The notes under the pieces are model-generated. The model had not been told where the DNA came from, ran no database searches, and saw only the letters and a program-made list of their open reading frames with translations. Below are positions 1 to 64,000 of a DNA stretch of 64,000 bases, one piece after another (the first letter of the stretch is position 1; each line of letters begins with the position of its first letter). Position numbers and translations under genes: made by a program. The DNA is from Thermodesulfobacteriota bacterium (lineage in GTDB: Bacteria > Desulfobacterota > Desulfarculia > JACQYL01): assembly GCA_963675595.2 (NCBI GenBank), contig CAXXLZ010000002.1:2496001-2560000 (forward strand), in the 5' to 3' direction.

Positions 1-808
1 CCGTCACGTGTTGATCCTGGGAGGCGGCCTGGTGGGATTCAAGGCGGCCTACGGGTTTCTCCACCGTGGCGTGGAAGTCACCATGCTCATCAAATCCGCT
101 TACCCCCTTTCCATGCAGGTGGATCCCGAAGCCGGAGGCATGGTGCTCGACGAGTTGGTGCGGCACGGGTTGCACGTGCGCGTGGGCGTCGAGGTTACGG
201 CTTTTGAAGGAATTGCCTCCGTGGAGCGGGCCCTTCTGTCCGACGGGTCCACCTTGCCGTGCGACATCGCGGTGATCGGCAAGGGCGTATTCCCCGCCAC
301 GTCCTTTATACCCACCGACCGCATCCACAAAGACCTGGGCCTTTTGGTGAACGAACACTTGGAAACGGACGTGCCCGACGTCTTCGCCGCGGGAGATGTG
401 GCCGAATATTTCGACGTGGCGCGCGACCGCCGCTGGGTAAACGCCATCTGGCCCGTTGCCGTGGAACAGGGTCGCATTGCGGGGTTCAACATGGCCGGAC
501 GACCCGTGACTTACCTCGGCAGTCTCGGGCGGAACGTCATTCGGGTTTTCGATCTGGACGTACTCAGCGCGGGCGTGGTGGAACCGCCTGAAGAGGACGG
601 CTGCGAGGTGATGGTCCATCGAGACCTTAACCGGCGTTTCTACCGGAAGCTCGTGTTCCGGCAGGACAGGCTGGTGGGCATGGTATTGGTCAACCGCATT
701 GAGCAAGGCGGTGTGCTGGTATCCTTGATCCAACAACAAAGACCCATTCTCAAAGACAAAGAACGGTTGTTGAACCCGCGTTTCAACGTGGCCCAGTTAA
801 CTTTGTGA
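1..808 (+). CDS. FAD/NAD(P)-dependent oxidoreductase (NirB/rubredoxin-reductase-like), CODH-associated; 5' truncated by window edge
   Basis: GGGLVG nucleotide-binding motif, TDVPDVFAAGD FAD motif, WPVAVEQG; frame is open to the window start; lies directly upstream of cooF-cooS. Confidence 0.85.
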   Translation, partial: RHVLILGGGLVGFKAAYGFLHRGVEVTMLIKSAYPLSMQVDPEAGGMVLDELVRHGLHVRVGVEVTAFEGIASVERALLSDGSTLPCDIAVIGKGVFPATSFIPTDRIHKDLGLLVNEHLETDVPDVFAAGDVAEYFDVARDRRWVNAIWPVAVEQGRIAGFNMAGRPVTYLGSLGRNVIRVFDLDVLSAGVVEPPEEDGCEVMVHRDLNRRFYRKLVFRQDRLVGMVLVNRIEQGGVLVSLIQQQRPILKDKERLLNPRFNVAQLTL

Positions 809-842
809 GTTTCTCCAACGTAAGCGTAAGGAGGCCGTATCC

Positions 843-1454
843 ATGAAAGAGGTCATCGTCCATCCCGAACGCTGCGTGGGCTGTATGCAGTGCATGGCCG
901 CATGCGCAACGGCCCATTCCAGAAGCGGAAACCTCCTTTCGGCCATCTGCGAAATCCCCATCCCCAAGTCCCGCGTCCACGTGGCCCCGGGACTCTACGA
1001 TGAAGGATTTCCCAATCGATGCCGTCATTGCGATCCCGCGCCTTGCGAGTTGGCCTGTCTGCCCGGAGCGATTTCACGAGATCGTCGCACCGCCACGGTG
1101 CTCATCGATCCGGACCGATGCATCAACTGCGCATCCTGCGCCATGGCTTGCCCCTTCGGCGTCATCCGTTACCACGAAACCTGTGCCGCGCCCGCGGGGA
1201 AAACCGTGGCGGTGAAGTGCGACAACTGTGTCCAACGACAGGCGCAAGGCAAGATCCCGGCTTGTGTGGAAATCTGCAAAACGGGCGCACTCACCTTCGA
1301 GGAGAAGAGTGAGGCCCTCCGGAGAAGGACGAAGGAAATGGCCATGCGGGTTTCCATAGGGGCTGATCAGAGAGAAATCCCGGGAGCCGAAGGTTTCGTC
1401 TTATTGAACGCCCTCAAGAGGTCCCGGAAGGAAGTGGGCGCATCCGAACTCTAA
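843..1454 (+). CDS. cooF: CooF-like 4x[4Fe-4S] electron-transfer protein
   Basis: Four Cys groups (CVGCMQCMAAC, CRHCDPAPCELAC, CINCASCAMAC, KCDNC...PACVEIC); RBS AAGGAGG; adjacent to cooS. Confidence 0.88.
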   Translation: MKEVIVHPERCVGCMQCMAACATAHSRSGNLLSAICEIPIPKSRVHVAPGLYDEGFPNRCRHCDPAPCELACLPGAISRDRRTATVLIDPDRCINCASCAMACPFGVIRYHETCAAPAGKTVAVKCDNCVQRQAQGKIPACVEICKTGALTFEEKSEALRRRTKEMAMRVSIGADQREIPGAEGFVLLNALKRSRKEVGASEL

Positions 1455-1581
1455 TGCCGCCGGGAAAAAAGGCGGTGATGAAGTCCCGGAGGAAAGCGTC
1501 GCCCTCACGGACAACCTGAAGGAACATCCAAAGCGTGTGGGCGTATCGGAAAGCTAAGGCATCCATGAAGGAGGCACGGCG

Positions 1582-3477
1582 ATGAAATCCCGAGATTCGA
1601 AATTCGATTTGCGCACCATCACCAATGACGGTCGTCTTATGCTCGAAAAGGCCGAGCGGGACGGAATCCAAACCGTCTGGGACCGCCACGAAGCCCAACA
1701 GCCCCAATGCGGATACTGCGAAATGGGGCTTAGTTGCAGAATTTGCTCCATGGGACCCTGTCGGATCGATCCGTTCGGTGAGGGTCCGCAACAAGGGGTG
1801 TGCGGCGCTGATGCCGACATCATTGTGGCGAGGAACCTGGGACGCATGATCGCCGCCGGTGCAGCCGCCCATTCCGATCACGGTCGAGACCTGGTGGAGG
1901 TGCTGCTCAAGGTGGGGGAAGGCGTGGCCAAAGGCTACGCAATCAGCGACCCGGAGAAGTTGCGTCGTCTTGCCGGTGAGTACGGAGTGGCCACGGACGG
2001 CAAGGACGATGCGACCCTGGCTGCGGAACTGGCCTATGCCATGCAGGAGGATTACGGGACTCGCAAGGACGGTCTCCGACTCATCTCCCGGGCTCCTGCG
2101 AAGAGACGGGAGCTATGGAAAAAAATCGGCGTCACACCGAGGGGCATCGACCGCGAAACCTCCGAAATGATGCACCGTACTCACATGGGCGTGGACAACG
2201 ACTGGATCAGCCTTCTCCTGCACGCCTCACGAAACGCTTTGTCCGACGGGTGGGGCGGATCCATGATCGCCACGGAGGTATCCGACATCCTCTTCGGCAC
2301 GCCCAAACCCGTGGCGTCCACCGTGAACCTGGGCGTGCTCAAGGAAAACATGGTCAACGTTGTGGTGCACGGGCATAATCCGGTGGTTTCCGAAACCATC
2401 CTGGCTGCCTGTAACGATCCCGACCTGGTTAAATTTGCCAAGGAAAAAGGCGCCGAGGGAATCAACCTCGTGGGACTCTGCTGCACGGGCAACGAACTGC
2501 TCATGCGGCACGGAGTGCCCATGGCGGGGAACCACCTGATGACGGAACTGGTGCTGATGACCGGAGCGGCGGAAATGATGCTGGTGGATTACCAGTGCAT
2601 CATGCCGTCTTTGGGTTCCGTGGCCGCCTGTTACCATACCCGCATGATCTCCACCAGCGACAAAGCCAAGTTTCCGGGTATGGAGCACCACGAATTCCAT
2701 CCGGAAAACGCGGCGGACCTGGCCCGCAAGTTGATCCGGGAAGCGGTGGAGAACTTCTCGAGGAGGAACCCGGACAAGGTTTACATTCCCGTGGAACCCG
2801 TGCGGCACATGGCGGGATTTTCCGTGGAAGCCGTTGTCGCCGCCTTGGGTGGAACACCCGGCCCTCTTTTGGATGCGATCAAGGCGGGGAAGATCCGGGG
2901 AGCGGCCGGCGTGGTGGGATGCAACAATCCCAAGATCCGGCACGATTACGGCCACACGGTGCTGACCCGGCGGTTGATCGAAAACGACGTATTGGTGGTG
3001 GACACGGGGTGCGCCGCGGTGGCCAACGCCAAAGCCGGTCTCGCCGTACCTGAAGCCGCCGACCTGGCCGGTCCCGGTCTCAAGGAAGTCTGTCGTGCGC
3101 TGGGCATTCCTCCGGTCCTCCATTTCGGAAGCTGCGTGGACAACGTACGGATCCTGGTGCTCGCCTCGGCTCTGGCCGACGCTCTGGGCACGGACATCAG
3201 CGACCTGCCCTTGGCGGGAGCCGCTCCGGAATGGTACTCGGAAAAAGCCCTGTCCATCGGACTCTATTTTGTGGCCTCGGGGGTATACACCGTGGTGGGA
3301 CCCACGCCTCCGGTCACGGGCAGCCTGAATGTGGTGAAACTCCTCACCGAAAGCTTGAACGACGTGATGGGTGCCTGTTTCGCCGTGGAGCCGGACCCTG
3401 AAAAGGCGGCGATACTCATGCGAAGGCACATCGAATCCAAGCGCAAGGCCCTTGGATTGCCTTCCATCAACGTCTAG
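1582..3477 (+). CDS. cooS: Anaerobic [NiFe] carbon monoxide dehydrogenase catalytic subunit
   Basis: B-cluster CRICSMGPC...VCGA; C-cluster ligands HGHNP, LCCTGNE, DYQCI, VGCNN, TGCA, GSCVDN; catalytic HSDH and SEKA; RBS AAGGAGG. Confidence 0.97.
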   Translation: MKSRDSKFDLRTITNDGRLMLEKAERDGIQTVWDRHEAQQPQCGYCEMGLSCRICSMGPCRIDPFGEGPQQGVCGADADIIVARNLGRMIAAGAAAHSDHGRDLVEVLLKVGEGVAKGYAISDPEKLRRLAGEYGVATDGKDDATLAAELAYAMQEDYGTRKDGLRLISRAPAKRRELWKKIGVTPRGIDRETSEMMHRTHMGVDNDWISLLLHASRNALSDGWGGSMIATEVSDILFGTPKPVASTVNLGVLKENMVNVVVHGHNPVVSETILAACNDPDLVKFAKEKGAEGINLVGLCCTGNELLMRHGVPMAGNHLMTELVLMTGAAEMMLVDYQCIMPSLGSVAACYHTRMISTSDKAKFPGMEHHEFHPENAADLARKLIREAVENFSRRNPDKVYIPVEPVRHMAGFSVEAVVAALGGTPGPLLDAIKAGKIRGAAGVVGCNNPKIRHDYGHTVLTRRLIENDVLVVDTGCAAVANAKAGLAVPEAADLAGPGLKEVCRALGIPPVLHFGSCVDNVRILVLASALADALGTDISDLPLAGAAPEWYSEKALSIGLYFVASGVYTVVGPTPPVTGSLNVVKLLTESLNDVMGACFAVEPDPEKAAILMRRHIESKRKALGLPSINV

Positions 3478-3629
3478 GGGCCCGTTGAGAATGCCCGATA
3501 TCACCGACCGGTGGAAAAAACCGGGGTATTCAAGGCGCCGAGTCCTGGGGAACGAGGCTGCAAAGGAATACCTTGCGCAGTGACGAGGGCTGAATTGCAG
3601 CGCTGCGGAGCGCATTTTTCGCCGGTCTG
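3478..3629. repeat. Dispersed MITE-like palindromic element, copy 1
   Basis: Imperfect terminal inverted repeats CCGACCGGTGGAAAAA...TTTTTCGCCGGTCTG; core CAAGGCG...GAGGC...CGCAGTGACGAGGG shared with 46369-46519. Confidence 0.65.
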
Positions 3630-3748
3630 TTGAGGGCTTTTTATTTGCTTCGAGCGAACCGACGGTTATATTTATTACTTGGGGCCGGGGGAGATGGTTT
3701 TCCCCCGGCGCTTTGTTTCCGGAATCCGATTTCAGTAACGGGAATGCC

Positions 3749-5080
3749 ATGGCACGCGACGAACGACCGAAAATGCTCTTTGCCGATGGGGACGGACGTA
3801 TTTACGACCATCCGTACCTGGAAATGGCGGGGTTCGACGGCTCCCGGAATGTCAGGACCAGACTTGATGCGTTGACCGTGGTTCCGGAATTCAGCAAGCT
3901 GTTTTACCTGCCGGGTCGCTTTCCCGTGGGTTACGACCGACGTAAGGGAAGGCTGCAGGAGGTGCGGGAAATACGGATCGGACGTCGGCGGATCAAGTGC
4001 CATGCCGTAGCCGCATTTCCGGAGCCCGGTTTCGCTCGAACGCTCCTGCCGGCCGCAGATTATTCGGTGACGGAGCCGTTGCTGCCCTTGTGGGCCTATA
4101 CGGCCGTGGGATCCATCGGAGACGACTACGTAATGGCCGCTTTTCGGGTGGAGTACAATCCTACCTGGGATCCCGCCAATTTTGACGACCGGGAGCTGGT
4201 GCCCGTGATGCAGGAACGGCTCCGGGGGAACGAAAACAGGTTGGTGCGCCACCTGGCCGATTGCGCAACGGTGAATCACTGCTTCGCGGCCAAGAATTAC
4301 TTTCTGGGGCGATGGGAGGCTCCCCTTCCCGTCAGTCGCACCTGCAACGCCCGGTGCCTGGGATGCCTGTCCCTTCAAAGCAAAGAGTCGTGCGAGGCCT
4401 CCCACGAGCGAATTCAGTTTCGACCCACGGTGGACGAAGTGGTGGAAACGGCCCTCCCCCATCTGATCAAAGCGGAGGGAGCCATTGTGAGCTTCGGTCA
4501 GGGATGCGAGGGAGAACCGCTCACCGAGGCCCGTCTCATTGAAAGCTCCGTAAGAGAGCTCAGGCGAAGAACGTCGCGAGGGGTCATCAATCTAAACACC
4601 AACGGAAGCCTGCCCCTTGAAGTGGAAAAGATATTAGACGCGGGGCTCGATTCCATCCGAGTCAGTCTCAACAGCGCCCGCCCCAAGGTCTATCACGCCT
4701 ACTACAGGCCCAACGGCTATTCCTTTCAGGAAGTTCGTCGTTCCATCGAGCTTTGCGCCGAGCGGGGAATATTCACCATGCTGAACTATCTGATCTTCCC
4801 CGGCGTGACGGACGATGAGGCCGAGCTGTCCGCATTGTTCAGCCTCATCGAGGAAACGGGAGTCAAGTTCATACATTATAAGAATCTGTGCATCGATCCC
4901 GGCCGATATCTCCGTTTAGTGCCCCTTGACGGACCTCGAATAGGCATGGCAACGGCCTATCACCGTCTCAGAGAATCTTTTCCCGGCGTTGGAATCGGGT
5001 ATTTCAACCAACTCGCGGAGAACGGGAAGGATCGTGACTCATGCCCGGCACACGACGGGCCCGCCGGCGGTTCTTGTTGA
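3749..5080 (+). CDS. Radical SAM protein, uncharacterised family
   Basis: CNARCLGC motif, SFGQGCEGEP, NTNG; start placed at ATG 3749 (MARDERPK) and uncertain. Confidence 0.85.
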   Translation: MARDERPKMLFADGDGRIYDHPYLEMAGFDGSRNVRTRLDALTVVPEFSKLFYLPGRFPVGYDRRKGRLQEVREIRIGRRRIKCHAVAAFPEPGFARTLLPAADYSVTEPLLPLWAYTAVGSIGDDYVMAAFRVEYNPTWDPANFDDRELVPVMQERLRGNENRLVRHLADCATVNHCFAAKNYFLGRWEAPLPVSRTCNARCLGCLSLQSKESCEASHERIQFRPTVDEVVETALPHLIKAEGAIVSFGQGCEGEPLTEARLIESSVRELRRRTSRGVINLNTNGSLPLEVEKILDAGLDSIRVSLNSARPKVYHAYYRPNGYSFQEVRRSIELCAERGIFTMLNYLIFPGVTDDEAELSALFSLIEETGVKFIHYKNLCIDPGRYLRLVPLDGPRIGMATAYHRLRESFPGVGIGYFNQLAENGKDRDSCPAHDGPAGGSC

Positions 5081-5277
5081 AACACGGCCGCCGCATTCTC
5101 CAACAGCCCCTTTAGGGTTGGAAACGGCCGTTCATCCCATGAACGGCGCCGAATGAAAACATGGGCGTCCGTGCTCGCCGGTCCGAGGCCGGTCGCCTTC
5201 CATCGAAGAGTGTTCCCGCCGATCCGATCAAGCATCGCTCCGGAGCCGGTTGGGATCAAAGAAAGGTTGCATGACCC

Positions 5278-6168
5278 ATGACGCAAATTCCGGACGGTAT
5301 GCATTATGAAGGCACTCTGATTCGGCCGCCGAGCGAGGCCTATAGTATTCTGCTCCAGGCCACGTTGGGCTGCAGTCACAACAAATGCACATTCTGTGGA
5401 ACTTATACGGATAAACGTTTCGACATTAAAGACGAAGAAACCATTCTGAGCGATCTGACCTTTGCGTCTCACTACTGTAAGCGGCAGGACCGCCTGTTCA
5501 TTATGGATGGAGACGCCCTGATCATGCCTCAGAAAAAACTTGTATGGTTGTTGGACAAGATCCGCGAGATGCTTCCGTGGGTCCGGCGAGTGGGCGCTTA
5601 CGCCAATGCCAAAGCGGTGAAGCTCAAGTCCGATGAGGAGCTGTCGATCCTCCGCGAAAAGGGGCTGGGAATTCTCTACTACGGCGTGGAAAGCGGCGAC
5701 GCGGAGACCTTGAAGCGTGTCAAGAAGGGCACGAATCCCGAAACGCTTCTTCGCGGAGGCAGGAGAATTGTTGAGGCGGGAATCAAGCTCAGCGTCACCG
5801 TACTTCTGGGAATCGCCGGCAAAGAGCGGTCCCTGGAACACGCTCGAGCCACGGGTGAACTACTGTCCGCCATGGACCCGGATTACGTCGGTGCGCTGAC
5901 GATCATCCTCATTCCCGGCACCGAATTGTGGGAGGAGTATCAACAGGGCTCCTTTCACCCGCCGGAAACATTTGAACTGCTGAGAGAGCTTCGCGAAATG
6001 ATCGCCTACACGAATTTAAGCGGCGGTCTGTTCTTCTCCAACCACGCGTCCAATTACCTACCCGTGAAGGCCCGCCTTCCGCGGGACAAGGAAAAGGCGC
6101 TGAGTCTGATCGATCAGGCGCTGGAGGGCCAAGTGGAGTTGAAGCCGGAATGGATGCGGGCTCTCTGA
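5278..6168 (+). CDS. Radical SAM protein (IRPPSE family, no B12-binding domain)
   Basis: IRPPSEAYS, GCSHNKCTFC, GVESG, SNHASNYL. Confidence 0.87.
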   Translation: MTQIPDGMHYEGTLIRPPSEAYSILLQATLGCSHNKCTFCGTYTDKRFDIKDEETILSDLTFASHYCKRQDRLFIMDGDALIMPQKKLVWLLDKIREMLPWVRRVGAYANAKAVKLKSDEELSILREKGLGILYYGVESGDAETLKRVKKGTNPETLLRGGRRIVEAGIKLSVTVLLGIAGKERSLEHARATGELLSAMDPDYVGALTIILIPGTELWEEYQQGSFHPPETFELLRELREMIAYTNLSGGLFFSNHASNYLPVKARLPRDKEKALSLIDQALEGQVELKPEWMRAL

Positions 6169-6665
6169 TGGCACCCTTTGACGGCTCCTTTGACTCGGTC
6201 TTGGCGGATAAAGGAGGCCTTTCGCCTTTCCATGGAGAACCAGCCGCCCAAACCGCCCTTATTTTCATCTTCGGAAGGTGAGAACGGCGGCCTTAAACCG
6301 TTTCTGGAAAGTCGCCGTCTAAATGAGTGTATGCTTGGTGGATATTGTGGGTATATCGGAAGCATTGCATTACAAACTTAAGTACACTTGTAATGCACCT
6401 CATTTTATCATAAGCAAGCACTGGATAGAACATGGGGAATTCCAACAACACCCGACATACTACTTGAAATACATTTGCCTTCTTGGTATGATGTTATGCA
6501 TAAAGGTGGGTTGTTTAAGATTTACTATTTTTCAGTGGAACCCCATCGGGGATATTAAGAAACGTAATCCACAGTCACGAACGACGGGAGCGTGGCTCCG
6601 TCGAAAAAGCCTCCAAGTTCCTCCGAACAGCGGCGACCCGAGTCGGAGGCGAGAAGTCGATTTCC

Positions 6666-7751
6666 ATGAAGATGCGAATTACGATGCCGGTCTTGCTGGG
6701 TCTACTGCTGTGTTTTACGGCATCGGACGTGTTTGCCGACTTCTTGGGAAACATCGAGTTCTATCCCCGGTTCGTTTACGGCAGCCGGCATGACGAAATC
6801 TCACCGTTGAAGCGGTACGCTCAAGGGGCCTTCCTTTTCTCCCCTTCAAAGGAAGCGTTCGACCGGTACGACTCCGACTATTCTCTTTCAGGATCATCCA
6901 CCCAAGACAATTCCGGGCTTCTAAGCATTTCCACACCCGGAGGGACGTCCTTTTACGGACTCCGCAGTTTGAACTTGGGCCATTCCTTTACCGCCCACGA
7001 CAGCACCGTACCCTGGAATGCCCCCTCCTATTACCTGGGGGGCTCCGATTGGCTGTCGGCTCCCTCTCCGGGCATTAATTTCATGCTGAGATACGAATCG
7101 TTGGTGCTCGGCATCGGGGTCTCCCCCAATTGGGGCTATTCAAATTACGATGAGGGGCTGCGAATCGATTATCCACCGCAAGTTCGATTATTGGGCGGAC
7201 TTGAATTCCAACATTTCGGTCTGCAACCCAGTCTCACGCTCATGCAGTCCGAAATGCCGGACGGCTCCAGCAGTCTGCCGGCCCAGGACGGCTGGATGCT
7301 GGAAGTTCCTTTTTCGGTAAACATCGGCTCCTTCGGAGCCACGCTGTCCGCGCACTACGGGGTTAATTTAGGACATTTATACGACGGTTCTCGGACCACT
7401 TTGTATCCGGGCGCCGCCACCACGACACAGTCGTATCTTTCTTCCTCCGGCGATCCGGCGGACGTTCGGGGTTACGGAGGCTTTTTCGATCTCTCTTTGG
7501 GAAGTCGACCCGTGAAAGTCCAAGTGCTGGGGGGCATCCAATTTATGGAAACCGCCCAATGGAGGAATGAACATCCGGATCCTCGATGGGCGACCGTAGT
7601 CCGAATTCCGTACGCGGTGAACCAGTACTTCCTCCTCAGTCCGGAGGTGGGTTACTACGCCTTCGGGCGCGATGCCAATTCCGATTCTGAAACCGGAAAG
7701 GACAAGGAATCCGTCTGGTTGGGCGGTGTTCAACTCGAGTTCCGGTTCTGA
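6666..7751 (+). CDS. Putative outer-membrane beta-barrel (porin-like) protein
   Basis: Signal peptide (…ASDVFA), alternating aromatic beta strands, C-terminal beta-signal VQLEFRF. Confidence 0.7.
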   Translation: MKMRITMPVLLGLLLCFTASDVFADFLGNIEFYPRFVYGSRHDEISPLKRYAQGAFLFSPSKEAFDRYDSDYSLSGSSTQDNSGLLSISTPGGTSFYGLRSLNLGHSFTAHDSTVPWNAPSYYLGGSDWLSAPSPGINFMLRYESLVLGIGVSPNWGYSNYDEGLRIDYPPQVRLLGGLEFQHFGLQPSLTLMQSEMPDGSSSLPAQDGWMLEVPFSVNIGSFGATLSAHYGVNLGHLYDGSRTTLYPGAATTTQSYLSSSGDPADVRGYGGFFDLSLGSRPVKVQVLGGIQFMETAQWRNEHPDPRWATVVRIPYAVNQYFLLSPEVGYYAFGRDANSDSETGKDKESVWLGGVQLEFRF

Positions 7752-7886
7752 TTTCTCGAATCCCGGTGGGACGGATGACCGCCACCAAGCACCGGGTGGG
7801 GGACTCCCCCGTGTGGGCATAAGGGTTGTCGGAAAGGTCCTTTTGCGCAAACCCGTCTTTTTCTTCGAAGCCGCAGCGCCCCGCCC

Positions 7887-9131
7887 ATGAACGACGCTTC
7901 CCGACCGCGAGTCGTGGTGACCGGCTTGGGTACCATCAATGCCGCGGCCCAAAATACCGACGAATTTGTCGGTGCCCTCTCCAAAGGGATTTCCGGTATC
8001 GGTCCTGTTCGGCTCTTCGACTCATCCCAATACCGTTCCCGGATCGCAGCGGAAGTCACCCGAATTCCCACACTGAAATCGGCCTTCGAAGACTACTCCG
8101 GTAAACGAATGTCTCGGGCGGATCGCATGGCCTTCGCCGCCGCGCTCGAAGCGCTGCGGGACGCCAGCCTCGCGCCCCTTCCCCGCGAACTCGCCCGGGA
8201 TGCCGGAGTGTTTATAGGAGGCGGCGCGGGCGGCCTGCCGGAGGCGGAGCCGTTCTACCGAGACTACCTTCGGAACGGGGCACGCCATGCGGCCTTTTCC
8301 GTTCTCGCCCCACTCTATTGCGCCTCCACGGCGGATCACATTGCAACGAAACTCGGGCTCTTCGGTCCCAAACTGGCGTTCATGACGGCCTGCTCTTCCG
8401 GGGCCAACGCCGTAGCGTCTGCGGCGAACATTTTGCGAACCGGATCCGCCCGGATCATGATCGCAGGAGGCACCGAACCCCTTTCCCGCGTCACGTTTGC
8501 GACCTTCAACGCCCTCAAGGCGTTGGACACCCGCCCTTGCCGTCCTTTCGATCGTAATCGCGGGGGCTTGACCCTCGGGGAAGGGGCCGGAATACTGATT
8601 CTAGAGCAACTGGAACACGCGTTGGGTCGAGGCGCCAGGATCCACGCGGAATTTCTGGGATACGGCATCTCCTGCGACGGTTATCACATGACCGCCCCGG
8701 ATCCCGAAGGCAGCGGGGCCGCGGCGGCCATGTCCAGGGCTCTCGAAGATGCGTGGATTCGCCCCGACCAAGTGGAATACATTAATGCCCACGGCACCGG
8801 CACCCAGGCCAACGACCTCATGGAAACCCGAGCCGTCAAACGGGTTTTCGGGAAGCAAGCCTACGATATCCCCGTGAGCTCGACCAAAGGAGTAACGGGG
8901 CATACTTTGGGCGCGGCCGGGGCTCTGGAAGCGGTGGCTTCCGTTCTCTGCATCGCCCGCGAGATCATTCCTCCCACCTTGAACCATGAAGATCCGGACC
9001 CGGAATGCGATCTGGATTATGTACCGGAAAAGGCCCGCAAGGGACGACCCAATGTCGTCCTCTCCAATTCCTTCGCTTTCGGAGGCAACAACACTTCTCT
9101 GCTTTTCGGCAGGTACGAATCTCATGGGTGA
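7887..9131 (+). CDS. fabF: Beta-ketoacyl-ACP synthase II family (active KS)
   Basis: VVVTGLG, catalytic TACSSG, NAHGTGT, GHTLGAAG, SNSFAFGGNN. Confidence 0.9.
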   Translation: MNDASRPRVVVTGLGTINAAAQNTDEFVGALSKGISGIGPVRLFDSSQYRSRIAAEVTRIPTLKSAFEDYSGKRMSRADRMAFAAALEALRDASLAPLPRELARDAGVFIGGGAGGLPEAEPFYRDYLRNGARHAAFSVLAPLYCASTADHIATKLGLFGPKLAFMTACSSGANAVASAANILRTGSARIMIAGGTEPLSRVTFATFNALKALDTRPCRPFDRNRGGLTLGEGAGILILEQLEHALGRGARIHAEFLGYGISCDGYHMTAPDPEGSGAAAAMSRALEDAWIRPDQVEYINAHGTGTQANDLMETRAVKRVFGKQAYDIPVSSTKGVTGHTLGAAGALEAVASVLCIAREIIPPTLNHEDPDPECDLDYVPEKARKGRPNVVLSNSFAFGGNNTSLLFGRYESHG

Positions 9132-10371
9132 GACGACACGTCGGAGGGTGGTGGTCACCGGTTTAGGGATTGTTTCTCCGCTGGGAATCAATAAAGAGCT
9201 CTTCTTCGAGGATCTTTGTGCGGGCAAATCGGGAATCCACGAAATTCGAAATCTTCACGTGGATGGAAGGTCCTGCCGACTTGCCGCGGAATTGACGGAT
9301 TTCAACCCGGCCGATCTTCTTTCGAGCCGCAACCTCAGAAAGATGGATCGTCTCTCACGAGCGGCTGTATGCGCCGCCCGCCTGGCCATGGAGGACGCCG
9401 GCCTTAGGCTGCACGCCGGCAACCGCGAACGTGCGGGCATGGTGTTGGGTACCGCATTCGGCAACACGGCGCTCACAGCGGAATTGGCCGAAACCCTATT
9501 CCGTGAGGGTCCGCGATACGTTAACCCCTTTCACGTGCCCAACACCGTTATGAACGCTCCCGCGGGTCACTCGGCCATAGAGCTGGGATTTCGGGGAGTC
9601 AACCTCACGGTGAACCACAAGGAAGTCTCAGGGGAAGCGGCCCTGGCCTTGGCCGCCGATGCCGTGGAGAGGTCGGAGGCGGACATCATGTTCGCAGGCG
9701 GCGCGGACATCCTGGGACCGTTTCTTCTGCTGTCTCTGAATCGTTTTCGAGCACTCTCCCCGGACGACAACGGCGAGGAGAAGGCTCGCCCTTTCGACGT
9801 CCGACGTAACGGATTCATCGCCGGAGAGGGGGCGGGGGTTCTGTGTCTGGAATCCCTCGAAAGCGCTTCGGATCGAGGCCGAACGCCTTTGGCGGAGATC
9901 GTGGGGCGTGGACTGGGCGCGAGCCCGTGCTCTCTAACGGGACAGCCTTCCGATCCGGCGGGGAGCACCCTTACCATGGAACGGGCGGTTCGGTTCGCGG
10001 GCATCGATCCCTCCATGGTGGACTACGTCTCGGCATCCGCCAACGGCGGCCGACATGGAGACCTCACCGAGGCGGCGGCTCTCCGGTTTTTTTTCGAGGG
10101 ACGGTCCCCGCTCATTTCCTCGTTGAAGGGCGCCCTGGGCGAGAGCTTCAGTTCCGGGGGGCTCCGCGCCGCGGCTCTGGTTCAATCTCTGAGGACCGGC
10201 CGGATCCCTCCTTGCACCGGTCTCTCCACGCCATTAAATTCCCTGGAATACGTGCTCCAACCGAAACACGCTCCCCATCTCGAATATGCTTTGCTCAACG
10301 GGAACGCTTCGGGCGGAACCCACGTTTCCATCGTATTCAGGCGTTGGACCGAAAAAAGCGACCGGGCCTGA
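9124..10371 (+). CDS. Catalytically inactive KS homolog (chain-length-factor-like)
   Basis: KS fold (VVVTGLG, RPFD, GEGAG) but Cys->Glu (HKEVSG), His->Ser (SASANGG), His->Glu (LGESFS); start overlaps the upstream KS gene by 8 bp. Confidence 0.8.
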   Translation: MGETTRRRVVVTGLGIVSPLGINKELFFEDLCAGKSGIHEIRNLHVDGRSCRLAAELTDFNPADLLSSRNLRKMDRLSRAAVCAARLAMEDAGLRLHAGNRERAGMVLGTAFGNTALTAELAETLFREGPRYVNPFHVPNTVMNAPAGHSAIELGFRGVNLTVNHKEVSGEAALALAADAVERSEADIMFAGGADILGPFLLLSLNRFRALSPDDNGEEKARPFDVRRNGFIAGEGAGVLCLESLESASDRGRTPLAEIVGRGLGASPCSLTGQPSDPAGSTLTMERAVRFAGIDPSMVDYVSASANGGRHGDLTEAAALRFFFEGRSPLISSLKGALGESFSSGGLRAAALVQSLRTGRIPPCTGLSTPLNSLEYVLQPKHAPHLEYALLNGNASGGTHVSIVFRRWTEKSDRA

Positions 10372-10408
10372 GACCCGATCGCTCGCATTTCCCGGTCTTT
10401 GGTCCCGC

Positions 10409-12484
10409 TTAGAACTCTTCCAACTCCTTGTCGTCCAACGGGATCAGCTGGCTCGGCGACACTTCCTTGGCCTGATGAGACCGCTCTTCTCTTCGCGCGG
10501 AAGCGCCGCCGCCCGGCCTACCGGTCGCAACCGGTTTTGGGACTGATTTTCCGGATTTCGGCCTTTTCTTCGACCCAGACTTACCACCAGACTTCCCACC
10601 TGAGGCGTGCAGAGTCGAGCTTCCCTCAACAATCATCACCAGGCGACGAATATAGTCTTTCAGGTTCTCCGACTGCGCACTCATTTCCTCGGAAGCTGCG
10701 GCCGTTTCTTCGGCGTTGGAGGCCACCTGTTGGACCACCTTGTCCATCTCGCCCACGGCCGTGGTCACTTGCTGAATCCCCTTGGCCTGTTCGTCCGAAG
10801 CACTCGCGATCTCCGAAATGAGTTCTCCGACTTTCGAAGAGCTGGCGGAGACTTCGGTGAAAGCCTCATTGGTTCGGCTGACCAGATCGGAACCGTCATG
10901 CACCTTCTTGACCGTGGTTTCGATCAGAGAAGCCGTGTTCTGCGCGGCTTCCGCAGCCCGCATGGCCAGATTTCGCACTTCATCGGCCACCACGGCGAAT
11001 CCCGCCCCGGCTTCTCCGGCTCTGGCGGCTTCCACCGCAGCGTTCAGTGCAAGGAGATTCGTTTGGAAAGCGATCTCATCAATCGTCTTGATGATTTTTG
11101 AAGTTTGCTCACTGGCCCTGGATATGTCATCCATGGAGCCGATCAACTGGGACATGGACTGGTTGGCCTGATCCACCACGCTGTTGGCCTGCCTCATCAG
11201 CCCGTTCGCCTCCCCGGCGTTCTGGGCGTTTTGACGCGTCATGGCGGACATCTCCTCCAGGGACGAGGAGGTCTCTTCAAGGGAAGCAGCCTGCTCCGCG
11301 GCTCCTTCCGCCAAATGTCCGCTGGATCCGGCCATTTCGGAGGAAGCGGATGAAACCTGATCGGCGGTTCCCGTCAGCGCTTCGATGATTCCCCGAATGG
11401 GTTTGGAAATGGAACGGCTCACCGCCCACAACACGAGAATCCCCAGGATCGTCGCAACCAAAGAGATCACGATCATCAGCCACATTCCCGACGTCACGTT
11501 GCTCATAAGCCGGTCGGCATTCTCGGCGACCTTCGTCATGGGAGCGAGTATGGTTACCCGCCAGGGAGTGGTGGTCCGGCCGACCAGCATGGGACAGGAA
11601 ACCACCAGAAGGCCTCCCTCGACTTTCACCTGACGCTCATCGGCACTCATTCCCTGCACGATATCGACAAAATCCTCGCCTTTAAGGTCACTCAAGAGCT
11701 TGCCTGCCAATTCCGGCCGATCCGTGGCGGCCGCCACGGTCCCGTTAAAACTCGTTAGAATCAGACGTCCCGTGCCTCCGAACAGACTTTTGGCATGATC
11801 CGCGATCTTCTGCAAAAAATCCAGCCGCAGGTCCGCACCCGTGATTCCGCAAAAAGTCCCTTGATAAACGACGGGAACCACCAACGAAGTGAGAAGAGTC
11901 GGTTTCCCTTGCACCGGATAGACGTAAGGATCAATGATGGCTTCCTTTTTGGTCTTCCTGGGAATGACGTAGTAGTCGCCCGCACCTTCCGTTTCATAAT
12001 CCACGAGAGGTTCCATAACGATGTTCCCCGCCGGGTCCCGGTTCCAATAGGGAATGAATCGACCCGTAGCGTCGTTGCCCTCCTCATTGGCGAATCCCAC
12101 ATCCGCACTGTCGAATGCGTTCGGCTCCCAAGCCGTGTAGACCCCGACGAACTGGGGATTGTAGGCCAAAACCGTCTTGAGGATGCCATTGACGTCCGCA
12201 CGGTCCAACTTGACTCCCACGGATTCGTCTTTGGACCCCACAAGCACCTGCATCAAGGTCCGAGCGACGTTCATGGCTCCGTCCAACTCCACCTGAATTT
12301 CGTTGACGTGCTGCACGGCCAAAGCCTCGGCATACGCTCTGGCTTCTTCGACGGCGGTGTTCCGGGCATTTTCGGCCTGAGACCTCATCTGGATCACGGC
12401 GAAAAGCACAATTACGGCAGCGGTCACCAAGAGGCAAATTCCGGCCCAGACAGTGATCTTCATTTGTAGACTTCGGATTCGCAT
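10409..12484 (-). CDS. Methyl-accepting chemotaxis protein with periplasmic dCache domain
   Basis: Two TM segments, WEPNAFD/GRFIPYW Cache motifs, [34 protein letters not shown] hairpin, C-terminal pentapeptide-like ELEEF. Confidence 0.95.
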
Positions 12485-13031
12485 AGATAACCCCCTCTTT
12501 GGTCGATATTACCCGCGTAGGCGATCGCTACTCGCCTCATCCTATTGAAGACTTACAGGAAAACCGCCATCCCTTCAAATGCTATCCGCAATCCTGCGCC
12601 TCAGAAGCTCTCGACGCCTTTGCCGAGAGCCTCACTTTTTCAACGGAAATCTTCCGGATGAAACCACAAACAGCGAAAATCCCGCACAAATCTTTCGAGC
12701 CGCGTTAAGTCCCACAAAAGAATTAGGATGTTCGTTGCGGGGTTTTGAGGTAAATGTGAAGATCGTTGTGACCGCCCAAAGAACCGCCCACCGGATGTCT
12801 AGGATGAGATTCAGGGAAAGCCCCAAAACACGGTAACCGAATCAACTATTCCAAATGAAACAATGATTCCGAGAGTGAGTCAAACAAAAAAGATACACGT
12901 GCCACAACAGAGTTTCAAACTTGTTACTACCATGGAATGCGAAATCTTCCGGCCGCAGACTACCGATGCCTCGGGTTTCTCCCATCCTCCACCGGACTCG
13001 CAGCCGCTTTCTGGTATGAGAGCTTCTCTCC

Positions 13032-13865
13032 TTACAATGGTTCATGAAACTTTTCGAAGTTTCTTCGCACTACCCGGTCTTTCAGGTCGCCCTCCAGAAA
13101 TCCTTCGATATACTCCACGTATTCCTCCACCATGTTGGGCAATCCGAAGGTCGCGTCGCTTCCAAAAAGTACGCGGTCGGAAAATTCTTCAATGAATTCT
13201 AGATACGCCTCCGGAGCTTGCTGCATGAATGGAAGCAAGGAAGAAAAGTCGGTGTAGACATTTTCAAACCGGTTAAGGAAGTCGGCCATCTTTTTCCTGG
13301 AACTTCCAAAATGGGGTATATTGAAGCGAATATTCGGATATGATTCCACCAAATCCTCCGTAAACGACCCATATCTCCTCAAATCAACATGAAAAAGCAT
13401 CGGAAGATTCAGCCGATCGCAACCGGCCGCCAGGTCCGCTATGAGTTGCTCCGAGTCGGAGAGCTTCCGCCCAAGGGCTCTCTCCCAGCCCTCAACACCG
13501 ATGAATTCATCCTCCTCCGGAATATAAAGCACTTTGACCGCTGCATAGCCTTTCCGGATATACCGATCCAGATCCGCCACATGCCTTGGCGTAAAAAATC
13601 GAGTATCCAGGTAGGAATACATTTTGAGAGGAGCCAGTCCCGACATCCAATCCAGGAGTTCTTCAGCGGGAGTCATGAGCTCGGGGGTCACGAGATGGTG
13701 GTAGGCTTGGGGCACCATCATCAGAATCCGATCACGGTCCTGAGGAATTTCCTCCAGCACGATGAATCCGCCTCCGAGAAAGCCCGGGAGGTTCAGGTAA
13801 GTGTGCTTCAAGGGCTCAAGTGGACCTTCGAAGAAAAAATGGACATGAGCGTCGTAAAATTGCAT
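13032..13865 (-). CDS. Amidohydrolase 2 family metal-dependent hydrolase
   Basis: DAHVH, FHVD, IPHFG, FGSDA metal ligands; RBS GGAGG. Confidence 0.8.
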   Translation of the reverse strand: MQFYDAHVHFFFEGPLEPLKHTYLNLPGFLGGGFIVLEEIPQDRDRILMMVPQAYHHLVTPELMTPAEELLDWMSGLAPLKMYSYLDTRFFTPRHVADLDRYIRKGYAAVKVLYIPEEDEFIGVEGWERALGRKLSDSEQLIADLAAGCDRLNLPMLFHVDLRRYGSFTEDLVESYPNIRFNIPHFGSSRKKMADFLNRFENVYTDFSSLLPFMQQAPEAYLEFIEEFSDRVLFGSDATFGLPNMVEEYVEYIEGFLEGDLKDRVVRRNFEKFHEPL

Positions 13866-13908
13866 GAAATTCCTCCGATAAGTAGTATTTCACAGTGTGA
13901 GTGCACTG

Positions 13909-14973
13909 TTACAGCCCCGATGTACCGGAATCGTCGCGGATCCTCGAGCCGTTGGAGTAGCCGTTGGGCTCTTGATGAGTCCGGCTTCCCTGTTTCGGCC
14001 TTTCCGGGATTCCCGCCAGGGCGCAGCATTCATAGATGACACGAATTTCTTCGCCGGTTCTCTTCACTTCCTCGATGGTCCCTTCCGAAGGGAAAGCGAT
14101 GCCGTCCATACCGGCCCGGACGGCCAACAGCTCCGTACGATCCCCGTGAACGCCCAAAGGTCGTTCACATCCCAAAATCAGCGGAAGTCCGGGAAAGCGC
14201 CGTCGCGCTTCCCCGAAAAATTCCCCGACCTCCTCGGGGTCCACGGGCCGACAGGCTTGCAAATCGGTTCCTGGTGTGGGCCGGAACAACACCAGGACCA
14301 GGGACATCACGGACACCTCACGGATCATGGCCAGGGTGCGCCGTTCGCCGCGGATTTCTCCGCAGTGCAGGCCCACCACCACGTGAGGAGCAGTGGGCAC
14401 ACCGCGTTCCGAAAGAAGAGCCAAAGCCTGTTCGAAGTCTTCCGGCCGAGCATCCAATCTGAGTACCTTCCGGATGGTCTCCTCGTCTCCCACCACATCC
14501 ATCATGGCGCAGTCCACTCCGGCCTCGGCCAAGGCATCGGCGACACTCTCGCGCACCAGACCCGTATGAACCAGAACGCGCAGCCCAAGCTCCTCTCTGA
14601 GACGTTTCATGACTTGGGCGAAAGGTTCAAGAGGCACGGAACCGTCCGGTCCGGAACCGCCGCTTACCAAGATGCTTTCGGCACCCCTTTCCGCCAGTCG
14701 CCTGCCGTGACGCCACAGAGCCTCGGGGTCGGGCGTCGCCGGGATGTGTTTCAAGATCACTCCGCCACAGTGCGCGCAGTGCAAAGCGCACCATGACCCC
14801 GTAACGCTCACCATGGTCGAACCGCACCGGCCTCGATTACTTAATACGCCGGTTTCGTACCTTTTAAATCCGGGAAGACAGAAGATCATCGAAATAGTGC
14901 CGAAAGAATATCTTTTGACCGGCCCGAAAGGAAGTGCGGGGCCGGATAAGAGTTTGTCCCGGTGTCGTTTCAC
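13909..14973 (-). CDS. Biotin-synthase-like radical SAM protein, LipS1-like; start may be 14889
   Basis: CALHCAHC, LVSGG, C-terminal GCER and CC motifs. Confidence 0.75.
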   Translation of the reverse strand: MKRHRDKLLSGPALPFGPVKRYSFGTISMIFCLPGFKRYETGVLSNRGRCGSTMVSVTGSWCALHCAHCGGVILKHIPATPDPEALWRHGRRLAERGAESILVSGGSGPDGSVPLEPFAQVMKRLREELGLRVLVHTGLVRESVADALAEAGVDCAMMDVVGDEETIRKVLRLDARPEDFEQALALLSERGVPTAPHVVVGLHCGEIRGERRTLAMIREVSVMSLVLVLFRPTPGTDLQACRPVDPEEVGEFFGEARRRFPGLPLILGCERPLGVHGDRTELLAVRAGMDGIAFPSEGTIEEVKRTGEEIRVIYECCALAGIPERPKQGSRTHQEPNGYSNGSRIRDDSGTSGL

Positions 14974-15081
14974 TGCGATGCGAAAGACTCAAGCCGAATC
15001 CCGGAGGATAGACGCCGCCTTACCTGATGCCAGACGAAATCTGTTTCCGGCCCATAGAAAAACACCGGCCGCCATAAGCTG

Positions 15082-18000
15082 TTAAGAGCTTCCGTTCCGG
15101 CCGGGACCCGGAGCCTTCGCTTTCGGATCCAAAGTCACGCGAACCTTGACCCAGAAGTCCATGACCAAGGAAAACAGTGCGGGAATCAGAAACAAGGTAA
15201 ACAAGGTGGAAACCGCCAGTCCACCCACCACCACGCTCCCCAATCCCCGATACAACTCCGACCCCGCCCCGGGAAAAAGCACCAATGGAAGCATGGCGAA
15301 CACGGAGGTGGCCGCACTCATGAAAATAGGTCGTATGCGCACCCGCACCGCTTCTCTGATGGCTTCCCGCGGGCCGACGTTTTCTTCGCGAATAAGGTTC
15401 AACGCCTGATACACGATAAGAATCGCATTGTTCACCACCACGCCCACCAGAATGACGAAACCCAACATCGTCAGTACGTTCAGGGCACTGTATTGAATGA
15501 GATGCGAAGTCAGGAAAAGCCCCAGAAAACCGCCGGCGGCCGCCAAAGGCACGCTGAACATGATCACCAGAGGAAAAAAGAAATTCTCAAAAAGAGCGCT
15601 CATTAACAGGAACGTAATGACCAGGGCCAGCAAAAAGTTCCACTGGAGTGCCTTTTGGGTACGAGTCAGGTCGTCGGCGGTGCCGGAAAGATCGATACCA
15701 TAGGGCCGTTGAATCTCGCCGGAAGTCTTCAAAGGCTCGATCACCTTTGTTCGGATCAAGTTCATTGCCTCCTGCAGAGGCAACTCGTCCGGGGGAGTAA
15801 CCTGTATGGTGATGGCTCGATTTCGTTCGATTCGGTTGATCTGGGTCGGTCCCTCCACCAGGGCGATGTCCGCCACAGTGCTCAGGGTCACCAGCTCCCC
15901 CCCCGGCGTGTTGATCAATAGATTCTCGAAATCCTGCGTCCGGCCGACGGTCGTGGGCAGCCCCATCAACGTCAGGTCCATCTTCTTTCCTTCGGGTCGC
16001 ACTTCGTCCACCTTCATGCCGTCCAACAGAGCATCCAAATTCATGCCGATCTCTTCGGCCGTCAACCCGACTCTGGCCGCTCGCCGACGGGCGGGGGTGA
16101 CCCGGATTTCCGGATTGCCCAAGTCCAAACTGGGCACTGGGCGCAGTTGGGCGCCCGGTATAAGCCGGCGGACCGACCCGAAAATTCCTCTGCCGATTTC
16201 CACCAGTCGCCGTAGGTCCGGCCCGGTGATATCCACGTCGATGCTTCGGCCTTGCCCTACTCCTCTGGCGAACAGGCTCGTCTGCAGCACCACGGAAATC
16301 ATCCCGGGGATGTGGGACAACGTCTTCTGCATTACGGGAATCAACTCCCGCGCCCTGGTCGGGTCCGCACTAGACGCTCCCATGAAAAGTCGTTTTTGCC
16401 AAGCGACGAAGAAGAAGTTTCGGATTCTGGGAATCGCTCCGGAATCTACCGCATCGGCCTTGCCGTCATCCGACTCGTCCGCGAAATATCGTCCCAAATC
16501 GCCGACAATGGTTTTCCCAACCTCTCGGAACTCATCGAGATTGTACCCCGGCGGTGGAACGATGATGCCCAGGATCAAATTTCGATTGCCTCCCGGGAGG
16601 TACTCCGTCGGCGGAGCCAAAACATAAGCCGTACCCAGGGAAAGCGAGGTCATGACGATCACCACGGCAAGCCTCAAAGCCGTGCTGCCGCAAACCCAAT
16701 AAACGAAATTGCTCAGCCGGTCCGTTATGGCGGCAGCCAAAGACCGGAGTCCGAACAACTCATGGAAAGCCCACGAAGCGGTTCTTTGTTTTTGAGTATC
16801 TTCGGTAACCACCCGCCGAATGAGTCGCGCGGACAACATGGGAATCACCGTGATGGACACCAGAAGGCTCAGAAAAACGGAGCAACTCACGGCGATGGAA
16901 ATATCGCGAAAGAGTTGGCCGGCCTCTTCTTCCACGAAAATCACCGGCAGGAACACGGCGATGGTGGTCAACGTGCTCGCCAACACGGCGCCCCAGACTT
17001 CGACCGTGCCCCGGTACGCGGCCTGGAATCGGCTTTGTCCCTCTTGGCGATGGCGGTAAATATTCTCCAACACCACGATGGAGTTATCCACCACCATGCC
17101 CGCGGCAAAAGCCATTCCCGCCAGGGAAATGACGTTCACGTTTCTTCCGAAGGCCACCATCATGATGAAGGTGCCCACAATGGAAATGGGAATGGCCGTG
17201 GCCACGATCAGGGTGGCAAAGAAGCTTCTGAGAAAAATCAGAAGGATCAGGACGGCCAGGGAGCCGCCCACCCAAAGGTTCTGTTCCACCAGCGCGATGG
17301 CACTGTCGATGTACTCCGTCTCGTCGTATACCTGCCGGAGTTCCAGACCCAGAACGGCCAATTCCCCTTGGTTGAGCTCCCTGACGGCGGCTTTCAGTCC
17401 CGCCATGACTTCGAGCACGTTGGTGCCGGATTGCCGAATGGCATTGATGGCTAGGGTCGGCTCTCCCCGTTGAAGCACCTCGGCTTGTGCTTTCTTGTAA
17501 CCGAACCGGGAATGAGCCACGTCTCCGATGATCACCGGGCTCCCGTCTTCATACTTCACCACGACGCGGTCGGCGTCTTCCGGTCGAAGGAATTCCCCTT
17601 CGGTTCTGGCTATGTATTTCCGCTTTCCCTCATCAAAATCACCCGCTGAGATGTTCTGGTTGGAAGCCTCCAGAGCTGACGCCATCTCTTCGATGGTCAG
17701 TCTGCGAGCCGCCACCGCTTTCTCGTCGAACACGACCTGCATTTCCCGTTCACGCCCGCCGTACACGTTGACCTTGGCCATGCCGGGCACCCGCTCGAGT
17801 CGCGCCTGGATCACGTCCTCCGCGAAATCCCTGAGGGTGTAGATGGGAGGAGCGTCCTCGCGGATGCGCTTGAGCACGATCCAGGCAATGGGAGGAGCGT
17901 TCTCCGCGGCGGAAACAATCACGGGTTTGTCCGCATCCCGGGGGTAGGACGGCACCTGGTCCAGCTTATTCGAAACCTTGATCAGGGCGGAATCGATATC

Positions 18001-18297
18001 CGTGCCCACGGAGAATTCGAGTGTCACCGTACCCGAAGAGTCCATGGATTCGCTGGTCATGCGAAGCAGACCTTCCACGTTTTTCAGGTACTCCTCCTGC
18101 TCATCCACGATCTCTCGCTCAATTTCTTGAGGAGAAGCACCTCTCCAGGTGGTGGTCACCGTGATCATGGGACGGGTGACGTCGGGAGTCAGCTGGACCG
18201 GGATTTGAACCAGGGAAATGATTCCGAAGAGGACCAGAAAGAACACCCCGACAATGACGGTAACGGGGTATTTAATGGCGGAGTCAACGAGTTTCAT
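15082..18297 (-). CDS. RND efflux permease, AcrB/HAE1 family
   Basis: 1071 aa, two large periplasmic loops, GMVVDNSIVV and RIRPIFMS motifs. Confidence 0.95.
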   Translation of the reverse strand: MKLVDSAIKYPVTVIVGVFFLVLFGIISLVQIPVQLTPDVTRPMITVTTTWRGASPQEIEREIVDEQEEYLKNVEGLLRMTSESMDSSGTVTLEFSVGTDIDSALIKVSNKLDQVPSYPRDADKPVIVSAAENAPPIAWIVLKRIREDAPPIYTLRDFAEDVIQARLERVPGMAKVNVYGGREREMQVVFDEKAVAARRLTIEEMASALEASNQNISAGDFDEGKRKYIARTEGEFLRPEDADRVVVKYEDGSPVIIGDVAHSRFGYKKAQAEVLQRGEPTLAINAIRQSGTNVLEVMAGLKAAVRELNQGELAVLGLELRQVYDETEYIDSAIALVEQNLWVGGSLAVLILLIFLRSFFATLIVATAIPISIVGTFIMMVAFGRNVNVISLAGMAFAAGMVVDNSIVVLENIYRHRQEGQSRFQAAYRGTVEVWGAVLASTLTTIAVFLPVIFVEEEAGQLFRDISIAVSCSVFLSLLVSITVIPMLSARLIRRVVTEDTQKQRTASWAFHELFGLRSLAAAITDRLSNFVYWVCGSTALRLAVVIVMTSLSLGTAYVLAPPTEYLPGGNRNLILGIIVPPPGYNLDEFREVGKTIVGDLGRYFADESDDGKADAVDSGAIPRIRNFFFVAWQKRLFMGASSADPTRARELIPVMQKTLSHIPGMISVVLQTSLFARGVGQGRSIDVDITGPDLRRLVEIGRGIFGSVRRLIPGAQLRPVPSLDLGNPEIRVTPARRRAARVGLTAEEIGMNLDALLDGMKVDEVRPEGKKMDLTLMGLPTTVGRTQDFENLLINTPGGELVTLSTVADIALVEGPTQINRIERNRAITIQVTPPDELPLQEAMNLIRTKVIEPLKTSGEIQRPYGIDLSGTADDLTRTQKALQWNFLLALVITFLLMSALFENFFFPLVIMFSVPLAAAGGFLGLFLTSHLIQYSALNVLTMLGFVILVGVVVNNAILIVYQALNLIREENVGPREAIREAVRVRIRPIFMSAATSVFAMLPLVLFPGAGSELYRGLGSVVVGGLAVSTLFTLFLIPALFSLVMDFWVKVRVTLDPKAKAPGPGRNGSS

Positions 18298-18309
18298 GGG
18301 AGAGGAGTC

Positions 18310-19413
18310 TCAGGAGCCATCGGATGCCTGAACGGGTTGACCGGGAAAGAGTCGTTCATTGCCCCGAACCACGACTTTGTCGCCGGGTTTCAGGTCTCCT
18401 TCCACTTCCACCTTGCCCCGATGTTCGAGCCCCATAAGCACGGTTACGGGAACGGCTTTGCCGTCCACCACCTTGATCACCGATCGCTTGGCTCCGCTCA
18501 ACACCACGGCGTCTTTGGGAACGAGGAGAACCTTCTTCGGGGTGCCCAGTTCGAAACGGGCACGGGCCAGCATTCCGGGTTGAACTTGCGCCTGGTGATT
18601 ATCCAGGCGTATGTGAACGGGAAAGGTTCGGGCCGCTTCGTCGCCTTTGGGTATGACCGCATGGATTTTGCCTTGGAACAACTCCTCGCCCAAGGCGTCG
18701 AAAGTCATACGAACGGCATCGCCTACGGAAAGGCCGTGGACCACCTTCTCCGGAACCGGCACCACCACTTTGACGGGATCGATCAGATAGAGCTCGACCA
18801 CGACGCTTCCGGGAGACAGCCATTCACCGACTTCTGTAAGCCGTTCGACCACCACGCCAGAGAAGGGCGCCTTGACGGCTTTCTTTTGCAGTCGCTCTCT
18901 GAGCACTCCCAAGGAGGCCCGTAATCTTTCGACTTCCTGGATTCCCGCCAGATACGCGTAGAGCGCTTCGTCCCGAGCCCTTTCGGACACGCTCGCCTTG
19001 TCGACGAGGGCGGAGACTCTCTTGTTTTCCTTTTCCGCTCTTTCCAGGCGGGCCTGCGCTTCCTTGATCGCGGCCTCGGCCTCACGGATCTGATGAACGA
19101 GTTCGTCGCTGTCGAGCCGGCAGAGGAGTTCCCCCCGTTTCACCCGGTCTCCCTCGTCCACCTTCAATTCGATGACCTTGCCGGAAACCTCGGCGGCCAC
19201 CCGGCTGTCTTTCCAGGCTCGGGCGCTTCCCATCAGTCCCACGGTGGAGCCCACCATCTCTTCGGTCACCTGGTCCACCACAACGGGAGCGGGCGGCGGT
19301 CCGCCCGGGCCTCCAGTCTGTGATACCGCGGTCCCGGAGGCACCCATCGCCAAGAAGAGGAGAAACAACGCAAGAAAAACGGTTCTGGCAGGTCCGGCGG
19401 TCATTTCCGGCAC
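18310..19413 (-). CDS. RND membrane fusion protein (periplasmic adaptor)
   Basis: N-terminal anchor, lipoyl-like VDEGDRVKRG, helical hairpin, KAPFSG; directly upstream of the RND permease. Confidence 0.93.
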   Translation of the reverse strand: MPEMTAGPARTVFLALFLLFLAMGASGTAVSQTGGPGGPPPAPVVVDQVTEEMVGSTVGLMGSARAWKDSRVAAEVSGKVIELKVDEGDRVKRGELLCRLDSDELVHQIREAEAAIKEAQARLERAEKENKRVSALVDKASVSERARDEALYAYLAGIQEVERLRASLGVLRERLQKKAVKAPFSGVVVERLTEVGEWLSPGSVVVELYLIDPVKVVVPVPEKVVHGLSVGDAVRMTFDALGEELFQGKIHAVIPKGDEAARTFPVHIRLDNHQAQVQPGMLARARFELGTPKKVLLVPKDAVVLSGAKRSVIKVVDGKAVPVTVLMGLEHRGKVEVEGDLKPGDKVVVRGNERLFPGQPVQASDGS

Positions 19414-19689
19414 CTCTCGAAATCATCTTAAATCGGACAAAGCATAATGACGTGATAATCGACATAGTCTACTAGTTTCCGCCGATGCCTTCAACGTTAT
19501 TTCATCCCTACCGCGGGACTTGGCCCGATTCCTCCCTTCCTCCTCACAGCCCTGGATTTTTTCCATTCGAACCAGTATGCTCTAATCAGTTATGGAAACA
19601 CCTTTTCGGGGCCGGCGGACAATTATGGATTCGGCGGTAAGGAATCAAGAGCGTCGGGCCGCGATCGCCCGGAATGGAGAAATAGATCC

Positions 19690-20034
19690 ATGAATGACTT
19701 TGAGCTGATGTTCAGCGGACTGCCGGTGGCCATGGTGGTCACCGATCCCGACATGAAGATTACGTACGCCAACCCCAAGGGTTTGGAGAACTTCAGCAAG
19801 TGGATCGATCTGTGGGGATCGCTCATCGGCCGTCATCTGGGCGACTGCCACAAGCCTGAATCCATGGAAAAGATCCGGACCATGTACGACGCGTTCCGAA
19901 ACGGAGACCGGACTCCCCGACACTATGTGCGAAAACGGGAAGGCGGGACCCGCACCATCCTGCATGTCCCCATTTTTGAGGGAAACGATTTCCGGGGGGT
20001 GATCGAAATGATTTTCGAGAGCGCCCTGGATTGA
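19690..20034 (+). CDS. Small stand-alone PAS-domain protein
   Basis: PVAMVVTD...ITYAN, LIGRHLGDCH, FRGVIE; RBS GGAG. Confidence 0.75.
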   Translation: MNDFELMFSGLPVAMVVTDPDMKITYANPKGLENFSKWIDLWGSLIGRHLGDCHKPESMEKIRTMYDAFRNGDRTPRHYVRKREGGTRTILHVPIFEGNDFRGVIEMIFESALD

Positions 20035-20056
20035 CCGAAGTCCAAGGAGTCCGTTT

Positions 20057-20833
20057 GTGCCGCCCGCAACAAACGACGCTTCAGGCGATGGAAGCTTCTC
20101 GGTCAGGCTGGAGCCCTTCGAAGGGCCCCTGGACCTGCTGCTCTTTCTCGTTCGAAAGAACGAACTCGACATTTATGATATTCCCATCGCCCGGGTCACC
20201 AAACAATACCTGGAGTATATCGATTTAATTCGGACTTTGAACCTGGACCAGGCGGGCGACTTCCTGGCCATGGCGGCCACGCTGGTTCACATCAAATCCA
20301 GAATGTTGCTGCCCGAACCTGCGGGTCCGGAAGAAGAAGCGGAAGACCCTCGGCAGGAAATCATTCAGCCTCTCCTGGAATACGCTCGGCTCAAGGAAGC
20401 GGCGGCCTTGCTCGAAAAGCGGCATCTTCTGGACCGGGACGTTTTCACGAGAGACTTCGTGTCGGACGAGCTTTTTGACCCCGAAGAGGAAGAACTGGTG
20501 CGGGTATCTCTTTTTGACCTGCTGTCGGCCTTCAAGGAAGTGATCGCGCACTCCACCGGGAAGGTGCTTCTTGCGCTGGATCGTTTCGAATGCACGCTCG
20601 AAGAAAAGGTTTCGGACATTCTCGAACGCCTGGGCCGTTCAAGAAACCTGCTCTTCACCGAGCTCTTCACCGACCTCCACCGAAGGGAGTTGGTCGTCAC
20701 CTTTCTAGCGATCCTCGAACTTCTGAAACTCAACCTCATCCAGGTCGTTCAGCCCGCACAAGGCGGGATCATGCGGGTCTATCTCGTGACGCAACCTTCA
20801 CCGGCATACGGGAGCGATGACAACACAACTTAA
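20057..20833 (+). CDS. scpA: Segregation and condensation protein A
   Basis: FEGPLDLLL, IKSRMLLP, VVTFLAILEL. Confidence 0.95.
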   Translation: MPPATNDASGDGSFSVRLEPFEGPLDLLLFLVRKNELDIYDIPIARVTKQYLEYIDLIRTLNLDQAGDFLAMAATLVHIKSRMLLPEPAGPEEEAEDPRQEIIQPLLEYARLKEAAALLEKRHLLDRDVFTRDFVSDELFDPEEEELVRVSLFDLLSAFKEVIAHSTGKVLLALDRFECTLEEKVSDILERLGRSRNLLFTELFTDLHRRELVVTFLAILELLKLNLIQVVQPAQGGIMRVYLVTQPSPAYGSDDNTT

Positions 20834-21371
20834 AGCGATTATTGAATGTCTGCTCTATCTCGCCGAAGAGCCGCTCCCGGTGAAACGCCTTCGGGAAACG
20901 ATTCCCGGCGCGGAAACACGGGAAATCGTTTCCGCCGTCGAGGAGCTGCAGCAGGACTATGAATCGGAAAGCCGCGGAATGGAACTCCGCGAAGTGGCGG
21001 GCGGATATCAACTCAGAAGCCGACCCGAGTTCAAAGATTACATCAAGAGGTTCCGGCGCGTGGAGCCTTCCCGTTTGAGCCGCGCCGCCATGGAAACATT
21101 GGCCATCATCGCCTACAAGCAACCCATCCTCAAATCGGAAGTGGAAAGGCTCCGCGGCGTGGAAGTAGGCGGCATTCTCAGGACCCTGATGGAAAAGGGA
21201 TTGATTCGTGTCGTGGGCAGGAAGAACCTGCCGGGTCGGCCGATCATTTACGGCACCACCAAAAAATTTCTGGGTGTTTTCGAACTCAAAGACCTGTCGG
21301 AACTCCCCACTCTTGAAGAATTCACCCAAATCACCGGGGAGACCCTACATGCCTACAGAGAGGATTCATAA
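20817..21371 (+). CDS. scpB: Segregation and condensation protein B
   Basis: LSRAAMETLAIIAYKQP, GRPIIYGTT, LSELP. Confidence 0.95.
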   Translation: MTTQLKAIIECLLYLAEEPLPVKRLRETIPGAETREIVSAVEELQQDYESESRGMELREVAGGYQLRSRPEFKDYIKRFRRVEPSRLSRAAMETLAIIAYKQPILKSEVERLRGVEVGGILRTLMEKGLIRVVGRKNLPGRPIIYGTTKKFLGVFELKDLSELPTLEEFTQITGETLHAYREDS

Positions 21372-22128
21372 GATTATCGCGTGCTTCGGATACGCTTCGA
21401 GGCGCAAGGCCGAGGATTTCATACGCGATGGCCGAGTTACGGTGAACGGAAAAATCGTCACCCAATTGGGCACTGCGGCGGACCCGCAGCAGGACGTCAT
21501 TTGTCTGGACGGTGCCCGCATCCAACCTCCCGCAGGAAAGATGACCGTCCTGTTGAACAAACCGAGGGGCGTGGTTTCCACCATGCAGGACCCACAGGGC
21601 CGAAAAACCGTCCGCGATCTGGTGTCCGACATCCCTCGCCGCCTCTTCCCTGTCGGACGCCTCGACGCGGACAGCGAGGGACTGATTCTCATGACCGACG
21701 ACGGTGACTTGGCCCTGAAAGTGATGCATCCCCGCTATGAAGTCCACAAGACTTACGAAGCCCTGGTCGAGGGATATGAAAAGGCCGGCCAACTGCTGAA
21801 ACTGGAGAAGGGAGTGAAGCTCAGCGACGGCCCCACGGGTCCCGCGGAAGTGAAACTGCTGAGCAAGTCCGGAAGACTCACCTGGATTCGCATCCGGATT
21901 TCGGAGGGGAAAAATCGACAGGTCCGCCGAATGTGCGGCAAGGTCGGGCTCAACGTACTCCGCCTCAAACGGGTCGCTTTGGGGGGGCTATGGCTGGGAG
22001 ACCTGCCCGACGGCACCCACCGGGAGCTCAAGCCCTGGGAATTGAAAAAGCTCTTCGCGAAATCGAACCGGTCGTCGGGTCGTTCCGCGGGAAAGCCGAA
22101 ACCGCCCCCAGCGAGAAATGAACTATAG
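21349..22128 (+). CDS. rluB: rRNA pseudouridine synthase (RluB/RsuA family)
   Basis: S4 domain SRRKAE, LNKPRG, PVGRLD, EGKNRQVRRM; usual position after scpB. Confidence 0.9.
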   Translation: MPTERIHKIIACFGYASRRKAEDFIRDGRVTVNGKIVTQLGTAADPQQDVICLDGARIQPPAGKMTVLLNKPRGVVSTMQDPQGRKTVRDLVSDIPRRLFPVGRLDADSEGLILMTDDGDLALKVMHPRYEVHKTYEALVEGYEKAGQLLKLEKGVKLSDGPTGPAEVKLLSKSGRLTWIRIRISEGKNRQVRRMCGKVGLNVLRLKRVALGGLWLGDLPDGTHRELKPWELKKLFAKSNRSSGRSAGKPKPPPARNEL

Positions 22129-22250
22129 CAGACCATCGAGGAAGGCCGGTTACTACAGGCCGGCGAAAAACCATGACCTACAAGGCGCAAGAATCCCGAG
22201 GGATGAGGTGCACATAGAGTACGCCGTGGATCGCGTTTTTCAACATTCAG
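22128..22250. repeat. Dispersed MITE-like element, copy 2 (internally deleted)
   Basis: CAGGCCGGCGAAAAA...CAAGGCGC...GAGG..CACATAGAGTACG...GGATCGCGTTTTTCAAC matches both ends of 46396-46519. Confidence 0.65.
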
Positions 22251-22379
22251 ATAGTGCATGAACCGAATACACCCTTTCCGGACGTTCTCCGAACGCCTCC
22301 GTCGTGATTTCGTTGAAAGCCGGCCGTTGAACACCTCGACTCAAACCACTGAATTGTACCGAGTCATCGGAGGTCTCCC

Positions 22380-23177
22380 ATGAAGATTCATCCCACCGCC
22401 GTCGTTCATCCAGATGCCGACCTGGCTTCGGACATTGAGGTCGGCCCGTACGCCGTTATCGAGGACCACGTGTCCATCGGGCAAGGTTGCCGCATTATGG
22501 CGGGAGCCCATATCAAATCCTTCACCACCATGGGCGAAGGGAACATGGTGCACACCGGAGCGGTGATCGGGGACCTGCCCCAGGACTTGGCTTTCGAAAA
22601 CCGGGAAAGCTATCTTCAAATCGGCGACAACAACCGGTTTCGGGAGCACTTCACCGCCCACCGGGGCACCAAGCCCGGCAGCACCACCGTGATCGGCAAC
22701 GACTGTTTTTTCATGGTCGGCTCCCATGTGGCCCATAATTGCAGCATAGGCGACCATGTGGTTCTGGTGAACAACGCCCTACTGGCCGGATATGTCGAAG
22801 TGGAAGACCATGTCACCATGAGCGGCGGCTGCCTTGTGCACCAGTTCTGCCGTATCGGCAGATTCGCGTTCATGCGAGGCGGCTCGTCCACCTCCCGCGA
22901 CGTGCCTCCTTTTTGCATGGTGGACGGAATCCATACGGTTCGAGGCATAAACCTGGTGGGATTGCAGAGGGCGGGATTCTCCAAAGACAGGATACGCGCC
23001 CTGAAAAATGCGTTTGCGATGCTCTTCAGCTCGGCCTGCAACCTTTCCAAGGCCGTGGAACGGGTCCAAGCGGAAGTGCCGCAAACCGAGGACGTGGTTT
23101 ACCTGCTGGAGTTCATCCGAGCCTCCAAACGCGGCGTGGCCGCCGGAAAAAAGGAGTCCCGGTCGGCGCATGGCTGA
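22380..23177 (+). CDS. lpxA: UDP-N-acetylglucosamine O-acyltransferase
   Basis: Hexapeptide repeats, PQDL, HRGT, SHVAHNC, VHQFCRIG, GINLVGLQRAG. Confidence 0.93.
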   Translation: MKIHPTAVVHPDADLASDIEVGPYAVIEDHVSIGQGCRIMAGAHIKSFTTMGEGNMVHTGAVIGDLPQDLAFENRESYLQIGDNNRFREHFTAHRGTKPGSTTVIGNDCFFMVGSHVAHNCSIGDHVVLVNNALLAGYVEVEDHVTMSGGCLVHQFCRIGRFAFMRGGSSTSRDVPPFCMVDGIHTVRGINLVGLQRAGFSKDRIRALKNAFAMLFSSACNLSKAVERVQAEVPQTEDVVYLLEFIRASKRGVAAGKKESRSAHG

Positions 23178-23228
23178 CCCGAGGATCGGGCAGGCTGAGC
23201 CGGCTCCCCGACAAACGGAAGTCAGCGG

Positions 23229-23328
23229 TTCCCTGAAGGAATCCGGCTGCCGAGGGCCGGTATAAAACGACTACATGCGAAAAGCTCGGATACCGAGGAT
23301 TGCGGTTTTCAGGCTTTTTCTATAGTTC
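23229..23328. repeat. Degenerate copy 3 of the MITE-like element
   Basis: CCCTGAAGGAATCCG...GCCGGTATAAAACGACTACATGC resembles CCCGCTGAAAAAGTCCG...CTGTTGAAAAACGATGACATGC. Confidence 0.4.
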
Positions 23329-23365
23329 CGGGTCACGAAACTGCACGATTCGGCAACATTGGGTT

Positions 23366-25594
23366 TCACGGCTCGTCCAGCGCCAAGCGAAATCCCAGAT
23401 CATTGGACGCCTCGTCGGGAAGAGCGTATTCCCGGTAGGCGGAACGGCAGTACCGGGCGCCCCTGTTCCAGCTCCCTCCGCGCACGGTTTTTCCCGCGCC
23501 TGAAGCGGGGCCGACGGGGTCCATGACCGGAGTCGGATCGTATGCGCCATAGTAGTCGGCGGTCCACTCGAACACGTTTCCGTTCATGTCGCGGAGCCCC
23601 CAAGAATTCGCGTTCTTCAGTCCTACCGGCCGAGTCCCGCTGGAGGCGTTCCCGCAATACCATCCCAGCACGTCCAGAGCCGCATCGTAGGCGCAGTCCA
23701 AAGCCGTGACCTGTCCGTTGGGCAGACCGGTATCCGTACCGGCTCGGGACGAGTATTCCCATTCCGCCTCCGTGGGCGGTCGATAAGCTTTGCCTTCCTT
23801 GTTGCTCAGCCATTGAGCAAAGGCCTGCACATCGTTAAAGGAAACACAAGTGACCGGATGGGAATCCTCCTGGGCGAAACCGGGATTGTCCCAAGCGGCG
23901 CCGGATTTCTTGGTCCACGTATCTCCTTCCAGGATCCAGGCCCATCCCTTCCTTTCGGCGTCCGTCACGTAGGAGCTCGCCTGAATGAACGAACGAAATT
24001 GTCCCACCGTGACTTCCGTGGTCTGAAGATGAAAAGCCCGGGTCAGGGTTACTTGCCGGCGGGGGTTTTCATTGAGGTATCTGCCGGGTTCCCCTTCCGG
24101 GCTCCCCATGGTGAACGTTCCGGCCGGCACGGGGGCAAAGCTCATACCCAGTGAGTTGGTCAGAGTGCCCTGCCCCCCGGAGGGCGCGGCCAATCCGGCG
24201 TACAAAATCTCTTTGGGCGAAGGCGCTATGGGGGCCGCGAAGCAACGATCCAAAGGCGTGAGCTGATCGCCCTCTTCCCCGAAAAACATGGTCAGGGTCA
24301 AATTGCCTCCTCCATATTGGGAGGCGAAGATTCCGTCTTCCACCTCGGAGTCCAGGAACACGTAGAAATCCCGGTTGTCCGGCGTGGCGATGATCAGAGC
24401 CGACCCGGTAGAATAGGACTGTATGTAATAATTCATATTGGCGGAAACGCACGAATCCTTCCAAATTCCCTGATTCAGCGGCTCCACGGGAACTCCGAAC
24501 TGCTTGGTCAAAGAAAAGGTCTCGGGAGCCGATCGCGGTTTCTCCAATGTGGCGAGGGCTTCGCGGTCGCTGATGAACTCAATCGACAAACGCTTGCCTT
24601 CTCCCTGCATGTCATCCCCGCCGATCCCGTCGGAGAAATCCGAATCCAGGAACGAGTTGAACGACGAAAGATCGGCCGTGGAGATGACCACGGCGGAACC
24701 CGTATCATAGGTCTGCACGTAGAAATTCATGGAGGGAGCCGCGTCCTTCCAGACTCCGTCGTAGGGCTGCTCCGGCCGGATCATCTGGAAAGTGGTGTTG
24801 AAAAGCTCTTTTCTATGCTGTGGGCAGTCGATGTCGTTGTTCATGTAGTAGATGAACTTCCACTCGCCCGGCGTCAGGTTCTTGCCGGCCACGTCGAGTT
24901 TGGCCAGGTGCCAGTATTCACCGTAACCGTTGGACCAGTAAGTTTGGACGGTTTCAATGTATTCGCCCCCAGGCCCCTCGAACACGTAGGAACCCCAAGA
25001 CGCGGAATTCACGTGCTGTAATCGAATGATCATCCACACTTCCCGGTCTTCCGTGGTCACCACTCCGTCATCAAAGGTGAACAGGCACTCGATTTCGCTG
25101 GGCATGGGGATCCTGCCCCGAGGGTTCTTGCACATCTGTACGCCCACGAATTCGGCGGGCTGGAAATCCGCCGCAATGTAAGCCATCAAATCGATTTCCA
25201 GCTCGCTTTCGTCCGCATCGTCGCTGAGAAGCACCAACGTGGCCAGGGCCGAACTGCTGGAAATCAGGTCCGGATCAAAGCGCAGAGTCAAAGTCATGGA
25301 ACCGCCGGGCTGAACCCGCTCCGGCCTTCCCGGCGCATCCAGCACGGTGAAGGCTTCGGCGTCCCAGCCTTCCAAGGCCACGCCCGTGAGAGTGAGGGCC
25401 CCCGTGCCAAGATTCGAAACCACGAGGGGCAGATCACGACGTATGCCTTGGGAGGTGTCGAATACCAAAAAGGATTCCGAAACCGAAATTTCAGGTTCTT
25501 GGGCCCGGGCGGCGCTCGCGAACCCCAATGAGATCAGAAGAACCAAGACCAATGCGGGAACCATTGGTCGGAAGACTGCGATCCGGTAAGACAT
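23366..25594 (-). CDS. Secreted multidomain protein: ASH/Ig-like domain, two copies of an unnamed repeat, C-terminal FGE-sulfatase domain
   Basis: RBS GGAGG before MSYRIA; signal peptide ending ARA-Q; VSNLGTGALTL Ig domain; FTMGS, TEVT, RPPTEAEWEY, DMNGNVFEW, RGGSW, NDLGFR. Confidence 0.85.
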   Translation of the reverse strand: MSYRIAVFRPMVPALVLVLLISLGFASAARAQEPEISVSESFLVFDTSQGIRRDLPLVVSNLGTGALTLTGVALEGWDAEAFTVLDAPGRPERVQPGGSMTLTLRFDPDLISSSSALATLVLLSDDADESELEIDLMAYIAADFQPAEFVGVQMCKNPRGRIPMPSEIECLFTFDDGVVTTEDREVWMIIRLQHVNSASWGSYVFEGPGGEYIETVQTYWSNGYGEYWHLAKLDVAGKNLTPGEWKFIYYMNNDIDCPQHRKELFNTTFQMIRPEQPYDGVWKDAAPSMNFYVQTYDTGSAVVISTADLSSFNSFLDSDFSDGIGGDDMQGEGKRLSIEFISDREALATLEKPRSAPETFSLTKQFGVPVEPLNQGIWKDSCVSANMNYYIQSYSTGSALIIATPDNRDFYVFLDSEVEDGIFASQYGGGNLTLTMFFGEEGDQLTPLDRCFAAPIAPSPKEILYAGLAAPSGGQGTLTNSLGMSFAPVPAGTFTMGSPEGEPGRYLNENPRRQVTLTRAFHLQTTEVTVGQFRSFIQASSYVTDAERKGWAWILEGDTWTKKSGAAWDNPGFAQEDSHPVTCVSFNDVQAFAQWLSNKEGKAYRPPTEAEWEYSSRAGTDTGLPNGQVTALDCAYDAALDVLGWYCGNASSGTRPVGLKNANSWGLRDMNGNVFEWTADYYGAYDPTPVMDPVGPASGAGKTVRGGSWNRGARYCRSAYREYALPDEASNDLGFRLALDEP

Positions 25595-25755
25595 GGCGAA
25601 ACCTCCCATGCGTGGTGGGAAACATCCGGTGCACTTCTTCACGCGAACGAGCGACCTCGTCCGGCAATGACTTGTCGAAAGGAAATTCACTACTGATCGG
25701 CCGATATCACCTGAGCTGAAGCGCAACACCTCAGATCGCGTTCTTCGTCGGCCGG

Positions 25756-26739
25756 TTAAAGGCCGCCTCCGCCGCCCGCACTAAGTCCGCTCTGCTCCAA
25801 CAGCACCAGGTGCTCCGTGGTTTTCCCCGCTTTGACGACGGCCGCCTGAATGTCCTCATCCATGGTTCCTTTCAGAAACCGCAGCCGGACCCAATATTTG
25901 CCGGCAGGCAGTTCCACGGGCGCCAAAGGAGTGACCCCCAGGGGCCGCCAGTCCGCGTCCTCGCTCGTGGGCGCGAACCAGTGTCCGGCGGCCGAAACCA
26001 CATAGGCTTCCGCCTGATCTTTCATGGTGTTGATGAAGAGCAGCCCCTTATTCGAAGATTCCACGCCCGTGGATACAGCCGGGGGCGACGGTTTCGTCGT
26101 AGCGGGGGACGGAGTGCGGGAGGCCGTCTTCACCGATTCTCGAGGAGTGTCGGCCTTCTTCGCCGGGGACGGCTCCACTTTCCCGACGGCCCTCTGTTCC
26201 GGCGGAACCAACCGCGGTGAAGACTTCATGGGCTGGATGCGCGTCGCAGCCTCATCCCGGTCCCCCAACAGGAGATCGTCCGCAGAGGTCCGAGCCGTGT
26301 TGATCAGCTCGTCTTCTGGACACCTGCAGTTTCGGCTGACCCGCCGTTTGACGCCCGGAGCGTCCCCGCCGGTGTCCAGAAGTCTCAAATGGATGGAATA
26401 GGTGTCCCCCAGTTTGGAAAGGGTGCCCACCACCATATATCGGGTTCCCAATTCGCGGGCCGCGTCGATGACGCAACGGGTGTCCGTTTCCGCGCCGATC
26501 TCCTGAATGCACTGCATTCGATCCAGAATGGCGTACACATCCTCCTTGCTCATGACTTCATACACGCCCTGGGCGAAAATCTGATCGCGGATGTGCTCGG
26601 AGAGAATCTTGGAGACCACCTTGTCCACGTTGAGCGCTTTCAGGTCCAGGACCGATATCTTTTCGCGGGCTTGTACCGTTCCCGAGCTCGCCCACACCAA
26701 GATTAGACAGCCGACCAGAAACATAGTCCGTTTCAACAT
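25756..26739 (-). CDS. Secreted protein: CsgG/FlgO-like alpha/beta domain, Pro/Ser/Thr linker, PEGA-like domain, Gly-rich C-terminus
   Basis: Signal peptide (VQA-R); ISVLDL...ELGTRYMVVGTLSKLG; LGVTPL...LPAGKY; ends AGGGGGL. Confidence 0.65.
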   Translation of the reverse strand: MLKRTMFLVGCLILVWASSGTVQAREKISVLDLKALNVDKVVSKILSEHIRDQIFAQGVYEVMSKEDVYAILDRMQCIQEIGAETDTRCVIDAARELGTRYMVVGTLSKLGDTYSIHLRLLDTGGDAPGVKRRVSRNCRCPEDELINTARTSADDLLLGDRDEAATRIQPMKSSPRLVPPEQRAVGKVEPSPAKKADTPRESVKTASRTPSPATTKPSPPAVSTGVESSNKGLLFINTMKDQAEAYVVSAAGHWFAPTSEDADWRPLGVTPLAPVELPAGKYWVRLRFLKGTMDEDIQAAVVKAGKTTEHLVLLEQSGLSAGGGGGL

Positions 26740-26817
26740 GGATTCCCCGCTCCCGCTTTCGTTCTTGAGTTACGGTCCGGATTCGACTCGGCGCGAATCG
26801 CGTTCTCCAACAGCTTT

Positions 26818-29800
26818 TTAAGGTGACGACCTCACCAGGCGGAGGCCAAGTCACGTGTAACGGGTCTCTTGGGTGATGTTCCAGCGACGCGCGGAACGGC
26901 CGCACGAAGCACTGTGAAACCAGCAACCTCCTCGAAAGACCCGGTACTCGCCCGCGGCGGGACCCGTGGGATCGGTCACCGGCGCGGCGGGATATTCGCC
27001 GTAGTGGTCCTGACAGGCTTCCCACACGTTGCCGCTCATGTCGTACAGCCCCCAGGGATTGGGCGTCTTCTGCGCCACGGGATGGGTGGTATCGCCCGAG
27101 TTGTAACAATACCAACCGATGGCGGCCGCATTGGGATCGTAACCACATTCCGGCTCGGTATTCGCGCCGTTGAAAAACGCGGTGGTAGTGCCGGCCCGAG
27201 CCGCGTATTCCCATTCGGCCTCCGTGGGCAGCCGGTAAGTCCCTTCACCTCGCTGATTCATTTTCGCAACGAACGTTTGAATTTCGTCCCAGGATACCAT
27301 TTCCACCGGGCAGTTGTCTCCGCAGGCGGTGAAATAGGAGGGGTTGCTCCCCCCCATCACCGCTTTCCACTGGCCCTGCGTCACTTCGGTGGTCTGTATG
27401 TAGAAGCCCCGGGTCAACGTCACCTGGTGCTGCCGCTCGTCGCCTTGCCGGTAGGTCTCGCTGGTGGGACTCCCCATGGCGAAGGACCCGGGAGTGATGT
27501 ATTTGAACTTCATGCCCAAGGAATTGGTGAAGGTCTCCCCAGCGACCCAGCATGCCGGAGCGCTTCCCCCGATATACTGATAGGTTTCCCCCAATTCATA
27601 GAGAAAGCCGGCACGGGTCAGATATCCGATGGGAATGGGATTCGGCGCTTTGGACCAGGTTTGGCCCTGCTTCCAGGCGGACTGGTAGGCCTGAACTTCG
27701 GACCATTCCAGCCGAAAATCCGCGTTCAGGTCCGCAGGATGCGCATTGGCCGGATCGGCAAAGGGACCTATGTCGAACTCATCCGCGTCCGACAAAGTGG
27801 ATACCGCAGTCGTCGCTCCGGCGGGAGAAGCGAACGCTTTGTTCATCGAAAACGCGTTGAAGGCTCCGCTCGGGAACGTAAGCCCGCCGTTGGCTCGGCT
27901 TGTGGAAACGAAGTTCATGAAAAACTGCCGCCCCAGCCCGGCCAGGTCATTGGCCGCATTGATTCCGTCGGAGTAGTCCGGATCCAGGAACGCGGTCCAC
28001 GTTTTCAAGTCCGGGGTGAGGATCACCAGGGCGGACCCGGCGTCATACGTCTGAACATACGCGTTCATGGAACCGTCCTCAGCCTTGAAGATGCCGTCAT
28101 ACCCGCCGACGGGATCGGGGATTCCGAAGTTTTTCTCCAAAGTCCAGGATGCGGTCCGTCCATCGGCATAAGACAGGGAGGCTGAAATCCGGCCGTCTTC
28201 CTGAAGGTTCATGGTCAATCGATGTCCCATGCCGGCATAGTCCTGCAAGTCCGTGATGCCGTCGGCCCAGGAGCCTTCCACGAATACGAACCATTCTTGA
28301 AGATCGGGCGTCAAAATCACCACGGCCGAGCCCGTGTCATAGGTCTGGACATAGGCGTTCATGTCGTTGCCGGCGGATTTGTAGATTCCGTCGGCAAACT
28401 TGTCGGGAACGGACTTGGTGAATAAGGCGGTCTTGGGGGAAGACACGGTTCCTTCATCGTCGGCCGCGAAAAAGGTCACTTGGTACTCCCCTGTCCGATT
28501 GAAGCCGTGATAATCGGCCTCCCAGCGGTTGCCTTTGTACTCCAAATAGACCAAATCCAAGTCCGAATCCGTAACCGGTTGGGAGGCGGAGTCGTGTTCG
28601 AATCCGGGGGGAATGATCACAGCCCAGGCCTGGTCGATGATTCCCGTGCCCGAATACTCGATTTTCGCCCACAACACCGCTCCCGATTCCCCTCCGACAT
28701 CGGCGTCCGGGCAAACTTCGGCGATCGTGGGAACGGAGGCCGCGGACCCTTGTGATTCCCCGATAACATGGCTGGAAGCGACGGTCCTGTCCGAATCCTG
28801 CTGATCGAAGCCGGTGCTGGCGATGCCGTCGCCGTCGGCGTCGAAAAGCGGTATCTGCTGTCTTGTCTTGCCGTCGGCATCCCTTCCCAGGTTGGACCAC
28901 CTGAGGTCTTCCGCGGTGTTCACAAAAGCGGCGAACAGGTCGTAATCATTTTGAACTTCCTGCCAGAATTTCTGAGAAAAGGAATTGTGCCCTTCCCGCA
29001 ACAAGATGGCTTCATCTTCCGGTTGGGTGCTTGCGATCACGATTCGAGGCTTGCCCGTCTTCGGGGCCAATCCCTCGATGAAGCTGCCCGAATGACACGC
29101 CTCGACGATCACCACGATGGTGCCGGAAATGGTTTCATCGAGCTCGTCCAGCCACGGTTTCAGTTGATAGGTGTAAAGCGCTTCGGTGGGGCTGAGAAAC
29201 ACCTTCCCTTCCGTACCGTGATCCACCAGATAGAGGATCACGTCCCGAGCCCCTTTCGCCCATTCCGTTAACGCGTACTTGACCTGGGCCGTGGTGGAAT
29301 CGCCGTCCCGATATTCTCTGGGTGTTTCCCCTTCCGACGAGGGCGGGTCCAAATAGTAGATGGTCCCCGAGGTGAAGCCCCGCCGGGCCAGCGCGGTATA
29401 CGCGAAGTCGCCGCAATTCCTGAAGGACGCCAGAAGCGAGTCGTTTTGCGCCTGCTTTCCGATGACGATGACGGCCTTGTCCGCGGCGGTCGCTCCCACG
29501 CGGATGGTGGTCACTTTGATGTCCGGGCCGCAGGCGTTGCCGGCCGTGAGCGTGTAGGTGGTGGTTTCCCTCGGAGAGACGGTCGCGGTGCCCTGCCCCG
29601 GGTCGATATCCCCGACGCCGTTGTCGATTCGCGCGGAACTCGCGTTGGATATGCTCCACGAGAGGGTCGCCGACCCGCCCAAATCGATCTGATTGGGCTC
29701 GGCCCGGAAAAACTCAATACTCGGAAATTGGCAACCCACGGATATCACGGACTCTCCGGCGACCCCGGAATCGGAGCCGTCGAAACTGCCCGTTCCCACA

Positions 29801-30168
29801 ACCGCATGATTCCCGTCGGGAGCGGTCACGGTATAGGAAAGGTTTCTGGGAGCGGCATCCAGGAAAAGTCCCCATTTCACTTTGCCGTTCACCGCGTCGT
29901 ACGTGCCGTTTTCACTGATGTCCGACGGAGAAACGGCCGAGGGCACGCCTTCCTCCACGGCCCAGGCCGATGCCGTGCCTTGGGGGTCCGCGTGAATGGT
30001 CACCGTGGGAGAGGTCGAAGTGCCGCCAACGGATCGAGTGGTCTCTCCCGCTTGGATGGGAAAGGCGAAGGCACATAGGAAGAAGACGGTGAAAAACCAA
30101 CAGGCGTGCAGTGTGGAGGAGGTCGTTCCCATGCGGTGAGACTGCGGTCTGATTCCGGACACGGTCAT
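26818..30168 (-). CDS. Large secreted protein: Ig-like domains, C13/legumain-like clan CD peptidase, two unnamed repeats, dockerin-like motif, FGE-sulfatase domain; in-frame TGA at 26851-26853 (candidate Sec; otherwise ends 26851)
   Basis: Signal peptide (IQA-G); YLVDHG and VEACHSG His/Cys dyad; RLPTEAEWEYAARAG, DMSGNVWE, RGGCW; after the TGA the frame continues LGLRLVRSSP-TAA, matching LGFRLALDEP of the paralog. Confidence 0.8.
26822..26836 (-). promoter_or_regulatory. Candidate bacterial SECIS hairpin
   Basis: Minus strand GGTGA-GGTCG-TCACC, 5-bp stem, loop begins GGUC, 19 nt 3' of the in-frame TGA. Confidence 0.55.
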
Positions 30169-30890
30169 GCCTCATTCTCCCCTGGAAATAATTCCGTGAA
30201 ACGGTGAAGAATTGGAAAAGGAAACTCTTTGTGATGAATTTGGATTAAAGATGAAGATACTTGAAGCGCGTCGGATGGGTCAAGACTCGAAGTCCGAAGT
30301 TACGCCTTAGGCGAGCACCGTCGCCCGAGATTCCGAAAGAATACTTCGATCGCCGTGTCCCCGAGAAGGAGCTCTTACGAAGCGGGTTCCCACTTTCGCC
30401 GCGTGAATCCCGTTACACTCAGCGGAACAATGTTCCGCGGTCCCAAAAACACACGCTTGCCTCTCCTTCATCGTTATTGTAGAGGTCAGTCGGTGCCCGC
30501 ATTTCATCGACCCGATGGGTCGTGATGCTTCATCATGGGCCTCAAGACCGTGTTTACGACCGGTACGGAAGGGGAATTCGCCAAGATCATCCGCATACGG
30601 GTCACCGGCCGCACGTCGATACATGGGAAGGACCCCGATATTTTCCAATCCCGGGCTGTTGTCGGCACCCGGCACGTACCGTAGACGTGCCATGCTCGAC
30701 TCAGCATGTGTCTCTAACAAACGTTTCATCTCCGTGTTGACGCTGCTGTTCAGGATGAATTACTGTGGATCGCGAAGGGGACTCGAAGTTCCGCATTTCT
30801 GTGACCGCCAATGATTAATAGGGCCGTGTTGAGTCGAAAACGCGGCGGACGGTGTATAATCCGGGCACATTGCCTTGGAGGAGAGAAGAC

Positions 30891-31340
30891 GTGTCTAAAT
30901 GCGCATTGTTTCTTGCCTGTATAATTATGTGCTCGGCTGGATGGAGCATGGCCTCGGCCGACAACGGCGATTTTGTGGGCAGTGTGAAAACCGCCGAGGG
31001 GGAGGCCCGAGTCGAGCGGGCCGGCAAACTGCTTTCAGCCCGGGCCAAAATGAAGCTCAATATCGGCGACAAATTGGTCACCGGCCCCGACGGCAGTATG
31101 GGAATTCTGTTGCGCGACAACACTTCGCTGTCCTTGGGGCCCAAAAGCGAGTTGGCTATTGACGAATTCCTTTTCACACCGGCCCAGTCCAAACTGAGTC
31201 TGGTCGCCAGGATAACCAGGGGCACCGCGAGTTATATTTCGGGAAAGATCGGCCGGCTGTCCCCCAAGTCGGTGCGTCTGGAAACCCCCGACGCCACTAT
31301 CGGCATCCGCGGCACCAAGCTGCTTATCAAAGTTGATTAG
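30891..31340 (+). CDS. Periplasmic FecR-domain protein
   Basis: RBS GGAGG with GTG start; signal peptide; GDKLVTGPDG, LSLGPKS, TPDATIGIRGT. Confidence 0.85.
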   Translation: MSKCALFLACIIMCSAGWSMASADNGDFVGSVKTAEGEARVERAGKLLSARAKMKLNIGDKLVTGPDGSMGILLRDNTSLSLGPKSELAIDEFLFTPAQSKLSLVARITRGTASYISGKIGRLSPKSVRLETPDATIGIRGTKLLIKVD

Positions 31341-31384
31341 AATTTCACGGTCTACGGATCAGAGGTAACTTATCCGGGGGTAAT

Positions 31385-31990
31385 TTGGTGTTAAGATGGG
31401 TGCCTATCATATTTCCCGCAGTCCTGCTGTTGGCCGCCTTCGCCGGTTGCGGGAGCAGTACCGTGGTGCTGATGCCCGACCGCGATGGGCATGTGGGCGA
31501 GGCCGTTGTGACGAACCAGGGCGGCTCTCAAATACTAGACAAACCTTATCAAGCAACTTCAATTTCCGGAATTGGTTCGGCTCCGACCCAACCCGCGCTG
31601 ATGGAGCAAAGCGAGATCGAGCGGGATTTCGCGCGTGCCCTTGCCGCCGAACCCGACCCGCCGGTTGTCTTCATATTCTATTTCAACGTCGATTTCAGCG
31701 AATTGACCCCCGAATACCTTTCTCTTTTGCCCAACGTGTTGGCGGCAATCAAGAAACGTGACTCAGTGGACATCAGCATCGTGGGTCATTGTGACACCGC
31801 TGGAGCCAATTCCTACAACTTCCTCCTGTCCAAGCGCCGTGCCGAAAACTTGGCTCACATCTTGACTGAACGAGGGGTGGACGAATCCACTCTGTCGATT
31901 TCCTGGCACGGTGAGAACGATCCTCTGATAAAGACAGGTGACAATATCTTTGAGCCCCGCAACCGCCGAGTAGAAATAACCGTGCGATAG
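31385..31990 (+). CDS. OmpA-family peptidoglycan-binding lipoprotein
   Basis: Lipobox FAGC; IVGHCD, NFLLSKRRA, NRRVEI. Confidence 0.88.
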   Translation: MVLRWVPIIFPAVLLLAAFAGCGSSTVVLMPDRDGHVGEAVVTNQGGSQILDKPYQATSISGIGSAPTQPALMEQSEIERDFARALAAEPDPPVVFIFYFNVDFSELTPEYLSLLPNVLAAIKKRDSVDISIVGHCDTAGANSYNFLLSKRRAENLAHILTERGVDESTLSISWHGENDPLIKTGDNIFEPRNRRVEITVR

Positions 31991-33538
31991 TCGGCGTGCG
32001 CCACTCCCGGGTACACGATGGGAATTAAGAAAAGTCATGCCTTTACCCTCGCCTTGGGAACCGGTTTGACCCTGTTGATGGCGGCCATGTACCTGTTCCC
32101 CCCCCACTTTGTAATTTTTTTGGAGAACAAAACCTACGACTCCATGCTCAGGTCACTGCACCATACTCGCACGAGCGGGCACGTGGTCATCGTGGACATT
32201 GACGATGCCAGCCTCGCCAAGTACGGACAGTGGCCATGGCCACGCTACAAGGTGGCCTCCCTGTTGGAGAGAATTAAACAGGGGGGCGCCATAAGCGTTG
32301 CCTTGGACATGATTTTCGCGGAACCGGACCGGACCTCCCTGAGCAGCATGCGGGAACGGTTCAAGCGCGACCTGGGATTCGACCTGCGAATCGAAGGCGC
32401 GCCGGATGAATTCAAGAACAGTGACCATCACCTCGCTCGAACTTTAAGTAGCGGCCCTTTTGTCCTGGCCTTTTATTTTTCACATCAGGACGGCCTGCCA
32501 AGCCCAGCCGATTGTCTGCTTCACCCGCTCAACACCTTGATCAAAGAATCCCCAGACGCCGCAACCCCGGCGCGATCGCTCTACACTCCCCGCGGAGTGG
32601 TGTGCAGCCTCAAGCCGCTGGTCGAGGCGGTTTCCCGATCGGGGTACATTGACGCTTTGCCCGACCCCGACGGCATATATCGCCGAATACCACTGATGAT
32701 GGAGTTTCAAGGTCAAACCTACCCGAGCTTGGCCCTGGCGGCGCTTTTGGAAGCCATGGGAAGCCATCAGGTGCTCATGGAACTTACGGCTGACGGCATT
32801 GATTCGCTTAGGGTGGGCGACACCCGGATCCCCCTGGGCCCCTTGGGCACCATGCTCATCCACTACCGGGGCGGCAACCGCACCTTCAAACACGTTTCCG
32901 CCGCAGATATACTCGACGGCGGGGCCTCTCCGGAGGTACTAAAAGATAAGATCGTGTTCGTCGGCACCTCGGCGTCGGGCTTGCACGACATCAAAGCGAC
33001 CCCCCTGAACCCGGCGTTCAGCGGTGTGGAAATCAATGCCACCATTGTAGACAACATTCTGGAGAGGGACTTCCTGAGCTCCCCGACGTGGGTCGGGGGC
33101 CTGGAAGTGTTGATGATATTGCTGCTGGGGCTGTTGTCCACCGTACTATTGACCTGGGCGCGGACGACATGGGGTCTGCTGAGCGTCTTGGCCGCGGGGA
33201 CGGCTCTATGGGGAGCAAGCTGTTGGCTCATGGAAAATGAGAGCCTTGTGCTTTCACCGCTGATACCCCTGATGACACTGGGCGTCAATTTGACCTGCCT
33301 AGTCAGTTGCCGCAGCCTATTCGAGGAATTGCGGGGCCGAAAGCGCGCCGCCGATTTGATTCGAACGCAAAGCCTGACCATTATAAAAATCGCCGCCTTG
33401 GCCGAATACCGCGATCCCGAAACCGGCGGGCATATCCTGCGCACCCAGCACTACGTCAAACGTTTGGCCCAGCAGCTTAGCGCCAACCCACGCTTCAAGT
33501 CCCGGTTGTCCGATGAAGTCATCGAAGACATGTTCAAA

Positions 33539-35369
33539 CTGATCTTTGACAGTTCAAAAAAACTAATGCAGTAATTTCAGCTGCTTATACGAAAAAGAAA
33601 GGTTTATGGCACTACGTTTTGGTGCTCCTGGAGAGTCTGCAAAGTGGGCGGCGGTTTGAGGCCGACGGCTTGGAAGATGTGGTAGGCGCGGCCCTGGAAT
33701 TCCGTTCTGAGGAGGTAGGACTTCTCCGTGACCTGTAGATGGATGGCTTTGAAGGCTTCGAGGTCCAGGAGAACTTGGTCCCAGGGGATGTCGATTTCTT
33801 TGGTCTTGAGCTGTTTCTGCAGCGCGATCTTCAGGTATAGGGCCAGGAAATTGCAGAAGATGTGACCTTGAACGCGTTGACACCGTTGGTGGAACACGGG
33901 CCTGACTTCCAGGGCCGATTTGAGGTCCCGGAAGGCTCTTTCCACCTGCCACAGGCGTTTGTAGGTGACCGCGACTTCATCGGCGGGAATGTCGGTACTG
34001 GTGAGGAGAACATACTTGCCGTCGAAGCGGGCGTCGTCCTTGACCTTGGCGGGATCGATGCGCACGGTTTCCCGGTCGAGCTTGATGAATTTCCTGAAGC
34101 CCTTGTTTCCCACCAGAGACTGGGGCCCCTGTTTTTTCAGGGTGGTTTTCAGTTTTTCCACAAGGGCCGATCGGGTGGCCTCGTCTTTGGCCGCTTGGTC
34201 TTGGTTGTAACAGAGGACGTAACGGCATCCGTTCAGATGAATCTCCTTGAACCACAAGGTGGGAGTGAGCGCTTGGTAGTAGCCCGGAGTGTCCACCACT
34301 TGGCCTCGGACATCCTGGTAACGGCGCATGGGGATGCCCACGATGTAGTCGATACCGGCACGCTCCAGTTCCACCAGATTGTCGACGCCGACCATGCCGC
34401 GGTCCGAGACCAGGACCACGTTGTTCAGGGAGAACCGACGCTTGACCAGGGCGATGATGCGTTTGATGGTGGTGACGTCCGCCGTGTTCCCTTCCCAGAA
34501 CTGACAGGAAAGGGGATATCCTTTTCGGGACATGACCACACCCACCAACACCTGTTTGCGGTCTGGACGATGGTCCTTGGAGAACCCGTACCGAGCCAAC
34601 TCGGCAGGCCCCCGGCCCTCGAAGTAGACCGAGGTGGTGTCGAAGAAAACGAGATCCACCCCGTAATCGAAGAGGTCGCGCCCCCGACGGAAAAGTTCCT
34701 TCTCGATTTCGGGCTGATATTCGGCCAGGAAATCCATGGATCGATAGAGGTGCTGAAGTTCCAGGTCGTCGAAGCCTTCACCGTGGACGTTCTGAATCCA
34801 ACGGCTCGCGGCGAGATCGGATCCCGGACGGACCAAGCGTTGGCAGACACAGGCAAAGACCGCGCGCTCCAGATCGAAGCGATAATCGGAGCGAGAAGCG
34901 AGAGATCGGAGTACCACATCGAGCCCCAAGGTCTTCCAGAGTTTCTCGATCACCAGAACGGTTCCCCAGGACTTGGCCCAGTCTGCCTTGACACTACCTT
35001 CCTTATAAAGATTGATGACTTGATTCCGGGTGGAGAACTTGGCGAGACTGGTAAGAACCCCGTCCAAGGCACCCGATTCACGGAGCTTGTCGAGACGACC
35101 CAGTGTACATATAACTTTCTGTTTTACCTTCTTATCCTGGCGATAGTTCTCCACGATCTGAAGATATTCATGCTCGGATCCGCCGCTTTTGACCTTTTTG
35201 ACGCGTGCAAACATGAAACAAATTGTACGGAATACAGGTCGGCGGAGTCAAGGAAAAAATCGGACATATTGGCACTACGTTTGGAGCCTCGGAAAAAGGC
35301 CAGCCTAATCATTTCGGTAAGTTAGGCGGGAGAGGCCCACTTTTTCACCCTCCAACTGTCAAAGATGAG
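33539..35369. mobile_element. IS1634-family insertion sequence (1831 bp)
   Basis: 16-bp terminal IRs CTGATCTTTGACAGTT / AACTGTCAAAGATGAG (1 mismatch); 5-bp target duplication TCAAA at 33534-33538 and 35370-35374. Confidence 0.93.
33604..35214 (-). CDS. IS1634-family DDE transposase, intact
   Basis: YLQIVENYR, FFDTTSVYFEG, GFSKDHRPD, VSDRG, YKRLWQVERAFRDLK. Confidence 0.93.
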   Translation of the reverse strand: MFARVKKVKSGGSEHEYLQIVENYRQDKKVKQKVICTLGRLDKLRESGALDGVLTSLAKFSTRNQVINLYKEGSVKADWAKSWGTVLVIEKLWKTLGLDVVLRSLASRSDYRFDLERAVFACVCQRLVRPGSDLAASRWIQNVHGEGFDDLELQHLYRSMDFLAEYQPEIEKELFRRGRDLFDYGVDLVFFDTTSVYFEGRGPAELARYGFSKDHRPDRKQVLVGVVMSRKGYPLSCQFWEGNTADVTTIKRIIALVKRRFSLNNVVLVSDRGMVGVDNLVELERAGIDYIVGIPMRRYQDVRGQVVDTPGYYQALTPTLWFKEIHLNGCRYVLCYNQDQAAKDEATRSALVEKLKTTLKKQGPQSLVGNKGFRKFIKLDRETVRIDPAKVKDDARFDGKYVLLTSTDIPADEVAVTYKRLWQVERAFRDLKSALEVRPVFHQRCQRVQGHIFCNFLALYLKIALQKQLKTKEIDIPWDQVLLDLEAFKAIHLQVTEKSYLLRTEFQGRAYHIFQAVGLKPPPTLQTLQEHQNVVP

Positions 35370-36613
35370 TCAAAATGGCTCCCTTGCACGACATCGGCAA
35401 GGTTGGAATCCCCGATGCCATTCTGCTCAAACCCGACCGATTGACCGATGATGAATATGAGATAATGAAGGAGCACACCAAACTTGGGGCGGAAATCCTC
35501 GCGGTGGACGGTCAAGGGTCCAATGTCGGCGGCTTTCTAAAAATCGCCGAAGAAATTGCCTTATGTCACCATGAGAAGTGGGACGGGACCGGCTACCCCA
35601 GAGGTTTGAAAGGCGAGGACATCCCTTTGCCCGGGTGCATCATGGCTTTGGCCGACGTTTATGATGCTTTGATCAGCAAACGTTATTACAAACCACCTTT
35701 CAGCCATGAAAAGGCAATGGGAATCATCAAAGACGGCAAGGGGACCCACTTCCACCCCGACGTGGTGGATGCGTTTTTAGAGATAAACGAAGAATTCAGA
35801 GCAATATCCCTTAATTTTACCGATACCGAAGAATAATATGTCGAAACCTGTCTATTTCTGGGATCCGTTCACAGTCTCTGGAACGAGAAAGCCTTGCGGC
35901 AAAGTGACCACGCAAGCCGGCGATATTCAGCAACAATAGTCGAGTCCTTCACGCTCGTTACGCTGCAGGATTGCCCAACGTCCGTACCTATTTTCTTTAT
36001 CCCGATGTTTAAAAGGTCCTTCTCTCGCCGTCGGCCCGACTTCAACCCGACATGACCCCAAAAAAGGTTTCCGATACGAACCGAAGCCGAGGGCAATCTG
36101 GACGGTCCCTTCAGCCACGCTGTTTGAGGGAACGGTAATCGATGGTCTTGCAAATCTTGTTGCCGATTCTTTTTTCCGGCATCTCCTGTATTTCGGCTTC
36201 GGTGGCAATTTGACCGATGGTATTCGCCTGTTGGAACAACTTCAAAAAGGCGGGCTCTCCCACCAGACTTAACAAGCAGCATCGGCGCCCGCCCCTTTTT
36301 TGGTCCCAAACGACCGTACCTGAAAATGAAATCATGTGTCGCCCGCTCCCCAAGACCGGTATGCAGCGCGGTGCCGTCGGTGGGCCCGAGGGTCCGCAAG
36401 GGCACTCCGGATCATCGACCTATTCTGACGTTGCTCGGGCCCCGATGTGGATCTGATCTTTGCCTGAATCTCTTGTCGAATAAGAGCTGAAACGCTCGCC
36501 GTGAACTGTCACACACACACCCGGCATAGTCTCCCAAATAGTACACCGGATTGCTCTTCAGCGTTCAAATCGGCATTCAGCCCCTGCCGGAATCCCGTTC
36601 CCACCGGGACGGC

Positions 36614-37993
36614 TTATCCCGCCGGAATGCCGAACAGGGTGACGGCAAGGCAGACCAGGGCAAGAAAGCCGTATGCCGGCGTCCTGCTTTTTGGGGAATC
36701 AACGGAAGGAACGCGTTTCACAACCAACACGGCGACGACGCACTGTAAGGCATAGTAAAGGGCGAAGGCCCTGGAGGCGTAGCTGATGATCTCATACACA
36801 TTCGTGACCCACGTGATTGCGATGGCGGCCGCGGAAACGATCATATAATTGAATCCGGAGTGAATCCTGCTTCTGAAGATCGATTCCAGCAGGCCGGAAC
36901 ACCCGGCGTCATCGGCCGTGGCCGCCGAGAACTGGCTTCCGAGAGCGGTGAGTGTGATCAAGAGCGGCAAGATGGGTGCAACGGCTCCGGAAAGGCCGAC
37001 GATGGCTGTGATGCCCGTGTCCCCTCCCGCACCGGTCTTGTTCATGACCACCGTCATAAGCGCGACAAACACGATGTAGATCGCCGATGAAATGAGTTGC
37101 GCCCATCGCATGGTCCGGATGCGCTCCTCCCTCGGATGCTCGGACCCCAGAAAACGGGAGGTCTCGAAACCCTGCACCACGATGAGCATACCCATGAGAA
37201 GGCGGATGATATGGGACTTGTCCGACGGAAGCGCGACGGTGTGGAGTTGCCAAGCGCCGTCGCTCAGGGAAACAATGTTGTGATAGATGAGCCCGGCCAA
37301 CAGCGAAGCGATCATGCCTAAATTGATGCCGACCACCGTGCGTTCCACACGTTCGATCCCTTTCAAGCCGCGGATCGCGCCTGTGGCGCCGATTCCCACG
37401 AGTATCAGGGTGACGATGGCTTTGCCGAACCAAGGCTTGTCGGGTGAGACGTTGTGCAGAGCGAAGCTCGCGAGCAGTTGCAGGTAGTAGGACACGGAAA
37501 CGCAGTAGGCTCCCGCAAGTGCGAAGTGAGACGTCTTTTCCAGAAACCTCGCCGCCTCCCCGATTTCAACCCGGTGCGCCATGTTGTGGTGAGCGATGTG
37601 CAGCCTGTGCTCATCCCGCTTCAACTTTCCCGGGGCACCCTTCGTTTCCAGTATCTGTTCACCATAACGAATATTGAACCGGATCACCGAGCCCACGGCA
37701 TAGGCGAGGCAGAGCAAACCCGCCATGGCGAACACGGCATAGTTGCCCACGTTGGTGAAAAGCAACGGCGCGCAGACCAGAAAGCCGCTGCCCATGATGG
37801 AAGCCAGGGGAGTAATGGTGGCTCGCCACGCCGTGGAAGCAACCAGGGGACGAAAAGACAGGAGCATGCCGCCGACCCCTACGGCGGTCACGACGACGAT
37901 GATACTCGAAATCGGGATAGGCCACAAAACGATGCATTCCTCCGAGGGTGTTTCAGGATCGCTGCAAGGCGACGCGAAATCAACGGATTTCAT
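36614..37993 (-). CDS. Polytopic membrane protein, APC-superfamily-like transporter; start uncertain
   Basis: About 12 hydrophobic segments; TM1-like PLASIMGSGFL and TM6-like VQGFETSR. Confidence 0.7.
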   Translation of the reverse strand: MKSVDFASPCSDPETPSEECIVLWPIPISSIIVVVTAVGVGGMLLSFRPLVASTAWRATITPLASIMGSGFLVCAPLLFTNVGNYAVFAMAGLLCLAYAVGSVIRFNIRYGEQILETKGAPGKLKRDEHRLHIAHHNMAHRVEIGEAARFLEKTSHFALAGAYCVSVSYYLQLLASFALHNVSPDKPWFGKAIVTLILVGIGATGAIRGLKGIERVERTVVGINLGMIASLLAGLIYHNIVSLSDGAWQLHTVALPSDKSHIIRLLMGMLIVVQGFETSRFLGSEHPREERIRTMRWAQLISSAIYIVFVALMTVVMNKTGAGGDTGITAIVGLSGAVAPILPLLITLTALGSQFSAATADDAGCSGLLESIFRSRIHSGFNYMIVSAAAIAITWVTNVYEIISYASRAFALYYALQCVVAVLVVKRVPSVDSPKSRTPAYGFLALVCLAVTLFGIPAG

Positions 37994-38093
37994 CGCCGGA
38001 ACTGCCGATTTCGGATGGCCCGGCGGTGGACGAATGCCTCTCGATCAAGAGCGGCGGGAACCGCATCGGCGGCCGGGGATACCCAAGGGAGCC

Positions 38094-38137
38094 AAAGAAA
38101 AACCCGTTGAAATGTTGCCGGCAAATTTCAACGGGTT
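38094..38137 (-). terminator. Intrinsic terminator downstream of the displaced tRNA 3' fragment
   Basis: 13-bp IR AACCCGTTGAAAT/ATTTCAACGGGTT followed on the minus strand by a T-rich tract. Confidence 0.65.
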
Positions 38138-38144
38138 CTGGAAA

Positions 38145-38168
38145 TGCTTTTTGGTGGCGATGCAGGGA
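38145..38168 (-). repeat. att-like direct repeat: duplicate of the tRNA-Met 3' end
   Basis: TGCTTTTTGGTGGCGATGCAGGGA is identical to 43761-43784 (24 bp). Confidence 0.9.
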
Positions 38169-38506
38169 GTCAACCGGAAACGCGTAACCTATTGAACTTA
38201 TTAGTTTGGCCGCACTGAAAAGTGCGGCCAAACCGTCATTCTCTGCACCCTATATACACCCCTCCGCCGCAACTTGCCAACCGCCTTGAGCGATGATGTT
38301 TTCTGGTGAGCATTCAGAGGGGTATCCGAGGGAGTCATTGGTCCCCCCGCAGTACGCCGTGCGAACAAGTACCTCTGTTCACCATCCGCCCGGGCTGAAG
38401 AAAACCAAAAAACATAAGGACCCGACCTCAAGAACTTCCCAATGTCTTGCGAAGACATCGCCTAAATCAATGACACCGAGCATAATATATTCGATGAACC
38501 GGAACC

Positions 38507-40582
38507 TCATGGTTCATTGGGCCATAGAGGACCTTCTTCCTGAGCCTGTTTCATAAGATCCAGAAACTGTGAAGGCTTCACCACCATTATCTTGGACTTA
38601 TCAAGCGCCTCATAAAACGCATTAAAAAGCCCCATAAGGTTATTATTATCAAAATCAGTGCCGCTTAGGTTTCTCACCCCATAAACAGCATAGAAATGAT
38701 GATTGAGATCATACGTATCCGTCAATAATTGACTAGCCAAAAACTGAAGCGTTTTTTCAAGGTCTGAGTAATTCTTCAATGTCGGATTGATAGTAATCAA
38801 AAATTGAGAAGCAGGCTTATCGTATATAAACTTACCAAAAATAGGTGGTATATTTTCATTGCTGCTGGGATGGTAAAAGATACCGTCAAGTTTGTCAATA
38901 ATATTGCCCAAATAGGTATAATTCGACCAGTCGTCCCGTTGAACATCATTACCAAATATCAATGCGGACTTGATTCCCGTACTCACAATAACGTCTGTCA
39001 TCGCATCGAGTTGATAAGCAAACTTCCAAGAGTTTTTATCGATTTCTCCCAGCGTATAACCGATGGTGGACGGTCCCAGCAAAAATTCATCGTTTTCCGT
39101 TGCATTAAGAATGTAGAAATTCCAGACATCCGGTTCCAGATAGTACATTGCCGGCGACATGGTCCATCCGACAGGAAATTTGCCCCTATAAGGACTTCCA
39201 TACCAGACCTTGCTATTCATGTTATTGGTCATAAGTTGAAGGTTATCTCCGTCTGACATAATGAACGTCATATAGGCTTTGGTTTTATCGTAAACAATAG
39301 ACGGATCGGTGTTTTTTGGTACTGGCAACGGTTTGCTGTTTGAGGAACTTAAAAGAGACAGATTCACGGACTGATCGGATGCAACAACAAAATTACCAGT
39401 TAAAGAGGCATGATACACGTAGTCATGCTCAGGCCAATACGAAGGCTTTACACCCCAACCATAAATAGGCAAGGAATAATCACCATTCAATATTGGCGTA
39501 AATCCAAAATAGTATGGAGCTTCATAAAATATCATTCCATTTAGCATGGTTGCATAGTCTCTTGGGCCACCGGCAAGAGTAGGAGTCAAGTTAACAATAA
39601 AGGTTTTGTTCAATTCACTATCATATTTGGTAATAAAATCATCGTACGAAGATATTGATAACACATCGCCTATCTCATTTAGGCCAAGCTCCTCTGCAAT
39701 AGTTATATCATTCTTCGGTAGAGGAATCGCTTTCTTTATTCCACAAAGGGTCACCGACATATTCAAGGTGATATCGAAGTCGTCATAAACAATATATCCT
39801 GATATATAATTCTCGAAATCCTTGACGATATCTTCAACCTGAGTCTTAGGATTAGACACAATTGAAAGAGGGGGGTCCTTCACTTCTGTTAAATAATTCT
39901 TTATTAATAAACTGGAAGTTCTTAACTCGTCGGTATTCTCCTCATCAGGAGGGTAATAATCATTAACTTGTGTTTTATAAAGATAAATTTGTGTACTGCT
40001 TTCTTTCGCTACGATTCCCTGGAGCGTCGTAAGAAGTACAAGGTCGGTATCGCTCATATTCTGAATATTCACAGGATACAACGTATCGACCGTAACAGGG
40101 CCGTTGATGAACGGGTCAAATCCCGCCGTCGGACCCTCTTGCACCGAAACCTGAACGAAATCCGATCCCAAATATGGCCATTCAAGGGTGCCGTCAGGCT
40201 TCTCTAAGGAAAAATAGAAGGTGTAGTCCCCTACCGGCAATGTCCCATCAAAGACCTGATAGTCTACGAGCTTGAACAATGGCGTCCTGGCACTCGGTTT
40301 GATTCCCCGCTCCCATCCATCCGGGTATACATAACTGAACCAGTCTCTCAAGGGTGAAAAGACAGCGTCGGCCGCAATCCACCAATCAGCATCTTGGTCC
40401 ACTTCTTCTCCGGGGTATACACTGACCGTGACGGAAACAGGAGTATCGGAAGATACAACAGCAGCGTCTTTGTCATTTGCCCTAATATCAACGAAAGGAC
40501 GTTCAACAGCGCATACCCGGAGCGAGGGATAAACTTGAAAGCAAAGCAGAAAACAGCAAACGGCAACCAAATATCTTTTCAT
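38507..40582 (-). CDS. Secreted GxGYxYP-family putative glycoside hydrolase with N-terminal Ig-like domain
   Basis: RBS GGAGG; signal peptide; TTLQGIVAK, RDYA, IYGWG, FIMSDGDN, RGKFPVGWTMSP, GPSTIGY; markedly AT-rich. Confidence 0.75.
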   Translation of the reverse strand: MKRYLVAVCCFLLCFQVYPSLRVCAVERPFVDIRANDKDAAVVSSDTPVSVTVSVYPGEEVDQDADWWIAADAVFSPLRDWFSYVYPDGWERGIKPSARTPLFKLVDYQVFDGTLPVGDYTFYFSLEKPDGTLEWPYLGSDFVQVSVQEGPTAGFDPFINGPVTVDTLYPVNIQNMSDTDLVLLTTLQGIVAKESSTQIYLYKTQVNDYYPPDEENTDELRTSSLLIKNYLTEVKDPPLSIVSNPKTQVEDIVKDFENYISGYIVYDDFDITLNMSVTLCGIKKAIPLPKNDITIAEELGLNEIGDVLSISSYDDFITKYDSELNKTFIVNLTPTLAGGPRDYATMLNGMIFYEAPYYFGFTPILNGDYSLPIYGWGVKPSYWPEHDYVYHASLTGNFVVASDQSVNLSLLSSSNSKPLPVPKNTDPSIVYDKTKAYMTFIMSDGDNLQLMTNNMNSKVWYGSPYRGKFPVGWTMSPAMYYLEPDVWNFYILNATENDEFLLGPSTIGYTLGEIDKNSWKFAYQLDAMTDVIVSTGIKSALIFGNDVQRDDWSNYTYLGNIIDKLDGIFYHPSSNENIPPIFGKFIYDKPASQFLITINPTLKNYSDLEKTLQFLASQLLTDTYDLNHHFYAVYGVRNLSGTDFDNNNLMGLFNAFYEALDKSKIMVVKPSQFLDLMKQAQEEGPLWPNEP

Positions 40583-40885
40583 CTCTTACCAACCTCCCTA
40601 AGATCATTTGAATTGAATGCCGACACGGGCAGGCTTCTGCAATGGCTTCATTTCAGAATACCCCTATTCCAATGACTCATAGATGTAACAAAAGTATGAC
40701 ATGTGAGTCAATGAAATTGAGCCTCAAGCTCAATAGTGGATTTTGCTTAAATACCGAAAAGCGAATGATCCCGGACGATTAACTTTATCGAACCTAAACA
40801 TAGATATTCGTGATGTGAACTTTACCCAACTCACGGCTTACCCTCTGCTCTCCAGCGTATCAGGAACACTACGAGCTCTAATAAA

Positions 40886-41613
40886 TTGTGGTCAAGCTGG
40901 ATCAATACGGCTACGTTAGGACGGCACATCGGTCGTACGGCAAGGGGATCAGGGAGATCGCTCGAGAGACGGGGCACTCCGGGAACACGATTAAGAGAGC
41001 ATTGCGGGAGGAATACGGCGGTTACGGCGAGAGGGGACATCAGCCTTATCCTTCTTTGGGGCCGTTTCTCAAAACGATTGACGCTTGGCCGACGGAAGAC
41101 CGGGAGCGGCCTCGGAAGCAATGACATACGGCGAGACGAATTTACCGCCGGCTTAAGAAAGAAGATGGGTTCGAGGGCGGGGAGAGCACGGTAAGGCGTT
41201 ACGTGCGTGAAGCGCGAAGGCGGCTGGGCGTTGGTGAACCCCGGGTCTTTATTCCCCTTGAGCCCGATCTCGGTATGGAGGCCGAGGTGGATTGGGGCGG
41301 CTGCCACGCCGTCGTGGCCGGGGGGTGCGTGAAGCTCAAGCTGTTTTGCATGCGTTCCAAGGGCGGCGGCAAACCGTTTGTACGCTGTTTTCCGTGCGAA
41401 CGGCAACAGGCGCTGTTTGAAGGACACATGGAAGCCTTCGCCTTCCACGGAGGAGTCTTCCGACGGTTGATCTACGACAACCTGACCACCGCGGTGGAGA
41501 AGGTGTTCAAAGGCAAGAAACGCAAGATTCAGGAAAGCTTCGAGCGATTTCGGGCGTACTACGGCTTTGTGCCCCGATTCTGCAATCGCAGCCGGGCGCA
41601 TGAGAAGGGATAA
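40886..41613 (+). pseudogene. istA: IS21-family transposase (IstA) remnant
   Basis: GIREIARETGHSGNTIKR HTH; KQ*HTARRIY with TGA at 41122-41124 where Arg is expected; EAEVDWG, YDNLTTAV, HEKG, then truncated; no istB. Confidence 0.88.
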
Positions 41614-41761
41614 GCATGCTCTCGTGGGAGAAGCGTACGGAGTCATGAAGGGGCAAGCCAACTAGACTGAAACGTCAACTTGCGCCCTCGTTCCAACCGG
41701 CCAACACCTTCAAGCGAACCGGTGGTCGGAAAAACACCCCAAAATCCAAAAGGGAGCACTC

Positions 41762-43498
41762 ATGTCCGACAACACACCTCACCCATTTGTCCTGGAGTTG
41801 GCCGACGAAACCCGCAAAGGCAAGGTCAGCCGACGTGATTTCTTGAAATATGCCACGCTAATGGGCGTTTCATTAGGAGCGGCGGGGAGCCTGATCGGCG
41901 TCACTCCGGCCCAGGCGGCCGAGGCGGCGAACATGGACTGGGCCTCCCTGCGGAGGCAGAGCCCCTTCGAGATCAAAAACCTGCTCATTGCGGAGGCAAA
42001 AAAGACTGCGGAGAGCAAACCCGGCGGCGAATGGATCAATGCGGGGCGCGGCAATCCGAATTTTCTGAATACCACGGCCCGCAAAGCCCTTTCCCTGCTT
42101 ACCCTCTTCGCCGTAGAACAGGCCGAAACCGGTTCACATTTCAATGACGGCGGGTACCGGGTTTCTCAGGCAGGCATTGCGAAGAGATTCGACGCGTTCA
42201 TGGCCCGGCATGTTGAAGATCCCGGGGGCAAATGTTTGCATGACGCCATTCAGTATGCATGCACCGGTCTGGGCATGAATCCGGACGACGTGGTCTTTCA
42301 GCTCACAGACGGTATCCAGGGCGACTTCTATCCGGATCCTCCGCGAATTTTTCCGGTAACAGAGGCGATCTTGAACAGATATCTGGATCGAGTGGTCTTC
42401 TCGGGACATCCGCCCGAGGGCAAGTTTCACCTGTTCGCCACGGAAGGCGCTACGGCGGCAATGATCTATATTTTCAACTCGTTGCGTGAGAATATGGTGC
42501 TCAACCCCGGTGACAAGGTGGCCATCGTAACTCCCATTTTCTCGCCCTATCTGGAGCTGCCCGTGCTCGCCGACTACGGCCTCGAGACCGTATACATCAA
42601 AGGCGACGAGTCCATGGGCTGGCAGATTCCGGACGAAGAGACGGCCAAACTCAAAGACCCAAAAATCAAAGCGCTTTACATGGTGAATCCCACCAACCCC
42701 ACTTCCGTGTCCCTCAACTCGGACACCACACACAGCATGGCCTCCACTATCCGCCGGTATAATCCGGACATGGTCATCATCTCCGATACGGTCTACGCGA
42801 GCTTTGTGGACAAATTCAATACCTTCGGTCGGGAGCTGCCCAGGAACATCCTCGGTGTCTATTCGTTTTCCAAGTACTTCGGAGTAACCGGCTGGCGGCT
42901 CGGAGTGGTGATGGTCCACGAGGATTGCGTCATAGACAAGATCATTGCCAGGCTGCCCAAGCGTGATCAGGCGAAGCTCGACCTGCGCTATCGGCTGACC
43001 TCCACGCATCCCGAAACCATCAGATTCTATCAACGTCTGGAAATGGATTCGCGCCAGGTTGCTCTGGCTCATACCGGAGGGCTTTCCGGTCCGCAGCAGA
43101 CGGCCATGAGCCTGTTCGCCCTTTTCGAATTGCTGGACGAGACTTTTGCCTACAAGGCGTCCATCATGGGCATCCTGAAAAGGCGCTGGACCGCCCTGTT
43201 CAAGGCTTTGGACATACCTGAGCCCACGGGAGACAACCTGACACGCTATTATGCGCTCATCGACCTGGGACGCCTGGCCGAAGCAAAGCACGGCAAGGCA
43301 TTTGCGGCAAAGATGATGAAGAGCGAGCCCCTGGATTTTGTATTCCGGCTGGCCCAAAAAGAGGCCACGGTGTGTCTGCCCGGTAAGGGCTTTGCGGGCC
43401 CGGACTGGTCGCTACGCGTGGCCCTCGCCAATATATCCGAGGAGGATTGCACCGCCATTGGCAACAATATCCTGAAGGTGCTGGAAAGCTACAAGTGA
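41762..43498 (+). CDS. L-aspartate 4-decarboxylase / aspartate aminotransferase (PLP fold I) with N-terminal Tat signal
   Basis: SPFEIKN, NAGRGNPN, FATEG, PIFSPYLE, VNPTNP, PLP lysine in VYSFSKYFGVTGWRLG, VALAHTGGLS; signal SRRDFLK...AQA-A. Confidence 0.9.
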   Translation: MSDNTPHPFVLELADETRKGKVSRRDFLKYATLMGVSLGAAGSLIGVTPAQAAEAANMDWASLRRQSPFEIKNLLIAEAKKTAESKPGGEWINAGRGNPNFLNTTARKALSLLTLFAVEQAETGSHFNDGGYRVSQAGIAKRFDAFMARHVEDPGGKCLHDAIQYACTGLGMNPDDVVFQLTDGIQGDFYPDPPRIFPVTEAILNRYLDRVVFSGHPPEGKFHLFATEGATAAMIYIFNSLRENMVLNPGDKVAIVTPIFSPYLELPVLADYGLETVYIKGDESMGWQIPDEETAKLKDPKIKALYMVNPTNPTSVSLNSDTTHSMASTIRRYNPDMVIISDTVYASFVDKFNTFGRELPRNILGVYSFSKYFGVTGWRLGVVMVHEDCVIDKIIARLPKRDQAKLDLRYRLTSTHPETIRFYQRLEMDSRQVALAHTGGLSGPQQTAMSLFALFELLDETFAYKASIMGILKRRWTALFKALDIPEPTGDNLTRYYALIDLGRLAEAKHGKAFAAKMMKSEPLDFVFRLAQKEATVCLPGKGFAGPDWSLRVALANISEEDCTAIGNNILKVLESYK

Positions 43499-43767
43499 TC
43501 CCTTCCCAAATCATGAGGGGAGCAAGGTTTCTTTCGGGGGGGTCAGGATTACTCTTGACTCCCGCCTGCCGGCAAATCGAAGCTCGTCTTCGACAGTAAG
43601 AAAAATCCGGAGGCCGGGAACCTACAAACGATACTCGGGTCTTTTGGTGAACTACCTCATCCCCGGTGCGAACCGGGAGATTGTCAACCGTCCGGATTCT
43701 CACCCCTCCGCACCCGGCTCAAACAGCAAAGGCGTAACCCGTTAAGATTACGCCTCAAATTGCTTTT

Positions 43768-43844
43768 TGGTGGCGATGCAGGGACTTGAACCCCGGACAC
43801 TGCGGATATGAGCCGCATGCTCTAACCGGCTGAGCTACATCGCC
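43768..43844 (-). tRNA. tRNA-Met(CAT), elongator type
   Basis: GGCGATGTAGCTCAGCCGGTTAGAGCATGCGG-CTCATAT-CCGCAGTGTCCGGGGTTCAAGTCCCTGCATCGCCACCA; complete cloverleaf, paired 1:72, encoded CCA. Confidence 0.95.
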
Positions 43845-43855
43845 TGAAAGAATGT

Positions 43856-43884
43856 ATCCTAGGAATCCGACCCCCTGTTGTCAA
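43856..43884 (-). promoter_or_regulatory. Sigma70 promoter of tRNA-Met
   Basis: TTGACA-17 nt-TAGGAT, ending 11 nt upstream of the tRNA. Confidence 0.75.
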
Positions 43885-44026
43885 CTACTTTCTCTTCACC
43901 CCGAAAAAAGAAATGCCTCATACGCCGGCGGTCCATCCTGAGCTCGGCTTCCACCGACGAGCTTTACCGCAGCGGCCGGGCGTTTCGCCTCAGCGGCATC
44001 ATCGGAATCCGAGAGGAGTCCCGTCC

Positions 44027-44920
44027 TCAGCCGTCTAAGAATCCCAAAAAACCCTGAACGCTGTTCCGAAGAAAAAACAGCTCCCGTTCCCTCTTGGCCG
44101 GGTTCATATGTGCCAGAGCCGCGAGCCCCGGATCCTCCTCCCGGACGCGGGCGAGACAGGCTTCGGCCCGATCCTCGAAACGGGGATTCTTTCGCTCCTC
44201 CTCAATCAACCGTTTCCAAAGGAGCAACTGGTCCTTATGTCGCGCAAGCATTTTCCGGGACGACTCGGCCATGCCGAAGTGCGCATAACACATGGGCGAA
44301 TCTTCCCCACGTACCAGAAACTCGATGCTCTCAACCGCCGAGCCCAAAAAAAACCTCGGAGGCGTAGACGGTCTCATGTAGTCCGGACTCTCCTCGGGCA
44401 GATGCACCCCCCCCGCCTCACCGGCGAACAGCAGGCCGCCGCACCGAAAACACAAATGATGGGCCGCGTGGCCGGGCGCGTCGATCACTTTGATGCCCGG
44501 CAGGTCCGCTCGAGTATGGGGAATGAGCTTTTCCGCGGGAACCGGGGACGGCTCTCCGTACAAGAGGGCCACTTCTCCCAAGGCTTTCTTGCTCCCTTCC
44601 CACAAGGGACCGGGAGCCGTAAGGTGCCGGACGGCTCTTTCATGGCAGACCACCACCGCCTCGGGAAACGCGTCCAGTAAAATTCCCAGTCCCCCCGCAT
44701 GATCGATGTGCAGATGGGTCAACAGCACGGCGTCCGGCTTCATGCCCACACCGCGCAAATAGTCCACCAGTTGGCTTGCGGAGGAAGCCGGCCCCACGTC
44801 CACCACGAACGATAGACTTCCCCGATAGATCCAACTGGACAAAAAACCGTCGAATCCGGCGTTTTCCTGCTTCAATTCCAATAGCGTCAGGCGATCACTC
44901 AAAATCCTAGCCGCGGTCAT
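44027..44920 (-). CDS. Metallo-beta-lactamase-fold hydrolase
   Basis: THLHIDHAGG, APGHAAHH, YAHFG. Confidence 0.88.
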   Translation of the reverse strand: MTAARILSDRLTLLELKQENAGFDGFLSSWIYRGSLSFVVDVGPASSASQLVDYLRGVGMKPDAVLLTHLHIDHAGGLGILLDAFPEAVVVCHERAVRHLTAPGPLWEGSKKALGEVALLYGEPSPVPAEKLIPHTRADLPGIKVIDAPGHAAHHLCFRCGGLLFAGEAGGVHLPEESPDYMRPSTPPRFFLGSAVESIEFLVRGEDSPMCYAHFGMAESSRKMLARHKDQLLLWKRLIEEERKNPRFEDRAEACLARVREEDPGLAALAHMNPAKRERELFFLRNSVQGFLGFLDG

Positions 44921-44933
44921 TCAGTCCCTCCGG

Positions 44934-46166
44934 TCACAGGTTCATGAGAAACTTCCTCAGGAAGTCCAGCCCGATGATGGTGCACCGTTCGTAGAGGGTG
45001 TTCTCCACTCCACCCAAGGAATAGTGCGCGGCCCGACAGGTTCCTTCCGATCCCACGCCGATGGACAGCTCCACCCGTAATCCGTCCTCCTCACGCTCTG
45101 GAAAGCCGAGCAATACGAGCCCCAGGTCGGCGCCGGCCTCCCGGGCGATTTTTCGTACCAAGGGAGGGATCACTTCCTGAACCGTGCTTGCCGAAGGCGG
45201 TTCCCAGAGCGAATCCCCCAAACGGCTTCTCAGCGATTCCAAATTGGAGAGCACGAGACCTTGCTTCGTCGAATTCCCGGGCTCCCGCGACAAACGCAGG
45301 GCCACTCCGCCCCCGGAAACGGTATCCAGCACTGCCAAGCTCTTTCCGGAATCGGCCAACTTCCCGGCCACCACTCCTTCCAGCGTATCGTCTCCCGAGC
45401 CGTAAACCAGCTTTCCAAGCCGGCCGCGTATTTCCTCCTCCACACCCTGGATCAGGGTCAGAGCTTCCACTTCATTTTTCGCTTCGGCCGCGATCCGTAC
45501 TTTGATGTCGCCGGGAGAGGCCAGAAGCCCGACCACGGGGTTCGTTCCCGAACGAATCAGGTCTCCGATTTCCCGATCCACGGAACTCTCCCCGAGACCG
45601 GTCACTTTGAGGACCCTGTAACAGATGGTCTTCCCTCCCAAGGCGAAATGCTCCTTGATCAGCGGAAGCAGCGTCTCCCGTGTGAGGTACTTGAGCTCAA
45701 CGGGTACTCCGGGCAGCGTGGCAATCAGCTTTCCCTCCCGTTGAACGTGAAACCCGGGTGCCGTGCCCCTGGGATTCAGTATGGGTTCCGCCCCTTCGGG
45801 AATGTAGGCCTGGAGACGATTATTGTCCGCCATGTGATAGCCGGCCCGTAGAAAAAACGCCTCGATACGATCCATGAGATCCTGACGAAACGTCAAGGGT
45901 ACTCCAAAAAAGTCGGCAATCGCCTGCCGGGTGAGATCGTCCTTGGTGGGACCCAAGCCGCCGGAACACACCACCAGGTCGGCCCGCGACCAGGCATTCC
46001 TCAGGACCGAGATCATCCGTTCCAGGTCGTCTCCCACCGTGCTGTGATAACATACGTCGACTCCCGCCCGGTTCAGCGTCTCAGCCAACCAGGCGGCGTT
46101 GGTGTCCACGATTTGGCCTAAAAGCAATTCGCTTCCAATCGTTACGATTTCACATACAGGCGCCAT
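44934..46166 (-). CDS. cinA: CinA-family protein (MoCF-like pyrophosphatase domain plus degenerate PncC domain)
   Basis: IGSELLLGQIVDTN, VGDD, SGGLGPTKDDLT, GTAPG, LPGVPVE. Confidence 0.85.
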   Translation of the reverse strand: MAPVCEIVTIGSELLLGQIVDTNAAWLAETLNRAGVDVCYHSTVGDDLERMISVLRNAWSRADLVVCSGGLGPTKDDLTRQAIADFFGVPLTFRQDLMDRIEAFFLRAGYHMADNNRLQAYIPEGAEPILNPRGTAPGFHVQREGKLIATLPGVPVELKYLTRETLLPLIKEHFALGGKTICYRVLKVTGLGESSVDREIGDLIRSGTNPVVGLLASPGDIKVRIAAEAKNEVEALTLIQGVEEEIRGRLGKLVYGSGDDTLEGVVAGKLADSGKSLAVLDTVSGGGVALRLSREPGNSTKQGLVLSNLESLRSRLGDSLWEPPSASTVQEVIPPLVRKIAREAGADLGLVLLGFPEREEDGLRVELSIGVGSEGTCRAAHYSLGGVENTLYERCTIIGLDFLRKFLMNL

Positions 46167-46368
46167 TTTCGGACCCCGATTTTGCGGTGTGTGAGCGTGG
46201 TGAGCACAGTGCATTTCAATAAATACCGTCCGCACTATACGGGAACTTGTGTCCGAGCCTCAAGGTGAATATAGTCCCTGGATCGAGGGCTTGCCGGCCC
46301 ATGGGCCTGTTGCGCCCATCTTTTTACCGTACCGGAATCCGGCCGCCGTGGTCCGGAGGCCGTGCAGG

Positions 46369-46519
46369 CAGCCCGCTGAAAAAGTCCGATTGTCGCAGAC
46401 TGTTGAAAAACGATGACATGCAAGGCGCGCAATTCCGGAGAAACGAGGCGTACATAGAAGTACGTCGCAGTGACGAGGGATGAAGCGCAACGCCTCGGAT
46501 CGCGTTTTTCAACGGTCTG
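46369..46519. repeat. Dispersed MITE-like element, best-preserved copy 4
   Basis: Terminal IR CAGACTGTTGAAAAA (46396) / TTTTTCAACGGTCTG (46519), preceded by a second end-like motif CAGCCCGCTGAAAAA. Confidence 0.75.
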
Positions 46520-46530
46520 GGAGGAGTTCC

Positions 46531-47541
46531 GTGACACACGCCGAGGCCGAAGCGGTGCTGCACAGATTCGGAGTCCATTCCCTAGTCCGCCTGGAACCGG
46601 CGGTTGGCGGGAAAATCCACGAAACGGTCTTTGTGGACGCTCCCAACGGCCGTCTCGTGCTCCAACGCGTGAGTCCTCCTTTTGATGAACGAAGCGCGAG
46701 AGATGTGGCTGCGGTCACCTCTTTCCTCGCGAAAGAAGATTTCCCTTCCCCAAGAATTCTTCGCGCCGATTCCGGAGAACCTTTCGTGAGGGTTTCCGGA
46801 AGTCTTTTCCGCCTGATGGAGAGAATGCCGGGCGGTTTGCGCCCCATGTTCGGACCGTCGGAAGCCTATGAAGCAGGACGCCTCACGGGCCGACTCCACG
46901 TATTGCTGGAGAAGCTGAGCCATCGGCCCGAGTTTTCCCTGGAAGGCGTCCACGACCCACCGACCGCTCTACGGAAACTCTTCCGCGCCGCTGAGAGGAA
47001 CGCGGGTAAAAAGGCCCAGGTTTCCGATCTGCTTGAAGTTTTCGCCCGGGAGATCACATCCCGCCCCCTACCGAAGGACCTCCCGCTTAGAAGTATCCAC
47101 GGCGACCTCAAGACCACGAATTTCCTGTGGGGAGAGACCGGCGCCCCCACCGCCCTCCTCGATTACGACACATTCAAACAGGGAAATTACCCCATGGAAA
47201 TGGCGGATGCGTTTCGTTCGTGGTGTGGAACTAATAACGCTCCGGACGGACCTGGTTTTAGTCTCGGTAAGTTACGGGCCGGGTGGAGAGGCTATCTCGA
47301 AACGGCCCCCCCCTGGAGTAGAGTGGAGGTTACCTCTCTGGCTGCCGCGATTCCCCTGATTTTCTTAGAGTTGGGCGCCAGGTACCTCGCCGATTTTTTC
47401 GAAGAATGTTATTTTGCGTGGGATCCTTCGAAATTCGAAAGCCGGGCGGCACACAACCTGCACCGAGCTCACCTCCAGTGGAACCTATTTCTCCAAACAA
47501 CAAACCAAGACGACGAAATTCGCGAGATTCTCCACGTTTGA
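46531..47541 (+). CDS. APH-family phosphotransferase, N-acetylhexosamine 1-kinase-like
   Basis: RBS GGAGGAG with GTG start; GKIHETV, VLQRV, IHGDLKTTN, LDYDT, ELGARYLAD, HNLHRA. Confidence 0.8.
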   Translation: MTHAEAEAVLHRFGVHSLVRLEPAVGGKIHETVFVDAPNGRLVLQRVSPPFDERSARDVAAVTSFLAKEDFPSPRILRADSGEPFVRVSGSLFRLMERMPGGLRPMFGPSEAYEAGRLTGRLHVLLEKLSHRPEFSLEGVHDPPTALRKLFRAAERNAGKKAQVSDLLEVFAREITSRPLPKDLPLRSIHGDLKTTNFLWGETGAPTALLDYDTFKQGNYPMEMADAFRSWCGTNNAPDGPGFSLGKLRAGWRGYLETAPPWSRVEVTSLAAAIPLIFLELGARYLADFFEECYFAWDPSKFESRAAHNLHRAHLQWNLFLQTTNQDDEIREILHV

Positions 47542-47580
47542 CACCGGGCGAGAATCTTTCGGCGCTGATTCGCGTTTCCC

Positions 47581-47609
47581 TTGTCTTAGCCCGGGTCGCC
47601 TTGTATGAT
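47581..47609 (+). promoter_or_regulatory. Putative sigma70 promoter
   Basis: TTGTCT-17 nt-TATGAT in the intergenic gap before 47741. Confidence 0.45.
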
Positions 47610-47740
47610 AGAGAATCGTGAGGGTTTGATTTTATCGCGGTTTCCGAGCATGGGTACGGCTCGAATTTCACCCTGCATGATACCTTCGGGCCGGGCTTCC
47701 GCGCCCTTTGGGTCCGCAGATCAAGGGAGGCTGGGGCCAA

Positions 47741-48283
47741 GTGACCAAAGTCGTCGACCTCGGTCAATACAGGCGAAAAATCGCGGCGGACAGAGCTTTC
47801 CACCACTGGAAGAAACGCTTCCAGGAAAAGCTGGATGAAGACTCCCGCCTGATCGAACTCACTGATTCGGCATTGGCCAAACTGCTGGAGCCCGGACAGG
47901 AGAGCCAGGACTTGGTCTACGTCATGATTATGGGAGCGCTGAACGTAAACCGACGAGTCTCCTTTACGGAATTGAACAGCGATACCAAGATGAAACTCCT
48001 GGACATCTCGCTCTTCTTTCTCGATCAAGTTCGTTTCGAATGCATGCGCAGATTGGGTTGGGTGGCCGGGTTTCCGGGAGAGTCGTATCCCATGATCGCC
48101 CTGGTGCTGGATTATCCCGAAGTCAAACAGAATTCTCGCCCCGCTTATCCGGAAATCACCAAAGAAAACCCGGACTACGAAGAATTCATGCAGGTATATC
48201 CGGGCGATCGTGAAATGTTCATTCGGCAGCAGATTCCCAAGGCGATCAAGACATTTACCCGACGCCTTCAAAACAAATCCTGA
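47741..48283 (+). CDS. Hypothetical protein
   Basis: RBS GGGAGG with GTG start; protein-like composition (KVVDLGQYR, DQVRFECMRRLGW); host-like codon usage. Confidence 0.75.
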   Translation: MTKVVDLGQYRRKIAADRAFHHWKKRFQEKLDEDSRLIELTDSALAKLLEPGQESQDLVYVMIMGALNVNRRVSFTELNSDTKMKLLDISLFFLDQVRFECMRRLGWVAGFPGESYPMIALVLDYPEVKQNSRPAYPEITKENPDYEEFMQVYPGDREMFIRQQIPKAIKTFTRRLQNKS

Positions 48284-48295
48284 CTTTTTGAGCCA

Positions 48296-49276
48296 ATGAA
48301 TCAAGGCAGCCCGCCTCTTCCGTCCGAAGCCGTCGTCCTCGCCGCCGGCTATGGAAACCGCCTTAGGCCGCTGACCCTGGTGCGTCCCAAACCGCTCAGC
48401 CCCGTGCTCAATCGCCCGGTGCTTTCCTGGGTGTTGAAGCATCTTGAACGGTTCGGCATCAGCCGGGTATCCGCCAACGCTCACCATCTACACGAGTGCC
48501 TGGAGCGTTTTGCGGCGAGCGGCGAATGGAGCATGGAATTGTCCATTGTGGTGGAATCCGCCATTTTGGGAACCGGCGGTGGAATCCGGAACTGCGCTTC
48601 CCAACTTTCCCGACGAAACCCCATACTGGTCATGAATGGAGACCTCCTCGCGGACATCGACCTGCACGCGCTTGTCGAAAACCATATCCGCGGCGGCGCC
48701 CTCGCCACTATGGCGCTTCACGATTACCCTCGTTTCAACATCGTTGCCGTTGAGGGGGATCGGGTTGCGGGATTCCAAAGAAAAGCGGACGACAATTTCG
48801 GGAACCTCCCCAGAATGGCCTTCACGGGAGTTCACGTGATCGAGCCGGAGCTCCTTTCCCGGATACCCGAAGGGCCTTCCAGTATCATCGATGTTTATGA
48901 AGAACTGATCCACCGGGGCGGTGCCGTTCAGGCTCATTTCTGTAAAGGACACTACTGGAAGGACGTGGGAAGCCTCAAGGATTACGCCGACGTCCATGCC
49001 GAGCTGTTGGCACGGGCTCCCGACCCCTTCCTGGTGCATGAATCCGCTGCCGTGAGCCCCGATGTACGGCTGGAGAATTGGGCCTGCGTGGGTCCTGACG
49101 TACGCTTGGGTGCAGGCTGTCGCGTGGCCCGTTCGATTCTTTGGGACGGGGTTCGGGTGGAAGAAGGTGTACACATCGAAGACGCAGTGGTGACGGACGG
49201 CGTCGTCGTGTCTCGAAACTTGCTCGGTGAGATTCTCACCGATGGAAGTTGCGTGGAAATGTTCCGATCTCCATGA
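48296..49276 (+). CDS. Sugar-phosphate nucleotidyltransferase (MurU/mannose-1-P guanylyltransferase-like)
   Basis: LAAGYGNRLRPLT..PKP, LGTGGG, NGD, WKDVG, C-terminal hexapeptide repeats. Confidence 0.88.
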   Translation: MNQGSPPLPSEAVVLAAGYGNRLRPLTLVRPKPLSPVLNRPVLSWVLKHLERFGISRVSANAHHLHECLERFAASGEWSMELSIVVESAILGTGGGIRNCASQLSRRNPILVMNGDLLADIDLHALVENHIRGGALATMALHDYPRFNIVAVEGDRVAGFQRKADDNFGNLPRMAFTGVHVIEPELLSRIPEGPSSIIDVYEELIHRGGAVQAHFCKGHYWKDVGSLKDYADVHAELLARAPDPFLVHESAAVSPDVRLENWACVGPDVRLGAGCRVARSILWDGVRVEEGVHIEDAVVTDGVVVSRNLLGEILTDGSCVEMFRSP

Positions 49277-49465
49277 TCCGCATGGTTTCCCGGAGCCTGA
49301 AACGCAAAGGGTTACCGTCTGTTGTCTTTTCCGCCGATCCGGTCGTTCCCTTTTCTTCCACGAACTCGGATCGAAAAAGGGGCTCGGATTCAAGACCTTC
49401 CGGACCTCCCGCAGACGGCTGGATCGCTCCACACTCGCACATCACACTTTTCCCGGATTCCCGCC

Positions 49466-51082
49466 ATGAACGATGACACGAGCAACGTAATCCTCCAAGA
49501 GCGTGTGTCCCGACTCGAGGAGCAGGTTCGAAAAGTGGAGGACCTAAAACGAGCCGTGGAGGAACGTGAACTCCGCTTTCTCACCCTGTTCCACAACGCC
49601 GGAGACGCCATCTTCATTCATGAGCCGGAAGGAAGGTTCATCGAAGTCAACGAGGCCGCCTGCAGACGTCTAGGGTATTCCAGAGAAGAACTCCTGACAA
49701 AGAGTCCAAAGGACATCGACACTCCGGAATATGCAGACCAACTATCGGAAAGAGTGCGGTCGATGCTCCTTACAGGGCGCGCCTCTTTTGAAACCGCCCA
49801 CGTCACCAGGAACGGAAAGATCATCCCGGTGGAACTGAGCGCCACGGTCATCGACTATGAAGGCCGACCCGCAGTCTTGAGCATCGCCCGGGACATTTCC
49901 CGAAGGAAGCGCGCGGAAGCGAAAATGCAGGAGACCAAAACCCGGCTCGCCAAGCTGGCGAAGGAGAAGACCGCCGAACTCCAGAAGGCGAACGATCGGC
50001 TGAAAACGGAACTCGGAGAACGCAAAAAACGCGAGGAAGAGCTGGAGATCAGCGAGAGGAAATATCGGCTCCTGGCCGAGAACATCAGCGACGTTATTTG
50101 GACCGCCGACCTCAACCTCCGGTTCACCTATGTGACCCCCTCCATTCTGCAGAGGTTGGGCTACACTCCCGAGGAATTCCTGAAACTCCGTGTGGAGGAC
50201 ATTGTCCACCCCTCCTTTCACAAAGCGTTGCTGGATGCGTTCGAGCAACGCAAGGAGCTGGAACGCCTTGGAAAAGGAGACGACCATGCCAGGAGCTGGG
50301 AAATCCAATGCATGGCCAAAGACGGCTCCACGGTCTGGGTGGAATCGGCCACCAAAGCCTTGCGCGATTCCAGCGGCAGGTTTCAGGGCGTCCTGGGTAT
50401 CAATCGAGACATCGGAGAGCGAAAACGGACCGAGGAGCAGGTCAAGTCTTCCTTGAAGGAGAAAGAGGTCCTTTTGAAGGAAGTGCACCATCGGATCAAG
50501 AACAACCTGCAGGTCATTTCCAGCCTGTTGAATCTTCAGGCGAGCAAGATTCACGACGACCAGACCGTCCACGCATTGAGAGACTGCCAGGGAAGAATCA
50601 AAGCCATGGCGTTGGCCCATCAGAGTCTTTACGGCAGTGATGATTTGCAGTCCGTTGACTTTGTCTCCTACCTCTCCGATCTCGCCCGTACGGTTTTTCA
50701 CTCCTATGAAACTAGAGGAGGAGCGGCCAAGTTGCACATCAACGCACCGAAGAAGTTCAAACTTCCCATGGATCGGGCGGTGCCCGTAGGGATCGTGGTG
50801 AACGAACTCCTTTCCAACGCTCTCAAATACGCTTTTCCGGATCAGAGAGAAGGAGTGGTCCGCCTGGAGATATTACCCCAGGTCGATGATGAGCTTCTTG
50901 TGGTTTGCTCGGACAACGGTGTCGGACTGCCTGAAGGTTACGATTGGCGCAAAACGGGGACACTGGGATTCCAGTTGGTGGTGGGACTCATTGAAGGTCA
51001 ACTCGACGGTTCCGTGAAACTGCTGCAGCAAGGGGAGACGCGTTTCGAACTTCGCATCAAAACCGAAGCTCGGCCTTCCTGA
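49466..51082 (+). CDS. Cytoplasmic PAS-PAS sensor histidine kinase (HisKA_2 family)
   Basis: Two PAS/PAC domains; LLKEVHHRIKNNLQ, NELLSNALKYAF, DNGVG. Confidence 0.92.
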   Translation: MNDDTSNVILQERVSRLEEQVRKVEDLKRAVEERELRFLTLFHNAGDAIFIHEPEGRFIEVNEAACRRLGYSREELLTKSPKDIDTPEYADQLSERVRSMLLTGRASFETAHVTRNGKIIPVELSATVIDYEGRPAVLSIARDISRRKRAEAKMQETKTRLAKLAKEKTAELQKANDRLKTELGERKKREEELEISERKYRLLAENISDVIWTADLNLRFTYVTPSILQRLGYTPEEFLKLRVEDIVHPSFHKALLDAFEQRKELERLGKGDDHARSWEIQCMAKDGSTVWVESATKALRDSSGRFQGVLGINRDIGERKRTEEQVKSSLKEKEVLLKEVHHRIKNNLQVISSLLNLQASKIHDDQTVHALRDCQGRIKAMALAHQSLYGSDDLQSVDFVSYLSDLARTVFHSYETRGGAAKLHINAPKKFKLPMDRAVPVGIVVNELLSNALKYAFPDQREGVVRLEILPQVDDELLVVCSDNGVGLPEGYDWRKTGTLGFQLVVGLIEGQLDGSVKLLQQGETRFELRIKTEARPS

Positions 51083-51103
51083 GCACGGCACTCCGAGGAA
51101 CCG

Positions 51104-51589
51104 TCACGACGCGTCCGCCGGACGGGCGGCACCGCTGAAGGGTTCCAGGTAGGGGCCGGCCAACGGAGCCAATTCGTCCTCATCCACACGAACGTTGTCT
51201 CCGTCGGTTTCCATACGTAACGAACCGCTTCGGTCGTAGGCCCTGCCCTGCAACCGAGTCAGGTATCCATTGGTAAATTGCTGAGTTCGGACGGCAACCA
51301 ACACTTCGCCGGCACCCGACACCACCTGAAATCCCCCCCGAACGGGTCGGTAAACACAATTGCCGGGATTCTCTCCGAGACGGTTCCAATTGATTTCCAC
51401 CAACAATTCGCCCTGCTCATCGAACAGGCGGCCGGAACAGCGAGGCGTAGTTTCACCGGGAAGGACGAAATCCGCCAGAAAATAGAAGTCGCCTTTGGAC
51501 CCCGGATCGCCCATCACAAAACCGGGAATCACCCGGTTGTTGACCAGGTAATTGTGATGAGCGCTGACCAGGCTTTGCTTCACCTTCAA
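51104..51589 (-). CDS. Hypothetical protein, probably co-transcribed with etfBA
   Basis: GGAGG upstream; 15 bp after the etfA stop; host-like codon usage. Confidence 0.65.
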   Translation of the reverse strand: MKVKQSLVSAHHNYLVNNRVIPGFVMGDPGSKGDFYFLADFVLPGETTPRCSGRLFDEQGELLVEINWNRLGENPGNCVYRPVRGGFQVVSGAGEVLVAVRTQQFTNGYLTRLQGRAYDRSGSLRMETDGDNVRVDEDELAPLAGPYLEPFSGAARPADAS

Positions 51590-51604
51590 TGCATTCCCTC
51601 CGGT

Positions 51605-52615
51605 TCAGAATCTTTTTCGAAGCTCTTCCAGGAGCAGGCCCACAATGGTTCTGCCGTCGCCCACGATACCCAGGTCGGCCATTCTGAAAATCGACGCCTT
51701 GGGATCCCGATTAATCGCAATGATGGTTTCGGCGCCGCGGATACCGGCGGTATACTGGAGCGCCCCGGACGTACCGATGGAGATAAGCAGCTTGGGCTTG
51801 ACGATGCGGCCCGTCTGGCCGATCAGCCGATCGGGAGCAGCCCACCCCGCCTGGATCGCGGGCAACGTGGCCCCCACTTCCGCTCCCAGCAAGTCCGCCA
51901 GTTCGAAAAGAGTCTCGAATTGATCCTTGGAGCCCATGCCACGGCCGCCCACGATCACCAGAGGGGCGTCCTCAAGGCGGGTTTCCCGATCTCTTTCCGG
52001 ACGACTTCGGATCTTTTCCACCCGTTCGTCGGGTATGATCTCCAACTCCGGATAGAGGATACACCCCACGGCGGAGGCGTCGTGAGGCAGTTCCTTGAAC
52101 GTGCCGGGATGCACCGTGGCCATTTGGGGACGTCGATTGGGGCATACGATTTCAGCCAGCAATTCCCCGCCGAACGCCGGGGTAATCTGCACAAGGCCCC
52201 GATCCGACGGGTCGATTTCCAGGTCTACGCAATCCGAACTCAAACCCGTGTCCAGCCGCTTGGCCAACCGTGGAAACAACTCTCTGCCGAACCGGGTGGC
52301 GCCCCCCAGGATGATTTCGGGACGATACAACTCCACCAACTGAGACATGATGCCGGAGTATGTTTCGGCTCGGTAGTCTTTCAGGGCCGGAAGATCCACC
52401 ACCACCACCGTGTCGGCACCGTGGGCCACGTACTCCATCGCCCACTGGTGCACCCGTTCCCCCAACAGCAGAACGGTCACCCCTGTATCCAGTTTTCCGG
52501 CCAAGTCCTTGGCTCTGGCGATCAGCTGCAGCGTCACCCGGTTCTTGAAGTAATTCCGGTAATCTCCAAAAACCCAGACCCGCCCGCAGGCGTCGCTACT
52601 CTGCACTCTCCTCAT
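51605..52615 (-). CDS. etfA: Electron transfer flavoprotein alpha subunit with atypical FAD-site residues
   Basis: TGLSSDC, PAFGG, PQMATV, GGRGMG, IGQTG, SGALQ, AINRD. Confidence 0.92.
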   Translation of the reverse strand: MRRVQSSDACGRVWVFGDYRNYFKNRVTLQLIARAKDLAGKLDTGVTVLLLGERVHQWAMEYVAHGADTVVVVDLPALKDYRAETYSGIMSQLVELYRPEIILGGATRFGRELFPRLAKRLDTGLSSDCVDLEIDPSDRGLVQITPAFGGELLAEIVCPNRRPQMATVHPGTFKELPHDASAVGCILYPELEIIPDERVEKIRSRPERDRETRLEDAPLVIVGGRGMGSKDQFETLFELADLLGAEVGATLPAIQAGWAAPDRLIGQTGRIVKPKLLISIGTSGALQYTAGIRGAETIIAINRDPKASIFRMADLGIVGDGRTIVGLLLEELRKRF

Positions 52616-53402
52616 CCAGTATCCCCAACGATTCCAATTTGCGGATCAGGGTCTCGCAAAGCACGGCCGACGTACCCTGGACAATTTCACCTTTGGACCT
52701 GGGAGGAGGAGAACTCAACTTCACCACCCAAGTGGCGGAGCCTTCAAACCCCACCTCACCCGGTTCCAACCCTAGATCCCGATGATCCCAACAGGTCACT
52801 TCGCCGAAAGAAAACGCCCGGCTCAACCCTCCCAAAGAAAGGCTTCCGGGCGCGCACAATTCTTTGGACACGGTGAGAAGCGCGGGCAAACGCACGCGGA
52901 GGGTTTCGAGCACACCATCCTCCACGCGCTTCACCACCAGCCCGTCCTCCTCCGGAAAAATCTCATTGACCGCGCACACCTGAGGAAGATCGAGTTCTTC
53001 GGCCACCTGTGGTCCCACGTGCGCCGTGTCGCTGTCTATGGTGTGGGTCCCGCACAGCACAAGGTCGGGAAACACGTCCAATCTCGATATGGCCGCGGCG
53101 AGCACGTGGGAGGTCGCCAAAGTATCGGCACCGGCGAAAACGGGGTCTGAAAGCAGTATGGCCCGATCCGCTCCGTAGGCCAGAGCTTCGCGCAATGCCC
53201 CCGCGGTTTGAGGGGGTCCCATACTCAGAACGGTGATCTCCCCCCCGAGCTGATTTCTGAGTTCCACGCCGGCCACAAGGGCGACGCAATCCAGGGGATT
53301 GATGACGCTGTCCGCCCCCTCCCGAATCACGGTCATGCGGTCCCGGTCCATTTTGAGCTTCGGGGATTCCGGAACCTGCTTGATGCACACCACGATATTC
53401 AT
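52596..53402 (-). CDS. etfB: Electron transfer flavoprotein beta subunit
   Basis: MNIVVCIKQVP, SMGP, FAGADTLATS, IDSDTAHVGP. Confidence 0.93.
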   Translation of the reverse strand: MNIVVCIKQVPESPKLKMDRDRMTVIREGADSVINPLDCVALVAGVELRNQLGGEITVLSMGPPQTAGALREALAYGADRAILLSDPVFAGADTLATSHVLAAAISRLDVFPDLVLCGTHTIDSDTAHVGPQVAEELDLPQVCAVNEIFPEEDGLVVKRVEDGVLETLRVRLPALLTVSKELCAPGSLSLGGLSRAFSFGEVTCWDHRDLGLEPGEVGFEGSATWVVKLSSPPPRSKGEIVQGTSAVLCETLIRKLESLGILDEESAE

Positions 53403-53555
53403 TGCTTTTGTTCCAGCCCCGGTGCGAAGGCCTTGGGATTCCTCCGGCCGCACCGAAAATCGGTGATCATCAAAATTGAAGTTCATTCCGGGAAGGCGAT
53501 GGACGAACGGGCAATCGAGCCTTTCCCAAACCTGATCGAATCGGGAACGCCGGCC

Positions 53556-54698
53556 TCAAGAATCCAAGAGGCTTCTGGCGATGACCATGCGCTGAATCTC
53601 CGAAGTTCCCTCGTAAATTTCGCAAATTTTGGCGTCTCGGTAATAGCGCTCTATGGGATAGGCTTTGGTGTAGCCGTATCCTCCGTGGATCTGAAGCCCG
53701 AGTCTGGTGGCGTCCACGGCGGCCTCGGATGCAAACATCTTAGCCATCGCCGATTCCCGATTGAAGGGAACGCCTCGGTCCTTCAGGTTCGCCGCGCGGT
53801 GAAGCAACAGACGCGCCGCGTCGATGCGAGTGGCCATATCGGCCAGAAAACCCTGAATGGCCCCGAATTCGGAAATCGGCTTTCCAAACTGGAACCGTTC
53901 ACCCGCGTATTTCAGAGACGCATCCAGAGCCGCCTGGGCTATGCCCAAAGCTTGCGCACCGATTCCAACCCGTCCGCCGGCCAGGGTCGACAAAGCGACT
54001 TTCATGCCCGAGCCCTCGGTTCCGACGAGGTTCTCCTCCGGCACCCGGCAGTCGTTGAAGGAAATGGAACACACGGGATTGCCCCTCATGCCCATAAGGT
54101 CTTCCACCGGCCCCTTGGCCAACCCCTTACGCTCGCTTTCCACGATGAAAACGGAATACCTGCGTTTCTTATCATCTTGAGTGGACAAAGCAAAAACAAG
54201 GTTGATGCCCGAAACCCCGCCGTTGGTCACGAAAATCTTGTTGCCGTTGATCACGTATTCATCGCCGTGCCGCACCGCCACCGTTTCCAGGGATGCCGCG
54301 TCCGAACCCGCATTGGGCTCAGTGAGACAAAAGGTCCCGATGTGCTCCCCTTTGGCCAAAGGTACGAGTACGCGCCTTTTCTGCTCCTCGCTCCCGAAAT
54401 GGTAGACAGGGGAGGCGGATACCCCGTTGTGCACGGTCACGCACAACGCCACGGCACCCGATACTCTGGAAAGCTCCTCCACGGTGATGGCGGCGCTGAC
54501 GGCGTCCAACCCCGCCCCGCCGTATTCCTGAGGAATTTCCAGACCGAAATAGTTCAGGGTCCCCATCTCGGCGATCAGGTCCGGAGGAAGCACCCTGGTC
54601 TGTTCCATCTCCTCGATGTAGGGAGCAATCCTCTCTTCGGCGAATTTGCGGACCGTTCTTCGAATGACCGTCTGCTTGATGTCGGGTTCGAGCCTCAT
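53556..54698 (-). CDS. Acyl-CoA dehydrogenase (butyryl-CoA dehydrogenase-like)
   Basis: FCLTEPNAGSD, INGNKIFVTNG, RFQFGKPI, QIHGGYGY, EIYEGTSEIQR. Confidence 0.95.
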   Translation of the reverse strand: MRLEPDIKQTVIRRTVRKFAEERIAPYIEEMEQTRVLPPDLIAEMGTLNYFGLEIPQEYGGAGLDAVSAAITVEELSRVSGAVALCVTVHNGVSASPVYHFGSEEQKRRVLVPLAKGEHIGTFCLTEPNAGSDAASLETVAVRHGDEYVINGNKIFVTNGGVSGINLVFALSTQDDKKRRYSVFIVESERKGLAKGPVEDLMGMRGNPVCSISFNDCRVPEENLVGTEGSGMKVALSTLAGGRVGIGAQALGIAQAALDASLKYAGERFQFGKPISEFGAIQGFLADMATRIDAARLLLHRAANLKDRGVPFNRESAMAKMFASEAAVDATRLGLQIHGGYGYTKAYPIERYYRDAKICEIYEGTSEIQRMVIARSLLDS

Positions 54699-54734
54699 GA
54701 AAAAAGAGATCCTCGATGATTGTCCGGCCGTCCT

Positions 54735-55433
54735 TCAGATGCCGGACTTGGTGATCTTCTGATAATACGTTCCGGAGAGATACACCGCTGCAAGGGGGTT
54801 GTGTCCCGTTACCCGGTCCTTGACGGCAAGCACCGTCGTTGGAGCTTCGGCGTATTTGAAAAACAGGGAATCGTGTCCCACACAAAGCCCCAACAAAACA
54901 TTGAACTCCGTCTTTTCGTGGTTGAGCAGCATGGCTTGATAAACAGGGTTGCACATGGCTTCGTCGGTACCCTGATATATTTTTTCCTCGTCCGTCAAGC
55001 CGATACGCTCTTTTGGAGTTCTGCCGGCTTTGCAGGCCACGGAAATCGTTTCGAAGCCCCCGGCCTTAAATATGTCCTCCACAAGGGCGGCTTCCGGAGC
55101 CAAACCGACGCAAAAAGCCAGCCCGAGGCGACGATACCCCATTTTCTGCGCAAACTCGCAGATCTCCACGATCCTGGTCTTGGAGGGTTGCATCACATAA
55201 GGGCCGGGAGCCCGGTTCGCGTAGCATTCGGCTTCCTGGATGGATGCGTTCCTGGCGAATTCCCTCACGGACGGAAGGTCGTATTGAGCATCGGCCTCTT
55301 TTAAAACCTCCGACCGCGTCAGAGTGGGACAACCTTGTGAAGGTTTGCCCTCCTCATTCATACAGAGCTTTTCCCGCATGTGCGGCTTACAGGAAGCACA
55401 CGCGGGCGTCGTTTTGGAGTCTTCTTCAGCCAA
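54735..55433 (-). CDS. DUF1847-family Cys-rich protein
   Basis: TRIVEI, GLAFCVGL, ACK, MCNP, GLCVGHD, KDRVTGHNP; RBS GGAAGG with TTG start. Confidence 0.85.
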   Translation of the reverse strand: MAEEDSKTTPACASCKPHMREKLCMNEEGKPSQGCPTLTRSEVLKEADAQYDLPSVREFARNASIQEAECYANRAPGPYVMQPSKTRIVEICEFAQKMGYRRLGLAFCVGLAPEAALVEDIFKAGGFETISVACKAGRTPKERIGLTDEEKIYQGTDEAMCNPVYQAMLLNHEKTEFNVLLGLCVGHDSLFFKYAEAPTTVLAVKDRVTGHNPLAAVYLSGTYYQKITKSGI

Positions 55434-55493
55434 TGCCCACCTTCCTCATCTTCAGGAACCAAAATTCTCGGGATTTTTCAGCGAAGTCAAGAC

Positions 55494-55522
55494 AGCATAG
55501 AGCCTGCCCTCACCGGTGTCAA
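55494..55522 (-). promoter_or_regulatory. Sigma70 promoter for the DUF1847-acd-etf cluster
   Basis: TTGACA-17 nt-TATGCT about 60 nt upstream of the start. Confidence 0.65.
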
Positions 55523-55804
55523 CGGAGAGATAACTCTATCGCTGCATTCGATCGATCGTCAAACGCTACGTAGGATTTCCAGACGCCGTGTCATCTCGGT
55601 GAAGGATCATGCAGCGCCTCGCCCCTCCGTATTTCACCCGGTGCCGGAGGGTGAAAGAGCGAGGAGAGGCCGAGGCGCGACCAGGCATCCGGAGAGTCCC
55701 TCTACCCTGGTCGTAAACGCAGGGTGTTCGAGATCGGCGGGAAGCCGGACAGGAGGAATCACATCGGGGGAACCCGGACGAAAAGGAGTATCGCCGCGTC
55801 CTTA

Positions 55805-56017
55805 TCAGTTGCGGAGTAGTTTGGGTAACAAGCACTCAAGTGGGACCCGCCCATGGACCGCATGGATTCGGTGCCGCGCGGTGTCCGCAGCCCGGTTTCC
55901 ATTGCGTTCGATGGTGTCAAACGCCTCCCGCAACTCACGGTAGCGGATCCACATCCGATTCCTTCGGGCTTGATCCCCGGCGAGATAGCGATCCAGGACT
56001 TCCAGGTCTTGGCTCAT
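55805..56017 (-). CDS. Small hypothetical protein (70 aa)
   Basis: Strong RBS GAGGAGG 6 nt before ATG (MSQDLEVLDRY); operator-like site upstream. Confidence 0.6.
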   Translation of the reverse strand: MSQDLEVLDRYLAGDQARRNRMWIRYRELREAFDTIERNGNRAADTARHRIHAVHGRVPLECLLPKLLRN

Positions 56018-56070
56018 GACGGACCTCCTCGACTTGTACGTTCTTGGTGATGGGTGACGCACCGTTCTTG

Positions 56071-56086
56071 TACGGACCGGTTGGTA
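56071..56086. promoter_or_regulatory. Putative TetR operator 2
   Basis: TACGGACCGGTTGGTA, a near-palindrome related to CCGACCGGTCGG at 56822. Confidence 0.55.
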
Positions 56087-56139
56087 TATTTTTGTGCCCG
56101 CCTTATACTCCTCCAGGTTCCTACAACCTCAGCCTTCAG

Positions 56140-56736
56140 TTACTTACGCAGTTGGGAGATGTAGTACCGGAGCTGATTGCAGGTTTGCTTCCAGATGGAT
56201 TCGTTGCGAATGGCCGCATAGAGCGCCGAAGCTCCGCTCAGAGTAATGACGATGAAGTTGCTGATTTCTTCGAAGTTCAATCCGTCCTTGAGGAGCCCCG
56301 CTTCTTCCGCCTCTTCCAGCCACGAGCGGATCAGGCGCGCGAAACGGACAAATCCCCGAAGAACATGTTTGCTCATGGAGGTGGATTGTCCCGAGAGTTC
56401 CACAAGCATATTCAGAAAAAAACATCCGCCGTCGAAGACCTCATCCCCGATGTAGTATCGCATGTCGTTTTCAAGCGCCAGCTCTATGCGTTCCACGGGA
56501 TCCTCGACCTCACGAACCCGCTTGAACACCATGGAGCGCCAAATTCGCACCGCTTCGTCGTAGACGGCGTACCAGATATCTTCCTTGCTTCGAAAATGCC
56601 CGTAGAGACCGCCCTTGGTCAGTCCCGTAGCTGCGAGAATGTCGGCCACCGACGTATTGTAATAGCCTTTGACGGAGAAGAGCTGCAAAGAACGATCAAT
56701 GATCTTCTTTCTCGTTTGGGCGCCTTTGGCCGCCAT
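56140..56736 (-). CDS. TetR/AcrR-family transcriptional regulator
   Basis: KGYYNTSVADI...GLTKGGLYGHFRSKED HTH; RBS GGAGG. Confidence 0.95.
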   Translation of the reverse strand: MAAKGAQTRKKIIDRSLQLFSVKGYYNTSVADILAATGLTKGGLYGHFRSKEDIWYAVYDEAVRIWRSMVFKRVREVEDPVERIELALENDMRYYIGDEVFDGGCFFLNMLVELSGQSTSMSKHVLRGFVRFARLIRSWLEEAEEAGLLKDGLNFEEISNFIVITLSGASALYAAIRNESIWKQTCNQLRYYISQLRK

Positions 56737-56821
56737 GAATTGTCCTCCGCAGGCTCTGCTTGGTCGGCCGGAACCGGCTCCAATCGCCTCCCGGACCGAG
56801 CTGATGGAGCCGCCGAAAAAT

Positions 56822-56845
56822 CCGACCGGTCGGTTTATTATAACA
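56822..56845 (-). promoter_or_regulatory. tetR extended -10 promoter with adjacent palindromic operator
   Basis: Minus strand TGTTATAAT (56845-56837) followed by the perfect palindrome CCGACCGGTCGG (56822-56833). Confidence 0.65.
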
Positions 56846-57220
56846 TACGGATACCCGTCTTTGACGTCAAGTCATATTCTCACTTTCCATCACAACCCGC
56901 CGCTCAAAGCCGGACGATCCTGAGAATGCCGGAGAACCACTTCCGCTCTTCCATTTCCCGAGACCTCTCGGAGCGTACCGGCCCAACCGGCACCCCTTCG
57001 AAATTCAGCGTTTGTGTATGATCGGTCATCTCAACGAACATCCCCGAAATCGAAGAGAGTCCGGCGGCCGTCTCCATGCGCGCCTTTCTCCAATTCGCTG
57101 TTCAACTCCCGGAGATTTTCGTGTATACGAAGGAGCTAGAGTCCGGCGGCCGCTCCGAGACTCCAGGGTCCTCCTCGACCGGTCCGCCGGGTTTTCATTT
57201 GTTCGAAAAGGAGGACACCC

Positions 57221-57937
57221 ATGCCGAGACTCTCAGTGAACATAGACCACGTCGCCACGGTTCGTGAGGCCCGGAAGACCTTCGAGCCCGAGCCCGTAGC
57301 CGCCGCCGTGATGGCCCAGTTGGGCGGCGCCGACGGAATTATCGTACATCTTCGCGAAGACCGAAGGCACATCCAGGATCGGGACGTCTACCTACTTAAG
57401 GAGGTCGTCTCAACCAAGCTCAACCTGGAAATGGCCGCCACGGATGAAATCGTCCGCATCGCGCTCAACGTCAAACCGGACATGGCCACTCTGGTCCCCG
57501 AGCGGAGAGAAGAGCTGACCACCGAAGGAGGGCTCGATGTTGCGGGGAATCTTTCCCGAATCGCCGAAACGGTGTCCACGCTGAAAAGAGGGGGAATCCG
57601 AGTCAGCCTTTTTGTGGACCCCTCATTGGATCAAGTGGCCGCGGCAAAAAGAGCCGGGGCGGACATCATCGAAATCCATACGGGAGCGTATGCCGAAGCC
57701 GACTCCGAGGCCGAAGCGGAACAGCGTTTCCGGGACGCGGCCGTGGCGGCTCGAAAAGCCTACACCCTCGGACTTCGCGTCGCCGTGGGGCACGGCCTCA
57801 CCTATCACAACGTAAAACGCTTCACGCGGATTCCTGAAATCGAAGAGTTCAGTATCGGACACTCCATCATTTCCAGGGCCGTTCTGGTAGGGCTGGAGCG
57901 CGCCGTTCGAGACATGGCGGCGTTGCTGAAAGACTAG
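57221..57937 (+). CDS. pdxJ: Pyridoxine 5'-phosphate synthase
   Basis: [46 protein letters not shown]. Confidence 0.97.
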
Positions 57938-58070
57938 GCTTCGGTTATTGATTTCGCTCTCTCCAGAAGTAAATGAAGCGCTTCGTCGAAAAACCCGTTT
58001 TTCACCCGTCCGCCGATGCCCTCCCACAACGGGGAGCGCATCGCCGCCAAAGCGGCATTGGAGGACCGTC

Positions 58071-59666
58071 ATGCGACTTGTGACCGCCGAGCAAATGCGC
58101 ACACTGGACCGCCGCACCATCGAGGAAACCGGCATACCCGGGGTCGTCCTCATGGAGAACGCCGGACGTACCGCCTTCCAAATCATCCATGAAATATTTT
58201 CACCTTTTTGCGGGAAGAAAGTGCTCATTTTCGCCGGAAGGGGGAACAACGGCGGAGACGGATTCGTTCTGGCGAGGTATTTTCTGGAGGCGGGCGCTTT
58301 CGTGGAAGTGCTTCTGTTGTCCACCATGGACAAGGTCGGGGGCGACGCCCGCATCAATCTGGAAATCTGTCGGAACATGGGGATTCCCATCCAGGAAGTC
58401 ACGTCGGAAGAAGACCTGTCTCCCGCTCAGGAACGCTGGTCTCAGGCGTATTTGCTGGTGGACGCCCTGTTGGGCACGGGTCTGAACTCCGAAGTTCGAG
58501 GACTTTTCGCCACCGCCATCGAGCTGATGAACCATCTTCCCACGCCCGTGGTTTCCGTAGACATTCCCTCGGGACTGGACTCGGACCGAGGCGTGATGTT
58601 GGGAACCGCGGTACAGGCCGACCTTACGGTCACCTTCGGCTTTCCCAAGATTGGACACGCGGTCTATCCGGGCCGGGGCCTGACGGGCACGCTGGCCTGC
58701 GTCGACATCTCGATCCCCGGCTCCCTGCTGAAAACCGAACGGATTCGAAGCCGTCTCCTTACACGCGAAGAATTGACCTTCCCGGCGGAACGGTCTCCGG
58801 ATGCGCACAAAGGACATTTCGGTCATCTTCTGGCTCTGGCGGGAAGTCCCGGCAAAACCGGCGCAGGAGCGCTCCTGGCCGGCGCGGCCGCCCGCGCCGG
58901 GACCGGTCTGGTCACTCTGGGCGTTCCCAAGAGTCTCAACCCCATTTTAGAGGCCAAACTCACCGAAGCCATGACCCTGCCGTTGCCTGAAACGGAAGAC
59001 GGCGTGCTGTGCAAGGAGTCTTTGGAAGCGATGGAGGCATCTTTGCCCGGCAAAACCGCATTGGCTGTCGGACCCGGAGTTTCCACCCGGCCCGAAACCG
59101 CGGAGTGCGTTTGTGAACTCATACGCCGTTCCTCCATTCCCATGGTGCTCGACGCCGACGCCCTGACCGCAATAGCCGACCGTCCGGACGTGCTCCTGGA
59201 ATCCAAGGTTCCCCTCATTCTCACGCCGCATCCGGGAGAGATGTCGCGATTGACGGGAAAGTCCACTCGTGAGATACAGACCGACCGAACGGCCGTTGCC
59301 GCTTCTTTCGCCGAAAAGTTCGGCGTCCACCTGGTGCTGAAAGGAGCACGAACCGTAATCGCCCTCCCCGATGGAGAAATCTTCGTAAACGTCACGGGCA
59401 ATCCCGGACTTGCTTCGGGCGGTACCGGAGACGTGCTCACGGGTCTTATCGGTGGATTTCTCGCCCAAGGCATGGCGCCCGAGGAAGCGGCCAAACTCGG
59501 AGTGTATCTCCACGGTCTGGCTGCCGACATGTGCGCGGAGGAAATCGGCTCCATCGGATTTCTCGCCGGCGATCTCTGTAACCGCATACCCGATGCTCTT
59601 GCCCGGCTTATGGGCGACGAGGAGGAAGCGGAATTCCCCATACCCCTGGCCGTTCTCGTGCCTTGA
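58071..59666 (+). CDS. nnr: Bifunctional NAD(P)HX epimerase/dehydratase (YjeF)
   Basis: LMENAG, GRGNNGGDG, DALLGTG, VDIPSG, HKGHFG, TPHPGEM, LASGGTGDVL; RBS GGAGG. Confidence 0.95.
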   Translation: MRLVTAEQMRTLDRRTIEETGIPGVVLMENAGRTAFQIIHEIFSPFCGKKVLIFAGRGNNGGDGFVLARYFLEAGAFVEVLLLSTMDKVGGDARINLEICRNMGIPIQEVTSEEDLSPAQERWSQAYLLVDALLGTGLNSEVRGLFATAIELMNHLPTPVVSVDIPSGLDSDRGVMLGTAVQADLTVTFGFPKIGHAVYPGRGLTGTLACVDISIPGSLLKTERIRSRLLTREELTFPAERSPDAHKGHFGHLLALAGSPGKTGAGALLAGAAARAGTGLVTLGVPKSLNPILEAKLTEAMTLPLPETEDGVLCKESLEAMEASLPGKTALAVGPGVSTRPETAECVCELIRRSSIPMVLDADALTAIADRPDVLLESKVPLILTPHPGEMSRLTGKSTREIQTDRTAVAASFAEKFGVHLVLKGARTVIALPDGEIFVNVTGNPGLASGGTGDVLTGLIGGFLAQGMAPEEAAKLGVYLHGLAADMCAEEIGSIGFLAGDLCNRIPDALARLMGDEEEAEFPIPLAVLVP

Positions 59667-59727
59667 GCGTGGAAGGGAACATCGAACGGAATCGTGTGCA
59701 CCTCGATCTCCGGACCGGGACTTTCGG

Positions 59728-60237
59728 ATGAACGGACAAACACAACTGACCTGGGAGAGTTCGTCTCCCGACGAAACGGAGCGGTTTGGAGAAGCCCTCG
59801 GACGGCTTCTCGAGGCCGGCGACGTCGTCGCTCTCTGCGGCGATCTGGGCGGGGGGAAGACCACCATGACCCACGGCATCGCCCGCGGCCTGGAAGTCCC
59901 TTCCCGCTTCACCATACAAAGCCCCACTTTTTCCCTCGTGCATGAGTACCCCGGCCGGGTCCCCCTGATTCACATGGACTTGTATCGCATAGAAGGGGGG
60001 CCGGAAGGCGACGAACTCGGACTGGAAGAACTCCTTGAGTCGGACGGCGCGGCCGTGATTGAATGGGCCGATCGGCTTGGAGACGACCTGCCGGAAGACG
60101 CCCTCGTTGTGGAACTCATTAATGAAGGGGAATGTCAACGAAAGATATCGGTTACAGGGAGGACCGACCGGGCCCTGGGCATGATTCGGGCTCTGGCGGC
60201 GGAATTAACAAGAAGGAATCAAAGAAACGGGAGGTAG
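59728..60237 (+). CDS. tsaE: tRNA t6A biosynthesis ATPase
   Basis: GDLGGGKT, QSPTF, HMDLYR, VIEWA. Confidence 0.95.
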   Translation: MNGQTQLTWESSSPDETERFGEALGRLLEAGDVVALCGDLGGGKTTMTHGIARGLEVPSRFTIQSPTFSLVHEYPGRVPLIHMDLYRIEGGPEGDELGLEELLESDGAAVIEWADRLGDDLPEDALVVELINEGECQRKISVTGRTDRALGMIRALAAELTRRNQRNGR

Positions 60238-60243
60238 GGACGG

Positions 60244-61464
60244 TTGGCGCTAATTGTCCAAAAATACGGGGGAACTTCGGTCGGGAGCATCGAGAAGATC
60301 CGAAATATCGCCGTAAAGCTTAAGACTATCAAGGAACAGGGGCACGATCTCGTCGTGGTGCTCTCCGCCATGTCGGGCGAGACGGACCGGCTGATCCGGT
60401 TGGCCCAGGAAATCACCCCTACGCCGGACACACGTGAACTGGACTGTCTCTTAAGTATCGGGGAACAGACCACGGTTTCGCTCATGGCCGTTACTCTGAT
60501 CGACATGGGGATAGACGCCGTCTCACTGCTGGGCTTTCAGGCGAAAATCATTTCCGACGACGTCCACGGGAAGGCTCGAATCGAGGATGTGGACCCGGCG
60601 AGGATTCAAGAGGAACTCGCGCAAGGTCGGATCGTCGTGGTGGCCGGTTTCCAAGGCATCGATCCGAACGGAGATATCACCACGCTCGGCAGGGGCGGGT
60701 CGGATACCACCGCGGTGGCTCTGGCGGCGGCCTTGAAGGCGGATGTGTGCGAAATTTACACCGACGTTACGGGAGTCTTCACCACCGATCCCAACGTGGA
60801 AAAGCGGGCGCGAAAGCTGGATCGGATTTCCTATGAAGAAATGCTGGAAATGGCCAGCCTGGGGGCGAAAGTTCTGGAAATTCGTTCCGTCGAGCTTGCC
60901 GTAAACCATCAAGTCGTGCTGCATGTGCGGTCCACGTTTTCAGATGAAACGGGAACATTGGTGATGAAGGAGGAAGACATCATGGAGAAACGCGTGGTTT
61001 CCGGTGTGGCCTACCGAAAGGACGAGGCCAGGGTGACCTTGACCAAGGTTCCGGACAAGCCGGGCATAGCGCAAACCATATTCAAACCCATTTCCGACGC
61101 CAACATCGTGGTCGATATGATTATTCAGAACACGAGCGCCGACTGTCTGACGGATCTGACGTTTACGGTTCCCAAGAAGGACTTCGCGCGGACCATGGCG
61201 ATGCTGACCCCTACCGCAAAGGAAATCGGAGCGCAACAACTGTTGGGGGACGAGAACATCGCCAAGGTCTCCATCGTGGGTGCGGGCATGCAGAATCATC
61301 CCGGAGTCGCGGCCAAAATGTTTGCCGCTCTCGCGACCGCAGGCGTCAACATTCTGATGATAAGCACCAGCGAGATCAAGATATCATGTGTGATCGACGA
61401 GAATTACACTGAATTGGCCGTCAGAGCCCTGCACAAGGAATTCGGACTGGACAAGGTCGCGTGA
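60244..61464 (+). CDS. lysC: Aspartate kinase
   Basis: VQKYGGTSV, TLGRGGSDTTA, IYTDV, two ACT domains; RBS GGAGG with TTG start. Confidence 0.97.
   Translation: MALIVQKYGGTSVGSIEKIRNIAVKLKTIKEQGHDLVVVLSAMSGETDRLIRLAQEITPTPDTRELDCLLSIGEQTTVSLMAVTLIDMGIDAVSLLGFQAKIISDDVHGKARIEDVDPARIQEELAQGRIVVVAGFQGIDPNGDITTLGRGGSDTTAVALAAALKADVCEIYTDVTGVFTTDPNVEKRARKLDRISYEEMLEMASLGAKVLEIRSVELAVNHQVVLHVRSTFSDETGTLVMKEEDIMEKRVVSGVAYRKDEARVTLTKVPDKPGIAQTIFKPISDANIVVDMIIQNTSADCLTDLTFTVPKKDFARTMAMLTPTAKEIGAQQLLGDENIAKVSIVGAGMQNHPGVAAKMFAALATAGVNILMISTSEIKISCVIDENYTELAVRALHKEFGLDKVA
60982..61464 (+). CDS. Probable in-frame aspartate kinase beta subunit
   Basis: Internal AAGGAGG (60967-60973) 8 nt before an in-frame ATG at the kinase/ACT boundary. 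Confidence 0.6.
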   Translation: MEKRVVSGVAYRKDEARVTLTKVPDKPGIAQTIFKPISDANIVVDMIIQNTSADCLTDLTFTVPKKDFARTMAMLTPTAKEIGAQQLLGDENIAKVSIVGAGMQNHPGVAAKMFAALATAGVNILMISTSEIKISCVIDENYTELAVRALHKEFGLDKVA

Positions 61465-61722
61465 ATCGCATCCTTCATACGGGTTCACCGGCCGGGCGGT
61501 CGGAACGAAACCGTCGGCGGTCGACGTGATCGCTCCCCAATGAACAGCGGGGGCTTCCGACGAAGTCCCCGACTCCCCGCCGACTCCGCAAACGTGGTTC
61601 CACCCCGGCACCCTGTTGGGACGGTTCGACGAACCGCAAAGACCCGCCGCTTCGGCGGAAACCCTTAGGCCGAGATCCTGCGGATTCGCAGTGAATGCGA
61701 TCTTACGACATCCCGGACCGGC

Positions 61723-62298
61723 TCAACCGACTCCCTGAAGCGATTTGATCAGCACGCTGATATTTCGAACGAGATCACTCAGCCGGAACACCGCGTCGTT
61801 GATGGTCTTCAAAGTGGGGAAGATGGGGTCGGACTCGTTCATGTCCAACATGACAAGCTGTAGTTTTCCTGAAATGATGGTCAAAGGTTGATTGAGATCA
61901 TGGCCCGCCTTGCGGATGTGGTTCAATGTCTCATCGATCCGCGCCGCGAATTGCTGCTTCGTCGAGTCCGTGGAACCCTCCGAAGCACGGGAATCCAGGA
62001 AATGCGCCTTCATGGGCTTGCCGCCCACGGACACTTCCCTGGAAGTAACGGACACCGGGACCTGTCTTGCATCCAATGCTTGAACTTTTGCGCTCCAAAC
62101 TCCGGATCGATCGGAAATCGAAGCGGGGTCGGGCGGATAAGCGGTAAGTAGTTCCGTAACCGGAACCCCGGTTAGGTCTTCGGACTCGGTGGCTCCAAAC
62201 AGCTCCTGCGCCGGCTGATTGGCGAGCACAACATTGCCTTTTTCCTCAATCAGTACCGATAGGGGACAAGCATTCGCCAACATGGCTATTTCATTCAT
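61723..62298 (-). CDS. PAS plus HisKA (DHp) protein lacking an ATPase domain
   Basis: RBS GGAGGAG; VVLANQPAQELFG PAS; AGHDLNQPLT H-box; ends after the DHp helices. Confidence 0.75.
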   Translation of the reverse strand: MNEIAMLANACPLSVLIEEKGNVVLANQPAQELFGATESEDLTGVPVTELLTAYPPDPASISDRSGVWSAKVQALDARQVPVSVTSREVSVGGKPMKAHFLDSRASEGSTDSTKQQFAARIDETLNHIRKAGHDLNQPLTIISGKLQLVMLDMNESDPIFPTLKTINDAVFRLSDLVRNISVLIKSLQGVG

Positions 62299-62899
62299 CG
62301 CTCCGCTCCTCCGGCTTCACAGCCCCCATGAAGGCCGATCCACCGGCGATAATAAACAACCGTCAAGAAAGACTCGACCACCAAAGCAAATCGCTTTTCC
62401 GCCCGACCTTAAGCGCCGCCGACCGGTTGTCGTCAAGGTTTCACTTTCCGGTTTACCACCTTATCCCTGATCTCCGCAACATCCTTATCATAACAGGAAG
62501 TTAGAGTATGGAGAAACGAGAAAACCCACATTGTGATTTCTCAGCCGCCGGGAAGAAAGCCGAAATACGTTCAAGTCGGCCGAGTCCGGTTCGCCAAAGA
62601 TCCGTCCAACGTCGATTTGATCCGCCGAAAAGCCATCCATTCCCGTCGTCTTCTTGGCAGATCGGTCAAGATATGGAATCTCTTGAAGAAAAATGATTGT
62701 ATTGTATAACCATGCGGCATCCGATACAAGACGATTCACGCGCACGGGCCGGCAATCAGAAGTGAATTCGGGGTATTCAGGGTAGGAGGCGGGTTTCGCG
62801 ATTCCGAAATGGAGCGCCTTGCCTCCGAAGGTTACCGCCATTCCGTCTGCCGAGGTGAGTCGGCGAAGCCTTCACCATTGGCCGATATGTCGAGAGTCA

Positions 62900-63571
62900 A
62901 TGCATAATCCTCTGTTTCAGTTCGAAAATATTGCTTTGGGTTTCCGCGAGGACCGTCCTCTGTTCCGCGAAGTGAATCTGACTGTTGAACGCGGCGACCT
63001 GATCATTGTCCGAGGGGCTTCCGGTTCCGGCAAATCTTCCTTCCTCCGACTTCTCAACAGAATCCAGGAGCCCTCCGCAGGCCGCATTCTCTTCGAGGGG
63101 CGGTCCATCGAGGCTCCATCCGTGGCTTCCCTACGCCGCCGTGTAGCCTACATCCACCAAACCCCCGCACTGATTGAAGACACCATAGCGGCGAATCTAC
63201 TTCTCCCTTTTCGTTTCAAAGCATGCCGTGAAATACCGATACCCTCGAAGGATGACCTCCGAAGCCTGCTCGCGAGGTTCCTGTCGGCGGATCTGGCGTT
63301 GGACGAACCTGCCGGTACCCTATCTGTGGGACAAAAGCAACGCCTGTGCTTGATTCGTTCCCTGCTCCTCCGCCCGGAGGTTTTGCTGCCGGACGAACCC
63401 ACCTCCGCGCTGGACCCGGAGTCCGCCGCAATTGTCGAGCGGGAAATCCTTCGTGCCAACGTCGAGGACGGAGTAACCGTCGTTATGGCGACCCATCGTC
63501 CGTCGGCCGTCTATAGCTCGGATCGTATCCGCCACTGGCGCCTGCACAACCGTCGCATCGAGGAATGTTAG
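62900..63571 (+). CDS. ABC transporter ATP-binding protein (FetA/YbbL-like)
   Basis: GASGSGKS, LSVGQKQR, DEPTSALD, MATH. Confidence 0.88.
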   Translation: MHNPLFQFENIALGFREDRPLFREVNLTVERGDLIIVRGASGSGKSSFLRLLNRIQEPSAGRILFEGRSIEAPSVASLRRRVAYIHQTPALIEDTIAANLLLPFRFKACREIPIPSKDDLRSLLARFLSADLALDEPAGTLSVGQKQRLCLIRSLLLRPEVLLPDEPTSALDPESAAIVEREILRANVEDGVTVVMATHRPSAVYSSDRIRHWRLHNRRIEEC

Positions 63572-64000
63572 CCGTGGGAACCCTGGAGATCGGGACTTTT
63601 CAGCTTGTGTTGTGCCTCATTTTCGTGCTCATGTCCGGGTTGTGCTCGTTGCTCCTCAGTCTCAAACTCGAGCGGGATATTCTGGTGGGTACGGTGCGTA
63701 CCTTTGCCCAGCTTTTCCTCATGGGCTACACCCTCCGCTACGTTTTCGAGTTCAGCCGGGTTTGGGTCGTGCTCCTTCTGTTTTCGGGCATGATCGGTTT
63801 TGCCGCCTGGACCATCCGGGGCCGTGTAAAGGAACGCACCGTACCATTTTTTCGTCCCACGTTGATATCCATGCTCATCACCTACACGGCCGTGACGGCG
63901 GTGGTCACCGGAGTCATCGTCCAGGCTCGCCCCTGGTATCTTCCTCAATATTTCATTCCTCTGGGCGGCATGGTGGTGGGCAACTCCATGACCGCCATCG
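63565..64000 (+). CDS. FetB/YbbM-like ABC permease; 3' truncated by window edge
   Basis: Own translation: MLAVGTLEIG...LKLERDILVGTVRTFAQLFLMGY...PWYLPQYFIPLGGMVVGNSM. Confidence 0.85.
   Translation, partial: MLAVGTLEIGTFQLVLCLIFVLMSGLCSLLLSLKLERDILVGTVRTFAQLFLMGYTLRYVFEFSRVWVVLLLFSGMIGFAAWTIRGRVKERTVPFFRPTLISMLITYTAVTAVVTGVIVQARPWYLPQYFIPLGGMVVGNSMTAI

What the first reader, a model, noticed from the sequence alone, without database searches (positions are those of the whole stretch)
41762..43498. Aspartate 4-decarboxylase with a twin-arginine export signal and no AspT antiporter
Seen: a ~50-aa leader HPFVLELADETRKGKVSRRDFLKYATLMGVSLGAAGSLIGVTPAQA (consensus SRRxFLK, hydrophobic core, AxA) precedes a complete enzyme with its PLP lysine. 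Known: these enzymes are cytoplasmic, form dodecamers in characterised cases, and are often paired with the AspT Asp:Ala antiporter to generate proton-motive force. Inference: a periplasmic version would consume protons outside the cytoplasm, suggesting acid buffering, alanine/CO2 supply or cysteine-sulfinate desulfination to sulfite. The leader resembles those of ABC peptide-binding proteins, suggesting signal capture.
Basis: partly seen in the sequence, partly recalled or inferred. Interest (0 to 1): 0.72.

Follow-up and report, generated by a model that had tools for sequence, protein, structure and literature searches.

The report
Tat-exported aspartate 4-decarboxylase-family enzyme
This gene encodes a complete vitamin-B6 (PLP) aspartate 4-decarboxylase-type enzyme with a conserved twin-arginine export signal, so it probably works outside the cytoplasm, unlike the studied members of this family.

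Summary
Window 41762..43498 (+) is one 578-aa ORF with a Shine-Dalgarno site.

- **Enzyme.** Residues 59-578 match the curated aspartate 4-decarboxylase models far above their cut-offs. They match solved dodecameric enzymes at E about 1e-125. The PLP lysine and cofactor/carboxylate residues are invariant.
- **Signal.** Residues 1-52 form a twin-arginine (Tat) signal: SRRDFLK, a mildly hydrophobic core, then AQA. It scores above the curated TIGR01409 cut-off.
- **Leader is translated.** 85 homologous proteins share it. The second Arg is kept in 85 of 85, while the rival start Met58 is kept in 7 of 85.
- **Phylogeny.** On a tree built without leaders, the Tat-bearing proteins form one strongly supported clade. 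It includes Desulfovibrionaceae, Desulfogranum, Sulfurovum and a planctomycete. A sister clade contains Sec-signal forms.
- **Genome context.** The genome has tatC and three tatA/E genes, one aspD and no aspT.
- **Neighbourhood.** No gene partner is conserved across 23 loci.

Best reading: the enzyme loads PLP in the cytoplasm and is exported folded by Tat. Its periplasmic substrate (aspartate or cysteine sulfinate) is only inferred. Tat export of PLP enzymes has a precedent (PvdN, PtaA), so this is a new variant of a known kind. My literature searches found no paper describing it.

The parts
41750..41756 (+). Shine-Dalgarno-like AAGGGAG, 5 nt before ATG41762
   Evidence: Read directly from the sequence.
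41762..41827 (+). Signal n-region, residues 1-22 (MSDNTPHPFVLELADETRKGKV). It is long and conserved (HPF..E.A.ET..G).
   Evidence: H7 is kept in 63/85, A14 in 77/85 and G20 in 81/85 Tat-type homologues. The median length before the RR is 22.5 residues in 84 leaders. AlphaFold2 predicts a helix at 8-18, and the pLDDT block for residues 11-20 is 87.
41828..41848 (+). Twin-arginine motif S23-R-R-D-F-L-K29
   Evidence: TIGR01409 scores 27.6 bits against a cut-off of 16.7. R25 is kept in 85/85, R24 in 83/85 and F27 in 84/85.
41849..41917 (+). Signal h-region (Y30-V47) and c-region (T48-A52), with a predicted signal-peptidase site after A50-Q51-A52
   Evidence: The Kyte-Doolittle mean of Y30-G46 is 1.31. 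The Sec-type relatives score 2.27-3.21 over 15-aa windows. A small-x-small motif lies in the c-region of 83/84 leaders. The cleavage site is inferred, not predicted by a dedicated program.
41918..43495 (+). Predicted mature enzyme (residues 53-578), aspartate 4-decarboxylase family, fold-type I PLP enzyme
   Evidence: NF006755 scores 653.1 bits and TIGR03801 563.5 bits. The match to PDB 2zy2 has E 3.6e-125 and to 3fdd 9.8e-124. The AlphaFold2 model has mean pLDDT 87.8. Foldseek matches it to 2zy3/2zy4/3fdd with TM-score 0.87-0.90 normalised to the target.
42872..42874 (+). Codon of K371, the PLP Schiff-base lysine in SFSKYFG
   Evidence: It aligns with the lysine of SFSKYFG in 2zy2 and 3fdd. 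It is invariant in 42/42 and 85/85 Tat-type proteins.
43496..43498 (+). Stop codon TGA
40888..41613 (+). Context only: a broken IS21-family transposase remnant in two reading frames, ending 149 nt upstream of aspD
   Evidence: NF033546 scores 29.5 bits (profile positions 4-66) and 115.1 bits (profile positions 101-228 of 294). Both are below the whole-protein cut-off of 160 because each is a fragment.

Best explanation
The gene encodes a member of a distinct subfamily of aspartate 4-decarboxylase-type (AspD/AsdA) PLP enzymes that is exported by the twin-arginine (Tat) pathway.

Proposed course of events:
1. The 578-aa precursor folds and binds PLP in the cytoplasm. It probably forms at least the dimer that fold-type I active sites require.
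2. TatBC recognises the S-R-R-D-F-L-K motif, and the folded holo-enzyme crosses the membrane through TatA.
3. Signal peptidase cuts after A50-Q51-A52, releasing a soluble periplasmic enzyme of about 526 aa.
4. In the periplasm it removes the beta-substituent of a small L-amino acid to give L-alanine. The most likely substrate is L-aspartate (giving alanine + CO2). The known alternative substrate of the family is 3-sulfino-L-alanine (giving alanine + sulfite).
5. The enzyme works without the AspT aspartate:alanine antiporter that partners cytoplasmic AspD.

Shown here: the gene, the signal, its conservation, the conserved catalytic residues, a complete Tat machinery, and no AspT above the family cut-off.

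Inferred: export itself, the cleavage site, oligomeric state, substrate and physiological role.
For: Gene and start:
- One ORF with a Shine-Dalgarno site, and no earlier start codon in the frame.

Family membership:
- The NCBIfam equivalog models are far above their cut-offs.
- Solved AspD structures match at E about 1e-125 from residue 58 on.
- The fold matches with TM-score 0.87-0.90 normalised to the target.
- K371, D342, Y345, N312, R379, R552, R96 and K72 are each kept in 85/85 Tat-type proteins.

Signal:
- TIGR01409 scores 27.6 bits against a cut-off of 16.7.
- The h-region hydrophobicity is 1.31, typical of Tat and lower than the Sec-type relatives.

The leader is translated and under selection:
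- 85 homologues at 47-89% identity carry it. The RR is near-invariant, while Met58 is kept in only 7/85.
- On a tree built with the leaders trimmed off, the Tat-type proteins form one clade of 47 rows. These are 44 Tat-type, 1 KR variant and 2 truncated gene calls. SH-like support is 100 and the stem length is 0.24.

Independent pointers to an extracytoplasmic location in this family:
- One clade member (P0061) has a lipobox (LLGMSGC) after its RR signal.
- The sister clade holds a subclade with Sec-type signal peptides and one with a different RR signal.

Machinery:
- tatC scores 233.2 bits and three tatA/E genes are over the cut-off.

No AspT over the cut-off:
- None in the window's genome, none in G447, and none in 5 of 5 further Tat-aspD genomes.

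Precedent:
- A 2026 review lists PLP among the cofactors inserted before Tat transport, citing PvdN and PtaA (passages read, PMC13673990).
Against: - No dedicated signal predictor (SignalP, TatP) was available.
- Pfam TAT_signal is below its cut-off (18.1 against 22.7 bits).
- The c-region lacks a basic residue, and in many homologues it is acidic (PEIAEAA).
- The n-region before the RR is net acidic (3 K/R against 4 D/E).
- AlphaFold2 gives the leader fairly high confidence (10-residue blocks 66/87/78/76/76/60). That could mean it contacts the enzyme rather than acting only as a signal.
- Characterised AspDs are dodecamers of about 700 kDa, which seems too large for Tat, so a different assembly state or order would be needed (recalled knowledge).
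- From recalled biochemistry, AspD slowly inactivates by abortive transamination and needs 2-oxo acids to recover. These may be scarce in the periplasm.
- No conserved neighbour, regulator or transporter was found in 23 loci.
- The characterised enzymes are only about 41% identical. The residue probed by the published R487A mutant is Lys here (K542), and it varies across all groups.
Confidence: 0.75

Rival explanations
1. Translation starts at the downstream Met58 (MDWASL...). The enzyme would then be an ordinary cytoplasmic AspD, and the 'leader' would be untranslated upstream sequence.
For: Homology to characterised enzymes begins exactly at residue 58. A GAGG lies 8 nt upstream of ATG41933.
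Against: The 57 upstream codons are conserved as protein in 85 homologues, down to 47% identity. R25 is kept in 85/85 and F27 in 84/85. Position 58 is Met in only 7/85 and is otherwise P, I, K, E or L. Gene calls from several sources start at the upstream Met.
Confidence: 0.03
2. The signal is used by Tat but is not cleaved, or it is replaced by a lipid anchor. The enzyme would then be tethered to the outer face of the cytoplasmic membrane rather than soluble in the periplasm.
For: The leader resembles the uncleaved Rieske Tat signal model PF10399 more than the generic one: 20.9 bits (cut-off 24) against 18.1 bits. One homologue has a lipobox. The c-region is acidic and its AxA motif is not strict in many homologues.
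Against: The window protein has a clean A-Q-A motif, and a small-x-small motif occurs in 83/84 leaders. The h-region is short and rich in Gly/Ser (hydrophobicity 1.31), which makes it a weak membrane anchor.
Confidence: 0.1
3. The leader is a vestigial or repurposed Tat-like sequence, for example a chaperone-binding or regulatory segment like the remnant signal of NarG. The enzyme would stay in the cytoplasm.
For: The n-region before the RR is long and conserved, and is predicted as a confident helix (pLDDT block 87). The cell has no other AspD to serve the cytoplasm.
Against: The RR, the F at +2 and the hydrophobic core are all under strong conservation, which remnant signals lose (recalled). 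Lipobox and Sec-signal relatives point to real export in this family. The same long leader type sits on a periplasmic solute-binding protein (SBP_bac_5) in this genome.
Confidence: 0.07
4. The location is as in the best explanation, but the physiological substrate is 3-sulfino-L-alanine (cysteine sulfinate) or a related beta-substituted amino acid. The enzyme would be a periplasmic desulfinase that releases sulfite in sulfur-cycling anaerobes.
For: Most named members of the Tat clade are sulfate reducers or sulfur oxidisers: Maridesulfovibrio, Pseudodesulfovibrio, Desulfoplanes, Salidesulfovibrio, Desulfogranum and Sulfurovum. Desulfination of cysteine sulfinate is a known side activity of AspD (recalled, not checked here). 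Consuming a proton outside the membrane makes aspartate decarboxylation there energetically unattractive (inference).
Against: No sulfite-related or organosulfur genes recur next to the gene in 23 loci. Planctomycete members exist. In 2 of the 23 loci a permease and an aspartase/fumarase-type lyase are nearby, which points to aspartate. The distal-carboxylate arginine R96 cannot discriminate between carboxylate and sulfinate (inference).
Confidence: 0.2

Closest known systems
Dodecameric L-aspartate beta-decarboxylase (AspD/AsdA) of Pseudomonas dacunhae and Alcaligenes faecalis (PDB 3fdd, 2zy2-2zy5)
   Same: Same family by curated HMMs. About 41% identity over residues 58-574. Same fold, with TM-score 0.87-0.90 normalised to the target. 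Same PLP lysine and cofactor/carboxylate-binding residues.
   Different: Those enzymes have no signal peptide and start at the position of residue 56-58 here. They are cytoplasmic dodecamers (entry titles; location recalled). The residue changed in the R487A mutant is Lys here (K542) and varies across the clade. The window protein belongs to a separate, strongly supported clade.
AspD-AspT aspartate:alanine exchange system of Tetragenococcus halophilus (recalled from memory; no paper read)
   Same: The same type of decarboxylase.
   Different: That system depends on a cytoplasmic enzyme coupled to the AspT antiporter. No AspT reaches the TIGR03802 cut-off in this genome (best 21.3 bits against 546.95). 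The same holds in 6 of 6 other Tat-aspD genomes tested. One of them has an unlinked sub-threshold relative (458 bits, about 600 kb away).
PvdN and PtaA of Pseudomonas, periplasmic PLP enzymes exported by Tat
   Same: They are PLP-dependent enzymes with twin-arginine signals that receive the cofactor before transport (review PMC13673990, passages read). The leader here gives a faint hit to the PvdN model (11.5 bits, E 0.082).
   Different: They belong to different enzyme families and act on pyoverdine precursors, and they are not homologous beyond the general PLP fold. Nothing links the window gene to siderophore genes.
Long twin-arginine leaders of SBP_bac_5 (peptide/nickel-type) ABC binding proteins
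   Same: One SBP_bac_5 protein of the same genome has the leader HPLMEELAHGLATGGITRREFLRYTALLG. It matches the AspD-leader profile at 38.2 bits, E 1e-8, over profile positions 5-42.
   Different: The mature proteins are unrelated. In 81 genomes of the family of G447 (the Pseudodesulfovibrio MAG of L001) the leader profile found only aspD genes at E<=1e-5. The resemblance is therefore not general.

Membership tests
Aspartate 4-decarboxylase (AspD/AsdA; NCBIfam NF006755 / TIGR03801) | Scores above the curated equivalog cut-offs over the full length | tested here: met
   NF006755 scores 653.1 bits (cut-off 321) over aa 59-578 and profile positions 4-521 of 530. TIGR03801 scores 563.5 bits (cut-off 435.1).
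Aspartate 4-decarboxylase (AspD/AsdA; NCBIfam NF006755 / TIGR03801) | PLP Schiff-base lysine and the fold-type I cofactor-binding residues | tested here: met
   K371 aligns with the SFSKYFG lysine of 2zy2/3fdd. D342, Y345, N312, R379, R552 and R96 are each kept in 85/85 Tat-type proteins and 45-46 of 46 cytoplasmic relatives. The roles of these residues are recalled from aminotransferase structures.
Aspartate 4-decarboxylase (AspD/AsdA; NCBIfam NF006755 / TIGR03801) | Fold of the solved enzymes, including the N-terminal domain | tested here: met
   The AlphaFold2 model has mean pLDDT 87.8. Foldseek against 2zy3, 2zy4 and 3fdd gives E about 1e-41 and TM-score 0.87-0.90 normalised to the target over 486-525 columns.
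Aspartate 4-decarboxylase (AspD/AsdA; NCBIfam NF006755 / TIGR03801) | Arg487 of the Alcaligenes/Pseudomonas enzymes (the residue of the published R487A mutant) | tested here: not met
   The position is K542 here. Comparing the wild-type chains (2zy3/2zy4) with the R487A mutant (2zy5) fixes the column. It is E, A, K or D in Tat-type proteins and E, G, S or D in cytoplasmic relatives. It is therefore not a family-wide feature.
Aspartate 4-decarboxylase (AspD/AsdA; NCBIfam NF006755 / TIGR03801) | Catalyses L-aspartate to L-alanine + CO2; dodecameric assembly | not testable with these tools
   Needs enzyme assays and size determination.
Twin-arginine (Tat) signal peptide | S/T-R-R-x-F-L-K consensus motif | tested here: met
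   S23-R-R-D-F-L-K29. R25 is kept in 85/85, R24 in 83/85 (plus 2 K) and F27 in 84/85 homologues.
Twin-arginine (Tat) signal peptide | Curated signal models | tested here: inconclusive
   TIGR01409 scores 27.6 bits, over its cut-off of 16.7. Pfam PF10518 scores 18.1 bits, under its cut-off of 22.7, and PF10399 scores 20.9 bits, under its cut-off of 24.
Twin-arginine (Tat) signal peptide | Moderately hydrophobic h-region followed by a small-x-small cleavage motif | tested here: met
   Y30-G46 has a Kyte-Doolittle mean of 1.31, and the clade mean is 1.34. A50-Q51-A52 follows. A small-x-small motif occurs in 83/84 leaders.
Twin-arginine (Tat) signal peptide | Tat translocase encoded in the genome | tested here: met
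   tatC scores 233.2 bits (cut-off 132.7). Three tatA/E genes score 55.1-71 bits (cut-off 53.9).
Twin-arginine (Tat) signal peptide | Tat-dependent export shown experimentally | not testable with these tools
   Needs cell fractionation with an RR-to-KK variant and a tat mutant.
AspD-AspT proton-motive system | An AspT (TIGR03802) antiporter in the genome, usually beside aspD | tested here: not met
   The best match in the genome scores 21.3 bits against a cut-off of 546.95. No transporter gene flanks aspD in the window.

The most novel reading that the evidence does not exclude
Extracytoplasmic AspD-type enzymes may be an unrecognised functional class. It comprises one large Tat-exported clade, mostly in sulfate-reducing and sulfur-oxidising bacteria, plus separately arisen Sec-signal and lipoprotein forms. 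Their real job would be periplasmic desulfination of cysteine sulfinate or a related organosulfur amino acid. That would release sulfite (plus alanine) outside the cytoplasm as a respiratory substrate, forming a new entry point of organosulfur compounds into the anaerobic sulfur cycle.
Probability: 0.15. Interest if true: 0.8.

Novelty: new variant of a known kind. Interest (0 to 1): 0.55.

Why it matters
Aspartate 4-decarboxylase is treated as a cytoplasmic enzyme. Its best-known role, generating proton-motive force with the AspT antiporter, depends on that location.

A conserved subfamily with an export signal changes this picture. It spans several phyla and, in the genomes tested, no AspT reaches the family cut-off. 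This implies that decarboxylation or desulfination of a free amino acid takes place in the periplasm, where it cannot work by the AspT mechanism.

It would also add a large PLP enzyme to the short list of PLP proteins carried by Tat. That raises a question about oligomeric state, because the studied relatives are about 700-kDa dodecamers.

Current genome annotation names these proteins exactly like the cytoplasmic ones. Metabolic reconstructions of sulfate reducers therefore probably place the reaction in the wrong compartment.

Tried and rejected
- **Gene neighbourhood.** I scanned 123 flanking ORFs from 23 Tat-type loci against Pfam. The ORFs came from my own crude greedy ORF picker, so some may be spurious. 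No partner was conserved. A Trp_Tyr_perm permease with a Lyase_1 (aspartase/fumarase-type) gene recurs in 2 loci (L001, L150). Binding-protein genes of different families are scattered across other loci.
- **Leader-only database search.** The search returned 4 proteins, all AspD. E-values in a database of 5.8 billion sequences are too strict for 57 residues, so it says nothing about other families.
- **Genome-contig scan with a single protein.** It returned only 1 locus. An alignment query would have reached further.
- **Metagenome-contig scan.** Only 6 of 79 loci were Tat-type, all on short contigs. I used three of them (L041, L043, L045).
- **Expression.** Of 13 runs listed, the only one on record as RNA held 0.06 of the sampled words. 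I did not lay it, so there is no expression evidence.
- **Promoters and terminators.** No sigma-70-like promoter or terminator was found on the + strand around the gene.
- **Clade-specific residues.** Only 7 positions separate the Tat-type proteins from cytoplasmic relatives: E66, T354, W476, L493, R495, A554 and C563. None is a known catalytic residue, so they give no hint of a changed substrate.
- **Earlier findings of this scan.** Nothing was found by sequence or by words.
- **Literature.**
  - 'aspartate 4-decarboxylase' with 'twin-arginine': 0 papers.
  - 'aspartate beta-decarboxylase' with 'periplasmic': 1 unrelated paper.
  - 'aspartate 4-decarboxylase' with 'signal peptide': 1 unrelated paper, judged from the search listing only.
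  - With Desulfovibrio, Sulfurovum or 'Tat signal': none of the 15 papers listed (of 191) contained the enzyme term.
  - Structure papers on the dodecamer: not found in the library.
  - Cysteine sulfinate search: only mammalian papers.
Full report
**1. The observation**

Window 41762..43498 (+) is a single 578-aa ORF. ATG41762 is the first start codon after the upstream in-frame stop. AAGGGAG (41750-41756) sits 5 nt before it.

Pfam sees only the general aminotransferase class I/II domain. NCBIfam is specific:
- NF006755, 'bifunctional aspartate transaminase/aspartate 4-decarboxylase', scores 653.1 bits (cut-off 321) over residues 59-578.
- TIGR03801 scores 563.5 bits (cut-off 435.1).

The solved dodecameric L-aspartate beta-decarboxylases match at E 3.6e-125 (2zy2) and 9.8e-124 (3fdd). 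These alignments begin at residue 58 of the query and residue 3 of the chains. The first 57 residues are therefore a clean N-terminal addition to a full-length enzyme. An AlphaFold2 model (mean pLDDT 87.8) superposes on 2zy3, 2zy4 and 3fdd with TM-score 0.87-0.90 normalised to the target.

**2. Is the addition a real, translated Tat signal?**

The segment reads as follows:
- an n-region of 22 residues
- S23-R-R-D-F-L-K29
- a Gly/Ser-rich hydrophobic core, Y30-G46, with a Kyte-Doolittle mean of 1.31
- T-P-A-Q-A, ending at residue 52

On its own it scores 27.6 bits on TIGR01409 (cut-off 16.7). It stays below the Pfam cut-offs: PF10518 scores 18.1 bits against 22.7, and PF10399 scores 20.9 bits against 24.

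The decisive evidence is comparative. A word-seeded search gave 5404 proteins with E<=0.001 among 8000 scored candidates. Most of the best 120 listed were 575-617 aa long and covered 97-100% of the query. Their N-termini share HPF..E.AEET..G..SRRDFF/LKYA...G.S..AAG.L.GL.

I classified 152 near-full-length proteins (at least 480 aa, with the GRGNP motif). After three hand corrections, 85 are Tat-type. Among these 85:
- R25 is kept in 85/85.
- R24 is kept in 83/85, and the other two have K.
- F27 is kept in 84/85.
- G20 is kept in 81/85.
- The rival start, position 58, is Met in only 7/85.

The genome encodes tatC (233.2 bits) and three tatA/E genes over the cut-off.

**3. Where it sits in the family**

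I built a FastTree tree of 112 proteins. Leaders were trimmed off, and the Tat set was thinned to 46 of 86. On it the Tat-type proteins form one clade of 47 rows with SH-like support 100 and stem length 0.24. The 47 rows are 44 Tat-type proteins, one KR variant and two N-terminally truncated gene calls.

The sister clade of 31 rows holds:
- 21 leaderless proteins
- a subclade with Sec-type signal peptides, whose hydrophobicity is 2.27-3.21
- one protein with a different RR signal

One Tat-clade member (P0061) has a lipobox after its signal. Export signals have therefore arisen more than once in this family, which argues that extracytoplasmic AspD-type enzymes are real.

This was a quick method with midpoint rooting. 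Neither the direction of change (gain or loss) nor the deep branches should be trusted.

Named members of the Tat clade are Maridesulfovibrio, Pseudodesulfovibrio, Desulfoplanes, Salidesulfovibrio, Desulfogranum, Sulfurovum sp. NBC37-1 and Allorhodopirellula.

The distribution is patchy:
- Among 41 genomes (G000 plus 40 relatives), 6 have any AspD at E<=1e-50. Apart from G000, only one of these covers the leader.
- In a phylum sample, 18 of 401 genomes have any AspD. Three of them match from residue 7 or earlier, counting the window's own genome.
- In the family of the Pseudodesulfovibrio MAG, 17 of 301 genomes have it, and every match starts at residue 11 or earlier.

A broken IS21 transposase lies 149 nt upstream in the window. 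Together these facts are consistent with lateral spread, but I did not test that.

**4. Is the enzyme intact, and has it changed?**

The following residues are invariant in 85/85 Tat-type proteins and near-invariant in the relatives:
- K371, the PLP lysine
- D342, Y345, N312 and R379, the cofactor contacts
- R552, the alpha-carboxylate arginine
- R96 and K72, which are R37 and K17 of the solved enzymes

The roles of these residues are recalled from aminotransferase structures.

Only seven positions separate the Tat-type proteins from leaderless relatives, and none is a known catalytic residue.

There is one caveat. Comparing the wild-type and R487A mutant chains fixes Arg487 of the solved enzymes to the column of K542. 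That column varies in every group. The characterised enzymes are also only about 41% identical. The aspartate 4-decarboxylase activity is therefore a family-level inference, not a demonstration.

**5. Context and partners**

- The genome has a single aspD.
- It has no AspT: the best match scores 21.3 bits against a cut-off of 546.95.
- None of 6 other Tat-aspD genomes has an AspT over the cut-off. One has an unlinked relative scoring 458 bits.
- In the window the gene stands alone on its strand, between the IS21 remnant and a convergent MBL-fold hydrolase gene.
- Across 23 Tat-type loci no neighbour is conserved. Two loci have an amino-acid permease and an aspartase/fumarase-type lyase nearby. 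The flanking ORFs came from a crude picker of my own.

**6. The leader's resemblance to ABC binding proteins**

A profile of 15 AspD leaders hits the leader of an SBP_bac_5 protein at 38.2 bits, E 1e-8, and the match includes the part before the RR. A DctP-type binding protein gave a weaker match to the single leader sequence (22.3 bits).

In 81 genomes of the family of G447 the profile found only aspD genes, in 8 of 81 genomes, at E<=1e-5. The leader is ancestral to the clade. 'Signal capture' is therefore possible in deep time, but it is not shown and is not a local event.

**7. Mechanism**

The best reading has confidence 0.75. The enzyme folds and binds PLP in the cytoplasm, is exported by Tat, is cleaved after AQA, and then acts in the periplasm on L-aspartate or 3-sulfino-L-alanine to give L-alanine.

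A 2026 review provides the precedent for PLP enzymes as Tat cargo. It names PLP among the cofactors loaded before transport and cites PvdN and PtaA (PMC13673990, passages read).

Open problems:
- the oligomeric state during transport
- how the cofactor is kept in the PLP form outside the cell
- what benefit the cell draws from the reaction

Rival readings are an internal start (0.03), a membrane-tethered form (0.10) and a vestigial, non-exporting leader (0.07). The desulfinase reading (0.20) is an alternative role rather than an alternative location.

**8. Novelty**

My literature searches found nothing linking this enzyme to Tat, a signal peptide or the periplasm. The library lacks most subscription journals, so this is not proof of absence. 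Automatic annotation names these proteins like the cytoplasmic ones.

I rate it a new variant of a known kind, with interest 0.55.

Noticed in passing
window 40888-41613 (+): A broken IS21-family transposase lies in two reading frames (NF033546 profile positions 4-66 and 101-228 of 294). It is truncated before the end of the profile and ends 149 nt upstream of aspD.
   Followed up: partly
window 38507-40582 (-): A 691-aa GxGYxYP-family putative glycoside hydrolase with a hydrophobic N-terminus. It lies in a stretch of clearly lower G+C (0.39-0.48 against 0.55-0.60 around it), which may mark a foreign insert.
   Followed up: no
proteins P0093, P0098, P0107, P0109, P0111, P0113, P0118: A subclade of AspD homologues carries Sec-type signal peptides with ...A-E-I-type cleavage motifs; one is named as from Syntrophales. 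P0089, from a planctomycete, has a different RR signal. These are separately arisen export signals in the sister clade.
   Followed up: partly
G000:C2:3184159-3184272 (-), locus L032/L154: An SBP_bac_5 solute-binding protein of the same genome carries the same long leader type (HPLMEELAHGLATGGITRREFLRYTALLG). It scores 38.2 bits against the AspD-leader profile.
   Followed up: partly
protein P0061; locus L145:9552-9785 (-): A Desulfovibrio sp. homologue has a lipobox (LLGMSGC) after its twin-arginine motif, so it may be a Tat-exported lipoprotein form. A carbon-nitrogen hydrolase gene lies just upstream on the same strand.
   Followed up: no
window 43385-43387 (codon of K542): Arg487 is the residue mutated in PDB 2zy5. 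The equivalent position is Lys here and varies widely (E/A/K/D/G/S) across the family outside the Pseudomonas/Alcaligenes group.
   Followed up: yes
In L001 a BipA/TypA GTPase gene also lies between them and aspD. This may hint at aspartate metabolism.
   Followed up: no
G542:C9:1476335-1477990 (locus L170): One Tat-aspD genome encodes an AspT-family transporter just below the family cut-off (458 bits against 546.95). It lies about 600 kb from its aspD.
   Followed up: no
window 41762-41930 (model residues 1-56): AlphaFold2 gives the leader unusually high confidence for a signal peptide (10-residue blocks 66/87/78/76/76/60; helices at 8-18, 24-33, 38-44 and 49-56). I could not check whether the n-region helix docks on the enzyme.
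   Followed up: no
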